Source of the DNA: Piromyces finnis finn
Taxonomy: Eukaryota; Fungi; Neocallimastigomycota
Assembly (NCBI GenBank): GCA_002104945.1
Contig: MCFH01000007.1
Span: forward strand, 620,001-684,000
Direction of reading: 5' to 3'
Length of the DNA stretch: 64,000 bases
The notes beneath the pieces are model-generated. The model was given only the letters and a program-made list of their open reading frames with translations, had not been told where the DNA came from and searched no databases. The position numbers were made by a program, and so were the translations under genes. Within the stretch, counting starts at the first letter, position 1, and each line of letters begins with the position of its first letter. Below, in pieces: positions 1 through 64,000 of this stretch.

Positions 1-3000
1 TTTAATAAATGGAGTTTCTCAAGGGGGACTACTCATGCTCATGGTACTGAGAAAGTATAAAGAATTAAATCCAAGTATTGCGCAATGGATGCTTGGTTAG
101 TCTTTAAAGGAAAATTATTAGGACTAAGCTCATGGTACTGAGCGATTAAAAAACATTTTATTCATCGAATTTAAGTATTTGATGAATAAGTTGAATGTTT
201 GATATTCAGGTAAGTTTGTATAGTATTTTATTAGAAGAGTATTACATTTTGTTGCTGTATTTTTTCTTTTATTCATGTATTCATGTAGTACTACTCTTCT
301 CTTGTAAGAATCCAATGTAGTCAACTTTAGCATTTGCATTGTATTTTTATATTCATGTAGCTATTGTTGTATTGTTTCTTGTAAGAGACTGATTCACTCT
401 ACATCATGTAAAAATACTATTCACAAGCTTTCTGGTGTCGACATTCTTGATTCAAATTTTTTACCAATTTAAATATTTAATGAAAAGTAAAGTCAAACAA
501 TTTTAGTGTCAAAAAGCGAATCGAATTTACTAACAACAAACCAAAACTAGAATTTTTAAAGAAAATTTACAACTAGAATTCAAAAAAAAAGAAACTTTAA
601 ACAAAGCATCGTAACAATTTTTGTTCTATCCAGTACTTTTAAGAAGAGAGAGAGAGACAGATTTTTTTCCATATACGTTATATTTGTAATTTTTATTAGT
701 ATTTATTTTATATTCAATATTTTTTAATTAGAATTAATTATCATGTCAGTCCTTTATATTAAAGATAAGAATTATATCAGACGTGGTACCCGGTCTTATG
801 GTATCCCCTTAGATGATATTCGCTCCTTCTTTATCCGTGGTATTCGATCATGGTCAGTAAATATGCTATGGGAAAAACTCGAGGTTATTCTAGAAGATAA
901 ATTTAATTCAGTTATTAGTGTTAAATATTTTCAGACTTTCAATGTTCACTTTTTCTTAGTCAAGGTTCATGGTTCATCGAAAGATTGTATTAAAATCTTA
1001 CACATGTTAAAGAAGAAACTTTCAGTTACCTCAATTTCCTTTTCAGCTCGTAGTAGAAGGAATCACAAATACACTTTTTCCACACTCAAACGTAAAATTT
1101 AATTTCTAATAAACATCAACATTCTATTCAACAATCATTTCAACAATCAGTTCAACAATCTCATCAACAATCCGATCTTCAACAAGATCTTCAACAGGAT
1201 CTTCAACAGGATCTTCAACAAGTTTCCCATCATGAAAATATTCCAGATCTACAGCAAACACAATTTCAATCTCAACATTCAACAATTAATTCTAATAGCT
1301 CTATCAACTCTGATAACAGTTCAATAGTTGATAGTTCTTCAGTTTCACAGCCATCTAGTAATAGTTCTACTTATTCCTCTGATGCATCATCCATTAATAA
1401 CGATGACTTTAATAATAATAATAATAGCAACGATTCTTCCTCATCCAACAAGCCTGATAACTTTTCTTTTTGTCTTAGTTGGAACACCAATGGGTGGAAT
1501 CACGAAAAGAGAGATAGTATTAGCTATTTCACAGCTATTTTCAAACCATTATTTTTATGTTTCCAAGAAACTGGTAATGGTTCTGGATCGAATACAGATT
1601 ATCCTTGTCGTGTTACTTTGCGAAACTATAGACACTTTTTCAAGAAAGCTGACGAATCAGTTCCGGGAATGAGAGGTTTATATTTAGGTTTTCACAATTC
1701 GTGTCAAGCCTCACTTGAAAACTTCTCTGGAAAATATATTATTTCTATTTATACTTTTAGTCTCTGGAATAGATTCAAATGCTCGATTGGAAATGTTTAT
1801 ATGCCTCATAGTCATCACAACATCTATGTTGATCATGCAAAGTTAGAAGTTCGCTTGTGGTTACAAACTCATTCATCCCATCCATCGATTCTTGTTGGTG
1901 ATTTTAATATGTCTAAAGTAAAATTATCCAACTGGTTATCAACTAATGGATTAGGAGATTGGGAAATTCTTCCGCTTAGAGGGTCTACTATCTCTTGGAC
2001 TCGAGGTGATCAATCTTCCGACATTGACCATGCTCTTATCAATTCGAAGATGAAAGATCTTATTCACTCAGGATCATTTATAAATAATTTTTATCCTGTG
2101 TCAGACCATAAGCCACTTCTTATTAATGGTAAAATTATTCCTATGGAAGATTTTTCTAATGACTTTAATGTTCCTAAGAAAATTCTGAAATGGAATAGAT
2201 TAAAATGTATTGAGGAAAAGGAATCTATTCTCAGTCATAATAAATTCCAAATACTTTCAGCAAAATTCAACGATCCTAATGTTTCTACAGATGAACTTTC
2301 CAAAGAGTTTACTTCAACTGCTTTTTCAATTGCAGACGAGCTCAGTATTACCTCAGCAAATAATGTTATAAAGTCTTCATTTCATATTTCACAACAAATT
2401 TTTAATCTTCAAAAAATCAAAATGAAGTTGTATAAGAGATTTAAAAAAGAAAGAATTTATGATATAGATGAATTTATTAAAAGAATTAAAATCTACCGTA
2501 AGCTCATTGATTACATCCACAAAAGATGTAATGAATTTAGGAAGCAAGAATATCTTCATTGGATTAAAACAGGATGTGAGTATATGAAGAGTCATAATCC
2601 TAAGAAGGCCTGGAAATGGATCAAGAAAACTGCAAAAATTGGAAAAGATTCTTTCTTTATTGCTCAACCAATTAAAAATAAAAATGGAGAATTAGTTGTT
2701 GCTACGGAAGAACAACTAGAATTGTGGCATGATCATTTCGAAAACCTTGCATCAGATCCAAGTGGTGTAAGTCTTGATTTGGAGCATTGGTATGAAGAAC
2801 CAACGAATAAACGTTTTTCACTTACTATGCTTGATGAGTGGGATATCAACCAAGATATTAGTATTGATGAAGTCAAGTCAGCTATCCTCTCTACTCCAAA
2901 TTATAAAGCATCAGGTCCGGATGGTATTCCAATTGAATTTTACAAAGCATTAATTCCATCAAGTAATGATTCTAATAATGCTACAGATAATAATTCTTCT

Positions 3001-5507
3001 GGTAATACCACTTCAGATAATGATGCTCATGGTTTAAATTTTATTCTTAAATTATTCAACCGTATTTGGGATGGAGACTTCCCCAACTCATGGAATGAAT
3101 CCAGTATTGTTTCTATTCCTAAGAAGGGAGATTTGACAGATTGTGATAACTATCGAGGTATATCACTTATCAATAATGGTATTAAGTTGATTTCCAAAAT
3201 TGTCACCACTAGAATCTCAGAATATGGTTTAAAGAATAATTTCATTAGACCTGAACAATTTGGTTTTCGAAAAAAGGAAGAAAGTATCAGTCTTTTCATC
3301 TCAATCCAAGAAATATGCCGTAGACGTCAATTAGATAATAAAGAGACATATTTGGCCTTTTTAGATCTCAGGAAAGCATACGATTCAGTCCCAATCGGTA
3401 ATATTCTCCATAAATTAGATTGTTTAGGAATCCGAGATAAGAGTTTACAATTTATCAAAAATTTATATTTAACATCTAAGGCTAATGTCATATTAGATGG
3501 ACAATTCTCGAAATCTTTTGATGTGAAGAAAGGAGTCCGTCAAGGTTGCCCACTTTCTCCTATTCTCTTTAATCTCTTTATTAATGATATATTTAGAGAG
3601 TGCGAAGATCTCGGAGTCAGTTTAGGTGACACTCGATGCTGTGGTGGACTTTTTGCAGATGATATAGTTATTTGTGCTCCAACAAGAGGATGCTTAAAAA
3701 AGATGCTAAGAAGAGTTAATGAATGGGCCTTGTATAATGAAATGGAATTTGGTATCCAGAAATGTTCAACGATGGTGATTCGTCCTGAATCAATAGAAAA
3801 TCAGAACAAGAGAGATCCAACATTTTACTTAGCAGGACAACCCATTCCAACTACTGATTGCTATACTTATCTTGGTGTTCCATTTGATAAGAATTTGTCC
3901 CTTAAACCAGTTATTAAAACTCTTAATAACAAAGTTTTGAAAGGACTTTTTTCAGTCAGTAAATTCTTAAGAAATCCTAATATTCCTATTCCTTTCAAAA
4001 AGCTAGTACTTAACTCACAAGTGATTAGCAGAGTTTCATACTTTGCACCATTACTTGGATCCAACAAAGCTAGGTCTAGGATTGCTCAGAAGCATGTTAA
4101 CAAAGGAGTACGATGGGTTGCCGGAGTTCATAAAGCTGTATCGTTTATATCTTTATACTCTATCTCAAAAGATTTGAATATTCCTCCATTGTCAGCCAAA
4201 TGTGCATTAGCTCAAGTTAGATGTTTTAACAAATGGAAAAACTCGAATTGTATTATCTCACACCTTGTCAATTACATTCCTAAATTTAGAAAATATACAT
4301 GGTGCAAATCAAGTAGGACACTTGATAAAAAACTAAAGAAACATGGAGATGTTAAAGCAGTTAAAAACTTTTATTGGAAAGATCTCAAAAGGAATTCAAT
4401 CAAAGCGCAATATTATGATGATAATAAATTTATTGAAACTAAAGATTTTATTAAATTATGTTATGAGTACCCAGAGTTTGCCTATGGCTTTTACTGGCTA
4501 TTGAAAGCAAGAAGCGGATACAAGTTGGATGCTAGAGTTGCCAAAGCTGCTAAATTTGTTGATCCAGTTTGTCCTAACTACTGTCCATGTTGCAAGTGTG
4601 GAGATCAAAGTATTAAACATTGGTTATTAGATTGTCCAACATTTAGAGATATCCGTATTAAACATTATGATTCCATAGTCCAGCTACTAAATTTTTTCAG
4701 TCAACGTAATTCCAACAGTCCTATCAATAATAATGAAAATGTTAATATCAGTAGAGATAGTAATAATATTTATAATAATAATAATAGTAGTAATAATAAT
4801 AACAATAGTAATAGTAACAATAGTAATAATAACAATAATAGTAGTAAAAATAATAATATTAGTAATGATAGCAATAGTGATGATAATAATTCTAATTTAG
4901 ATAGTAATTTAGTTAATAATAGTAATAGTTCTAATAATCCGGTGAATATTAATGTGTATGATTATTCTAGTGTGTGCAGTAAAATATTTAAATTCCTTCT
5001 TGGGGGAAGAAGTTTTAACAATATAAATTACAATTCAAGGGAATGGAAAGAACTTTGCAAGCGTCAGATTCAATCTGGTACTAATGAAGGAACACCATTA
5101 TTGACGGTAACAGCGGAACTTCTAACCAAAATCATGCCTTTTGCTATTGGCCAGCAATGGTCAATGTTCAAAAGGTTTGAAGCAACATCCAAGAGCGTCA
5201 ATGCTGAAGAAACAGTAAGACAGGCCAGGAGGGCCAGCGCAACCAATGGAGATCATAATTTTGTTCCATGACAAAATTTTAATCTTTGGCTCGGTGTCCC
5301 ATTGGAAGTCAAATACAATTATTATACCTTAGTATAATAGTGGCTTTCTTACTTTAATTAAAATTACTAGAATACATTATACCCAATTTTTATTCATTTG
5401 TGTTTATTTAAACATATTTTTTTTATTTTTATTTTTATTTTTAATTTTTTATTACATGTATTATAATTTTAATTAAATTAATAATAAAGTTTAAAATATT
5501 TGATGCC

Positions 5508-5539
<32 letters not shown>
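1..5539 (+). mobile_element. Non-LTR retrotransposon (LINE, single ORF APE-RT-zinc finger), copy A; the 5' end runs off the window
   Basis: Nearly identical along its length to the inverted copy at 7696-13379. Starts inside a 5' monomer. Ends ...TTGATGCCGTT followed by A29 (5511-5539). Encodes APE, RT and a CxxC..H..C domain. Confidence 0.95.
743..5271 (+). CDS. LINE polyprotein (APE endonuclease + RT + C-terminal zinc finger), broken by a 1-nt deletion near 1100
   Basis: APE motifs SWNTNG, FQETG, GDFN, DIDH, SDH. RT motifs PGPDG-like SGPDGIP, QFGFR, DLRKAYD, GVRQGCPLSP, FADD. Zinc finger CPCCKC..HWLLDC. Copy B reads ATT TTA GTT TCT where this copy reads ATT TAA TTT CT, which explains the split ORFs 743-1102 and 1618-5271. 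Confidence 0.92.
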
Positions 5540-5542
<3 letters not shown>

Positions 5543-5572
5543 TTCTTTTTTTTATTTCATTTAATTTATTAG

Positions 5573-5632
5573 GTAGGGACCAATCCCACACAGTACAAAT
5601 TGCAGAGTTCATTGAACTTTTATGCAACTTAA
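5573..5632 (+). other. Terminal coding exon (VGTNPTQYKLQSSLNFYAT*) of an unidentified host gene, paralogous to 7188-7247
   Basis: Preceded by a pyrimidine-rich tract and TAG acceptor. 5 of 7 differences from the 7188-7247 copy are synonymous in this frame. Confidence 0.55.
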
Positions 5633-5815
5633 ATAATTATTTTATATTTTTTTATATTTACATTTTTATTTATATATATTTTATTATTTTTATTTATTAT
5701 TTATTATATCAATATCAAAATGTATTATCACCTAATATTATGTAATATCACTAATTAAATAAGTAAATAAATAAAAGATGTGTATTCTCTTCCTAGTCTA
5801 AAAAAAAAAAAAAAA

Positions 5816-6868
5816 ATGTTATGAGTACCCAGAGTTTGCCTATGGCTTCTACTGGCTATTGAAAGCAAGAAGAGGATACAAGTTGGATACTAGAGTTGCA
5901 AAAGCTGCTAAATTTGTTGATCCAGTTTGTCCTAACTACTGTCCATGTTGCAAGTGTGGTGTTCAAATATTAAACATTGGTTATTAGATTGTTCAACATT
6001 TAGAGATATCCGTATTAAACATTATGATTCCATAGTCCAGCTACTAATTTTTTTCAGTCAACGTAATTCCAATAGTCCTATCAATAATAATGAAAATGTT
6101 AATATCAGTAGAGATAGTAATAATATTATTAGTAATAGTAACAATAGTACTAATAACATTAACAATAGTAATAGTAACAATAGTACTAATAACAATAATA
6201 GTAGTAAAAATAATAATATTAGTAATAATAACAATAGTAGTAACAACAATAGTAGTAATAGAAATAATAATATTAGTAATGATAGTAATAGTGAAGATAA
6301 TAATTCTAATTTAGATAGTAATTTAGTTAATAATAGTAATAATTCTAATAATCCGGTGAATATTAATGTGTATGATTATTCTAGTGTGTGCAGTAAAATA
6401 TTTAAATTCCTTCTTGGGGGAAGAAGTTTTAACAATATCAATTACAATTCAAGGGAATGGAAAGAACTTTGCAAGCGTCAGATTCAATCTGGTACTAATG
6501 AAGGAACACCATTCTTGATGGTAACCGCGGAACTTCTAACCAAAATCATGCCTTTTGCTATTGGCCAGCAATGGTCAATGTTCAAAAGGTTTGAAGCAAC
6601 ATCCAAGAGCGTCAATGCTGAAGAAACAAGTAAGACAGGCCAGGAGAGCCAGCGCAACCAATGGAGATCATAATTTTGTTCCATGACAAAATTTTGATCT
6701 TTGGCTTGGTGTCCCATTGGAAGTCAAATACAATTATTATACTTTAGTATGATAGTGGCTTTCTTACTTTAATTAAAATTACTAGAATATATTATACCCA
6801 ATTTTTATTCATTTGTGTTTATTTGAACATATTTTTTATTTTTTTTATTTTTTATTTTTAATTTTTAT
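5816..6868 (+). mobile_element. 5'-truncated LINE fragment of the same family (C-terminal ORF and most of the 3' UTR)
   Basis: Matches copy A from ...TGTTATGAGTACCCAG to ...TACATGTA. Has two 1-nt indels (about 5962 and 6628), lacks the last ~50 nt of the 3' UTR, and is preceded by A17. Confidence 0.9.
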
Positions 6869-7004
6869 ATTACATGTAATAAAAAATTTGAATGAATAGT
6901 TTTATAGTTCATCAGGGTCTTATATTTAATATATAGAGGGTCTCGCGATTTTTCATATTAAAACAATCTCTATCATTAGTAGCTCAATGAAGCTACTTTT
7001 TGAT

Positions 7005-7247
7005 AGGTTTAGTAAGACACGTCGTACCGATATGGTAAAGGAACATTCCTAATGTTCTGTATACAAGGTTCAGTATTAGTATTTCTTCGAATGAAAACAT
7101 TATGAACTCATGGGAGAGTTTAATGGACACCACACTGTTCTACCTGATGTTAATTCTTTTTATTTTTATTTCTTTTTAATTTATTAGGTAGGAACCAATC
7201 CAACACAGTACGAATTGCAAAGTTCCTTGAACTTTTATGCCATTTAA
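7005..7247 (+). pseudogene. Relic of a host gene ending in exon VGTNPTQYELQSSLNFYAI*
   Basis: GC-richer coding-like stretch with in-frame stops (7005-7148), a possible short GT..AG intron (7149-7187), then the exon 7188-7247 paralogous to 5573-5632. Confidence 0.4.
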
Positions 7248-7389
7248 AATTATAATTTTATATTTATATAAATGAATAGTAAAATTAAGATTGTGTAGTT
7301 AAAACTTATTCTTTCAACTTTTAAGTGTTTTTATATTTTTATATCCATCTACCTCATTATATGTACGTTAGTTCCATTTGTTCTTACTA

Positions 7390-7480
7390 CAGGTTCCTTA
7401 TTATACACCACTTTTTTTTTTTTTTTGGACCCAACAAAGCTAACACTAAAATAACACAAATTTGTCATACCAAGGAATGT
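7390..7480 (+). mobile_element. Old, diverged LINE RT fragment
   Basis: Translates QVPYYTPL..GPNKANTKITQ versus RVSYFAPLLGSNKARSRIAQ in the young copies, with an expanded T run inside. Confidence 0.5.
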
Positions 7481-7692
7481 ATTTAAGCTATGGATTTAAA
7501 AAAACAACACTATTCCTAAAAAAAAAAAAAAATTTACTAAAACTGACTGAAAAACTAAAAATATTCATAAAGGTAAATTTTCAAAAGAAATCATTAAATT
7601 AGTAAATATTGTTGGAAAAAAAAAAAAATTTTTAAATTAATGCCCTTAAATATGAAAATAAAGATACAATATATATATATATATATGAATTT

Positions 7693-7731
<39 letters not shown>

Positions 7732-7968
7732 GGCATCAAATATTTTAAACTTTATTATTAATTTAATTAAAATTATAATACATGTAATAAAAAATTAAAA
7801 AATAAAAATAAAAATAAAAAAAATATGTTTAAATAAACACAAATGAATAAAATTTGGGTATAATGTATTCTAGTAATTTTAATTAAAGTAAGAAAGCCAC
7901 TATCATACTAAAGTATAATAATTGTATTTGACTTCCAATGGGACACCGAGCCAAAGATCAAAATTTTG

Positions 7969-10900
7969 TCATGGAACAAAATTATGATCTCCATTGGTTG
8001 CGCTGGCCCTCCTGGCCTGTCTTACTGTTTCTTCAGCATTGACGCTCTTGGATGTTGCTTCAAACCTTTTGAACATTGACCATTGCTGGCCAATAGCAAA
8101 AGGCATGATTTTGGTTAGAAGTTCCGCGGTTACCGTCAAGAATGGTGCTCCTTCATTAGTACCAGATTGAATCTGACGCTTACAAAGTTCTTTCCATTCC
8201 CTTGAATTGTAATTAATATTGTTAAAACTTCTTCCCCCAAGAAGGAATTTAAATATTTTACTGCACACACTAGAATAATCATACACATTAATATTCACCG
8301 GATTATTAGAACTATTACTATCATTAACTAAATTACTATCTAAATTAGAATTATTATCTTCACTATTGCTATCATTACTAATATTATTATTTCTATTATT
8401 GTTATTATTACTATTGTTACTATTACTATTGTTACTATTACTATTGTTATTACTACTATTGTTACTATTACTATTAATGTTATTACTATCTCTACTGATA
8501 TTGTCAATTTCATTATTATTGATAGGACTATTGGAATTACGTTGACTGAAAAAATTTAATAGCTGGACTATAGAATCATAATGTTTAATACGGATATCTC
8601 TAAATGTTGGACAATCTAATAACCAATGTTTAATACTTTGATCTCCACACTTGCAACATGGACAGTAGTTAGGACAAACTGGATCAACAAATTTGGCAGC
8701 TTTGGCAACTCTAGCATCCAACTTGTATCCGCTTCTTGCTTTCAATAGCCAGTAGAAGCCATAGGCAAACTCTGGGTACTCATAACATAATTTAATAAAA
8801 TCTTTAGTTTCAATAAATTTATTATCATCATAATATTGCGCTTTGATTGAATTCCCTTTGAGATCTTTCCAATAAAAGTTTTTAACTGCTTTAACATCTC
8901 CATGTTTCTTTAATTTTTTATCAAGTGGACACTTGATTTGCACCACGTGTATTTTCTAAATTTAGGAATGTAATTGACAAGGTGTGAGATAATACAATTT
9001 GAGTTTTTCCATTTGTTAAAACATCTAACCTGAGCTAACGCACATTTGGCTGACAATGGAGGAATATTCAAATCTTTTGAAATAGAGTATAAAGATATAA
9101 ACGATACAGCTTTATGAACTCCGGCAACCCATCGTATTCCTTTGTTAACATGCTTCTGAGCAATCCTAGACCTAGCTTTGTTGGATCCAAGTAATGGTGC
9201 AAAGTATGAAACTCTGCTAATCACTTGTGAGTTAAGTACTAGTTTTTTGAAAGGAATAGGAATATTAGGATTTCTTAAGAATTTACTGACTGAGAAAAGC
9301 CCTTTCAAAACCTTGTTATTAAGAGCTTTAATTACTGGTTTAAGGGACAGATTCTTATCAAATGGAACACCAAGATAAGTATAGCAATCAGTAGTTGGAA
9401 TGGGTTGTCCTGCTAAGTAAAATGTTGGATCTCTCTTGTTCTGATTTTCTATTGATTCAGGACGAATCACCATCGTTGAACATTTCTGGATACCAAATTC
9501 CATTTCATTATACAATGCCCATTCATTAACTCTTCTAAGCATCTTTTTTAAGCATCCTCTTGTTGGAGCACAAATAACTATATCATCTGCAAAAAGTCCA
9601 CCACAGCATCGAGTGTCACCTAAACTGACTCCTAGATCTTCGCACTCTCTAAATATATCATTAATAAAGAGATTAAAGAGAATAGGAGAAAGAGGGCAAC
9701 CTTGACGGACTCCTTTCTTCACATCAAAAGATTTCGAGAATTGTCCATCTAATTTGACATTAGCCTTAGATGTTAAATATAAATTTTTGATAAATTGTAG
9801 ACTCTTACCTCGGATTCCTAAACAATCTAATTTATGGAGAATATTACCGATTGGGACTGAATCGTATGCTTTCCTGAGATCTAAAAAGGCCAAATATGTC
9901 TCTTTATTATCTAATTGACGTCTACAGCATATTTCTTGAATTGAAATGAAAAGACTAATACTTTCTTCCTTTTTTCGAAAACCAAATTGTTCAGGTCTAA
10001 TGAAATTATTCTTTAAACCATATTCTGAGATTCTAGTGGTGACAATTTTGGAAATCAACTTAATACCATTATTGATAAGTGATATACCTCGATAGTTATC
10101 ACAATCTGTCAAATCTCCCTTCTTAGGAATAGAAACAATACTGGATTCATTCCATGAGTTGGGGAAGTCTCCATCCCAAATACGGTTGAATAATTTAAGA
10201 ATAAAATTTAAACCATGAGCATCATTATCTGAAGTAGTATTACCGGAAGAATTATTATCTGTAGCATTATTAGAATCATTACTTGATGGAACTAATGCTT
10301 TGTAAAATTCAATTGGAATACCATCCGGACCTGATGCTTTATAATTTGGAGTAGAGAGGATAGCTGACTTGACTTCATCAATACTAATATCTTGGTTGAT
10401 ATCCCACTCATCAAGCATAGGAAGTGAAAAACGTTTATTCGTTGGTTCTTCATACCAATGCTCCAAATCAAGACTTACACCACTTGGGTCTGATGCAAGA
10501 TTTTCGAAATGATCATGCCACACTTCTAGTTGTTCTTCCGTAGCAACAACTAATTCTCCATTTTTATTTTTAATTGGTTGAGCAATAAAGAAAGAATCTT
10601 TTCCAATTTTTGCAGTTTTCTTGATCCATTTCCAGGCCTTCTTAGGATTATGACTCTTCATATACTCACATCCTGTTTTAATCCAATGAAGATATTCTTG
10701 CTTCCTAAATTCATTACATCTTTTGTGGATGTAATCAATGAGCTTACGGTAGATTTTAATTCTTTTAATAAATTCATCTATATCATAAATTCTTTCTTTT
10801 TTAAATCTCTTATACAACTTCATTTTGATTTTTTGGAGATTAAAAATTTGTTGTGAAATATGAAATGAAGACTTTATAACATTATTTGCTGAGGTAATAC

Positions 10901-12491
10901 TGAGCTCGTCTGCAATTGAAAAAGCAGTTGAAGTAAACTCTTTGGAAAGTTCATCTGTAGAAACATTAGGATCGTTGAATTTTGCTGAAAGTATTTGGAA
11001 TTTATTATGACTGATAATAGATTCCTTTTCCTCAAAACATTTTAATCTATTCCATTTCAGAATTTTCTTAGGAACATTAAAGTCATTAGAAAAATCTTCC
11101 ATAGGAATAATTTTACCATTAATAAGAAGTGGCTTATGGTCTGATACAGGATAAAAATTATTTATAAATGATCCTGAGTGAATAAGATCTTTCATCTTCG
11201 AATTGATAAGAGCATGGTCAATGTCGGAAGATTGATCACCTCGAGTCCAAGAGATAGTAGACCCTCTAAGCGGAAGAATTTCCCAATCTCCTAATCCATT
11301 AGTTGATAACCAGTTGGATAATTTTACTTTAGACATATTAAAATCACCAACAAGAATCGATGGATGGGATGAATGAGTTTGTAACCACAAGCGAACTTCT
11401 AACTTTGCATGATCAACATAGATGTTGTGATGACTATGAGGCATATAAACATTTCCAATCGAGCATTTGAATCTATTCCAAAGACTAAAAGTATAAATAG
11501 AAATAATATACTTTCCAGAGAAGTTTTCAAGTGAGGCTTGACATGAATTGTGAAAACCTAAATATAAACCTCTCATTCCAGGAACTGATTCATCAGCTTT
11601 CTTGAAAAAGTGTCTATAGTTTCGCAAAGTAACACGACAAGGATAATCTGTATTCGATCCAGAACCATTACCAGTTTCTTGGAAACATAAAAATAATGGT
11701 TTGAAAATAGCTGTGAAATAGCTAATACTATCTCTCTTTTCGTGATTCCACCCATTGGTGTTCCAACTAAGACAAAAAGAAAAGTTATCAGGCTTGTTGG
11801 ATGAGGAAGAATCGTTGCTATTATTATTATTATTAAAGTCATCGTTATTAATGGATGATGCATCAGAGGAATAAGTAGAACTATTACTAGATGGCTGTGA
11901 AACTGAAGAACTATCAACTATTGAACTGTTATCAGAGTTGATAGAGCTATTAGAATTAATTGTTGAATGTTGAGATTGAAATTGTGTTTGCTGTAGATCT
12001 GGAATATTTTCATGATTGGAAACTTGTTGAAGATCTTGTTGAAGATCTAGTTGAAGATCGGATTGTTGATGAGATTGTTGAACTGATTGTTGAAATGATT
12101 GTTGAATAGAATGTTGATGTTTATTAGAAACTAAAATTTTACGTTTGAGAGTGGAAAAAGTGTATTTGTGATTCCTTCTACTACGAGCTGAAAAGGAAAT
12201 TGAGGTAACTGAAAGTTTCTTCTTTAACATGTGTAAGATTTTAATACAATCTTTCGATGAACCATGAACCTTGACTAAGAAAAAGTGATCATTGAAAGTC
12301 TGAAAATATTTAACACTAATAACTGAATTAAATTTATCTTCTAGAATAACCTCGAGTTTTTCCCATAGCATATTTACTGACCATGATCGAATACCACGGA
12401 TAAAGAAGGAGCGAATATCATCTAAGGGGATACCATAAGACCGGGTACCACGTCTGATATAATTCTTGTCTTTAATATAAAGGACTGACAT
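7969..12491 (-). CDS. LINE polyprotein (~1500 aa) with one frameshift at about 8927-8930
   Basis: ORF 12491-8910 (N-terminal domain, Q/S/N linker, APE, RT) overlaps ORF 8946-7969 (zinc finger, Asn-rich tract, C-terminus). The lesion is a 5-nt to 4-nt change between inverted repeats. Confidence 0.93.
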
Positions 12492-13133
12492 GATAATAAA
12501 TTCTAATTAAAAATATTGAATATAAAATAAATACTAATAAAAATTATAAATATAACGTATATGGAAAAAAAATCTGTCTCTCTCTCTCTTCTTAAAAGTA
12601 CTGGATAGTACAAAAATTGTTACGATGCTTTGTTTAAAGTTTCTTTTTTTGAATTCTAGTTGTAAATTTTCTTTAAAAATTCTAGTTTTGGTTTGTTGTT
12701 AGTAAATTCGATTCGCTTTTTGACACTAAACTTGTTTGACTTTACTTTTCATTAAATATTTAAATTGGTAAAAAATTTGAATCAAGAATGTCGACACCAG
12801 AAAGCTTGTGAATAGTATTTTTACATGATGTAGAGTGAATCAGTCTCTTACAAGAAACAATACAACAATAGCTACATGAATATAAAAGTACAATGCAAAT
12901 GCTAAAGTTGACTACATTGGATTCTTACAAGAGAAGAGTAGTACTACATGAATACATGAATAAAAGAAAAAATACAGCAACAAAATGTATTACTCTTCTA
13001 ATTAAATACTATACAAACTTACCTGAATATCAAACATTCAACTTATTCATCAAATACTTAATTCGATGAATAAAATGTTTTTTAATCGCTCAGTACCATG
13101 AGCTTAGTCCTAATAATTTTCCCTTAAAGACTA

Positions 13134-13379
13134 ACCAAGCATCCATTGCGCAATGCTTGGATTTAATTCTTTCTACTCTCTCAGTACCATGAGCATGAGT
13201 AGACCCCCTTGATAAACTCCATTATTAAATAAATGAAGGCACGTTCCTAAGAGGGCACCAAGCATCCATTGCGCAATACTTGGATTTAATTCTTTCTACT
13301 CTCTCAGTACCATGAGCATGAGTAGACCCCCTTGAGAAACTACATTTATTAAATAAATGAAGGCACGTTCCCAAGAGGG
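13134..13379 (-). repeat. Two tandem ~123-bp monomers at the LINE 5' end
   Basis: CCAAGCATCCATTGCGCAAT at 13135 and 13258; GAGGG at 13251 and 13375. The corresponding last monomer is at 1-96 in copy A. Confidence 0.95.
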
Positions 13380-14167
13380 TATATGAATTTAAAAGGTTTC
13401 TTCCTAAACTCAATCAAAAATATTTACAGTTTTATGGTTTTCTAAATTGGCCATATTAAATTTTAATTATTGTTAAAATATTTTCCTCTGCAAAAAGGAA
13501 TTTTTTAAATATATATATATTTTGTCTCTATATTCATTCAATCATTCTTCTTTTACACCAAATTACAAAAATTTCAATAATATATATATATATATATAAT
13601 ACACTGTTTTTATTTTATTTATTTTTTTTTTTTATTTATTTATTTATTTAATTTAATTGCTTTATTTTATTTATCTTGTTCTTTTTTTTTTCTTTTTTTT
13701 TTTTTTTAATTAAATAAATAGAAACAGAAATAGATTAAATATATAGAAGAGAAAGAAAAAAAAAAAAAAAAAAAAAAAAAAAGAATACCTAATAAATAAT
13801 ATAAAAAGTTGTTTTTGTTTTTGAATATGTATATTTAGTTATTATTTACAACATTTTTATATATTGTATTATTTTATATAAGTTAAAAATAAAATGTTAA
13901 TCCTACATAATTTTTAAAATATAAAATAATAAATAATAAACGAAAAAAAAAAAAAAAAAAAATGAAAAGAAAATAATTTATGAAAAAAAGAAAAAAAAAA
14001 AAAAAACTTTTTTTTTAAATTGTATATGTATTATTTCTTAAAAAGAATTAAATTATAGGTTATTAAATATTAATTAATAATAAAAAAAAAACATTATTTC
14101 GCCCATTCAAAGGTCTTTAAATATATTATAAACTTTTAATAATTAGTATGATGATGTGCTACGGTTG

Positions 14168-14211
<44 letters not shown>

Positions 14212-14361
14212 ATGTATTAAAAATGTCATTAATGCATTTTTTCTCCTATTTAAATTTCGACCATATTTGGCTTTTTTTTTTTCCCCATAATTTATTAATG
14301 ACATGACCTCAATTTCAAATTATTTAAAAAAAGATTAGTAAATAAAATAATATCAGATTTA

Positions 14362-17000
14362 CTAGATGCTTTTACTGGATGCTTTTGTCGTAGATAATGA
14401 TGGTACAGATTTAGAAACCTTAGTAATAGAGGTTGAAGTTAAATTTGTAGAGGAATCATCATTAGTTGATTTTAATGGATTATCTATGAAATTTGGCATT
14501 AAATCGGCTGGTTTAACCGTTGTTGTGGTATTAGTAGAATTGGTACTTGTAGGTAAAAGATTTAGATTTGATGTTGTTATATTATCGGCTTGAACAGCGT
14601 TATTAAGTAGGTTTTGATTATTTAATAAATTATTGATGAAGGATGCTGAATCATTGGTATTATTATTAAGATACATATATGGATTTGATGCAAGAGGACT
14701 TTCTGTTGTAGTAGTCGCAGCGGTTGGAGTTGTAGTTAATTTATTGTTGAATAAAGATGTTGAGTTACGAAGTAGATTGGTAACAGTATTACTATCAAAG
14801 GAAGATGGAACAGTTGAAGGATTTATCATTTGAGATAAAGCTAATAATTGTTCCAAATTATTAGATGTTGTATTAGCAATAGTATTGAAATTTAAGGTAG
14901 TTGTTGATGGATAACTGGAATTTGCTTTTAAGGAATTACCCAATGTAGAATTAAAATTAAGACCAGTACTAGGTGAAGCATTCGCATTAGTCTGGTTGTT
15001 TGTACTATTTATCAATAGGTTATTTAAATATGAATTTAATTCATTAGAATTATTTAAATTATTAAGTAAATATTGACTTAAAATAGGATTATTATTTAAG
15101 TTTTTTAAAGTTTGAGAATAAAGTGGATTTCCAAAGATGGTAGCTAAAGAAGAGGAATTTGGTGCTGAATTAGACGATAGGGCATCAGAATCATTTGCTA
15201 AAGAATTAAGAGCAACTGGTAAAGTAGGTGTTGTTTTATTAACTTCTGTGGTTATTTTTTCTGAGGCTGGTAAAAGTAAAGAAAGGTCATTTTTATTTAG
15301 ACCTATTGGTAAAGTTGGGGATACAGTATTAGAGGTGACAGGTGAGTTTGTTGTAAGAGAATTTAAAGATATGAGACTATTTATTAATTTTGTTTCAGGG
15401 TTAACAGAAGTAGAAGTCACTGATGATACACTAGTAGGGTTGGAAAGTTTTAATTTTTTATTATTTGGTTTATTAACAACTGCAGTAGTGGTACTAGAGG
15501 TATTGGTGTTGAGTGAAGGTGAAAGAATAATAGGATTTACTTTATTGACAGAAGAATTAAGATTGGAACCGAAAGTATTGCTACCTAATAAATTATTATT
15601 TTGGTCAAGTGAAGAAGTACTGTCATTATTTACTTCAAGCATATTTAATAAACGTTCTCTCTCTTCTTGAGTTGCATTATTAAATGGTAGTGATGAATTA
15701 TCATCATAATTTCTTAATAATTCTTCCACATCAAAATTTGGTTCAATTCCAATGGAAGAGGTAATATTATCAATATTAGTTTGTAATTTATTAATGTCAT
15801 TATTTAAATTTTCTATATTAAGAGTTGCATTTTGTAAACGAGCTGTATTATTTATCAAAGGACTAAGAGAGTCTATACCATTGTTATTCATCTGTATTTT
15901 ATCTATATATTGAAAAGCATTTTCTGTGTCAAACAATGATTGGGAATCATTATTATAAGAATTTGAATTTAATAATAATGAAGCTGTTTGATTTGTATTA
16001 CTTTTACTTTTACTATTATTCTTTAATTTTACTAAATCCATACTTTTCTTATCTTTATAGAATAGAATAATAATTAAAAAAAAAAAAATCCAGTATATTT
16101 AAAAAATAAAAAATAATCCATTAGTATAAAAGTATAATAAATTTACAAATATGACGATAATTATATATATTTTATATTTACTTAATGATTGTGAAAGAGT
16201 ATCACTTTCCATCTTTTCAATAGTTTTAGTAAGGCCATCCTTATCTTCTTTTAATGGACTTAAAGATTCAAAGGGAGATGTTGGAGTTTCAACAGTAATA
16301 TTTTTTGGACTAAGACTAGCAAGACTAGTAACATCTGGACTTTTAATTTCATTAATACTGGCTGTAAATTTTGAATCATTAGAACTACCTAATAATAAGC
16401 GAGGACGTTTAGGTGATTGTACAGCTTTTTTATTAGTAAAGAAGGAAGCTAAAAATCTAATAATTTTATCAATAACTTCCTGTTGACGTTGATACTTTTC
16501 TCTCATTTCTATGGATTCATTCCAAAGTGCTTGATTATCACTTTGAATTTTCTTTAAATCTGCACTAATAGTAAATTGATGGCGTTTTACTGCAGTTATT
16601 TCAGAAATTAAATGATTAATATCAAACATTTCTTTATCTTCATTATCTCTTCCTTTTTTTCTATTTACTAAACATAAAAGATCGGGTTGATTTCTTTGAA
16701 AATGTTGGTTAGCAAATTCCCAAAGCTCAGTATCAGAATCTGAATGTAAAACACCTTGTTGTAAATGTGGCACTTTATGAAAGCCATACATATTTAGTTG
16801 ACGTACAAAACTTGAAAAATTATTATGTTTAAAAAAACGAGGTAAAACTTCCTTTGCAAATTCCTCATGTTTTTGAACTTTTAATATGTGGAATGAATAA
16901 AAATAATTTCAAAAGTTTATTTTGTGAAATGTTTTAATGTGATTCCATCACACAATAGATTTATTTATATATTAATTAGATCGATATAATTGATTTTGAA

Positions 17001-17031
<31 letters not shown>

Positions 17032-17787
17032 ATTGCAAATGGTAATTGGTATAGAAACAATACAATAATTGTAATATTGTAATATTTATAAAAAAAAATA
17101 AAAAAAAATATCATATATGTATAATTCAAAAATTTAATAGTATAATAATATAATAATATCGAAAAATAATAATAATTGTTAGAATTAGTAAATGCAATGT
17201 TATGTATTTTATATGAATTTCGACAACTTACCAATAAAAGTTGAACCATCTTCTGACCAATGAATTAAATCATCTGTAGAAGGGTCGTTTACCATACTAT
17301 ATTTAATATAAAATATAATGAAAAAGTAGAGTTATAAACTGATGAATATTTTATTTTTTTATTTCAAATGTTCGATATTTTATTTTGAAATTATAATTTT
17401 TTTTAGCTATTTAATTAAAATTGAATTTCAATTTAAACCAATAAATTATCTCTAAAAATATTCTATTATTAAAATATCAATAATTTTACTCTAACACTTT
17501 TTACTTCTTTATTTATTTATTATTTATAAATATATATATTTGATAATACAAAATAGTTATAGAAAAATAAAATATTTTTCTTACTTGTAAAGTTTATTTA
17601 AAAAAGCAGGTACATTCTTGGAAGCTGATGATGCGATGGCACGAGTATTTAATCCTGTATTACTTGCTGATACTATTTGTGGCAATTTTGAAGCCGGTAC
17701 AGTACGTTGCGGAAAGACTGGACCAATTGAAGAATTGGAAAGAGACCTCTTTCTAGAAACAGGTTTTTTAAGAGGCATTGGACTCAT
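14362..17787 (-). CDS. HSF1: Heat shock transcription factor (4 exons: 17787-17585, 17296-17232, 16877-16182, 16052-14362)
   Basis: Spliced DNA-binding domain NVPAFLNKLYNMVNDP..IHWSEDGSTFIV..FAKEVLPRFFKHNNFSSFVRQLNMYGFHKV. HR-A/B heptads (LISEITAVKRHQ..LKKIQSDNQALWNE), CE2-like KRPRLLL, long N/S/T-rich C-terminus. All introns GT-AG and phase-consistent. Confidence 0.95.
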
Positions 17788-20700
17788 TTATTTTCTATTA
17801 TTTTTTATATTTTTTAAGAAAAGTTGTGTGAACGAATGATTAATTTTCTCTTATATATTTTATTGATTTTAATTGATGTAAATGTGTTGCTTTGTTAAGT
17901 GTTTTTATACGTAATATCTTATTGTTTATTATTTTTTAAAAAAAGAAAAATTAAATTGGTTTAAGCCAGTAAAGTCTTTAAAAATATTTTTTTCATTGAT
18001 TTGCTTTTTTTTATATTATTATTACATAAAATAGTATATAAATAAAAATATTAATATCTAAAAATATAGTTTTTTTTAAAAATAAATATGAATAGGTTTA
18101 TTTAAATAACGACTATAGAGTTTTAAAAATAAAAAAAAAAAAGATAAAATATTCAAATGAAAATATTTTAATTGAAATGATATTGAATAATATTTTTTGT
18201 TTCGTATTTTTTGTTACAAATGATAATTGAATTGAATAATAAATAGATTAGTAAATCCAATATTCTTGTAAACCTTACTACTTGTTAAAAATTCAAATTG
18301 ATTAATTTTTCTTTTCTAATCTTTTGTAGAATCAAACTAATTTTAAGTTATACTGAGCCAACGAATACAATGAATAGTTAAAAAAAAAATGAAAAAAAAA
18401 ATGAATAGAGCAAAAATTTAAAAAAAAAAATTTTTTTTTTATAAAATTATGGCACAACTTTTTTAATATTTCTTTTTTTATATATTAAAATTTAATTCTA
18501 TACCTATTTTTCCTATAAAATTTTTAATTTTAATTTTTATATCACCCAATATAAATCAAATAAATCAAATATATTAATATAAACTAATCTATAGTAAAAA
18601 AAAAAAAAAAAAAATTGACGCTCTAAACCTACTTTATGTAATCTTTAATTGTTATTAATCAATCTATTATTGTTTATTAGTATTACTACTATTAATTATT
18701 TATTAATTATTACTAATCCTTTTAATTATTAATCATTGTTAATTACTATTATTTTATTATTATTTTTATATTAAAAAACTAATAGTATTTACCTTTAAAT
18801 TTCGAATTAAAAAGAATAATCAAATCAACAGGTAAACCATTTTTTTGATGAGATTTTTATTTTTTGGTAAAGTATCTAATGAATAAAATCAAGTATAGGA
18901 ATAAAATGAACGTAGTTAATAATAATATTCTATATTTAAAATGTTGAATGTCTATTGCAGTAGTGGTGTGGTGTTGTAGTAGTGGTGGTTAATAAAACAA
19001 TATAAATAATTTTTATCTTATTAAAGTTTATTATTGTGTATAATAAAAACTTTCAAATTTTGGGAATTTTATATTTTTGTTTTTTATATATTATAGAGTA
19101 TTGATTCATATATTAAAATATATGTAATTATAAATTAAAGTAATTATAACTATTATTACTTTAAGTAGTTACATAGATTTATGTTTTATATAATAGATTT
19201 ATGGAGAATTGATAAATGTAGAGCTGAAATCACATGAATACAATAACTATTTTTATACATACAACTGCCGCTCTTCAATAGACGACTATTTCTAATTTTT
19301 TTAGTAAAAATATTTAAAATTACACAGTTCTTCGTTTTCCTATTTATACCTTTAACTTTTATTAAGTAGAAAGGTTAGATTATAATTATCAATAATAACT
19401 ATTGTAAAATTGAATTTTTAATATATTTCTCTATATATAAATATATATTGTTGGAATTTAATCCACATAAAAAACATGAATTACTAATATAGTGCAATCT
19501 ATTGGTGAATCAAAATAAAATGATATTTGAACATGCTACTGCCATTTTCTATCTTTCTTTTTTTCATAGGAAAAATTGTGCTTGTATTTTTAATTGCTAG
19601 GCATGCTTTTATGGACTGTCGTTATGGTGTAATGAATTATAGAAAGATCTATTTTTTTTTTATCAATTTATTGGTTTATCTTTATAAATAATATTTTTAC
19701 ACTTGTAATTTCTATTGTTAATGCCATTTTATAAAAGGAATAAAAGTTTAGCTTTTTTGTCATTATTAAATAAAAAGAAAATAAGCAAGACTGTTTTAAA
19801 ATAAAACATCCATAAAACAACTTTTTTTAAAAAATAAAAAACTATAATTAATAGTGATATTTTAACCTCTTTTTTTTTATAGAATCAAGTAATACATTAT
19901 TAAATGTAACAAGTATAAAATCACAAGTCTAATAATAATCATCATATAATAGTAAATATTTTATTTTATATTTTTAGATTATATTATCATTATTAAAAGA
20001 TGCATTACAATTTCGATTAATGTATAAGAAATGAGATTTTTAAAAAAAAAAAAAGCATATCCTATAATAGTTAACAACTAAAAATAATTTCATATAATAA
20101 AAAAAAAGAAAAATCAATGTACTCTTTTAAATAACTTATTAATTAGCATTACTCTAATTATTAGCATTATTACTCTAATTATTAGTATTATTATTATTAT
20201 AAACGAGGCATATATATAAATACTTTGTGGTATTCACACCACTTTTTAGGTAAATTCTTTTCTATTGCCAACCAACATCCCACTTTTTTTTATATTTCAC
20301 CTTTCAATAATTTTAAAGTTTAAAAAAAAGTATCATATATTATTCATATATTATAATATATGCAAATTAAATTAAGTTTACTCTTGGTAAATGAATTTTT
20401 AATTAAATTTTCTAGCATTTTGTAGAATTTTTTTTATTTTCATATGAAAAATTAAACTTTAATTTTTTTTAAAAAAATGACAACAAAACATTTTAAAGTG
20501 GCATTTTAGATGGAATATAATATATAAGAATATTATTTAATAAAGTAACGGCTAAGAAGAAGGTATTCATACTATTATTTTATTATAACTAGATAAAGAG
20601 GGGATGGAATTTCTTAATCTTTAACATCATGGATCAATTCCATTTCATAAGAATTTAATAAAAATTTACCAGAAAAAATGGCATGATTTTAAATGTCATC

Positions 20701-21607
20701 AAAATTTTTAGTTAAAGTAATTTTCATATAGAAAGGTTTATTCATAAGAATAAAAAAGGAAAAAAAAAATTAAAAATTCTATAAATAACTAAAAAAAAAA
20801 AAAAAAAAGAGCTTGGAAGAATCTTCTAGTAACGAATGAAATGCAATACTTTTTTTTATTTAATGAAATATTTGCATATATTTAAGGTTATTAAGCATAA
20901 AACAAGTCTGTTAATGGTGTATATCATGTGACTTAAATATTGACCTTAAAGTATAATAAAAACTTCACTTGTATGGATGCCTATTATTATGCATAGCTTT
21001 TCAAAGATAACAATATACATTAAAAAAAAAAAACATTTTTTATATTATATTTAATTTTATTTTTATTTTTATTTTTGTTGTTATTATTATTTTTCATTAG
21101 TATTTTTACTAATACTGTTGTTGTTGTTGTTACTTGAATTATGCTTATTATTTTATTTTTTAATTTGATATATTACACAATATTATTTTTATTTTTATTC
21201 TTAAAAAAAGAATAAATGGTATAAAATAGTATTTATTTTAACTAAAAGAACAGGAAATAACAAAAAATAAAGAATAAAATAATAAAAAAAAATTTATTTT
21301 CTTTTTTATCTTATCCTTTATATATAAATTTTCATTTATAGATATTTTTCCCTTTTTTTTTTTTTTTTTTTTTTATTTATAATATAAAATTGTTGTTGCT
21401 TATATCATTCTATTGTTCATATTTTGTTATTTTTTTTTAAAAAAAAAAATCAATGTCATAAAGCCGTATTTGCTATCATTATTTTAACATTGTTTGTTAT
21501 GATAGAATGTTAATTTTTTTTTTTTCTATTCTTTTTCATTCAAAAGAATGAAAAAAAAAAAAAAAAGAATAGGTAGAAATGATTTAACAGTTAAAAAAAA
21601 AAAATAC

Positions 21608-24600
21608 TTAAATGTATTTAGCAGTTTTTCTAAACTTTTCAATAGAACCACCATCAACCATAACATTCATAATCATTGGACGATTAGGATATTTATTCTT
21701 CATTTCAAAGAATTCTGAAAGTTTTTGATCAATGACATATTGAGTAAAGTTGGTTTCTTCATTTTCTTTATCGGAAGTTTCACCTTCTTCTGGTTTACAT
21801 GAACCAATTAAAAGACCCTTACCACCATAACCAGCACCAACAATTTCATAATGACGATCTTGTAATGGACAAGCAACATCGGAACCATTAAAAAGTGGTT
21901 TTTGTTGACGACAAACTTGAGCCCAACAAGAATCATTACCAATACAAATGTTGACTTGAAGTTTATGACGAACAAAAGTATCAACTTCAGCAATACTATA
22001 ACCAGCAGTACCATCACCATATAATAACCAAACATCTGCATTTAGTTTTCTTTCATTTGCAAGAAGTTTAGCTGCAAGGGCAAAACCACCACCAACACCA
22101 AGAGTACCAAATAATCCTGGATCTAACCATTGAAGAGGTTTGGTTGGCCAAATAAATTTAGCGGCAGTACCAATAAAGTCACCACCATCAGCAACAACAA
22201 TAATATCCTTTTGTTCTCTTTCTCTAATCTGTTGAATCTTTTCATTGAGTTTAGAAAGGAATACCAATGGATTAACCTTACCAATAGATTCAATATTTTG
22301 AGCATCGGTAACCTTTTTACTATAGATATTTTATAAAAAAAAAAAAAAGGAAAATTTGGAAAAATGAAATAATTTAAGGTTATAAAATAAAATAAAAAGG
22401 ACTCGTTAATTTATATAATTCAATTAGATATTGATAATTGTTATATTGATTTTTTTTTTTTTTTACTTACGCTAATTTTTCCTTTTCTTCTAATTCTAAT
22501 TTTCTTAAATTAGCAACAAATTCAGCAGGGAATTCAGCATTATTAACTTTTTCAGATTTGGAAAGATCATTTAAGAAAGAACCACAATCAGAATGAACCT
22601 TTAAGGTTGGTTTCCAGTAAATATCAGTATTCATGTTGAGAGCTTCTTCAGATCTATTAATAGCAATAATTTTAGCATTTGGATTGAAGCCTCGACCAAA
22701 ACTAATTCTGAAATCAATAGGTAAACCTATATTTTAAAATAATATATATATATATAAATATATATTATTTTAATATCTTATGCCGATTTTATAACTATTT
22801 TTAAAAATTTGCTAGGAAATAAAAAAAAAAAAAAAAAAAACCTATACATTGAACATGTATAATATATAACTCATCCTTTTATTATAATTAATTTTTTTTT
22901 TCAAATTTACCAGCAATAATGATTAAATCAGCTTCCTTAAGTGCTTGCTTTCTAACAAAACGGAATTGAATATTTTTACTTGTTTGTTCGGTATCTTTAT
23001 CACTTAATAAACCTCTAGCCATACCTGACATAAAAGTTGGCATGTTCAATTTGAGAACGGCTTGTTTAAGTTCTTCTGCTTGAACTGGAGGTAACATGAC
23101 TTGACTACCAAGAACTAACATTGGTTTCTTAGCATTAGCAATTAAATTTTCTGCTTTTTTGAATTGGCAACGAGTATAACTTGGAATATCTAGTTTAAGT
23201 GGAGCGTAATAATTGTCGTTGAAATCTTCATAACTATATTTATCAGTCCAGGCATTGCTGAAAATGTCATTTAATTGACATTCACGTCTCCAGAGACTAA
23301 TATTACCCATTGGAAAACTTACACAGGTACCAGAAGGAACTAAAGAGCTTTTAACATGTTCATAGGAGTAAAGAACATCGTATGGAATTTCAAGGAAAAC
23401 TGGACCTGGAACACCAGATAAAGCAATCTTAATAGCTTTTTTAATTTCTGGAACAATGTCACGAACAGCAAATACTTTTTTGGAATATTTAGTAACAGTC
23501 TTCATTAAACCAGCATGATCAATATCTTGAAGAGCACCTCTATTATGTTGAACAAGTGGAGCACTACCAGAAATAAGTAATAATGGAGATTCAGCCAAGT
23601 GAGCATTTTCAACAGCCGTAACAGCGTTGGTTAAACCCTTTTAACAAAAAATAATGTATTTAATTGATAATTTATTTAAAAATAAAGATCAATTGATTTA
23701 TAATATTTTAGTTAGTCAATAATAGTTGTTCCTACACTATTATAATAATAATTTTTAGTAAAATAAAATAAAATAAAATAAAAAATGCATTATAATAGTA
23801 TAACTTTATATATTTTTAATATACAATACCGGTCCAGAAGTAACAAGAGCAATACCAACGTTACCAGTTAATCTTGCCATAGCATCAGCAGCATAAACTG
23901 CAGTAACCTATAGTGACATATTTTTTTAATATTTCAAAGATTTTAAAATCAAGATTTTTTGAAATTATTAAAATTCAAATGACTGAAAAAAATAATAATA
24001 ATAATAATAATAAAAGAAAAGGAGAAGAGAAGAGAAGGAATGAAGAAGAAAAAGAAAAAGAAAAAAAAAATCACAAAATATATAGAATTTGTTTTATTTA
24101 AATATGACAAAACTTGTTTCTTTTTTTAATTAAACTTTTGCTTCAATTTAAAAAAAAAAAAAAAAACGTCATTTTGAAAACTATTATTTTAATGGCGTAT
24201 AAAAAATATTATATTACTTACTTCATGTCTTGTATCAATAACATTAATTCCTGATCTTTCACATTCAACCAAAATCTTAATTTAAAATAATAATAATAAA
24301 GAATAGAAAATTAGATATAAAGCATTTTTCTATTAACTATCATTATCATTATATATATAAAACAAATAGGTACAGGTGAAATATGTCCTCCAGTTAATGT
24401 GAAAACATTAGTTATACCGTGAGCTTTAAATGTGTTAGCAACAAGTTTTCCACCGTGCTTTTCTTGGTTATTCAATATCTTTTAACATAAATAAATGTTT
24501 TATTTTTAAAATAAAAAATAAATAAATAAAAAAAGAAAAGATAAAAAAAAAAAAATTAAAATTCATTATTAAAAATAAAAGAATTAAAATACAATTACTA

Positions 24601-24885
24601 CAAAATATAATTATAATTACAAATATAAAAAAAAAAAAAAAAAAGAAAAAAAGAAAAAAATTCATACCCTTGTAGCTTCTCTTTTTTTTTGAACATAAGA
24701 ATATGAAGCTTGACCGGCGGTTAATGCTAAAAGAGAACCAATTACAGCTTTTCCTTTAAATGCTATTGGTTTTTATAGAGTAAATATTTCATTAATTAAG
24801 AGGGGAAAGTTGACATAAAACAAAAAAACAATAAAAAAAAAATTATATATATTATATACACTTTTAAATAATAATACATACACAT
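21608..24885 (-). CDS. ILVBL: Thiamine-diphosphate enzyme of the acetolactate-synthase-like / 2-hydroxyacyl-CoA lyase 2 type; multi-exon
   Basis: Motifs HGGKLVA, FTLTGGHISP, IDTRHEVTAVYAADAMARL, TSGPGLTNAVTAV, GPVFLEIPYDVLY, WLDPGLFGTLGVGGGFALAAKL, and the TPP motif GDG..GYS...ND. Hydrophobic N-terminal anchor. The start ATG(T) at 24885-24882 is inferred from a GT-AG intron 24881-24763. Confidence 0.85.
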
Positions 24886-26748
24886 TATTTATATCTATAT
24901 TTTTTTATATATATATTTTTTTTAATTTAATTTAAAAATGGTTCTTTAAAAAAAAAATATGAAAAAGTAATGAATAATAAAAAAAAAAAAAAAAAAAAAA
25001 GAATTTCTTTTATGGCCTTTTAAAAATTTTAAATTAACTTTTTTTTATTATATATTTATTTATTTATTTATTTATTTTTAATCTATAATTAATATATATT
25101 TTTATAAATCTAATCATCAAGTTCCTTGTTGATAAATAACCACGAAAAAGGCACTGCACTACGGATAACTTTTTTGTGGTTAAAAAAAATAATATTAATA
25201 AATTTTTAATAAGATATCATTGCCACATATTATACATATTATGGTATTTTATTTTTTTTTTGTATAATTATTTTATCCTATTTCATTAATATTCCCTATT
25301 TTTTATTTATTATTTTCAATCTTTATATACTACTACTATTATAATCATTATCACTACTACTACTACTACGCCATTGATTTAATTAAATTATAAACTATTA
25401 CACAGATTTAATTAAACCTGTCAATGATCAAAAAAAAATAAAAATAATAAAATATGTAAAAGGGTTAAATAATAAAATAATTAATTAAATTTAAATTAAT
25501 TTGATGTACAATACATTCATGTAAGATCTTTTTTCAAGCAAATATTAAAAATGGCTTTAGAAGGTTAGTTTGTAAAACACTTTAAAAAAAGAGATAATTT
25601 AATAATTTTTTACAATTAAGTATAGATATTGTTGAATTACATTTATATATTTATAAATATTTTAAATTAGTATTATTATATTTGATAATAATAATTTGGA
25701 GTAAAGATATATATATTATTGTGGAATTATTATAATAGTATAAATGACTTTACTTTTATACAACTATTTTCTTTTTTTTTTAAAAAAAAAAAAAGAAAAA
25801 TAAAACGAAAATAAACTAAACACGATTGATAAAAAAAAACTTCCCTTTCATTTTAATAAAAAAATTCTAATAATTTTAATCGTATTATTGAGTTAAGAAA
25901 TTTAAAGTTTCTAATTTTTTAGCTTTAAATTTTTTTTATTTTTTAAAATGTATTTTTTCTTTAACAAAACAATTCTATGGAAATTAAACTCTTTAGTGTT
26001 AAATATTTTGATTTATAATAAAAATTATAAAAAAAAATTTACGTTATTACTTGTTTATTTTATTTATATTCTTTTTAATCTATTCATCAAACCTTACTAT
26101 ATAACCTAATTATATACATAATTATTTAAATCGAAATTTTTTCGTTAATTTTTTTTTTAAAGTGTTTTAATTTATTGCACTTTTTTTTTTTTTAATTCAT
26201 TTTTCTATTAATCACCGAAACGCTTAACTTTATAGAATCTCTATTAAATCATTTATTAAATAAAGGTATATACTAATGTATAAAGCAATAATATAAATAA
26301 TTTTAAAGATTTGATAAGTAATTATTTTGAATTAAAAAAAAAAAAAATCATGAAAAAGAATATTAATAATGAATATTAAAAAACTTTACTTTATAGTTTA
26401 TATTAATCGAATCGATAATTATTAAATATAGTTATATTGGTATATTACTAATATGTATTAATATACATATATACATATATTTTCAAAAAAAAAATATATA
26501 TATATATATATATATTGTTAAATAAAGATGAGAATTGTTTTAATAATAGTATTGTTAAAATAGGCTATATATTTCATTCTTGAATTAAACTAATTTTATT
26601 TTATTACCCATATCATATATGAATTATTAATTGATCCTTTATATATATACTTTGTACATATTGATATACTAATAAAATTCCATATTATAATACCATCACT
26701 TTAACGCTTTATAAATTAATATAATATAAAAAAAAAAGAAAGAAGAAA

Positions 26749-28102
26749 ATGGCAAATTTTAAACCTTCATATACTGGTACCAATTGGAATAAGCACAATG
26801 GTGTTGGTGTTACATTAATTGAAAATTGGTTTGAAGAAAGAGCTGTTGCTGAACAAATGATTAGTGAAAATGAAAAAGCTCAAAAAGAAATTAATAAAAG
26901 AATGGTAAATTTAACTTTTTTTATGTAGTCCTATTTAAAAAAAAAAAAAAATAAATAAAAAACAAATTAATATTGAATAAATTTTAAATAATTTTCTTAT
27001 GTACTCTTTGATCTTTAATTTCTTCTTCTGATATACACATACAATATATTAAATATGGATTTCAAATATATATTTTTATGTATTTAATAATAACTAAATA
27101 ATTATTTTATTATAAAAAAATGATGATAGATACAAGATTTAGAAAAGGGTAAAGTACCAGAAGAACTTAAAAAAATTCAAAAACAAAGTGACGAAATTGA
27201 CAAGGCTCAAGAAAGATTAAGAAAAGAACAAGAAAATCTAGCAAAGATGAAAGAAGATCTTCAAATAAAAATGGAGTGTATCACAGAAAACCTCGAAAAA
27301 CAAGAAAAAGAAAATAAATCTAATATGCCATATCAGAATGTGCAGGCAGCTACTAATGCATTCCAAAAACATAATATGGGACCAGGTAAAAAAGGAAGAA
27401 TGATGGAAGCCGAATTAATGGAATTAGCAAAGTAATATATAAAAATTATTTAATAAAGAATATATTCATGATTAATATATATATATATAAATTTTTAATG
27501 TTATAATATATTTTTTTAAAAAATAAAATAAAATAAAATAATAATAATTTAATTAATATATATTTAATATTATATATCACATAATTTATATTATTTGTAG
27601 AAAACAATTAGAAAGTGAACCAGATGATGGTGTTGATGAATGGAAATCCACTTTCCAACAAGATTATTGTTTCGATTTTAAATCAAGTAATTTTCACTAT
27701 ATTAAATACCATTATTTCCATTATTTATAAAAAATATATATAATAATAATTATATTTTATATATATATATATTTTTAATTATAGGTGTAAAACTCCCAGA
27801 TCAAGTATGCTTTTTTTTTTAAAAAAAAAAAATTAAAATTTTTAGTGTCTTTGTCTTTAATTAATTATATTTATTACATTTCTTTTTTTTTTTTATAGGA
27901 AACTATACAAAAATATTCTGTTCCAATTACCTACTGGAATGATAATATTAAAAATAAAGATATAAATGTTTATTCCTCAACTTCCGAAAATGAAAAAGAA
28001 CAATGCCAAGGTAATGATATACGTTTCCCACGTCATACCAACTTTACAAAATCAATACATGAATATGGACAACAAGCTAATTCTAAATTCAAAGACTTTT
28101 AA
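26749..28102 (+). CDS. SPAG8: SPAG8/FAP143-like ciliary microtubule inner protein (5 exons: 26749-26904, 27130-27431, 27601-27686, 27785-27804, 27899-28102)
   Basis: NWE-type motif TLIENWFEERA, coiled coil, GKKGRMMEAEL, STFQQDY, PITYW and FPRHTNFTKSI. These parallel the SPAG8 blocks LYNWEEERA, GKREAMLE, VTHHDY, PETFW, FRKNCSFSTPV as recalled from memory. Splice phases are consistent. Confidence 0.65.
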
Positions 28103-29335
28103 TTATTATATTCATTAAATATTTTAATTATTCATTCGAAAAAAAAAAAAAAAAAGAAAACTTTTTTAAATTTGCATAAACATTTAACAATATTTTTTCA
28201 ATCATTACATTTTTAAATTATTAAGCAATATTTTATAAAGAAGTGCATATAATTCTCATTAGAAATACCTTTTTTTTTAAATTATCAACCATTGTAATTT
28301 TCAAAAAAAAATACAACTTTAAAATAATAAAAGTATATAAAGTCCTAATCATTAATATTATTACATACCTTTATGTATAATATTTATAATTTATAATTTG
28401 TCATTATTTTATCATCTGATCATTCTATTTCACGTGTTTTAAAGTTTTTTCAATTATTCATATTATACATAAAATAATATGATTGGTATATTAATATATG
28501 AAAGAATATTATAGAATATTTCTAATTTTAATAAAGTTTACATATATTAATCTGTGGAATTAATTAAAGTCTTAACCCTTTGTATTATGTATTTATCATC
28601 CATTCATCCATTCATTCATGTATTTGGCAGTGTAATTTGGCAGATTAAATAAAAATTATTACTAATACACAATTTAATCAAAAACGGGAAAGATGAAAAA
28701 TAGTTGTTGCTATGATGAAAAGAAGGTGCCTTTTTTTTTTAAATATCAATTATCATTAATAAAAAAGGAATAATATATGCTTATATATTTATCTAGTGTT
28801 TGCGTCATAGATTAACTATTTTTATTTTAATAAATGGTTTATTATTCTTATTTTTATTTATATGATTCATTCATTCATTCATGTGATGCTATGTATTGTA
28901 TTTTTTTTATTCCTAATTCCTTTTTTTTTTTTTTTATTATTATTGTTTCTTAAAGTAATACAAAAAAAAAAGCCTTAAATTATGCCTTATTTTTTGCTTA
29001 TCCTTGTTTAGTGGTCTGGTAAAGTTTTTTATATATGTGGGTTAATTACATTACATTACATTTTATATGGGGAAGATCTAGTTTTATTTTATTATTAAAT
29101 ATATTAATTAGTAATCATTGATTATCATTATCATTGTACATGAAAAGATTGATTAAAACATTTATTATATATTGAAATATATTGTATCATATATTACATT
29201 TAAAATAAAAAATTATATATAAAGGAAAGGACTTTCCGCTTTTAATTTTATTCTTTTAATTAAAATATTCTATTAATTTAATTATATAATCTTTTTATTA
29301 ATTAATAAAGAATAACTATTTTAAAAAAAAAAAAA

Positions 29336-30082
29336 ATGAACACTGATTGGGATTCCGTTACTATTATTCGTAAGAAGCAAGCACGTACTAACACTATTAG
29401 AACTCAAGCTCAATTAAATGCTGCTGGTCGAGAAGGTGCTATTGTTAGTACTCAAAAGAAGTTAAATGTACAATTAGGTGGTCTTAACAAGGGTAAGGGT
29501 AACACTGAAGGTCAACGTGCTGCTAAGATTGATAGAGATACTGGTGAAAATGGTTTCCATATTAACACTGTTTCCAACGATGTTTCCAAGGTCATTCAAA
29601 AGGCTCGTCAAGAAAAGGGTTGGACTCAAAAGGTAAAAAAATAAAATAAACAGTCAAAAAAAAAATAATAATAAAAAATAACATAGCTGATTAAAATTGA
29701 AAAAGATGGGGAAAAAATAAAAATAAAAAAAAAAATAATAATAAATAGCATAGCCTATTAAGATTGAAAAAGATGAGAAAAAAACAATATTTTAATATTT
29801 ATACTATTAAAAGACACATTATAAAAATTAAAAACTTTGAATAAGAAATGAATGAATCAATATTAATATAAATATATTATTTTAAAATTTAAAAATTATT
29901 ATTTCAAATAAATAAAGGAACTTGCTACTAAGATTTGTGAAAAGCCACAAGTTGTTAACGAATATGAAAGTGGTAGAGCTAAGCCAAATCAACAAATTTT
30001 AAGCAAGTTAGAAAGAAACTTAGGTGTTAAGCTTAGAGGAAAGAATATTGGTGAACCACTTACTTTTGGAAAGAAGAAGTAA
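29336..30082 (+). CDS. MBF1: Multiprotein bridging factor 1 (2 exons: 29336-29632, 29918-30082)
   Basis: [74 protein letters not shown] (HTH). Confidence 0.96.
29656..29784 (+). repeat. ~67-bp degenerate tandem duplication in the MBF1 intron
   Basis: CATAGC..ATTAA.ATTGAAAAAGATG occurs twice (TTGAAAAAGATG at about 29697 and 29764). Confidence 0.7.
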
Positions 30083-31447
30083 ATAAATCTAGTTAGTAAG
30101 CAAAAAGTAAAAATATATACCACTGCTATTAATTAGATAAATACCAATTTGTATATACCTGTATAAACAACCTAAAACTATTATCAAACTTCCATCACTA
30201 TTTATACTAAAAAGATAAATTAATGATGAACTAAAAAAAGCAAAAAAAAAAAAAAACGTCATAACCTATTTTAAAAAAATAATCTGCAAATATAATAAAA
30301 AAATAAATTTTTTTATTAATCATAAAATCTTTAAAACAAATACACAAAGTGCACTTTATAAATTGTATATTGGGTATTTAAAAATGAAGAATTTTATAAT
30401 AGAGTATTTAAAAGGTGAAGTTGAGGTAGTAAAAAAGAATAATTTTTTTAAGAATTTTTATTAAACAGTGGATTATTTCTGGGTTATTTTATAGAATAAA
30501 ACCTTTTAACTCATATTTTTATGTCTATTTAAAAAAATGTTTTTTTTTTATTTTAATCTATGATAATGATGTATGCTTTTTTACTTTTTTTTTTTTTTAT
30601 TCATTCAGCTGAATCACCATTCCTTTTAAATATATTTTTAATTACTATGGGTAATAATGGTTTTTTAAAAAAAAGTAATATATATATTTAAAAAAAGAAA
30701 GAAATCAAAATTAAGAGTTTGTGTGATATGTCAACATTTATTATTATTTTTTTTTAAAAAAAAAGATGATCCTACTTTTAATAAGGAGTAGTACAAGTTT
30801 AAAAATTTTTTTTTTAAAGTTTGGAAAAATTTAAAGTTTATGTTATTCAACCATATCATGAAGCATGAAAGACAATCAAAATAAATATCATAGGTTGTTT
30901 AAAAGGGAACAATTTTTCTAAAGGTATTATCCTTCAAATGGAATACACATATGCCATACCTATTGTTTTATTTTATTTTTTTTAAAAAAAAACACATAAA
31001 AATAGAAAAAATAGTAATTATCATCCTATTCTAAAAACCAATTTAATATTGCATTGACATAGTTATATAGATCCATAAATAGATATGATTTTTTAAATAA
31101 TATAAAGGATGTTATACAATAAAGAAATAAATCCACTAACGATAATTACTGTTAAGATATAATAAATGAGAGTTTATTTCATATTTTTTAATATCCAATT
31201 CCACTTTTACGCATACTATGAAAAATACAATACAATAATGAATTATAAATATTTTATTATTATTATTTATACATTTTTTTCTTTATCAATTGCACTCTGA
31301 ACATTTTTTTTTTAAAATAAAAATTGGAGTAATTGTCCTTTTTTATTTTAAACTTTTAAAAGTTTTTTTTTTTTTAAAAAAATTTTATTTGAAAAAACTA
31401 AAATCTTTATATTTGGATTTTGATATTGATACAAAAGGAATTTAATG

Positions 31448-31480
<33 letters not shown>

Positions 31481-34248
31481 AACTATAACCTTAAATATCA
31501 GAAAGTGTAATTCCTTTATTCATTTCAATAATGATTTTTTTTATTACATATAATGTTTCTTTTTTTCTTAAAAGTAAATGGATTCATTTTATTAAATTTT
31601 TTGATACTCATTTTATATCTTATTATTATATATCATAGTTATTGGGTATACATTATTATTGAAGATATCTACATTATCTCATATTATTCATATTATTAGT
31701 ATTATCATGTCAAATTATTATTATTATTACTATTTATTATTATTATTCTAATTATTTATTATTAATTAGTATTTATTAAAATATTTTTATAATATTAAAT
31801 TATAAAATAGATTAAAAAAATAAATAGATTAAATTTTATTTAATTATTTGTTTTATTACATTTTGAAAAGGATAATTATGTTAATATATTTAAACTTTTT
31901 ATTTTTTTTTCGGATTTCATTTTATTTTCGATACTTTTTTTGTTAATAATATATACTAATATATACGGATTTTTTTTTGGCAAAATTTAGGTGATATTCA
32001 GTGAGGGTAGAATTTCATATTTAATAAAATAAAGTTTCTAAAAATTAATTAATTATAATATTAATTAATTATTTTTAAAAAGTTTATTGTTTTTAATAGA
32101 TAAATTAATAAACTTTGAAATTAATTACTACAATTAATTATGTTTTATTAAATAGAAAGTGTTATGATAATATTTTAAAACGATTAAGAAACTTTTATCT
32201 TTTTTTTTTTTTTAAAAAAAAAGAAATATATAGAGTCTAATTAACATTATATAAAAGTTTAATACATGATTAAAGGTATAAAATTTTATTTTTGAATTCT
32301 ATTAAAAATCTATATTTTTTTTTAAAAAAAAACAAACTAAAAAACCATTAAGGTTTTTATCAATTTTTTTATTCTTTTGTTAAAAAAGAAAAAAAAAAAA
32401 GAATATATAATTAATTAATAAATACAAAATTTATATTCATTCAATAATAATTGATATTTAATCGTTTGAAAAAACACTTTATATTGGCTTGATTTTATAT
32501 AGTGTTGTGAATTTTAAGAAAATTAAAGTTGATCCTAAAAATGTCTTTAGAAAATTTTATAGATTTATGTAGTTTATTAAAAAAAATTCTCAAGATCAAT
32601 ATGTGAAATGATTCATAAATTTTAATAAAAAAAAAAGAGAGGTGGTGCTATCTAATATCAAATTTCATTAATCTTTTATCAGTAAATAATATATTTCTAG
32701 CAAATATTTTAAAGTTATTATTAATAAATCTTCCTATTTTTCTGTATATAAATTTTAAAGATTAGCTTTTTTCTTTTCATATATTATTCTATTTTTATTT
32801 AATAAAATTTAATTTAATATATTAATTGATACTGATTTAGTTTTTCTTTTTTTAATTCATACTGAATGGCAAAATTGTGGTTTGGTTTATTTTATTTTTT
32901 TGGTAGATTGTTACTTTGATAAAAAAAAAATAGAAAATTGAAAAAGGATATTGATATTAAACTAAAATCATAATGATAATGATAATAAATAACCTTGCTA
33001 TTATTGTTATTATTATTGTTATAATAAATGAATGAAATGTATAAATTTAAATAATTATTATTCAATAGAAAAGAAAAAAAAAATATTTTTTTTTTTTTAA
33101 TTAATTTATTTAAATAATATTTTTTTTTTTAATTAAATTAATTTTTTAGTTTCCATTACAAGAAATAATTAAATAATCAATTTTTCCAAATTTTAATAAA
33201 TAGAATTAAAGTTAAAATATTAAAAAAATTAAGATTTAGAAATAATAGTTTCAATAATATTAGTATGAAAAAAGTTGTTTTTTTTTTTTTTTTCTTTTTT
33301 CTTTTTTTTTAAACTTTGCTTTCATAATAAAAAAAAATCAATGTTATTATAAATATAATATTAGTAACCTATGTTAAAATTCAAATTTTGAAAAAATATT
33401 TGAATATATCACTGAAACCAGGATTTATATCGATTTTATAATGGAGAGCGTTGCTAATATAAAGTAATATAACGATATATATATGTATATCTATTCATAT
33501 TTATATTGAAAATTCAGTCATAGGAATAATATATATATATTTTATTTGACAAGGCTTGGAAAAATAAAAAAAAAACATGTCGAGAATAAAAAAAAATATT
33601 TAAATAAAAAGAGAAATAATTAAATAATAATAATTTTAAAAATACACTACAAATGTTAAAATTTTACAACAAATATACTATTATAATTACAATGAGATAT
33701 ATATATATATAAAGAGAGATATAAAAAGCTATTCATATATATTATAACAAAATAGTATATTCAAACGTCAGTTAAAATTTAATATTATGCATATCTTTAG
33801 AATGAAAAAGTGAAATTAAAAAAAAAAAAAATAAAGAATTAAAAGTAAAAGACAATATTATATATTCATGTTAAATTATTTTTTCAAAATATAATTTTGC
33901 ATGTTTTTTTTTATGGGAAAAATTATCTTTATTATTTTTTATAAATTAATTTAATTTAAAATATTAATTATTATTGTTATATCTATCTATCTATATTTTT
34001 ATATTATCTTTTATTATTATTATTATTTATTAGTATTGTTCTTTAAAAAAAAAAAAAAAAAAAAAAAAAGGAAAATTCGAGATAAATAAATACTGCGTCA
34101 AAAAAAAAAAAAAAAAAAAAAGAAAGACAACTTTAAAAATAGCATTAAAGGAACAATTCAAAAAAAAAGATAAAGAATAATATCATAAAATAATTTATAA
34201 TAACATACGTATATATTCAAGAAAATAAAAAAAAAAAAGAGAATAAAA

Positions 34249-37200
34249 ATGAATACGACTATTCTTGCAAATAAGAAACTTTTGTCTCAGAAACCAAAAA
34301 AGCAAGAAAAAATCCAATCCCATAGTATGATTAATTCACCACTTAGTTCAACAACAACGACTCTTTCTTCCTCAAATATGTTAAATTCGACAGAAAATAT
34401 GTTAAAGGCTGTAACCCCATTATCGCCATATTCTGAAATTATAAATGATATAGACAACTATCATTCTAAACTTAATAATAATCATATTTTTGGATATGAA
34501 AGTCATTTAAATGAACAAAGTAACCACTTTTCACCTTCATTATCTTTTATTCAAAATAATACAAATTTTATCCATGGTATCAGTACACCTACACTATCAA
34601 ATTCCACTTCCACGGCTTCCATATCATACAATCAAGATATAATGGATTTTCCATCCCCATCTGATTCTTGTACTTCAAATAATGATAATAGTGACGCCAC
34701 AATTATGTATGTTAAATCAAAAGAATCAAATATTTTAAAAAGTAACATCATGTTGGATAAGGAAAGTTGTAATGATAAACTTCAAAAAGGTGGGACTCAT
34801 TCATCTAAAAGTATTTCAAAAAAACCCACTCTACAATTCATGGATATTGACGATGATAATAATAATGAAATAAAAACTGGAAAATTAAAATCGTCTCTAT
34901 CCTCACAAAATACACCCCACATTACAACTAATAAGACCAAGTCATTACCAAAAACCATAGAACCTTTTTATGTTAATGCCAATTCTATGTTAAATAAGGA
35001 ATCCGATCTTCCAACTACAAATCCATTATTATCCTGTTTCCCATTAAATAATTGTGTAATTTCTCCAGAAGGAATGTTAGACAATTATTTAAATAATATC
35101 CCTTATCCTTACTATAATTCATCCGTTCTTCCAAATAATTTTCAAAGAATTGATCCATTAGTTTCTTCCAATACATTGTATAATAATATAGTTGGTAACG
35201 TATTGAAAATTTTAAAACTTTATTAACCTATTTTAATTTAAAATATTTTTATGTTTAATTCATTCCGTTTGGTTATATAATATAAATATTTAAAAAAAAA
35301 AAGAAAACAATTTCATACTAGCAATTTTAAATTCATTCCATTATTATATTCTAATGTATATACATTTATTTATTCTATATTTTAAATTTAATTTTTTTAT
35401 TGTTAATACAAAAATAAAAAAAAAAAAAAGATTCTGAATTATACTTAAAACAAATGAATCAATTATTATTATTAAATCAATTAACTTCTATGCCATCATC
35501 AATTACTCCTTCAACTACTCTACCATTAGAAACATTACCACTTCAAAACTTATTCGTACCATTATCAAATCAAATTCAATTATCTACAACTTCAAAGACA
35601 GATAGTCTTTTAAATTATATTGATTTTGATCGAAAAATCGATACTACATCATCTTTGTTATCCACTACAACTACACCACTAGCTAAAGAGACTACCGTTA
35701 AAAATAAAAATGAAGGTAATAAAGGTACTACTAAAACTATTCTTACTAAAGACTATAAAAAATCTCAAGATACCAAAATCCCACCAATTAAAAACAATAA
35801 TGAGAGCAATAAAGTAATATCCAAAAAAAATGAACACCATAGTCAACCAGATTCTATTAAAAATAATTCGGGAAATAAAGAAACAAACACATTACTTCAA
35901 CAAAATAAGGTAGCAAAAGAGGTTAATGCATTACTTCAACAAAATAAGGTAGCAAAAGAAGCTAATGCATTACTTCAACAAAATAAGGTAGCAAAAGAAG
36001 CTAATGCATTACTTCAACAAAATAAGGTAGCAAAAGAAATCAAATATAATAGTTCAAATGCAGTAATTAAAGAAAAGCCCCTTTCAGACTCAAGAAAAAT
36101 ACCTATCCTTGATAAAACTTTAAAATTAAAGATCACCACTTTTGAGAAAGAACCTTTTGATAACAAAAATTTTGAAATAGTCAACGATAAAATGGTTAAA
36201 ATCCTTCCTTCGAAAGAAAATTCATTTAATATCAATGCAACAACTATTGTTAATACACCTACTATTAAAAGTACTTCAATAACTACTTCTATACCATCTC
36301 CTGTTCCCAGTATTGCTCCATCAGTACCTTCTTCTACTACTACTGCCACTACTTCCATTATTACAACAAATACTCTTTCAACATCTTCCTCTACTACTAC
36401 TGCCGCCACTACTTCCATTATTACAACAAATACTCTTCCATCATCTTCCTCTACTACTACTACTGCCACTACTACGACAGCAAATACCCTTCCAATACCT
36501 TTTTCTACTACTACTACTGCCACTACTATAGCAAATACTCTTCCAATATCTTCTTCTACTACTACTGCCACTACTACAGCAAATACTCTTCCAACATCTT
36601 CCTCTACTACTACTGTCACTACTACAGCAAATACTCTTCCAACATCTTCCTCTACTACTACTGTCACTACTACAGCAAATACACTTCCAACATCTTTCTC
36701 TACTACTACTGGCACTACTACATCAAATATTCTTCCAACGACTTTATTATCATCAAATAAAATTAATTCTACTTCATTACCTACTTCTTTTTCATTAACG
36801 ACAACTCCTCATAAAGCAATTACTCCTCCAACTACCCAAATGACCACACTAAATTCAGGTGGATCTTCCACAATGACATCCCCTCCAATTACATTAGAAT
36901 CACTTTCCAATTTGAATATGGATTTTAATGATATACCAAAATCTGATCAACTTAGCAACATTATGCCAATTTTAAAATCAAATGTAGCTAAATCTTGTTT
37001 AAGTCTACTCAAGGAAACAAAAGGAAAACCTGGAAGAAAAAAGAAATCAGGTACAACTACCAATACTACTACTAGTACCACTACTAGTACTACGACTAGT
37101 GCTACTATTAAAACGGAACCACAAGCAAGTTCTTCTCCTATCAATAAAATTGAACCTAATGAAAGAAAAAATGGTATCCATAAGATTTCTTCTCTATCAT

Positions 37201-38159
37201 CATCACCGTCAATTGATATTAAACCAGTTGTTTCAAAACCATTATCTACTCCTGTTTTAAGTCAAGCCTCAAAAGATATTAAAATTAATCCATCTCTTCA
37301 AAAATATCCTGTTTTGAAACCTAAAAGTCAACCCACAAAGGTATCCACTCCATTTGTATTATCTATTTTGAATCAAATTCATGGAAAGACCCCACTCTTT
37401 CCATTAAATGATGGATTAGATATGAAAAAGGTTCCATCCCTTTTAGATACTACTGGTAAGAAACCATCAAGTATCTTGCCATCTCTTGATAAAAGCAAAG
37501 AGATAAAAAAGGAAAGTACTAAATATACCAATCTTAATTTTAAAAATCATGAATTATCTTCCACTCCTCCTTTATGTCAATCCACTTCCTCCATAGGTAA
37601 ACATTTTCCATTCCCATTGAGTCAAAATCTTCTTCAACAAATGAATCAAAAATTAAATGACCTAGCTTCTCCTTCCTCCAACGATCCATCTAACACATGT
37701 ACTAAAAATGATAAAAAATCAGCATATCAAAAACGTCAAGATCGTCTTTTGAAAAATCGCGAAGCTGCCCATCTTTCTAGAAAAAGAAAAAGAGAACAAT
37801 TACACAAGTTAGAAACTCATGCTCAGGAACTTATTTCGGAGAATCAACAATTGAAAGAAAAAGTTATTGAATTAGAGAAACATAACATTTCTTATCAAGA
37901 AGAAATCAAGGATTTAAAAGAAAAATACGAAGTATTAAAAAATGTTTTAATGACTTCTTCATCTTTTAAAAATTTAAATTTATCTCAATTAGACTTATCA
38001 TTAACTCCAATTCAATCCATCCTGCCATCTAGTGAAACCTCCATTTCAGGTCAAAAAAAAGAAGAAGAATCCCTTTCAACCAATTCCAAAGATACTTCAA
38101 AATGCGCTTCCCCATCGAAAAAACAAAAAACAAATAATATTTTATTTATGATTAAATAA
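34249..38159 (+). CDS. Large bZIP transcription factor of CREB/ATF type (~1224 aa; exons 34249-35194, 35431-38159)
   Basis: Basic region KRQDRLLKNREAAHLSRKRKRE followed by a leucine zipper (about 37730-37930). A phase-1 GT-AG intron joins the two ORFs in frame. Long S/T-rich low-complexity regions. Confidence 0.88.
35892..36038 (+). repeat. 39-bp coding tandem repeat x ~3.8 (LLQQNKVAKEANA)
   Basis: TTACTTCAACAAAATAAGGTAGCAAAAGA at 35892, 35931, 35970 and 36009. Confidence 0.95.
36320..36740 (+). repeat. Coding Thr/Ser-rich tandem repeats (TTTANTLPTSSSTTT-type, ~8 units)
   Basis: Recurring CAAATACTCTTCCAACATCTTCCTCTACTACTACTG variants. Confidence 0.85.
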
Positions 38160-39477
38160 GATGATTAAAAAGAATAAAAATATAATATATATATTTTTGC
38201 TTTTCATTAATAGTAATAAAGCATACTATTAATAACGTTTGTACATAATGATGAAAAAAAAAGAAAGGGAGCATATTCTCTAACTTTATAATCCAATTAA
38301 TAGAAAAAAAAAAGCAAAAAAATAAAAGTATATATATATATATATATATATATTTTTATTCCTTTATAAATTATTATTGCTTCTATGCTATTTGTAGTTT
38401 ATAAGCAAAAATATAATATATAATATAGCCAAAATTTACTTTAAATTTTTGTAAGTATTTTCTTTTATATTGTTTTAGTAAATATATATATATATATTGT
38501 TTATTATTTGAAAAATTAAATTAATTTTTATTATTATTTTTATTTATGCATATATATATATCTATTTTTTCAAAAATTATAGACTATCAAAAAGTAAAAT
38601 AATAATATTACATATATCTATGATAATTCCGTTCTAATGATATTTCAATAAATATCATTACATAACATTTCCTCTACATAACTATAAACAAACAAACAAA
38701 CATCATAATTATTTCTTTTTTGCTTTTTTTTATATATATATAAAAAAAAAAGCTATTTTTAATATAAATATTAAATAATAATATACTAGTATTAATAGGC
38801 ATGATAAATATATGATTAATGGGTAATTTTTTTTTTCTTCTTACTGTACTATAGATATTTAAAATAATCTTTATTTTTCCTATTTATATCAAATAAGAGC
38901 AATTGCTTGATATCAAAAATTAACAAGATTATTTTTTAGGATACTTTTTAAATACTTTTCTATATAATATTTATTATTTTTTTATATATATATATATTTT
39001 TTTTTTAATATATAAATATTTATATTTTCTCTTCCTTCAAATTATATCATTTTACCAAAAAAAAAAAAAAATTATGTATAAAGTACATATGCATTATTAT
39101 TTATTATTTTTGATCCTTTTAATATTTATTTTTATTTGTAAAGCGAAAAACTACTACTTAAATATAATTTATTACATTTGTTACATGAAACTACTACTTG
39201 AATATTAAAACAATTTTCTTAATAAAAAAAATATTTTGCACATACATAAAAAGAGTACCTATTTTTATATATATATATTTTTTTTTCTATTCTTAAAATA
39301 AAGTAAAGTTATACAAGATCTAGAAAATACCTCACTTCAGAGGGCCCGAAATCGATCCCTCCAAAAAGTGGTACATGTTTTCTAGATCATCCTTGTTTAT
39401 CAATCCTTTGTGCTCTTGAATGTAAAAAATATTAATTAATTAGTATGGTAATCCTAACCTATAGCCTTGATTCCTTC

Positions 39478-39712
39478 TGTGAAAATAAAATACATTCCAA
39501 AATAATATTTTATGTATTTTTTATGTATTTGTATTTTATAAAATTATAAATTAATATTGTACTACATTTTTATTCTTTGGTTATTTTTTAATAAAAAGAT
39601 TTTAAGAAAGTTACAATATTTATATTATAAAATAAATATAAATAAATAAAAGATTATAAAAACCCAAATAGTTTTATAAATAAATTTAAGTGTAAACTAA
39701 ATTTATCTGACA
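39478..39712 (+). repeat. 5' LTR (235 bp)
   Basis: TGTGAAAAT...TATCTGACA; no differences from the 3' LTR seen by eye. Confidence 0.96.
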
Positions 39713-39726
39713 GATTAAGAGTCTCA
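39713..39726 (+). promoter_or_regulatory. Primer-binding site complementary to the anticodon arm of tRNA-Lys(CUU)
   Basis: GATTAAGAGTCTCA directly abuts the LTR. Its reverse complement TGAGACTCTTAATC equals nt 27-40 of canonical eukaryotic tRNA-Lys-CTT. Confidence 0.8.
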
Positions 39727-39759
39727 ATTGCTCTTATATTTAAGTAAGTTTTTTTTAAT

Positions 39760-42700
39760 ATGTCAAAAAGAAAATCTAACGGAGATACTGGATCAATTCC
39801 TATATTCGATCCTACCGTTATGCTAGGAAAGGTCACTTATGAATTGAACAATAAAAATTTCATAACGTGGCAAATGTTTATGAGGAATATTTTAAATTAT
39901 TATGGTCTTGAAGATTGGGTTGATGAAAACAAAACCCCAAAGATCAAAAGTGACGAAGGAATGGATATCGACGGAGAAGAATATCTAAAGGCACCTTTTG
40001 AAATCAATACCTACTATGATAAGAACGTAACCGAAGATGACTTAAAAACAGATAGGAATATCCAATTTTTAATTAGGTATACTTTAGGCCCAAACTGCCA
40101 ACAAGATATCCAAGATAGGTCTTTAACAAGCTACGAAATGTGGAAACTATTAGAAGACATTTATTTAGGGGATAAAATAGAAAGAAAGAATAGGCTTATT
40201 AAGGAAACAAACTCCTTAAAATACGACCCGAAAGAAAGTTTCTCAAGATTTGTAAATAAGTTAAATTCCAACTTTAATAAGTTAGAACAACTAAATGTGA
40301 AAATAGATGATGAAGAAAAAATTGGTTTACTGTATCAAGCCTTACCAGAAAAATATAGGAAAGTCACAGTCCTTAAGCATGAAGACTGGGAAGAATGCAA
40401 AAAGGACACAGCAAGAATGATAGATAAGATGAACAAATTTGATCCGAAAGAGAAATCTGAAACCTTCGGAATTAGACATATCTTTAGTGTTGAAGGTAGT
40501 TACAAAGGTGATAAAAGAAAGGAAAGTACTAAATACTACCGCAACAAACAAAGTAATAATCATAATAAAAATACAAATAAAGGAAAAGAAAAGTCCAATG
40601 AAGAAAGAAATTGGAATAACAAAAATAAACAAAACATTACATGTTATTTTTGTCATCAAAAAGGACATACTGTAAAACAATGTCGTATTCAAAAAGAACT
40701 TTCAGAAGAAGTTACAAGAAGGCTAAGAAAAGAGAAAAATAAAGGCAAGGAAGCATTTTTAGCAACAGGTGAAACAGTAAATAAACAAACCACTGAAGAC
40801 TTTGAACCAGAAGTTGGATATCAAGATTTGTTTACAGTTGATTACAATACATTATTTGACAATAACAATGATGAATGTAATAATAAATCATGCAATTACG
40901 TATCTTGTGAAAATGTACCTACAAGTTTTACTACATGGACTTTAGATTCTGGTGCTTCTAATCATATTACCAAAGATATAGGAATTCTCAAAAATGTTTT
41001 TGAACATGTAGAACCAATCAATTATGCAAATGGAGCGACTACAAAGTCAACACATATGGGTGAAGTAAATGGATCTATTAATGAAGAACCAATAAAATTA
41101 GAAGATGTAATGTACATCCCAGATGTAAAACGAAATTTAATTTCTGTTGCCAAGTTAGTTAAAAGTGGCTACCAAATAATCTTTGATGAGAAGAACAATA
41201 ATGTATTTGCATATATAAAAGATAAGAAAACAGATAATGTATACGAAGTTAAAGCAAATGAATATGATGTATTCAATTTGTACATCAAAGAAGGTAATGT
41301 AGTTAATAATTACTCAATGTGCGATAATGTACGAAACAATGGTGAATACTGGCATAGAAGAATAGGGCATCTGAATTTCAACAATAATGATGAAAAGAAC
41401 AATATTCACAATTGTACAATATGCATGAGAAGCAAAATGAAAGAAATCCCTCATAAAAGGTCAGATAGTAGAGCATCAAGTGTTTTGGAACTAGTACACA
41501 TCGATTTGGTAGGTCCAATCACACCATCAATTCATGACAACGTATACTTTTTAAGTATCTTAGATGATTACAGTCGATATGGATGGGTAATATTTGTCAA
41601 GAATAAAAGTGATGTTTTCAAAGAATTTGGAAATTGGCTGAATAAAACTACTAATGAATTATCATCCAAAGTAAAATATCTTAGAAGCGATAATGGAACT
41701 GAATTCACTTCTAATAACTTCAAGGAGTTATGTAACGAATATGGAATAACTCAACAATTCACCGTCCCTGGAAATCCGGAGCAGAATGGAAGAGCAGAAA
41801 GATTCAATGGAAAGTTAATAAAAACTGCTACTGCAATGTTAATGGACGCAAGGTTATGTCGTCGCTTTTGGGAAGATGCTGTGAAAACAGCGAACTATGT
41901 TCATAATCGAGTTCCGCACAGTGGAATTAATGGTGAAATACCATTTGAATTAATGTACAACAGAAAAGTTGATTATAAAAATTTAAGAGTATTTGGATGT
42001 AAAGTGTATTATTTAGATGACAGTAACATTCCAAAATTTCAAGACAAAACTAAGGAGGGAATCTTTATCGGATATGATGAATCTTCAGTAGGATACAGAA
42101 TATTCGACATAAAATCAAGGAAAATTAAAGTGAAAAGAGTCGTAGGTTTTTTAGAAGAAGAACCTGGTGACTACAATTATAATTTAGAAAAAGAAAATAA
42201 TAATGAAACATATAGTCAAGATACAGAAACTTTTCAAGTAAGGAACTTTAATTATATGTATGATAAAGAAAATGAAAACAATAACAATAAAGACAAAAAG
42301 GAAAAGGACATTTCAAATGAAAATGATAAATTAATGAATGAAAACCTAGAAACACTCAATGATAAAACTAGTAATAAAGAAGACTTAAAAGAAGTAAATT
42401 ATGAAGAAAAATTTAAAAATATAGAAGAAAAGCTGGATAAGCTCACATCACTATTAAATAAAGAAAAAAATAATAGTTCTGAAAGTTTTATGCAAGTCTG
42501 CGAGGACACTAATGATAGTAATATGAGTATAGAAGACTCAGAAGAAGAAGACTTAAATCTCTTAGACTATATTAAACTAAAAGAAAAGAAAAAAGAACGT
42601 TTGAACAAAAATAATTACCGGAAAATTGAAGAAATGGAAGAAAATAAAGAAATTAAAATAAGTACTTCAATGGAATCTGTAAGTGAAACCAATAAAGAAA

Positions 42701-45172
42701 AAGAAAACAATAATGACATTTCAGGAAGTAACGACGGCAATATAAATAACTTTACCTTGGAAGAAAATAATTTAAAATATAATAATTTAAAATATAATAG
42801 TGCTGACGAAACTGAAATTTGTGAAATTAAAGAAGTGAATATAAAGAGAAATGACGACAAGAAAAATAAAAATATAAACAGTAAAGACAATTCAAATATA
42901 TCAAAGGATAATAAAAGGAATAATAAATACCTGAATACAAAAGGAAATGTTTATTTTATAGAAGAAAATTCAGACATTGTAAATAAAAATGAATTAATTG
43001 AAGAAGTATTAAAAACACCATCAGAAATGGAGATAAATGATTTAACTGGAGAAATTGACAATAATGATTTTTTAAATATCCTGAGTCCTGACATTGATTT
43101 AGAAACAAGAAAGAAAATTGATTTTGAAAATATTGAGAGTGTCAAAAATAATATAAATAAAAATAATAGAAAAGAAATAGAAAATAATTATTCAAATGTA
43201 AAAGTAAATTATAAGAATGAAGAATATTATAAGAAAAATTACATACCTATTAATGAGAATGATATAAGAAGAAATTTGAATAAAGAAAATATCAATATTC
43301 CTGAAGAAAAGTCCAAATTTAAAAATATTTCTGATGAAAAAGAAAGTAATTTAAATAATCAAAATAAAAAGGAATATAATTTGAGAAATTTAAAAAATAA
43401 AAATGAAATTAAAGATCCAATCAATAAAGATAAATCTAAGAAAAAATTTTTTGATAAGAAAAAGTTATTATCAAAACAAAATTTTTTGAATAAGAGAAAT
43501 CTAAATAGAAAATTAAAATCCAATAAAAATTTTAAATTAAATGAAAATCATCCACCAAAGGAAGAAAAATTCCCAAGAAAGCGGAAACTTGTTCCAAGTG
43601 AAGATGTCATAGAAGAAAATTAAGGAAGTGGCGCTAACTATAGCACAAATCAAGGAGCCAAATTCCTATAATGATATATTTAAAAGAAAAGATAAGGATA
43701 AGTGGATAAAAGCAATAGAAGCCGAATTGCTAAATATGAAAGAAAGAAAAGTGTTCAAAAGAATAGATGAAGTTCCAGAAGACGCCAATATTATTGATTC
43801 AAGATGGGTATTTAAGATAAAAAGGAATAGCACTGGTGAGATAGAAAAATACAAAGCTAGACTTGTAGCCAGAGGTTTTACACAAGAATATGGAGAAAAC
43901 TACAATGAGACCTTTTCTCCTACTCTAAAACAAGACTCATTAAGAATCCTAATAGGAATAGCTGCAATTAATAACTATAAAATCCATCAATTAGATGTTA
44001 AGGCCGCATATTTGTATGCAGATTTAAAGGAAGATATATATATGAAAGCACCTGAAGGAGATAAAATGTATAAAAAAGGATTATGGAAATTAAATAAAGC
44101 ATTATATGGCTTAAAACAAGCAGCAAGAGAATGGAATAACAACATCAGCAATACTCTCATTGAACTAGGATTTCAGAAATTAGTTAGCGAACCATGCATA
44201 TTTATAAAGACCAAAAACAATAAATTAGTATGTTTAGTTGGAATATATGTTGATGACATCCTAATAACTGGTAAAAAGGAAGAAATAGATAAAACTATTA
44301 AATTAATTAAAGAGAAATATGTTATCACGGATGTTGGTGATGCAAATTTCATCATAGGAATCAAAGTAGAAACGTTAAAAGATGGGTATTTGTTACATCA
44401 AGAAAGGTATTTAAAGGATATATTACACAAATTTGGTTTAGAAAACTGCAGAGGATCAAAGACAACTACACCAATCAAGAATGATGAATAACTCAATCAG
44501 CCTTTTGACCCTACTACTTATAGAGCTGCAATAGGAAGTCTTTTATATTTAGCCATAGGTACTCGTCCAGATATCTTATTTTCAGTAACCAAAGCATCTA
44601 GGTTCTCACAAAATCCTACTATCCAAAATTGGAAGAATGTATTACAAATATTCAAATATCTGAAAGAAAATCCTCATTATGGAATCCGTTTTGAAAGAAA
44701 CTTAAATTTGAAGATTTTTGTAGATTCAGACTATGGGGGAGATGAAGAAACAAGAAAATCTACCACTGGATTTGTATTTTTATTGGGAAATGGACCAACA
44801 AGCTGGTACTCAAAACTGCAAAAATGTGTATCAACTTCAACCGCCGAAGCAGAATATTATGGACTTTGTGAATGCTCAAAGCAAGCTCTGTGGTATAGAA
44901 ATATTTTTAGTGAATTAAAAATAAAGGAAGAATGCTTAAAAATCAATATTGATAATCAAGCAACTATTTACAACGCAAATAATGAAACGATTAATCCAAA
45001 GTCAAAACATATTGATATTAAGTACCATAAAGTAAGAGAATTAATTAAAGAAAATAAAATCAGTCTAGAATATATAAAATCAGAAGAAAATTTAGCAGAT
45101 GGTTTTACTAAATACTTGAATAAAAATAAAATGAAAATATTTAGAGATAGTTTATTATATAAATACAAATAA
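39760..45172 (+). CDS. Copia gag-pol, disrupted by a +1 frameshift at about 43616-43623 and an in-frame TAA at 44489-44491
   Basis: Zinc knuckle CYFCHQKGHTVKQC, protease LDSGAS, pre-integrase WHRRIGH..CTIC, integrase HIDLVG/SDNGTEF/NGRAER, RT KARLVARGFTQ/LYGLKQ/YVDD, RNase H DSDY/EAEY/IDNQA/ADGFTK. Confidence 0.94.
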
Positions 45173-45187
45173 TGAATTTATAACTTT

Positions 45188-45194
45188 GGGGGAG
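45188..45194 (+). promoter_or_regulatory. Polypurine tract
   Basis: GGGGGAG immediately 5' of the 3' LTR. Confidence 0.85.
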
Positions 45195-45429
45195 TGTGAA
45201 AATAAAATACATTCCAAAATAATATTTTATGTATTTTTTATGTATTTGTATTTTATAAAATTATAAATTAATATTGTACTACATTTTTATTCTTTGGTTA
45301 TTTTTTAATAAAAAGATTTTAAGAAAGTTACAATATTTATATTATAAAATAAATATAAATAAATAAAAGATTATAAAAACCCAAATAGTTTTATAAATAA
45401 ATTTAAGTGTAAACTAAATTTATCTGACA
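45195..45429 (+). repeat. 3' LTR (235 bp)
   Basis: Same sequence as 39478-39712, followed by TSD CCTTC. Confidence 0.96.
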
Positions 45430-46321
45430 CCTTCCAAGGAAACATGTGTTTTATGATAGAATCAAAACATGTGATATATTTATGATGATATCCACATGAT
45501 CATTATCATAATAAAAGATGTTGGCTTTATTCCATTGGTACTCCCTTATTGAAGCTAAAAAATTAAAAATTTAAATAATAGCAATAGAAAGGAATTTATT
45601 TAAATAAATATGATACATTCATTTAATAAATTATATAAAAATAAATGAACTTTTAAATAAATTATTTTTTAAAAATTTAGTCATCCACTAAAAACAAGTA
45701 GTTGTTGGGTAAAAAAAAAGAAAACCAGCTAAGAAAATTTTCTTTTTCTTTTTAATTTATAAAATAATTCCTTTTTTTTTTTACTTTTTTTAAAAAAAAA
45801 AAAAAAAGAAAATTTATAAAAATAAATAATAAAAAAACCGAAAAAAAAAAAAAAAACACACTAAAAGAAGAATAAATTAAGAAAAGTAAATAAAAAAAAT
45901 AAATAAAAGTAAATATCGAAATTAAATATATTTCACTATTTATTGCTAGTTCTCCCTAAAACTTTATGGGAAAATTTGAGAAAAATTTAACCATTAATGA
46001 ATGAGGAAATAAAATTAAAAAGGAAATTTTTTTATACGATTATTGTATTTTTTGAGATATTACTTTATTTTTTTTTTTTTTTAAAAAAAAATAATATATA
46101 GATAGGTAGAAATACTATTAAATGGGTCATAACAAAATAATAAGTATAGAATAGGAAATATGTTGTATCATAGTTAAAAAATGAATAGTTTTATACAAGT
46201 AGAGTTAATAAATATTTTATTATTCATTGGAAATTGAAATCTACCAAAATTATTTCTTTTTTAATTTTAAAATGCATTTATTAAAATGAAAATAATTTAT
46301 ATTTTAATGTTTTTACATAGA

Positions 46322-47787
46322 ATGGCTAGAGGCGTTAGTAGAGCCCTTAAGAGTAAGGCTGAAAATAAAAAGGATAAAAAGGAAAAAAGAGATCAACTTA
46401 AAAAAGACAAGGAAGAAAACAGTGATAAGCCAAATGAAGTTCCAAAGTTTTTTAAATATGAAGATGGTAAACGTTCTCCTTTTGCCACATTCTGTATAAA
46501 GGCTGGTAGTATCTTTTTACTTTTATTTGTTTGGAGTAATTTATTTGTCCAAAAGGTAAAGAATAATAGGAATAGTAGTTGAAACGCTACAAATCATAAT
46601 AAAAATTTTTAAATTTTAAAAAGAAATCAATAATAGTAGTGTTTTTATTAACATTAAAAATACAATATACTCTTTCATTTTACTATTTATAATATTTATA
46701 TTGGTATTATATTTATCTATCAATTTTTTTTCTAAATGAATAGTATGTTCCATACAAACAACAAAATGAAGTTTTAACTAGAGTACTTCAAGATCCAGAA
46801 TTAATTAAGCATACTGTAAAAATTTCTCATGAATACCAAGAAATGTATAACAAATATATGGAAGAGAATGATAATGAAGCCAGAATTAAATTATTTGAAA
46901 AAATCACAGAATCTGATATTTTCAAAGGTAACAGTGAAGTTGAAAATATTGTTCCAGTTGATGATGAAGAAGTTCCAAACTCAGAAACTAAGAAGGAAAT
47001 TCCTCCAGAAGAAGAAGATGATGTTGATGTTATTGGTGATATGAGAGAAGAAATTATGGGTGGAGAAATTTACACTGTTGATGAAATATTCAAAAAGTTA
47101 GGTATTGAAAGAATTTCTGATTATGATATTGAAGGTGAATATGAAAGAAATCTTTTAAAAGAATTCCGTATGGATCGTGAAATGCCAGAAAACATTGCAA
47201 AGAAGGCTGATTTCTTCAAGCCAATTATTGAAAGAGGTTTAAAGGAAGATGAAAGATTCTTTGTCAAAAAAATTAATGATAAGAAGGGTTATGGTCTTTT
47301 TGCTAATGTTGACATTGTTCCAAATGAAGTTCTTGGTATCTACACTGGTGTTATTCGTGCCACCGATGCCGAAAAAGGAAAGAAATATGAATGGTACTAC
47401 TCTACCATTCCAGATTATAAATTAGAAAAGATGGTTGAATTAAGAGTTAATGGTAAGAGTAAAGGTTCTCATCTTCGTTTTGTTAATCACTCTCTTTACT
47501 ACAATGCTAGAATTGAATATGTTCCATACAATAACCAATGGGCTATTCTTTTCATTAGTAACCGTTATATTAACCGTGGTGAAGAAGTCACCGTTAACTA
47601 CAGAGAAAAGACCAAGCGTATGCCATCCAAGATTATTGATAAGTGGGATAAGGTTGAAGAAGAAGAAATGCAAAAATTGTATGATGAATACATGAAGCTT
47701 AAGGCTCAACAAGAAGCTGAACAACAACAAGTTAATTCTGAAGCTAATGCTGAAGAGAACAAGGCTCCAACCAAAGAAGAACTTTAA
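46322..47787 (+). CDS. SET-domain protein with an N-terminal transmembrane helix and C-terminal KEEL (~425 aa; exons 46322-46555, 46744-47787)
   Basis: SET motifs KGYGLFA, LGIYTGVI, RFVNHS, GEEVTVNY. TM segment FATFCIKAGSIFLLLFVWSNLFV. A phase-0 GT-AG intron joins the two ORFs. Biased codon usage typical of an expressed gene. Confidence 0.85.
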
Positions 47788-49799
47788 TTTTTTTTTTTTT
47801 TTAAATATATTTAAAAAAGTTGAAAAAAAAACAAAAAAAAAAAAAAAAACAACTTTTAGGTAAAAAAAAAAAAAAATACAATAAAACAAATAAAAATAAA
47901 TGTAAAAAATAATAGTAATAAAAAAAAATAATAATAAAAAAAAGTCCCTATTTTATTTTAATTTTCTGTTTTTTTTTTTTTTTTAGTGTAAAAGGTATTG
48001 TAAATTTTATTATTATTTTTTTTAAATAATTTTTTTATCAACTAGAATAGTTTTACCCTTGGTTAAATCAGATCTAGATATTGGGTAAAAATATGCATTG
48101 TATCCTAACAACCCTCTATTATAAAAAAAGTAAACATTTTTTTTTTTAATTTCCATCTTTTTATACCATAATATTAAACAAATTATTTTTACTTTAATTT
48201 ATAGAGTTGTAATGTAAATAATATGTAGTAGAATATTGATTCAATGTAGTTTTTATATATTATTTTTATTAATTATATATAATATATATTGTATTCATAA
48301 TCCTAATGGTCTAATTGCATAATGGTATGAATGATTTATTATTAAAAAAAAAAAAAAAAAAAAGAGGAAATGTAAATGCTAATTTATAATATAATATGTT
48401 GATTCAAACTAGAATATTTTCAATACATCATCCTATTTTCCATCTAACCAAATTTTACAAAAGTTCAAATTAGTTCGGCTAAGAGCATCTTTTACTCAAA
48501 AAAAAATTTTTTTCATCCTATTATAGTTAAAGACATAGATGTATACAATAGTTTAAAATGTAAATTTTATTGTGCTATGTCAAGATAATAAAAAATAGTT
48601 ATAGTATGCTTTGTTCAAGTTTTTTTTTATAACAAGGCAACTCAATTGATCACACAGTCTTCCATTAATTAATGTATTTAACAATTCACATAGATAGCAA
48701 TAGTAGATCTATGTTTATATTCATATTAATATTCAGTTTTATCCTAAATTAGAGTTTTTATTTATTGTATAAATGAGTGTTTAATGCTACCTAAAGTTTA
48801 TTACTATTTAATGATTTTTGAAAAATAAAGATGAAATTTCTTTTTTTAAAAGATTTACTAATTAATATTTTATTTAACTATATTTTATTAGTGACAAAAC
48901 TTTAAGAAAAATAATGTAGTACAAAAATAGAATAAAATTAATTTTTTGTACAACATTTAACCTAAATTTTATTTCCAATTTTTTGTTAAAAAACTTTTAG
49001 AATGCCCATTTAAATTACAAATAAGCAGATAAAAGCCTATATAAAAATATATTTAACCTGGGTCTAAGCGATATATATATTGAAATGTATTTTTCATTAG
49101 CTTAATATGTATGGTATAACTAAATTATGTACTTTTCTGTAATGAAATATAAAATCTGACATTCAGTTTTTTTCTTTTTTTTAATTAATAAAATTTAATT
49201 AAAATTAATATTGAATATATATTTGTGTAACGTTAATAAAAAATCATAGAATTACTATTTTTGTATAAATTGAATGAATAAATTTTATACTAATTAACAC
49301 GTGAACACTTTGTAGAATTTTCAAGACATTTTTCAATATTTATTATGGCTTTAATATTAACTTTGAATCATCTATTTATAGATTTTTTTTTTACATTGGC
49401 ATTTTTTATCAAGACAATAAAAGGGATGGTGAATTTCTTTTTTTATTTTTAAATAATAAATTCACTAGAATAGACAAAATAAAAAGGATTCATGTAATAA
49501 CGATGGTTCATATAAATTGTTTAATAAAAAATAAACACACTTACCTCTATATAATAGGCATAAAACCAACGAATTAAAGTCAACTTTTTAAAGAGATTTT
49601 GAATTGGATACAAAAGTCTTGAAAAGGCTATTATTAAGAATTTTAAGGTGTTTTGCTGCTGCTGGTGGGTAGATTTAAAGGAAGAGTTTATTAGATTTCT
49701 AATAAAATTACCTAACCCTTACATTTATTTTATAATTTCACAACTAATGAATTAAAAAATTTAATATTTTCAATATATTATTTTAATTAGTATAATATA

Positions 49800-50260
49800 A
49801 TTATACTGTATTGATAATATATTTTAAGAATTTTTTAATATATTAATTTTTTTATAATTAAATTTCTATTAATTACAATATATTTAATATATTTATAATG
49901 CAATTGGATTATTCATTTTAATCTAATTTTATATATTAATTTTTCTATATATATTATAATTGAATCTTTAATAATAAAATTATATTGAAGAGAATAAATG
50001 GTTTTATCAATTATAATAAATTTAATATATTTATAATATAATTGGATTATTCTTTTTTAATATATTATTTATAATTACCATTATATCATTATAGTGTATT
50101 GATAATATATTGACAGATTATTTTATAGATTAATTTTTCTATATATATTATAATTGAATAGTTAAATGAATTGAAAAGAATAAATGGTTTTATCAATTAT
50201 TTTAATAAATTTAATATATTTATAATATAATTGAATTATTCTTTTTAATATATTAAATTT
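49800..50260. repeat. Degenerate AT-rich direct repeats (partial ~140-190 bp units)
   Basis: TTTAATATATTTATAAT..AATTG.ATTATTC at about 49883, 50021 and 50210. TTTTCTATATATATTATAATTGAAT at 49941 and 50135. AGAATAAATGGTTTTATCAATTA occurs twice. Confidence 0.75.
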
Positions 50261-51370
50261 ATATTACACAAAAAATTATATAGCAGTAAATTGTGGGTTA
50301 GGGGTAAATTTATGGAGGAAAAGAAAATTCAATTTGTCATTATATATGATTATAATTATAATAATTATGAATTTTAAATTTTATATTCAAAATCTATTGA
50401 ATGAATGACGATTTAATAGTTATTTATTTAATTAATTATTATTTATTCATTTATTTAATAAGTCTATTATTTCATAGTTATTTCATAGTTATTTATTTAT
50501 TTATTTATTTTTTGTATTTTTTGTATGGTTGAGAGTTGTCGGTGCAAGGAGCGATTTAATTTATAAAATAAAGTTAATATATTATACATTATACTTTTTT
50601 TATATATATACATAAAGAAACTTTTTTTTTTTTTTTTTTTATTATTCTTTGTAAAACAAATAAACCTTTGGAAAACCTCTAATTATATTGAAATAAAAGT
50701 AGAAATAATAATAACAATAATAATAGAATTATAACTTATATAGTATTATAATACTATTAAAAAGAAACAACTAATAATAATAATAATAATAAGAAAAAAT
50801 AAAAAAGAAAATTAAACATTTTTTTTTAAAAAAAAAAAAAAAAAGTAATTTACGAGAATAATAAGAACCATAATAAATTATATATCCTTTTTTTTCTTTA
50901 AAAGAAAAAAGAAACCAAAAAAAAAAAAAAAAACTGTATACTAGATAAGAAAAAAAGAAAGAAAAATATTTAAAAGAAATATTTTTTTTTGTTAATTATT
51001 ATTAAAATATAAATAGATTTTTTTTTATTTAATATAAAAAGTGGTTTATTTTTATTTATATAGTAATAAATAAAGAACTAAATTTAAAAATTTATAACGC
51101 CAAAGAAAATATTAACAAAAAATAAAATATAATTCTTTAAATATAAAAATATATAATTTGTTTAAAATAAAATAAATTAATACTAAAACAAAAATAAGAA
51201 AATAAAATAAAACAGAGAAAACTTTTAAAAATAGGGTTACTCTATGTTTTAAACCAGCAAGAAGAAAAAAAAAATAAAACAATATACTTTCAAAAGCAAT
51301 AATTAATATTTTTAAAATAAACATTTAAATATTTATACATAATTAATAAAATATAATATAATATAATAAA

Positions 51371-52377
51371 ATGTCGGCAGTGGTAAGATTTAATCCAAAA
51401 GTAATTGTACTTATGTTCATAATATTTATTGTTATGATCTTTCCTTTAATAGAAGTATTCAAACCTGAATTCGGAAATACAAGAAATAGCGCAAGTGAAT
51501 ATGCTATATCAGCTTTAAAGGAAGAACCAATAGGAACTACTAGAATACCAAGACTTATACATCAAACAGGTAAATTTATTGTTTATAAATTTTAAAAAAA
51601 CAAAAAAAGTATACGAACATTAGGGTAATAACAAAAATAAAAAATTTTTATTTTATTTTAATAGTAAAAGATAAGAAAAATATTCCACCTGATATTCAAG
51701 AAAATATAAATAGTTGGTCAGAAATGAATCCAGAATGGAAGCATATTTTATACGATGACGATGATATTATGGAATTTATGGAAAAGTATCATCCAAATGC
51801 TGTAGACGTTTTTAAAAATTTAGATTCAATTGTTGAAAAAACAGATATGTGGCGTTATGCTGTATTAGATACATTCGGAGGTGTTTATGCTGATACTGAT
51901 ACCAAATGTATTCAACCAATTGAAAAATGGTGGGGTGATAACAAAGATGCTAAAGTAATTATTGGTATTGAAGATATTAGAACTCCATTTAGAAAACGTC
52001 AAACTCAATTTGCTGAATTAATTCAATTTTGTCAGTGGGCTATGGCTTCTGTTCCAGGACATCCAATTGTTCATTACATGCCATACTATATCTATAGACA
52101 TATGCGTTATGAACATCTTGGTGTTGATCGTTACAGTAACCCAAAAGTTAACATTTTACATCGTACTGGACCAGGCATTTGGTCTGAAGCTATATTTGAT
52201 TATATAATCAAGGAAGGATATAACCCAAGAGATGTCTTCCATAATGGAGGTGTTATAAATGATGTATTATTCTTACCAAAAGATAGTTTTTCTTACACTG
52301 AACCATTACCAGAAGATGGTGGAGAATTACCAGAAAGAGTAAAGCTTTTACATTTATTCTACGGTAGTTGGAAATAA
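51371..52377 (+). CDS. GT32 (OCH1/HOC1-like) glycosyltransferase, type II membrane protein (exons 51371-51569, 51665-52377)
   Basis: N-terminal TM, IPRLIHQT, W..MNPEW..ILYDD, EKTDMWRYAVL..FGGVYADTD (DxD), CQWAMASVPGHP, TGPGIWS. Confidence 0.9.
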
Positions 52378-52967
52378 GAATAAAAATCATTTCAGTATAA
52401 ATATCATTACAAAAGTCATTTTAATTTTAAATATGTAAAAAAAAAAAAGAGAAATGATTTCATAGAAAATATTTAGAATGTTAAAATAGAATAAAAACTA
52501 TTTTTTTTTTTTTATTTCTTAGAAGAAAATCACTAGAAGTTAACGGAAATAAAATCTTAATCCTATTATAATAGTTATGTAGTAAAATTAGTTTTATGTA
52601 TTCTTTAATTTAACCCTAGTATATAAAGAGAAAAGAAAAAAAAAAAATTTTTTTTAAAAACTTTTAAAAAATAAAATTCTTATCACTAATTAATAAAAAA
52701 TACCATTTTAATAAAATATAATATATATAATTTTTCTATAAATATTTTTAATGTTACCAAAAATAAAATAATAAAAAAAGGCAATAAAAAAAAAAATTAT
52801 TTTAGTATTATTATTTAGAGGAGTGTAGATGTCGTAATTAAAAGAATTACTTTTATGAGACCTTTGAAAATATACATAAATTTTCTATTAGAATAAAGTA
52901 TTCTGTTCTGCTCTTAAATTAGTAAATCATAGGCTAAATTATAATTTATATCATAAACCTAAAAGAA

Positions 52968-53668
52968 TTATTTAGCGGTAAATCCTGCCTTGTATTCAAA
53001 AGTTGTTATTTTCATATCTTTTTATTGCAAAAAAAAAAAAAAAAAACCATGTTTCATGTTCTTTGATATTTCTCTTAAATAATTTAATAGATTATATCTA
53101 TTATTTACATCATTAAATACATTAAAATGCTCTTTATCATTTAAACATAACCTTTTATATCCAATAATAAAAATAAGTTTTTTTTTTTTTTTTCTATTTT
53201 TATTTATTTGCATTTCTTTTAATTCAAGATAATTAGTTTTTTTTTTTTTTTTATTATTATTATTATTCAAACTTTTTCCTTTGTTTTAATGCAGATTTTT
53301 TAATTTACAGTATAATCCTATTTTTGGACTGGATCCACTCCTCCAAAAATCGTACATCTTTTCTAAATTATCAATATATATTTATATTAGATATCTTAAG
53401 AATTAGACCATAAAATATAATATAGGAAAGAATTTTAATTTTATCGTGTATTTTGAAAATTTATAATTGTACCTCATTAAATAAACTTTTATAGCAAATT
53501 AAAAGTTGAATCATTAAAAGGATAAAATGAACTTATTATAGTATTTAAAATTTTACCAGAGGTCATATTTCTTCTGGTCAGAAATTCTGGCTAAATCCTT
53601 CAAAAATCTAGGATAATATAATAAATCATCTTTAAAGTTTAGAGAAAAATTTTTTTGTAATACTTTAC
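52968..53668 (-). pseudogene. Possible small spliced gene or relic of unknown function
   Basis: Exon-like segments 53362-53309 and 53151-53048 join in frame across a GT-AG intron (KDVRFLEEWIQSKNRIIL-LCLNDKEHFNVF...). An upstream segment 53668-53556 does not join cleanly. Confidence 0.3.
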
Positions 53669-53820
53669 CTTTTAAATATGTAAAAATTTTAAAGAAAAAA
53701 TAAAGGAAAAAAAAAAAGAAAAAAAAAAAAGAAACCTTCAAATATAAAAATTATAAAACATATAAAATATTAAAAAAAAAAAAAAGTGATATATACTGTA
53801 GTATATAACAAGTAAAAAAT

Positions 53821-55334
53821 ATGGAATATGAACAATTTAAAGAAATTTTCTTTGAAGAATTAGGGAAAAACGATAAAAATTGTTTAAAATTCTTGAAGAC
53901 AATTTAAAATTAGTTCAATTAAAATTACAAAATCTAGAAAACCCAGTATACATTAATGATTTTGTCGATAATATTAATAAAGCAATTTTAAATGTTCCAT
54001 CAAACAAAAACGACTTTAAATTGTTTGATAAAGTGTTGGATCATTTATATTTTAAAGATAATGATGAGAATAATGCTTTATTTCATTCTGTATAAAATAT
54101 CCAAGTTTTTAAAATTTTACTCAAAGAAAAGTTAGATATCAATCAACAAAATAAGCATAAGGAAACAATACTTATTTATTATTGTAAAAACAATATTAAT
54201 GAAGCAATCTATAATCTGTTATTTAAAAATTCTGATGTGGATTATGATTATAACGCTGTTGATAAGGCAGGAAAAACAGCTCTAATGTATTTATTAGATA
54301 ATGGTAATATAGAGTTAATATATTTTTTTCCTTTATAAAAAGAAGGAAGCTATTTGGACATCCAATGAAAAGGAATTAAATTTCAATAATAAAAGTACTA
54401 ACGAATCCTTAATTTCGATTCTTGTAAAGAAATATCGTGAAATGTATGCAAATCAAAATTTCCAAGAAAACTATAAAAAAAATCATTATGGAGTGAAACC
54501 AGATGATGAAATTTTTGAAATTTTAGAAATTAATAAAAATAAAATTTTCAAAAATGATATTTTAAATAATAATTTTGATATCAATAAAAACCATTTCTTT
54601 AAAAATGATTTTTTGAATGTAAATAAGGATATTTTTTTTTAAAAAGTGATAATAGTTTAGTAGTTCAAAATAAAATGACAATTATAGGAGATAAAAATGG
54701 TTCATATAGAGTAGGTCTTAGAAAATATACTTCCAAAGAAAAATGTACTATTTTTTATGCTCGCATATTATCCATATTATTTACTTATCCTGGATGTAAT
54801 TTAAATTTACCTATTGATGAAGAAGCTAATACCCCTATTATGTTTTTCTTAATGATTAAGGATTATCCAACAGTTAGCTTTTTATTATCGGATTATAAAG
54901 ATCTTGACCTTTCAATAAAAAACAAAAATGGTATTAATGCTTCAATGCTTGTTGTTAACATAAAAGGAGAAGACTTTTTATTACAAGAGTTTATGAAGCA
55001 TAAAACATTTGATTTTGAAGTTTGTGATTCTGAAAATAATAATGCTTTAATTCATAGTGTTATTAATGATAATTATTTAGCTTTTTTTAAATTTGTATCG
55101 GATCATGAAGAATTATTACAACAAGTTAATAATAAAAGTGAAAATGCTATTACTATAGCCGCAAGATTAGGATTTCTTAAACAAATTCCTAAACATATTG
55201 TAAGTAAAGCTGATTTGGATCATCAAGATAATTTAGGAAATACGGCTCTTTATTATGCCATACAATTGAAAAGCTTATATTCCATTAATATATTGGCTTA
55301 TAATCATGCAAATGCTAAAATAAAAAATCAATAA
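53821..55334 (+). pseudogene. Ankyrin-repeat protein pseudogene
   Basis: Ankyrin-like units (INQQNKHKETILIYYCKNN, AVDKAGKTALMYLL, DEEANTPIMFFL, DNLGNTALYYAI). At least three frameshifts (about 53885, 54335, 54640) and an in-frame TAA at 54093-54095. Confidence 0.8.
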
Positions 55335-55369
55335 TATTATTATCATCATTATTATTGTTAATAGTATCT

Positions 55370-56309
55370 AATTTTTGGAAAAAAAAATAAACATTATCAA
55401 AATAGGTTTCCTCAATTTGACTAGTTATAAAATCATCGTCGTTTTCTAATTGAAATCCCTTATTATTTATGGCTATATTTAGTAATAAATTAGCACTTTG
55501 TGACTTTATTAAATAGATTTAAAGACAAACTAGACATATTAGTATCTAAGTCTACGTTAAAATCATTTTCTATATCAAAGTCTGTATATAACTTCTTTTT
55601 ATTACTTGTATTAACACCTGATATAATAATAAATTTGATAATTTTGTTTTTATATGATTATATTTATTGTCTGTATCAACATCTTCATCAGTTAAAGCTT
55701 TTACCATATAACCTAGTATAGATTTGATACAAACATATTCACCTAAATTATTACTATTTACTAAAAATACTCTTAAATTATTTTTGTAATTACTACTACT
55801 TATTGAACTTTTGTAATGAAAAGCAAATGCACTAGTTAAACATTTTATAGCTAAATCTTTATAAAATATTTCACTATTAAAATATGAATCTTTAATGGTA
55901 CTATAATAATTCATCATAGAATCTATATAATTATCATTATTATCGTTATTAATATGTTGATAAGTATTGTCAACAATATGTTCATTTTCGAATTAATTAT
56001 CTATATCATTTTGAAATGAATTATTAACAGATATATTATTATTTTTTTATTATTATCTAGAACTCTGATGCATTGTTCTAATTTTCTTATTGATATTATT
56101 AATTTTGTAACTTTGTTGTTATTATCCTTTATTACAACGGAATCGGGTGAAAGAGTAATGCCATTTTCAATCTAATTATCTAATGCAAATTTAGAATTTA
56201 ATTTATATAGACTGTCTTCATAATATTTTGTACATGGAAAATCTAGCAACTCTAACCGACCAGTTCCATCATAATTAGCATATAATCAGGAATAAATTAT
56301 TATTTTCAT
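55370..56309 (-). pseudogene. Decayed intronless ORF of unknown function
   Basis: ATG at 56309 (MKIIIYS*LYANYDGTGRLELLDFPCTKYYEDS...). Continues through point stops and frameshifts into ORF 55917-55570 and beyond. Confidence 0.5.
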
Positions 56310-56357
56310 TTTTAATAAATTTATTTAACTATATTGTTTTTTTTATAATTTAAAAAC

Positions 56358-57698
56358 TTAATGTTTTTTAGGAGTATATAATTTAATAAATTTATATAAA
56401 TTATATTTCTGTAATAAAGAAATATAAAAGTTGTATTCTTCAACATGCTCCTTAGTAATTAATAAATTTAGTGTTGGAATAAAAATATTATGTATAAGTA
56501 ATAATCTATTACATCCTGCCCCATAAGATAATATAAATAAATAATAAGACTTTAATAAAGATTCAAGTAAATTGTAATTGTGTGAAATAAGTAGTCTATA
56601 TTGCAAAATGTCAATAAAATTACAAGTAATAAGTTCAAAAACAACTTTCAAATTAACAGTATCTTTAAAATCTTCACTTTGATAAATACTCTCATTTTCA
56701 TAAAAGTAATCGAATGTGTTAAAGCCGTTTTTTATTTTATATTTATTTAGATCCAATAAACCATGTAAAAAAAAGATTTCTTTGCTATAATATTTATAAT
56801 GTTCTTTGATATTAATATAATGAAATATATCTTTATTTAATAATATTTCATCAAATACAAAAGAAATACAAATAAACATATTTGATATATAATTTTCATA
56901 TAATATGTTAGCTGAAAAGTTATTATCAATATCATTTCTAAAGTATAAAGTAGAAGTATTATTATTAGTATTATTATTACTATTCATTATTATTTTTTCT
57001 ACATCGACCAGATTATAAACGTGCTGAATAATTTCTTTATTTGAAAACATATAATTTTTTTTTTTTTTATAAGGAATATCAAAATTACTTATACCCAAAA
57101 ATCTGTAATTGAAACAAATATCGGTTAATGAATTAGTAACACAATATTTATATTCATATATACTCTAAATTAATTGATAATCACATGGAATACAATATAC
57201 AAATTTAGGCAAGATGTGATACTTATCATAATATAATTTTAATACTAATTTATCAACCAATAAAGGCCTTCTAATTTCTTTATTATATATTACTGAATAA
57301 TAAAAAATATAAGTATTTATAATTTCATATATATATGTCGATATTCCATACTTTTCATTCAATTTTAAAAATCTATATACAGTATATGTTGTATATTTTC
57401 TACTATATAAATTATAATTTATAAATTCAATATTAATATTGGTATTTTTATAAAGATACAGTTTATCGAAATAAACTAAATTTCTAATAACATTTACACA
57501 GAATGATTTTACACCATTAATTAAATAATTTTTAAAATTATTAGACTTTTCCTTTTCCTTTAAATTATCTAAAAAATAATAATTAATAGAATCGTTAACT
57601 ATACCATCATCTATATTATTAAATAAACAAAGAAAATATATATTATGTGAATATTGATAGATAAGATTTGAAATTTCAAATGGTAAGTATAATTTCAT
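56358..57698 (-). pseudogene. F-box-like, intronless N/Y/I-rich ORF (~446 codons) with one internal TAG
   Basis: N-terminal LPFEISNLIYQYS resembles an F-box. ORFs 57698-57165 and 57098-56358 are in the same frame, separated only by TAG at 57167-57165 and 22 sense codons. Confidence 0.6.
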
Positions 57699-58274
57699 TT
57701 AAAATATAAATTATAAAAATCAAATATAATTTTATATGATTGTTATTTTTTTATATTGTATTTATATTTATACTATTAAGAGTTGTTTAATTTAGGTTTA
57801 TAATTATGTCAACTTTATTAATATATTTTATGATAAATTATTTATACATTTACATTTTGGCTTAAACATATAATCAAATACAATATATACAAATACGTTT
57901 TAATACATTTCAATACATTTCAATACATGTGACATAACGTTTCACATATTCTAACATATACATTTGCATTGTAGCTTAAATATATTATACAATACATATA
58001 AATACGTTTCAATACATTTGTCATACATTTATATATTCTACAAATTTATATGCCTTTTTTTAACACTAACAAGTACATTTCTTCCATCGATCAGAATAAG
58101 CCAATGGTAATTCTTAGAGAAATGTTGGCTCCTTTGCATGTCATTTTGAATTTTCAGCTTCGACACTCACTTAATTCATGTACACTAAATGTAAATCGTT
58201 GTACGATATTTCCAACCACAGTGACAGTGCTAATCTTCATATTAATTTGAAATGATCCATTCACACTTCAACAC

Positions 58275-58698
58275 AGGGTATGAAATAATATAATTTGAAT
58301 TTTTCCACTTGTTAAAACATCTAACCTGAGCTAATGCACATCTGGCTGACAATGGAGGAACATTCAAATCTTTTGAAATAGAGTATAGAGATATAAACGA
58401 TAGAGCTTTATGAACTCCTACAATCTACCGTGTTCCCTTGTTAACATGCTTCTGAGCAATCCTAGACCTAGTTTTGTTGGATTCAAATAATAGTGCAAAG
58501 TATAAAACTCTGCTGATCACTTGTGAGTTTAGTGCTATCTTTTTGAAAGGAATAGGAATATTAGGATTTCTTAAGAATTTACTGACTGAATAAAGTCCTT
58601 TCAAAACCTTACTATTAAAAGCTTTAATAATTGGTTTAAGGGACAAATTCTTATCAAATGAAACACCAAGATAAATGTAGCAATCAGTAGTTGGAATG

Positions 58699-58704
<6 letters not shown>
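58275..58704 (-). mobile_element. Older, diverged LINE fragment (left part), split by copy C
   Basis: RT C-terminal homology with many substitutions; ends at TTGGAATGGG just before the copy C T-tail. Confidence 0.88.
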
Positions 58705-58744
<40 letters not shown>

Positions 58745-61700
58745 GGCATCAAATATTTTAAACTTTATTATTAATTTAATTAAAATTATAATACATGTAA
58801 TATAAAAATTAAAATAAAATAAAAATAAAAAAAAATATGTTTAAATAAACACAGATGAATAAAAATTGGGTATAATGTATTCTAGTAATTTTAATTAAAG
58901 TAAGAAAGCCACTATCATACTAAAGTATAATAATTGTATTTGACTTCCAATGGGACACCGAGCCAAAGATCAAAATTTTGTCATGGAACAAAATTATGAT
59001 CTCCATTGGTTGCGCTGGCCCTCCTGGCCTGTCTTACTGTTTCTTCAGCATTGACGCTCTTGGATGTTGCTTCAAACCTTTTGAACATTGACCATTGCTG
59101 GCCAATAGCAAAAGGCATGATTTTGGTTAGAAGTTCCGCGGTTACCGTCAAGAATGGTGTTCCTTCGTTAGTACCAGATTGAATCTGACGCTTACAAAGT
59201 TCTTTCCATTCCCTTGAATTGTAATTAATATTGTTAAAACTTCTTCCCCCAAGAAGGAATTTAAATATTTTACTGCACACACTAGAATAATCATACACAT
59301 TAATATTCACCGGATTATTAGAACTATTACTATCATTAACTAAATTACTATCTAAATTAGAATTATTATCTTCACTATTGCTATCATTACTAATATTATT
59401 ATTTCTATTATTGTTATTATTACTATTGTTACTATTACTATTGTTATTACTACTATTGTTACTATTACTATTAATGTTATTACTATCTCTACTGATATTA
59501 TCAATTTCATTATTATTGATAGGACTATTGGAATTACGTTGACTGAAAAAATTTAATAGCTGGACTATGGAATCATAATGTTTAATACGGATATCTCTAA
59601 ATGTTGGACAATCTAATAACCAATGTTTAATACTTTGATCTCCACACTTGCAACATGGACAGTAGTTAGGACAAACTGGATCAACAAATTTAGCAGCTTT
59701 GGCAACTCTAGCATCCAACTTGTATCCGCTTCTTGCTTTCAATAGCCAGTAGAAGCCATAGGCAAACTCTGGGTACTCATAACATAATTTAATAAAATCT
59801 TTAGTTTCAATAAATTTATTATCATCATAATATTGCGCTTTGATTGAATTCCCTTTGAGATCCTTCCAATAAAAGTTTTTAACTGCTTTAACATCTCCAT
59901 GTTTCTTTAATTTTTTATCAAGTGTCCTACTTGATTTGCACCACGTGTATTTTCTAAATTTAGGAATGTAATTGACAAGGTGTGAGATAATACAATTTGA
60001 GTCTTTCCATTTGTTAAAACATCTAACCTGAGCTAATGCACATTTGGCTGACAATGGAGGAATATTCAAATCTTTTGAAATAGAGTATAAAGATATAAAC
60101 GATACAGCTTTATGAACTCCGGCAACCCATCGTATTCCTTTGTTAAAATGCTTCTGAGCAATCCTAGACCTAGCTTTGTTGGATCCAAGTAATGGTGCAA
60201 AATATGAAACTCTGCTAATCACTTGTGAGTTAAGTACTAGCTTTTTGAAAGGAATAGGAATATTAGGATTTCTTAAGAATTTACTGACTGAGAAAAGCCC
60301 TTTCAAAACCTTGTTATTAAGAGCTTTAATTACTGGTTTAAGGGACAAATTCTTATCAAATGGAACACCAAGATAAGTATAGCAATCAGTAGTTGGAATG
60401 GGTTGTCCTGCTAAGTAAAATGTTGGATCTCTCTTGTTCTGATTTTCTATTGATTCAGGACGAATCACCATCGTTGAACATTTCTGGATACCAAATTCCA
60501 TTTCATTATACAAGGTCCATTCATTAACTCTTCTAAGCATCTTTTTTAAGTATCCTCTTGTTGGAGCACAAATAACTATATCATCTGCAAAAAGTCCACC
60601 ACAGCATCGAGTGTCACCTAAACTGACTCCGAGATCTTCACACTCTTTAAATATATCATTAATAAAGAGATTAAAGAGAATAGGAGAAAGTGGGCATCCT
60701 TGACGGACTCCTTTCTTCACATCAAAAGATTTCGAGAATTGTCCATCTAATTTGACATTAGCCTTAGATGTTAAATATAAATTTTTGATAAATTGTAAAC
60801 TCTTACCTCGGATTCCTAAACAATCTAATTTATGGAGAATATTACCGATTGGGTCTGAATCGTATGCTTTCCTGAGATCTAAAAAGGCCAAATATGTCTC
60901 TTTATTATCTAATTGACGTCTACGGCATATTTCTTGGATTGAAATGAAAAGACTGATACTTTCTTCCTTTTTTCGAAAACCAAATTGTTCAGGTCTAATG
61001 AAATTATTCTTTAAACCATATTCTGAAATTCTAGTTGTGACAATTTCGGAAATCAACTTAATACCATTATTGATAAGTGATATACCTCGATAGTTATCAC
61101 AATCTGTCAAATCTCCCTTCTTAGGAATAGAAACAATACTGGATTCATTCCATGAATTGGGGAAGTCTCCATCCCAAATACGGTTGAATAATTTAAGAAT
61201 AAAATTTAAACCATGAGCATCATTATCTGAAGTAGTATTACCGGAAGAATTATTATCTGTAGCATTATTAGAATCATTACTTGATGGAATTAATGCTTTG
61301 TAAAATTCAATTGGAATACCATCCGGACCTGATGCTTTATAATTTGGAGTAGAGAGGATAGCTGACTTGACTTCATCAATACTAATATCTTGGTTGATAT
61401 CCCATTCATCAAGCATAGGAAGTGAAAAACGTTTATTCATTGGTTCTTCATACCAATGCTCCAAATCAAGACTTACACCACTTGGATCTGATGCAAGATT
61501 TTCGAAATGATCATGCCACACATCTAGTTGTTCTTCCGTAGCAACAACTAATTCTCCATTTTTATATTTAATTGGTTGAGCAATAAAGAAAGAATCTTTT
61601 CCAATTTTTGCAGTTTTCTTGATCCATTTCCAGGCCTTCTTAGGATTATGACTCTTCATATACTCACATCCTGTTTTAATCCAATGAAGATATTCTTGTT

Positions 61701-61955
61701 TCCTAAATTCATTACATCTTTTGTGGATGTAATCAATGAGCTTACGGTAGATTTTAATTCTTTTAATAAATTCATCTATATCATAAATTCTTTCTTTTTT
61801 AAATCTCTTATACAACTTCATTTTGATTTTTTGAAGATTAAAAATTTGTTGTGAAATATGAAATGAAGACTTTATAACATTATTAGCTGAGGTAATACTG
61901 AGCTCGTCTGCAATTGAAAAAGCAGTTGAAGTAAACTCTTTGGAAAGTAAACTCT
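58701..61955 (-). mobile_element. 5'-truncated LINE, copy C, inserted into an older copy of the same family
   Basis: T41 tail (58701-58741) then AACGGCATCAA. TSD TTGGAATGGG(TTTT) at 58691-58704 and 61956-61969. Truncated in the APE-RT linker. Confidence 0.95.
58981..61821 (-). CDS. Uninterrupted RT + zinc finger part of the LINE ORF (no endonuclease)
   Basis: 946-aa ORF with all RT motifs and the same C-terminus as copies A and B. Confidence 0.9.
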   Translation of the reverse strand: MKLYKRFKKERIYDIDEFIKRIKIYRKLIDYIHKRCNEFRKQEYLHWIKTGCEYMKSHNPKKAWKWIKKTAKIGKDSFFIAQPIKYKNGELVVATEEQLDVWHDHFENLASDPSGVSLDLEHWYEEPMNKRFSLPMLDEWDINQDISIDEVKSAILSTPNYKASGPDGIPIEFYKALIPSSNDSNNATDNNSSGNTTSDNDAHGLNFILKLFNRIWDGDFPNSWNESSIVSIPKKGDLTDCDNYRGISLINNGIKLISEIVTTRISEYGLKNNFIRPEQFGFRKKEESISLFISIQEICRRRQLDNKETYLAFLDLRKAYDSDPIGNILHKLDCLGIRGKSLQFIKNLYLTSKANVKLDGQFSKSFDVKKGVRQGCPLSPILFNLFINDIFKECEDLGVSLGDTRCCGGLFADDIVICAPTRGYLKKMLRRVNEWTLYNEMEFGIQKCSTMVIRPESIENQNKRDPTFYLAGQPIPTTDCYTYLGVPFDKNLSLKPVIKALNNKVLKGLFSVSKFLRNPNIPIPFKKLVLNSQVISRVSYFAPLLGSNKARSRIAQKHFNKGIRWVAGVHKAVSFISLYSISKDLNIPPLSAKCALAQVRCFNKWKDSNCIISHLVNYIPKFRKYTWCKSSRTLDKKLKKHGDVKAVKNFYWKDLKGNSIKAQYYDDNKFIETKDFIKLCYEYPEFAYGFYWLLKARSGYKLDARVAKAAKFVDPVCPNYCPCCKCGDQSIKHWLLDCPTFRDIRIKHYDSIVQLLNFFSQRNSNSPINNNEIDNISRDSNNINSNSNNSSNNNSNSNNSNNNNNRNNNISNDSNSEDNNSNLDSNLVNDSNSSNNPVNINVYDYSSVCSKIFKFLLGGRSFNNINYNSREWKELCKRQIQSGTNEGTPFLTVTAELLTKIMPFAIGQQWSMFKRFEATSKSVNAEETVRQARRASATNGDHNFVP

Positions 61956-62085
61956 TTGGAATGGGTTTTCCTACTAAATAAAATGTTGGATCTTTCTTGT
62001 TCTGATTTCCATACTGATTCAGGACGAATCATCATCGTTGAACATTTCTGGATACCAAATTTCATTTCATTATGCATCGCCCATT
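61956..62085 (-). mobile_element. Older LINE fragment (right part), colinear with 58275-58704
   Basis: TTGGAATGGGTTTTCCTACTAAATAAAATGTTGGATC continues the consensus TTGGAATGGGTTGTCCTGCTAAGTAAAATGTTGGATC. Confidence 0.88.
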
Positions 62086-62358
62086 TACATTATAAAACAT
62101 TATTATAAACATTATTAATTAATAAAATGTATTTTACATAATTTTATCTATTAATTTTAGTAAATACAATTTGTTAACTGTTAATTAAATCTCCATAATG
62201 AAATATTAATAAATTATCATATAAATATAAAGTTAATTATTTAAAAGTAAAATTATAGCAATTATAAATAAAAAAGAAAAACTAATATTTATTGGCAAAA
62301 CTGGAATGCTTTTATTAATTTATCTTTTAATTCTGGCTCATTACCTTCACACTAAAAC

Positions 62359-62530
62359 TGATTTCCAAACGAAAATGAATATTATAATCGGAATTTATTT
62401 CCTTGAAAAATATGTTAAAATAGTATATTCCTAATATTGTTTTAAAACAATGATTTCCAAACGAAAATGAATATTATAATTGGAATTTATTTCCTTGAAA
62501 AGATATGTTTAAGAGTACATTCCTAATATT
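62359..62530. repeat. 92-bp tandem duplication downstream of the GH1 gene
   Basis: TGATTTCCAAACGAAAATGAATATTATAAT.GGAATTTATTTCCTTGAAAA at 62359 and 62451. Confidence 0.9.
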
Positions 62531-63031
62531 TAACACACACATTAATTTCAACACTTCAAATTTTTTTTTAAAATTTTTAATTTTATTAATTTATATAAAT
62601 AAAATAATGATTTAATATAAAAAAGAAAATAAAATGATAGAAAATATTTTTTTTTTTTTTTTATAAAAAAAGTACTTATGATTTTTTAATACCAACATAT
62701 TTTTAAATAATATTCGATAAATATATTTTAAAATGATATTGACTATTATTTTTTTTTATAGTTTTTTTTTTTTAAGTACTTATTATTTTTTTAAATGATA
62801 TTGACTATTATTTTTTTAATTTTTTCTTTTTTTTGATATTAATATTATTTTTTTGATATATAAATTTTAAAACATTTCGAATTTTGATTGATAGTAATTT
62901 TTTTGATATTATTTATTATTATAATTTTTGGAATTTTGGAATTTTTTTTTAATTTTTTTTCTATATTTTTTTGTTTGATTATTTAATAATATTCAATATT
63001 ATTTTATAATATTATTTAAGAATGAAGTCAT

Positions 63032-64000
63032 TTATTCTTGTTCGACGTTTTCAGTGAACCATTCAGCAAGGTATGTAAGAGAATCCTTTGGAATACGAGT
63101 AAGTTCCTTGTCATTGTAGAAGTCAATGTAGGTCATACCGAAACGAGTTTCGTAACCATTTTCCCATTCAAAGTTATCAATTAAAGACCAGGCCATGTAA
63201 CCACGAACATCAACACCATCTTCGACATAGGCAAGACGAAGGTTTTCAAGGTATTGCTTGTACCAGTCAATTCTGTAAGTATCGTGGAGAATGGTTCCTT
63301 CAATGTTGCTTTCATCTTCAATAATAGATTCATCGTAAGCATCAGCATATTCTTCCTTACCAATGGACTTGAAGTAGTCAATGGTAACTTGATCATTGGC
63401 ACGACTAACCTTGTAGTTTGGTTGAGCACAACCATTTTCGGTAATAATGATACCGTTCTTAAGAATGCTCTTGTAACGGTTGTATAACCAGTTAAGACCA
63501 ACACGAATAGTTGGACCATACTTGGTGTTCCATGATGAACCGGCTTGTGAACCAAGAGTTGGTGGAATACAAACCCATCCTGGAGCACGGCCTCTACAGT
63601 TATCATCCCACATATCCTTCTTGGAGTTTTCGTAGCTGGCTTCTTCTTCAGTTGGTGGTTCAATGAGTTTACCATCTTCATCCTTGGCTTGTTCAGCCCA
63701 GTGAGCAGTGTAGGTGTTCCAACCTAAGAAGTCGGATGATGATCCCTTTAAGAGCTTCTTTTCTTCAGCTGTGAAGACTGGCATATCCTTACCCATTCTT
63801 TGCTTGACAGATTCTGGGTAGTCACCAGTCATTGGTGGATCAGAGTACCAACCAATACGGAATTCAGCGGCTAAGTTGGCGTACTTCTTGTTGTTTTCTA
63901 ATTCTTCTGGTGTGGTGTTTTCATCTTCCCATGGAATTTGAGCTTCACCATCAACGGTAATACCAATAAGACCCTTTTGCTTCTTTTGGAACTTCTTACG
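63032..64000 (-). CDS. Glycoside hydrolase family 1 beta-glucosidase, C-terminal 322 aa (5' part outside the window)
   Basis: GLIGITVDG, FRIGWYSDP..GDYPESVK, FLGWNTYT, nucleophile motif IITENG, VRGYMAWSLIDNFEWENGYETRFG. Intronless here, with strong codon bias. Confidence 0.96.
   Translation of the reverse strand, partial: RKKFQKKQKGLIGITVDGEAQIPWEDENTTPEELENNKKYANLAAEFRIGWYSDPPMTGDYPESVKQRMGKDMPVFTAEEKKLLKGSSSDFLGWNTYTAHWAEQAKDEDGKLIEPPTEEEASYENSKKDMWDDNCRGRAPGWVCIPPTLGSQAGSSWNTKYGPTIRVGLNWLYNRYKSILKNGIIITENGCAQPNYKVSRANDQVTIDYFKSIGKEEYADAYDESIIEDESNIEGTILHDTYRIDWYKQYLENLRLAYVEDGVDVRGYMAWSLIDNFEWENGYETRFGMTYIDFYNDKELTRIPKDSLTYLAEWFTENVEQE

What the first reader, a model, noticed from the sequence alone, without database searches (positions are those of the whole stretch)
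46322..47787. SET-domain methyltransferase with type II membrane topology and an ER-retrieval signal (KEEL)
Seen: a basic N-terminal tail of ~53 aa, one hydrophobic helix, an acidic stalk, then a SET domain with intact GxG, RFxNHS and ExxxxY motifs. There are no post-SET cysteines (no Cys at all after the TM), and the protein ends KEEL-stop. Established: positive-inside rule for type II topology; KDEL-like C-termini (including KEEL) act only in the ER/Golgi lumen; characterised SET enzymes are nuclear, cytosolic or organellar. Inference: the catalytic domain faces the secretory lumen. That implies lumenal protein lysine methylation (or a repurposed SET fold) and a lumenal SAM supply, which I do not know to be described in fungi.
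Basis: partly seen in the sequence, partly recalled or inferred. Interest (0 to 1): 0.72.

Follow-up and report, generated by a model that had tools for sequence, protein, structure and literature searches.

The report
Membrane-anchored SET methyltransferase with ER-retrieval tail
An expressed gene of the gut fungus Piromyces finnis encodes a lysine-methyltransferase (SET) domain behind a membrane anchor and ending in a conserved ER-retrieval-type tail (KEEL), so an enzyme type otherwise known from the nucleus and cytosol probably works inside the secretory pathway; this topology is predicted, not shown.

Summary
The window is Piromyces finnis, and the gene is BCR36DRAFT_580900 (425 aa).

- **Gene model:** Transcript contigs from 4 runs in 3 studies splice the intron exactly as read. 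They also reveal an ATG-free 5'UTR exon, so the first ATG is 46322.
- **Protein layout:** a basic 53-aa tail, one hydrophobic helix, an acidic linker, a confidently folded SET domain with all catalytic motifs, no Cys after the helix, and a floppy tail ending in KEEL.
- **KEEL is not chance:** 10 of 11 gut-fungus orthologues end in KEEL, and Anaeromyces robustus ends in AKEL. Pairwise identity is 95% in the last four columns, after a linker with 13%.
- **The anchor is old:** 21 named relatives come from zoosporic fungi. Every complete one checked has an N-terminal helix and none ends KDEL-like. A second gut-fungus paralogue has the anchor but no KEEL.
- **Topology:** the flank-charge rule favours N-in/C-out for the wider family (51 vs 14) and for the paralogue (9 of 10).

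Best reading (about 0.6): a type II, ER-retrieved lumenal SET lysine methyltransferase. I found no paper describing one. Topology, enzyme activity and a lumenal SAM supply are all untested.

The parts
45840..45908 (+). 5'UTR exon (5' end approximate; 69 nt recovered), no ATG
   Evidence: Loose ends of the transcript contigs before 46321 map uniquely to 45879-45908. Sequence read.
45909..46320 (+). 5'UTR intron (GT..AG)
   Evidence: Follows. GT lies at 45909-45910 and AG at 46319-46320.
46322..46480 (+). Start codon and basic N-terminal tail (aa 1-53; 18 K+R, net +8), predicted cytosolic
   Evidence: The MARG...LK start is conserved in all full-length orthologues.
46481..46549 (+). Hydrophobic signal-anchor helix (aa 54-76), holding the only Cys
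   Evidence: Kyte-Doolittle mean 1.84. AF2 helix 53-94 with pLDDT 88-97. Conserved in the 9 N-terminally complete protein models.
46556..46743 (+). Intron, 188 nt, phase 0, directly after the anchor
   Evidence: Skipped in the contigs of 4 runs. Same position in Anaeromyces robustus.
46744..46866 (+). Juxtamembrane/stalk helices (aa 79-119), conserved in the clade (KYxPY...PEL..TVK)
46867..47034 (+). Acidic, variable, disordered linker (aa 120-175)
   Evidence: pLDDT below 50 at aa 141-163 and 167-175. Variable length in A1.
47062..47604 (+). N-flanking helices plus SET core (aa 185-365), pLDDT above 90
   Evidence: Pfam SET E = 8e-15. PDB profile hits EZH1/2 and MLL at E about 1e-8. Foldseek ATXR5 E = 2e-10 over about 205 columns.
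47287..47295 (+). GYG (SAM-binding GxG motif, aa 260-262)
   Evidence: Invariant in A1. G260 and G262 are at least 90% conserved in the 117-sequence alignment A3.
47476..47493 (+). RFVNHS (aa 323-328)
   Evidence: Invariant in A1. R323, F324 and N326 are at least 90% conserved in A3.
47599..47601 (+). Catalytic-type Tyr 364 of the EExTVNY motif
   Evidence: Invariant in A1 and A4, and at least 90% conserved in A3.
47626..47742 (+). Cys-free C-flank helix (aa 373-411) in place of a Zn-binding post-SET
   Evidence: AF2 helix 373-411. The DKWDK.E.EE..KLYDEYMKLK stretch is conserved. No Cys.
47773..47787 (+). KEEL plus stop codon, on a disordered tail
   Evidence: 10 of 11 orthologues end in KEEL. 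Last 4 columns 95% identical against 13% for the linker. Mean pLDDT of the 10-residue blocks from aa 411 is 57 and 49.

Best explanation
The gene encodes a single-pass type II membrane protein of the early secretory pathway.

The basic 53-aa N-tail stays in the cytosol. The helix at aa 54-76 acts as an uncleaved signal anchor. The stalk, acidic linker, SET domain and C-flank helix lie in the ER lumen.

The free, disordered C-terminus ...KEEL would be read by the KDEL/HDEL receptor (Erd2) in the cis-Golgi, which returns escaped molecules to the ER.

The SET domain keeps every SAM-binding and catalytic motif. It most likely transfers methyl groups from SAM to lysines of lumenal or transiting secretory and membrane proteins, which requires SAM import into the lumen.

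Shown: the gene structure, expression, fold, motifs, and conservation of the anchor and of KEEL. Inferred: membrane insertion, orientation, receptor use, catalysis and substrates.

The anchor-plus-SET architecture is ancestral in zoosporic fungi. Its layout resembles that of Golgi type II enzymes. The KEEL tail was added on the very long stem of this Neocallimastigomycota paralogue.
For: 1. The model is transcribed and spliced as read, and 46322 is the first ATG.

2. SET identity and an intact active site: Pfam E = 8e-15. PDB profile hits to EZH/MLL/SETD2. AF2 core pLDDT above 90. Foldseek hits to ATXR5, SETD2, EZH2 and LegAS4. G260, G262, Y278, G280, R323, F324, N326 and Y364 are at least 90% conserved over 117 family members.

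3. KEEL is conserved in 10 of 11 orthologues spanning Piromyces, Neocallimastix and rumen metatranscriptomes. It follows a linker of variable length and sequence (13% against 95% pairwise identity). Chance expectation is 3.8e-4. The tail is disordered and therefore accessible.

4. KEEL is an ER-localising end in human FOXRED2 (PMC2140024). KDEL-type signals also work on type II membrane proteins (PMC2120279 abstract).

5. The hydrophobic helix is conserved in the 9 N-terminally complete protein models, in every complete named zoosporic-fungal relative checked and in paralogue B.

6. By the charge-difference rule, the N flank is more positive in 51 and the C flank in 14 of 79 helix-bearing family members (p = 4.5e-6). 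In paralogue B it is 9 of 10. Several relatives have a helix at residues 5-25, like a signal peptide.

7. The whole N-tail is strongly basic (net +4 to +10 in the clade, +11 in Blastocladiella).

8. There is no Cys in the putative lumenal part in 10 of 11 orthologues.
Against: - The 15-residue flanks of this clade's helix are neutral to slightly reversed (+1 N against +2 C in P. finnis), because of a conserved KKYxPYK after the helix.
- A K+R-only count over 25 residues shows no bias across the family (30 vs 33).
- A. robustus truly ends in AKEL.
- No dedicated topology or signal predictor was available.
- The C-termini of this lineage's own ER residents (BiP, PDI) could not be examined. The only hint is another scan note of a P. 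finnis protein ending in HDEL, which I did not check.
- No lumenal SAM transporter was looked for in this genome.
- There are no conserved N-glycosylation sequons apart from the NHS of the active site.
Confidence: 0.6

Rival explanations
1. Opposite orientation (N-exo/C-cyt, type III anchor, or a hairpin). The SET domain sits on the cytosolic or nucleoplasmic face of the ER or nuclear envelope and methylates cytosolic or chromatin substrates. KEEL is conserved for another reason, such as a docking motif.
For: The local flank charges of this clade are slightly more positive on the C side. All characterised SET enzymes work in the nucleus, cytosol or organelles (general knowledge). The closest folds are histone methyltransferases. 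The N-tail resembles a bipartite NLS (my reading, not tested).
Against: This would require translocating a 53-aa tail with 18 K+R. Family-level charge difference and paralogue B point the other way. The end has K at -4 only, with E at -3, so it is not a KKxx-type cytosolic retrieval signal. The end fits the lumenal retrieval pattern and is the most conserved part of the tail.
Confidence: 0.2
2. The protein is lumenal and ER-retrieved but is not a lysine methyltransferase. The SET fold is repurposed as a binding module, or it acts on another acceptor (as SETD3 methylates histidine), perhaps because the lumen lacks SAM.
For: The clade sits on a very long stem (2.39 substitutions per site). It has replaced the family's SYGxxYWxxR C-flank with NYREKTKRMP..DKWDK. 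There is no evidence here for lumenal SAM.
Against: All SAM-binding and catalytic motifs are invariant in the clade and at least 90% conserved in the family. That degree of conservation is not expected of a pseudoenzyme. Lumenal SAM import has precedent in plant Golgi (GoSAMT; 10.1101/2021.07.06.451061).
Confidence: 0.12
3. The hydrophobic segment is not inserted in a membrane. The protein is soluble (for example nuclear, using the basic tail as an NLS) and the KEEL end is incidental.
For: The helix in P. finnis is only moderately hydrophobic (KD 1.84, with a Lys at position 60).
Against: Orthologues reach KD 2.2-2.5, paralogue B 2.5-2.9 and chytrid relatives 1.9-2.5. A helix at this position is the most constant feature of the family outside the SET domain. 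The conservation of KEEL would be left unexplained.
Confidence: 0.05

Closest known systems
Canonical SET-domain lysine methyltransferases (ATXR5/6, SETD2, EZH1/2, MLL; PF00856)
   Same: Same fold and the same GxG, YxG, RFxNHS and ExxxxY motifs. The N-flanking helices align with the ATXR5 SET module over about 205 columns.
   Different: This protein has no Zn-binding pre-SET or post-SET cysteines and no chromatin-reader domains. It has an N-terminal membrane anchor and a KDEL-type end. Sequence similarity is only generic (E about 1e-8).
Type II ER membrane proteins with a C-terminal H/KDEL (yeast Sec20p, Sed4p)
   Same: Same targeting logic: N-terminus in the cytosol, one TM, and a lumenal C-terminus carrying the retrieval tetrapeptide. 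PMC2120279 states that KDEL-type signals serve type II membrane proteins. The Sec20p and Sed4p examples come from my own knowledge.
   Different: Unrelated proteins. Their functional domains are cytosolic, whereas here the whole catalytic domain would be lumenal.
Golgi-lumenal type II methyltransferases of plants (pectin and xylan methyltransferases) with GoSAMT SAM importers
   Same: Short cytosolic tail, signal anchor, stalk and lumenal SAM-dependent catalytic domain. They show that a secretory compartment can be supplied with SAM (10.1101/2021.07.06.451061).
   Different: They have a class I Rossmann fold, not SET (my own knowledge). Their substrates are polysaccharides. They occur in plants, not fungi.
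Exported bacterial SET effectors (Legionella LegAS4/RomA, chlamydial NUE)
   Same: SET domains that leave the producer's cytoplasm. LegAS4 is a detectable sequence and fold neighbour. Atlas neighbours include Chlamydiota SET clusters.
   Different: They are delivered by type III or IV secretion into a host cell and act on host chromatin. They have no signal anchor and no ER-retrieval signal.
Zoosporic-fungal anchor-plus-SET family, including Neocallimastigomycota paralogue B (e.g. P0178 of P. finnis); uncharacterised
   Same: Homologous N-flank and SET domains (E 1e-28 to 1e-10 with the clade profile). Same order of tail, TM, stalk and SET.
   Different: None has a KDEL-like end. They keep the SYGxxYWxxR C-flank that this clade has lost.

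Membership tests
SET-domain methyltransferases (PF00856) | Significant match to the SET profile | tested here: met
   55.5 bits against a cutoff of 22.4, E = 8e-15. PDB profile hits.
SET-domain methyltransferases (PF00856) | SET fold (beta core with pseudoknot region) | tested here: met
   AF2 pLDDT above 90 over aa 185-365. More than 360 PDB hits with E <= 1e-3; the 50 listed are all SET-domain methyltransferases.
SET-domain methyltransferases (PF00856) | Cofactor and catalytic motifs GxG, YxG, RFxNH, ExxxxY | tested here: met
   Invariant in 11-12 orthologues. At least 90% conserved in 117 family members.
SET-domain methyltransferases (PF00856) | SAM-dependent lysine methylation | not testable with these tools
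   Needs an enzyme assay.
SUV39/SET2/EZH-type SET enzymes | Cys-rich Zn-binding pre-SET/AWS/CXC and post-SET modules | tested here: not met
   No Cys after the anchor. No such Pfam domains.
KDEL-type ER-retrieval cargo (PROSITE PS00014 pattern [KRHQSA]-[DENQ]-E-L at the C-terminus) | Tetrapeptide at the extreme C-terminus | tested here: met
   K-E-E-L-stop at 47773-47787. 10 of 11 orthologues. A. robustus AKEL does not fit.
KDEL-type ER-retrieval cargo (PROSITE PS00014 pattern [KRHQSA]-[DENQ]-E-L at the C-terminus) | C-terminus located in the lumen | tested here: inconclusive
   Family-level charge rule and paralogue B favour it. The clade's own flanks are neutral to reversed.
KDEL-type ER-retrieval cargo (PROSITE PS00014 pattern [KRHQSA]-[DENQ]-E-L at the C-terminus) | Erd2-dependent retrieval and ER residence | not testable with these tools
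   Needs localisation with and without KEEL.
Type II (N-cyt/C-exo) signal-anchor proteins | One sufficiently hydrophobic helix, not at the extreme N-terminus | tested here: met
   KD 1.6-2.5 across orthologues. The next-best segment scores at most 1.25.
Type II (N-cyt/C-exo) signal-anchor proteins | More positive N-flank | tested here: inconclusive
   Whole tail net +8, but the 15-aa flanks are +1 against +2. The family as a whole splits 51 vs 14 in favour.

The most novel reading that the evidence does not exclude
Zoosporic fungi possess a previously undescribed family of secretory-pathway (lumenal or ecto-facing) SET-domain protein lysine methyltransferases. Anaerobic gut fungi have fixed one paralogue in the ER with a KEEL tail. 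Lysines of ER-resident or secreted proteins, for example the heavily secreted plant-cell-wall-degrading machinery, would then be methylated in the lumen. This would require a fungal ER or Golgi SAM importer.
Probability: 0.45. Interest if true: 0.85.

Novelty: new variant of a known kind. Interest (0 to 1): 0.72.

Why it matters
All characterised SET-domain lysine methylation takes place in the nucleus, the cytosol or organelles. A SET enzyme with its catalytic domain in the ER lumen would add a new post-translational modification to the fungal secretory pathway. It would also imply SAM import into that compartment.

Such an enzyme would give a concrete, testable handle: one small expressed gene, with a natural paralogue lacking KEEL as a control. 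Lysine methylation of secreted or ER proteins might, speculatively, affect their stability or protease resistance in the rumen.

The result also defines a conserved anchor-plus-SET family across Chytridiomycota, Blastocladiomycota, Hyaloraphidium (Monoblepharidomycetes, by my own knowledge of its placement) and Neocallimastigomycota. I found no paper describing this family.

Tried and rejected
- **Chance end:** rejected on expectation (3.8e-4; 1 of 150 ORF segments) and on conservation.
- **Wrong gene model or exon 1 skipped:** rejected. All four transcript contigs include exon 1, and the 5'UTR recovered has no ATG.
- **Positive-inside by K+R alone (25-aa flanks):** no signal (30 vs 33). Only the net-charge difference rule is significant.
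- **Recent horizontal transfer from bacteria:** not supported. The clade groups, weakly, with zoosporic-fungal sequences and paralogue B, apart from a set of unnamed signal-peptide-like sequences that may be bacterial. The backbone support is low and the stem is very long.
- **Dilysine (KKxx) cytosolic retrieval signal:** does not fit, because K is at -4 only.
- **NCBIfam scan:** gave only a generic SET-domain match to LegAS4.
- **Literature:** searches for a lumenal or membrane-anchored SET enzyme, and for ER-retention signals in anaerobic fungi, found nothing relevant.
- **The search of earlier findings by sequence:** blank.
- **Could not do:** I could not examine the C-termini of Neocallimastigomycota BiP, PDI or calreticulin, nor look for an MFSD5/GoSAMT-like transporter. 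I held no tool-given query sequence for them and did not type one from memory.
- **Joined spliced model:** I did not type or submit it. Exons were searched by reference. Full-length work used the database protein P0001, which equals the model.

Full report
**Where and what**

The window is AT-rich eukaryotic DNA. The exon-2 translation is 100% identical to Piromyces finnis hypothetical protein BCR36DRAFT_580900 (P0001, 425 aa). P. finnis is an anaerobic gut fungus of the Neocallimastigomycota.

The reading frame is:
- coding exon 1, 46322-46555 (78 aa);
- a 188-nt phase-0 intron, 46556-46743 (GTAAAG...AATAG);
- coding exon 2, 46744-47787 (347 aa plus stop).

I searched the exons separately by reference. 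For full-length work I used P0001, whose N-terminus reads the same as the exon-1 translation. I neither typed nor submitted a joined model.

**Expression and gene model**

Four runs from three studies each hold one contig matching the stretch with no differences. Each contig skips 46556-46743 with GT..AG ends.

The same contigs continue upstream of 46321 into sequence that maps uniquely to 45879-45908. This is therefore a 5'UTR exon ending at 45908, followed by a second intron, 45909-46320 (GT..AG). The 69 nt of UTR recovered contain no ATG, so 46322 (MARG...) is the first start codon. No contig lacks exon 1.

The runs are labelled as guessed RNA. The spliced form itself shows they are transcripts. 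Contigs cannot rank expression levels.

**Anatomy**

- **aa 1-53:** a basic tail with 18 K+R and net charge +8.
- **aa 54-76:** the only strongly hydrophobic segment. The 19-aa Kyte-Doolittle mean is 1.84 here and 1.6-2.5 in orthologues, and the next-best segment scores at most 1.25.
- **aa 79-119:** conserved helices.
- **aa ~120-175:** an acidic linker of variable length, predicted disordered.
- **aa 185-365:** N-flanking helices plus the SET core, modelled at pLDDT above 90.
- **aa 373-411:** a long conserved helix.
- **aa ~412-425:** a low-confidence tail ending in KEEL (AF2 model mc5715f5c3492, mean pLDDT 81.7).

Pfam SET matches at E = 8e-15. A profile of the conserved part hits the SET domains of EZH1/2, MLL1-4 and SETD2 in the PDB at about 1e-8. 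Foldseek's best match for the model is the ATXR5 SET module (E = 2e-10, about 205 columns), followed by SETD2, EZH2, DIM-5 and LegAS4.

The motifs GYG, YTG, RFVNHS and EEVTVNY (Tyr 364) are invariant among orthologues. They are at least 90% conserved in a 117-sequence family alignment. The domain therefore looks catalytically competent. The only Cys in the protein is C58, inside the helix. There is no Zn-binding pre-SET or post-SET module.

**Is KEEL more than chance?**

From the window's own composition, a [KRHQSA][DENQ]EL end is expected at 3.8e-4 of C-termini. This gene is the only one of 150 ORF segments of at least 60 aa that has such an end.

Eleven orthologues were found: Piromyces sp. 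E2, Anaeromyces robustus, Neocallimastix californiae and rumen metagenome or metatranscriptome proteins. Together with P0001, eleven of the twelve family proteins reach the C-terminus, and ten of those end in KEEL.

Mean pairwise identity is:
- 79% over the end of the SET domain and the C-flank helix;
- 13% over the following linker, which varies in length;
- 74% over the last 11 columns;
- 95% over the last four columns.

That pattern is the signature of a constrained terminal motif.

The exception is real. The A. robustus genome and two independent transcript contigs end ...AKEL-stop. The intron sits at the same place in that species.

KEEL is an ER-localising end in human FOXRED2 (PMC2140024). 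KDEL-type signals also act on type II membrane proteins (PMC2120279 abstract).

**The wider family**

A profile of the conserved part, searched against 1.84 billion representative proteins, found only the gut-fungus cluster above E = 1e-30. A second tier followed at E 1e-28 to 1e-10, made of small (200-450 aa) SET proteins.

About half of the best 149 have a hydrophobic helix upstream of the SET match (70).

All 21 of these relatives that carry an organism name come from zoosporic fungi:
- Chytridium, Zopfochytrium, Phlyctochytrium, Cladochytrium, Nowakowskiella, Dinochytrium, Gorgonomyces and Boothiomyces;
- Blastocladiella (two species), Sorochytrium and Paraphysoderma;
- Hyaloraphidium.

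Every complete one that I checked has a tail-plus-helix or a signal-peptide-like start. None ends KDEL-like; the nearest is ...GSEL in one Zopfochytrium protein. Their N-flank region aligns with that of the gut-fungus proteins.

A lead from another scan note (s1-173760) and the tree led me to a second Neocallimastigomycota paralogue, B (P0016; P. finnis P0178, 354 aa). It has the same order of tail, helix, stalk and SET, with a different conserved C-terminal extension and no KEEL.

In a quick maximum-likelihood tree, the KEEL clade sits on a very long stem (2.39 substitutions per site). It groups, weakly, next to paralogue B inside the fungal group. It lies apart from a set of unnamed signal-peptide-like sequences that may be bacterial. 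Backbone support is low.

The anchor is therefore old, and KEEL is a derived feature of one gut-fungus paralogue. This clade also replaced the family's SYGxxYWxxR C-flank.

**Topology**

The 15 residues on each side of the P. finnis helix carry net +1 (N side) and +2 (C side). The orthologues are similar, because of a conserved KKYxPYK after the helix. The local charge-difference rule is therefore neutral to slightly reversed for this clade.

Several other lines favour N-in/C-out:
- The whole tail is strongly basic (net +4 to +10 in the clade, +11 in Blastocladiella britannica). A tail like that is unlikely to be translocated.
- Across 79 helix-bearing family members, the N flank is more positive in 51 and the C flank in 14 (sign test p = 4.5e-6).
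- In paralogue B the N flank is more positive in 9 of 10 sequences, with one tie.
- Several chytrid members carry the helix at residues 5-25, like a signal peptide or a short type II anchor.
- The lumenal-type retrieval motif sits at the other end of the protein.

A count of K+R alone over 25 residues shows no bias (30 vs 33). No dedicated predictor was available. I rate the lumenal orientation as likely, not shown.

**Mechanism proposed**

1. An uncleaved signal anchor inserts the protein with the tail in the cytosol.
2. The stalk, acidic linker and SET domain are lumenal.
3. The exposed KEEL tail is bound by the KDEL/HDEL receptor in the cis-Golgi, and the protein cycles back to the ER.
4. 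The SET domain methylates lysines of lumenal or transiting proteins, using imported SAM.

The layout resembles that of Golgi type II enzymes, including the plant lumenal methyltransferases that depend on GoSAMT SAM importers (10.1101/2021.07.06.451061). Relatives without KEEL would be expected to travel further, to the Golgi or the cell surface. Substrates are unknown. Protection of secreted proteins from proteases is speculation.

**Rival readings**

- **Cytosolic or nucleoplasmic SET on an N-exo anchor (about 0.2).** This rests on the local flank charges and on the precedent of all known SET enzymes.
- **Lumenal but not a lysine methyltransferase (about 0.12).** This rests on the long stem and the replaced C-flank, but is opposed by the invariant catalytic motifs.
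- **Soluble protein with an incidental KEEL (about 0.05).**

**Novelty**

Three full-text searches for a lumenal, secretory or membrane-anchored SET enzyme found no such paper. A fourth, for ER-retention signals in anaerobic fungi, found nothing relevant. The library covers open-access papers only, so this is not proof of absence.

The protein is a clear member of the SET superfamily, and the KDEL system is well known. The new element is the combination, together with the conserved zoosporic-fungal anchor-plus-SET family behind it. I therefore class it as a new variant of a known kind.

**Limits**

- There is no direct evidence for membrane insertion, orientation, retrieval, activity or SAM supply.
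- The lineage's own retrieval code was not established. The only hint is another scan note, which I did not check, of a P. finnis signal-peptide protein ending in HDEL (s1-182184).
- Taxon names exist for only a minority of the family hits.

Noticed in passing
window 45840-46320: The gene has a non-coding 5'UTR exon (ending at 45908) and a 412-nt 5'UTR intron (45909-46320, GT..AG).
   Followed up: yes
P0178 (P. finnis, another scaffold); alignment A5: A second anchor-plus-SET paralogue occurs in Neocallimastigomycota (about 354-370 aa). It has a highly conserved C-terminal extension (ESGPDDYMDTEWD...PNKYELEDQ...) of unknown function and no KDEL-like end. It is probably the gene of scan note s1-173760.
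   Followed up: partly
L001:1501-2997, L002:97-1389: The Anaeromyces robustus orthologue ends in AKEL instead of KEEL, in the genome and in two independent transcript contigs. It appears to lack one Glu, and gives a natural variant for testing the signal.
   Followed up: yes
P0026 and P0168 (Phlyctochytrium bullatum HDU96_000217 and HDU96_000218): Chytrids carry several paralogues of the family, including what look like tandem neighbours by locus tag. Zopfochytrium has at least five.
   Followed up: no
P0021, P0031, P0169, P0170, P0173 (chytrid relatives): The transmembrane helix itself is conserved in sequence among chytrid members (S-[TA]-F-[QH]-A-...-L-L-A-[IL]-...-G). This suggests it does more than anchor the protein.
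   Followed up: no
P0006 and P0187 (Piromyces sp. E2): The KEEL paralogue and paralogue B of Piromyces sp. E2 both list a longest contig of 156,707 bases, so they may be linked there. In P. finnis they are on different scaffolds.
   Followed up: no
P0105 (802 aa, metagenome): A distant, Cys-rich SET-family hit ends in ...YSDEL, another KDEL-like end. Its origin is unknown.
   Followed up: no
window 39760-44491 (+): Two long ORFs (1287 aa and 287 aa) lie upstream of the gene. Another scan note places a Copia element at 39713-39734, next to them. I did not examine this.
   Followed up: no
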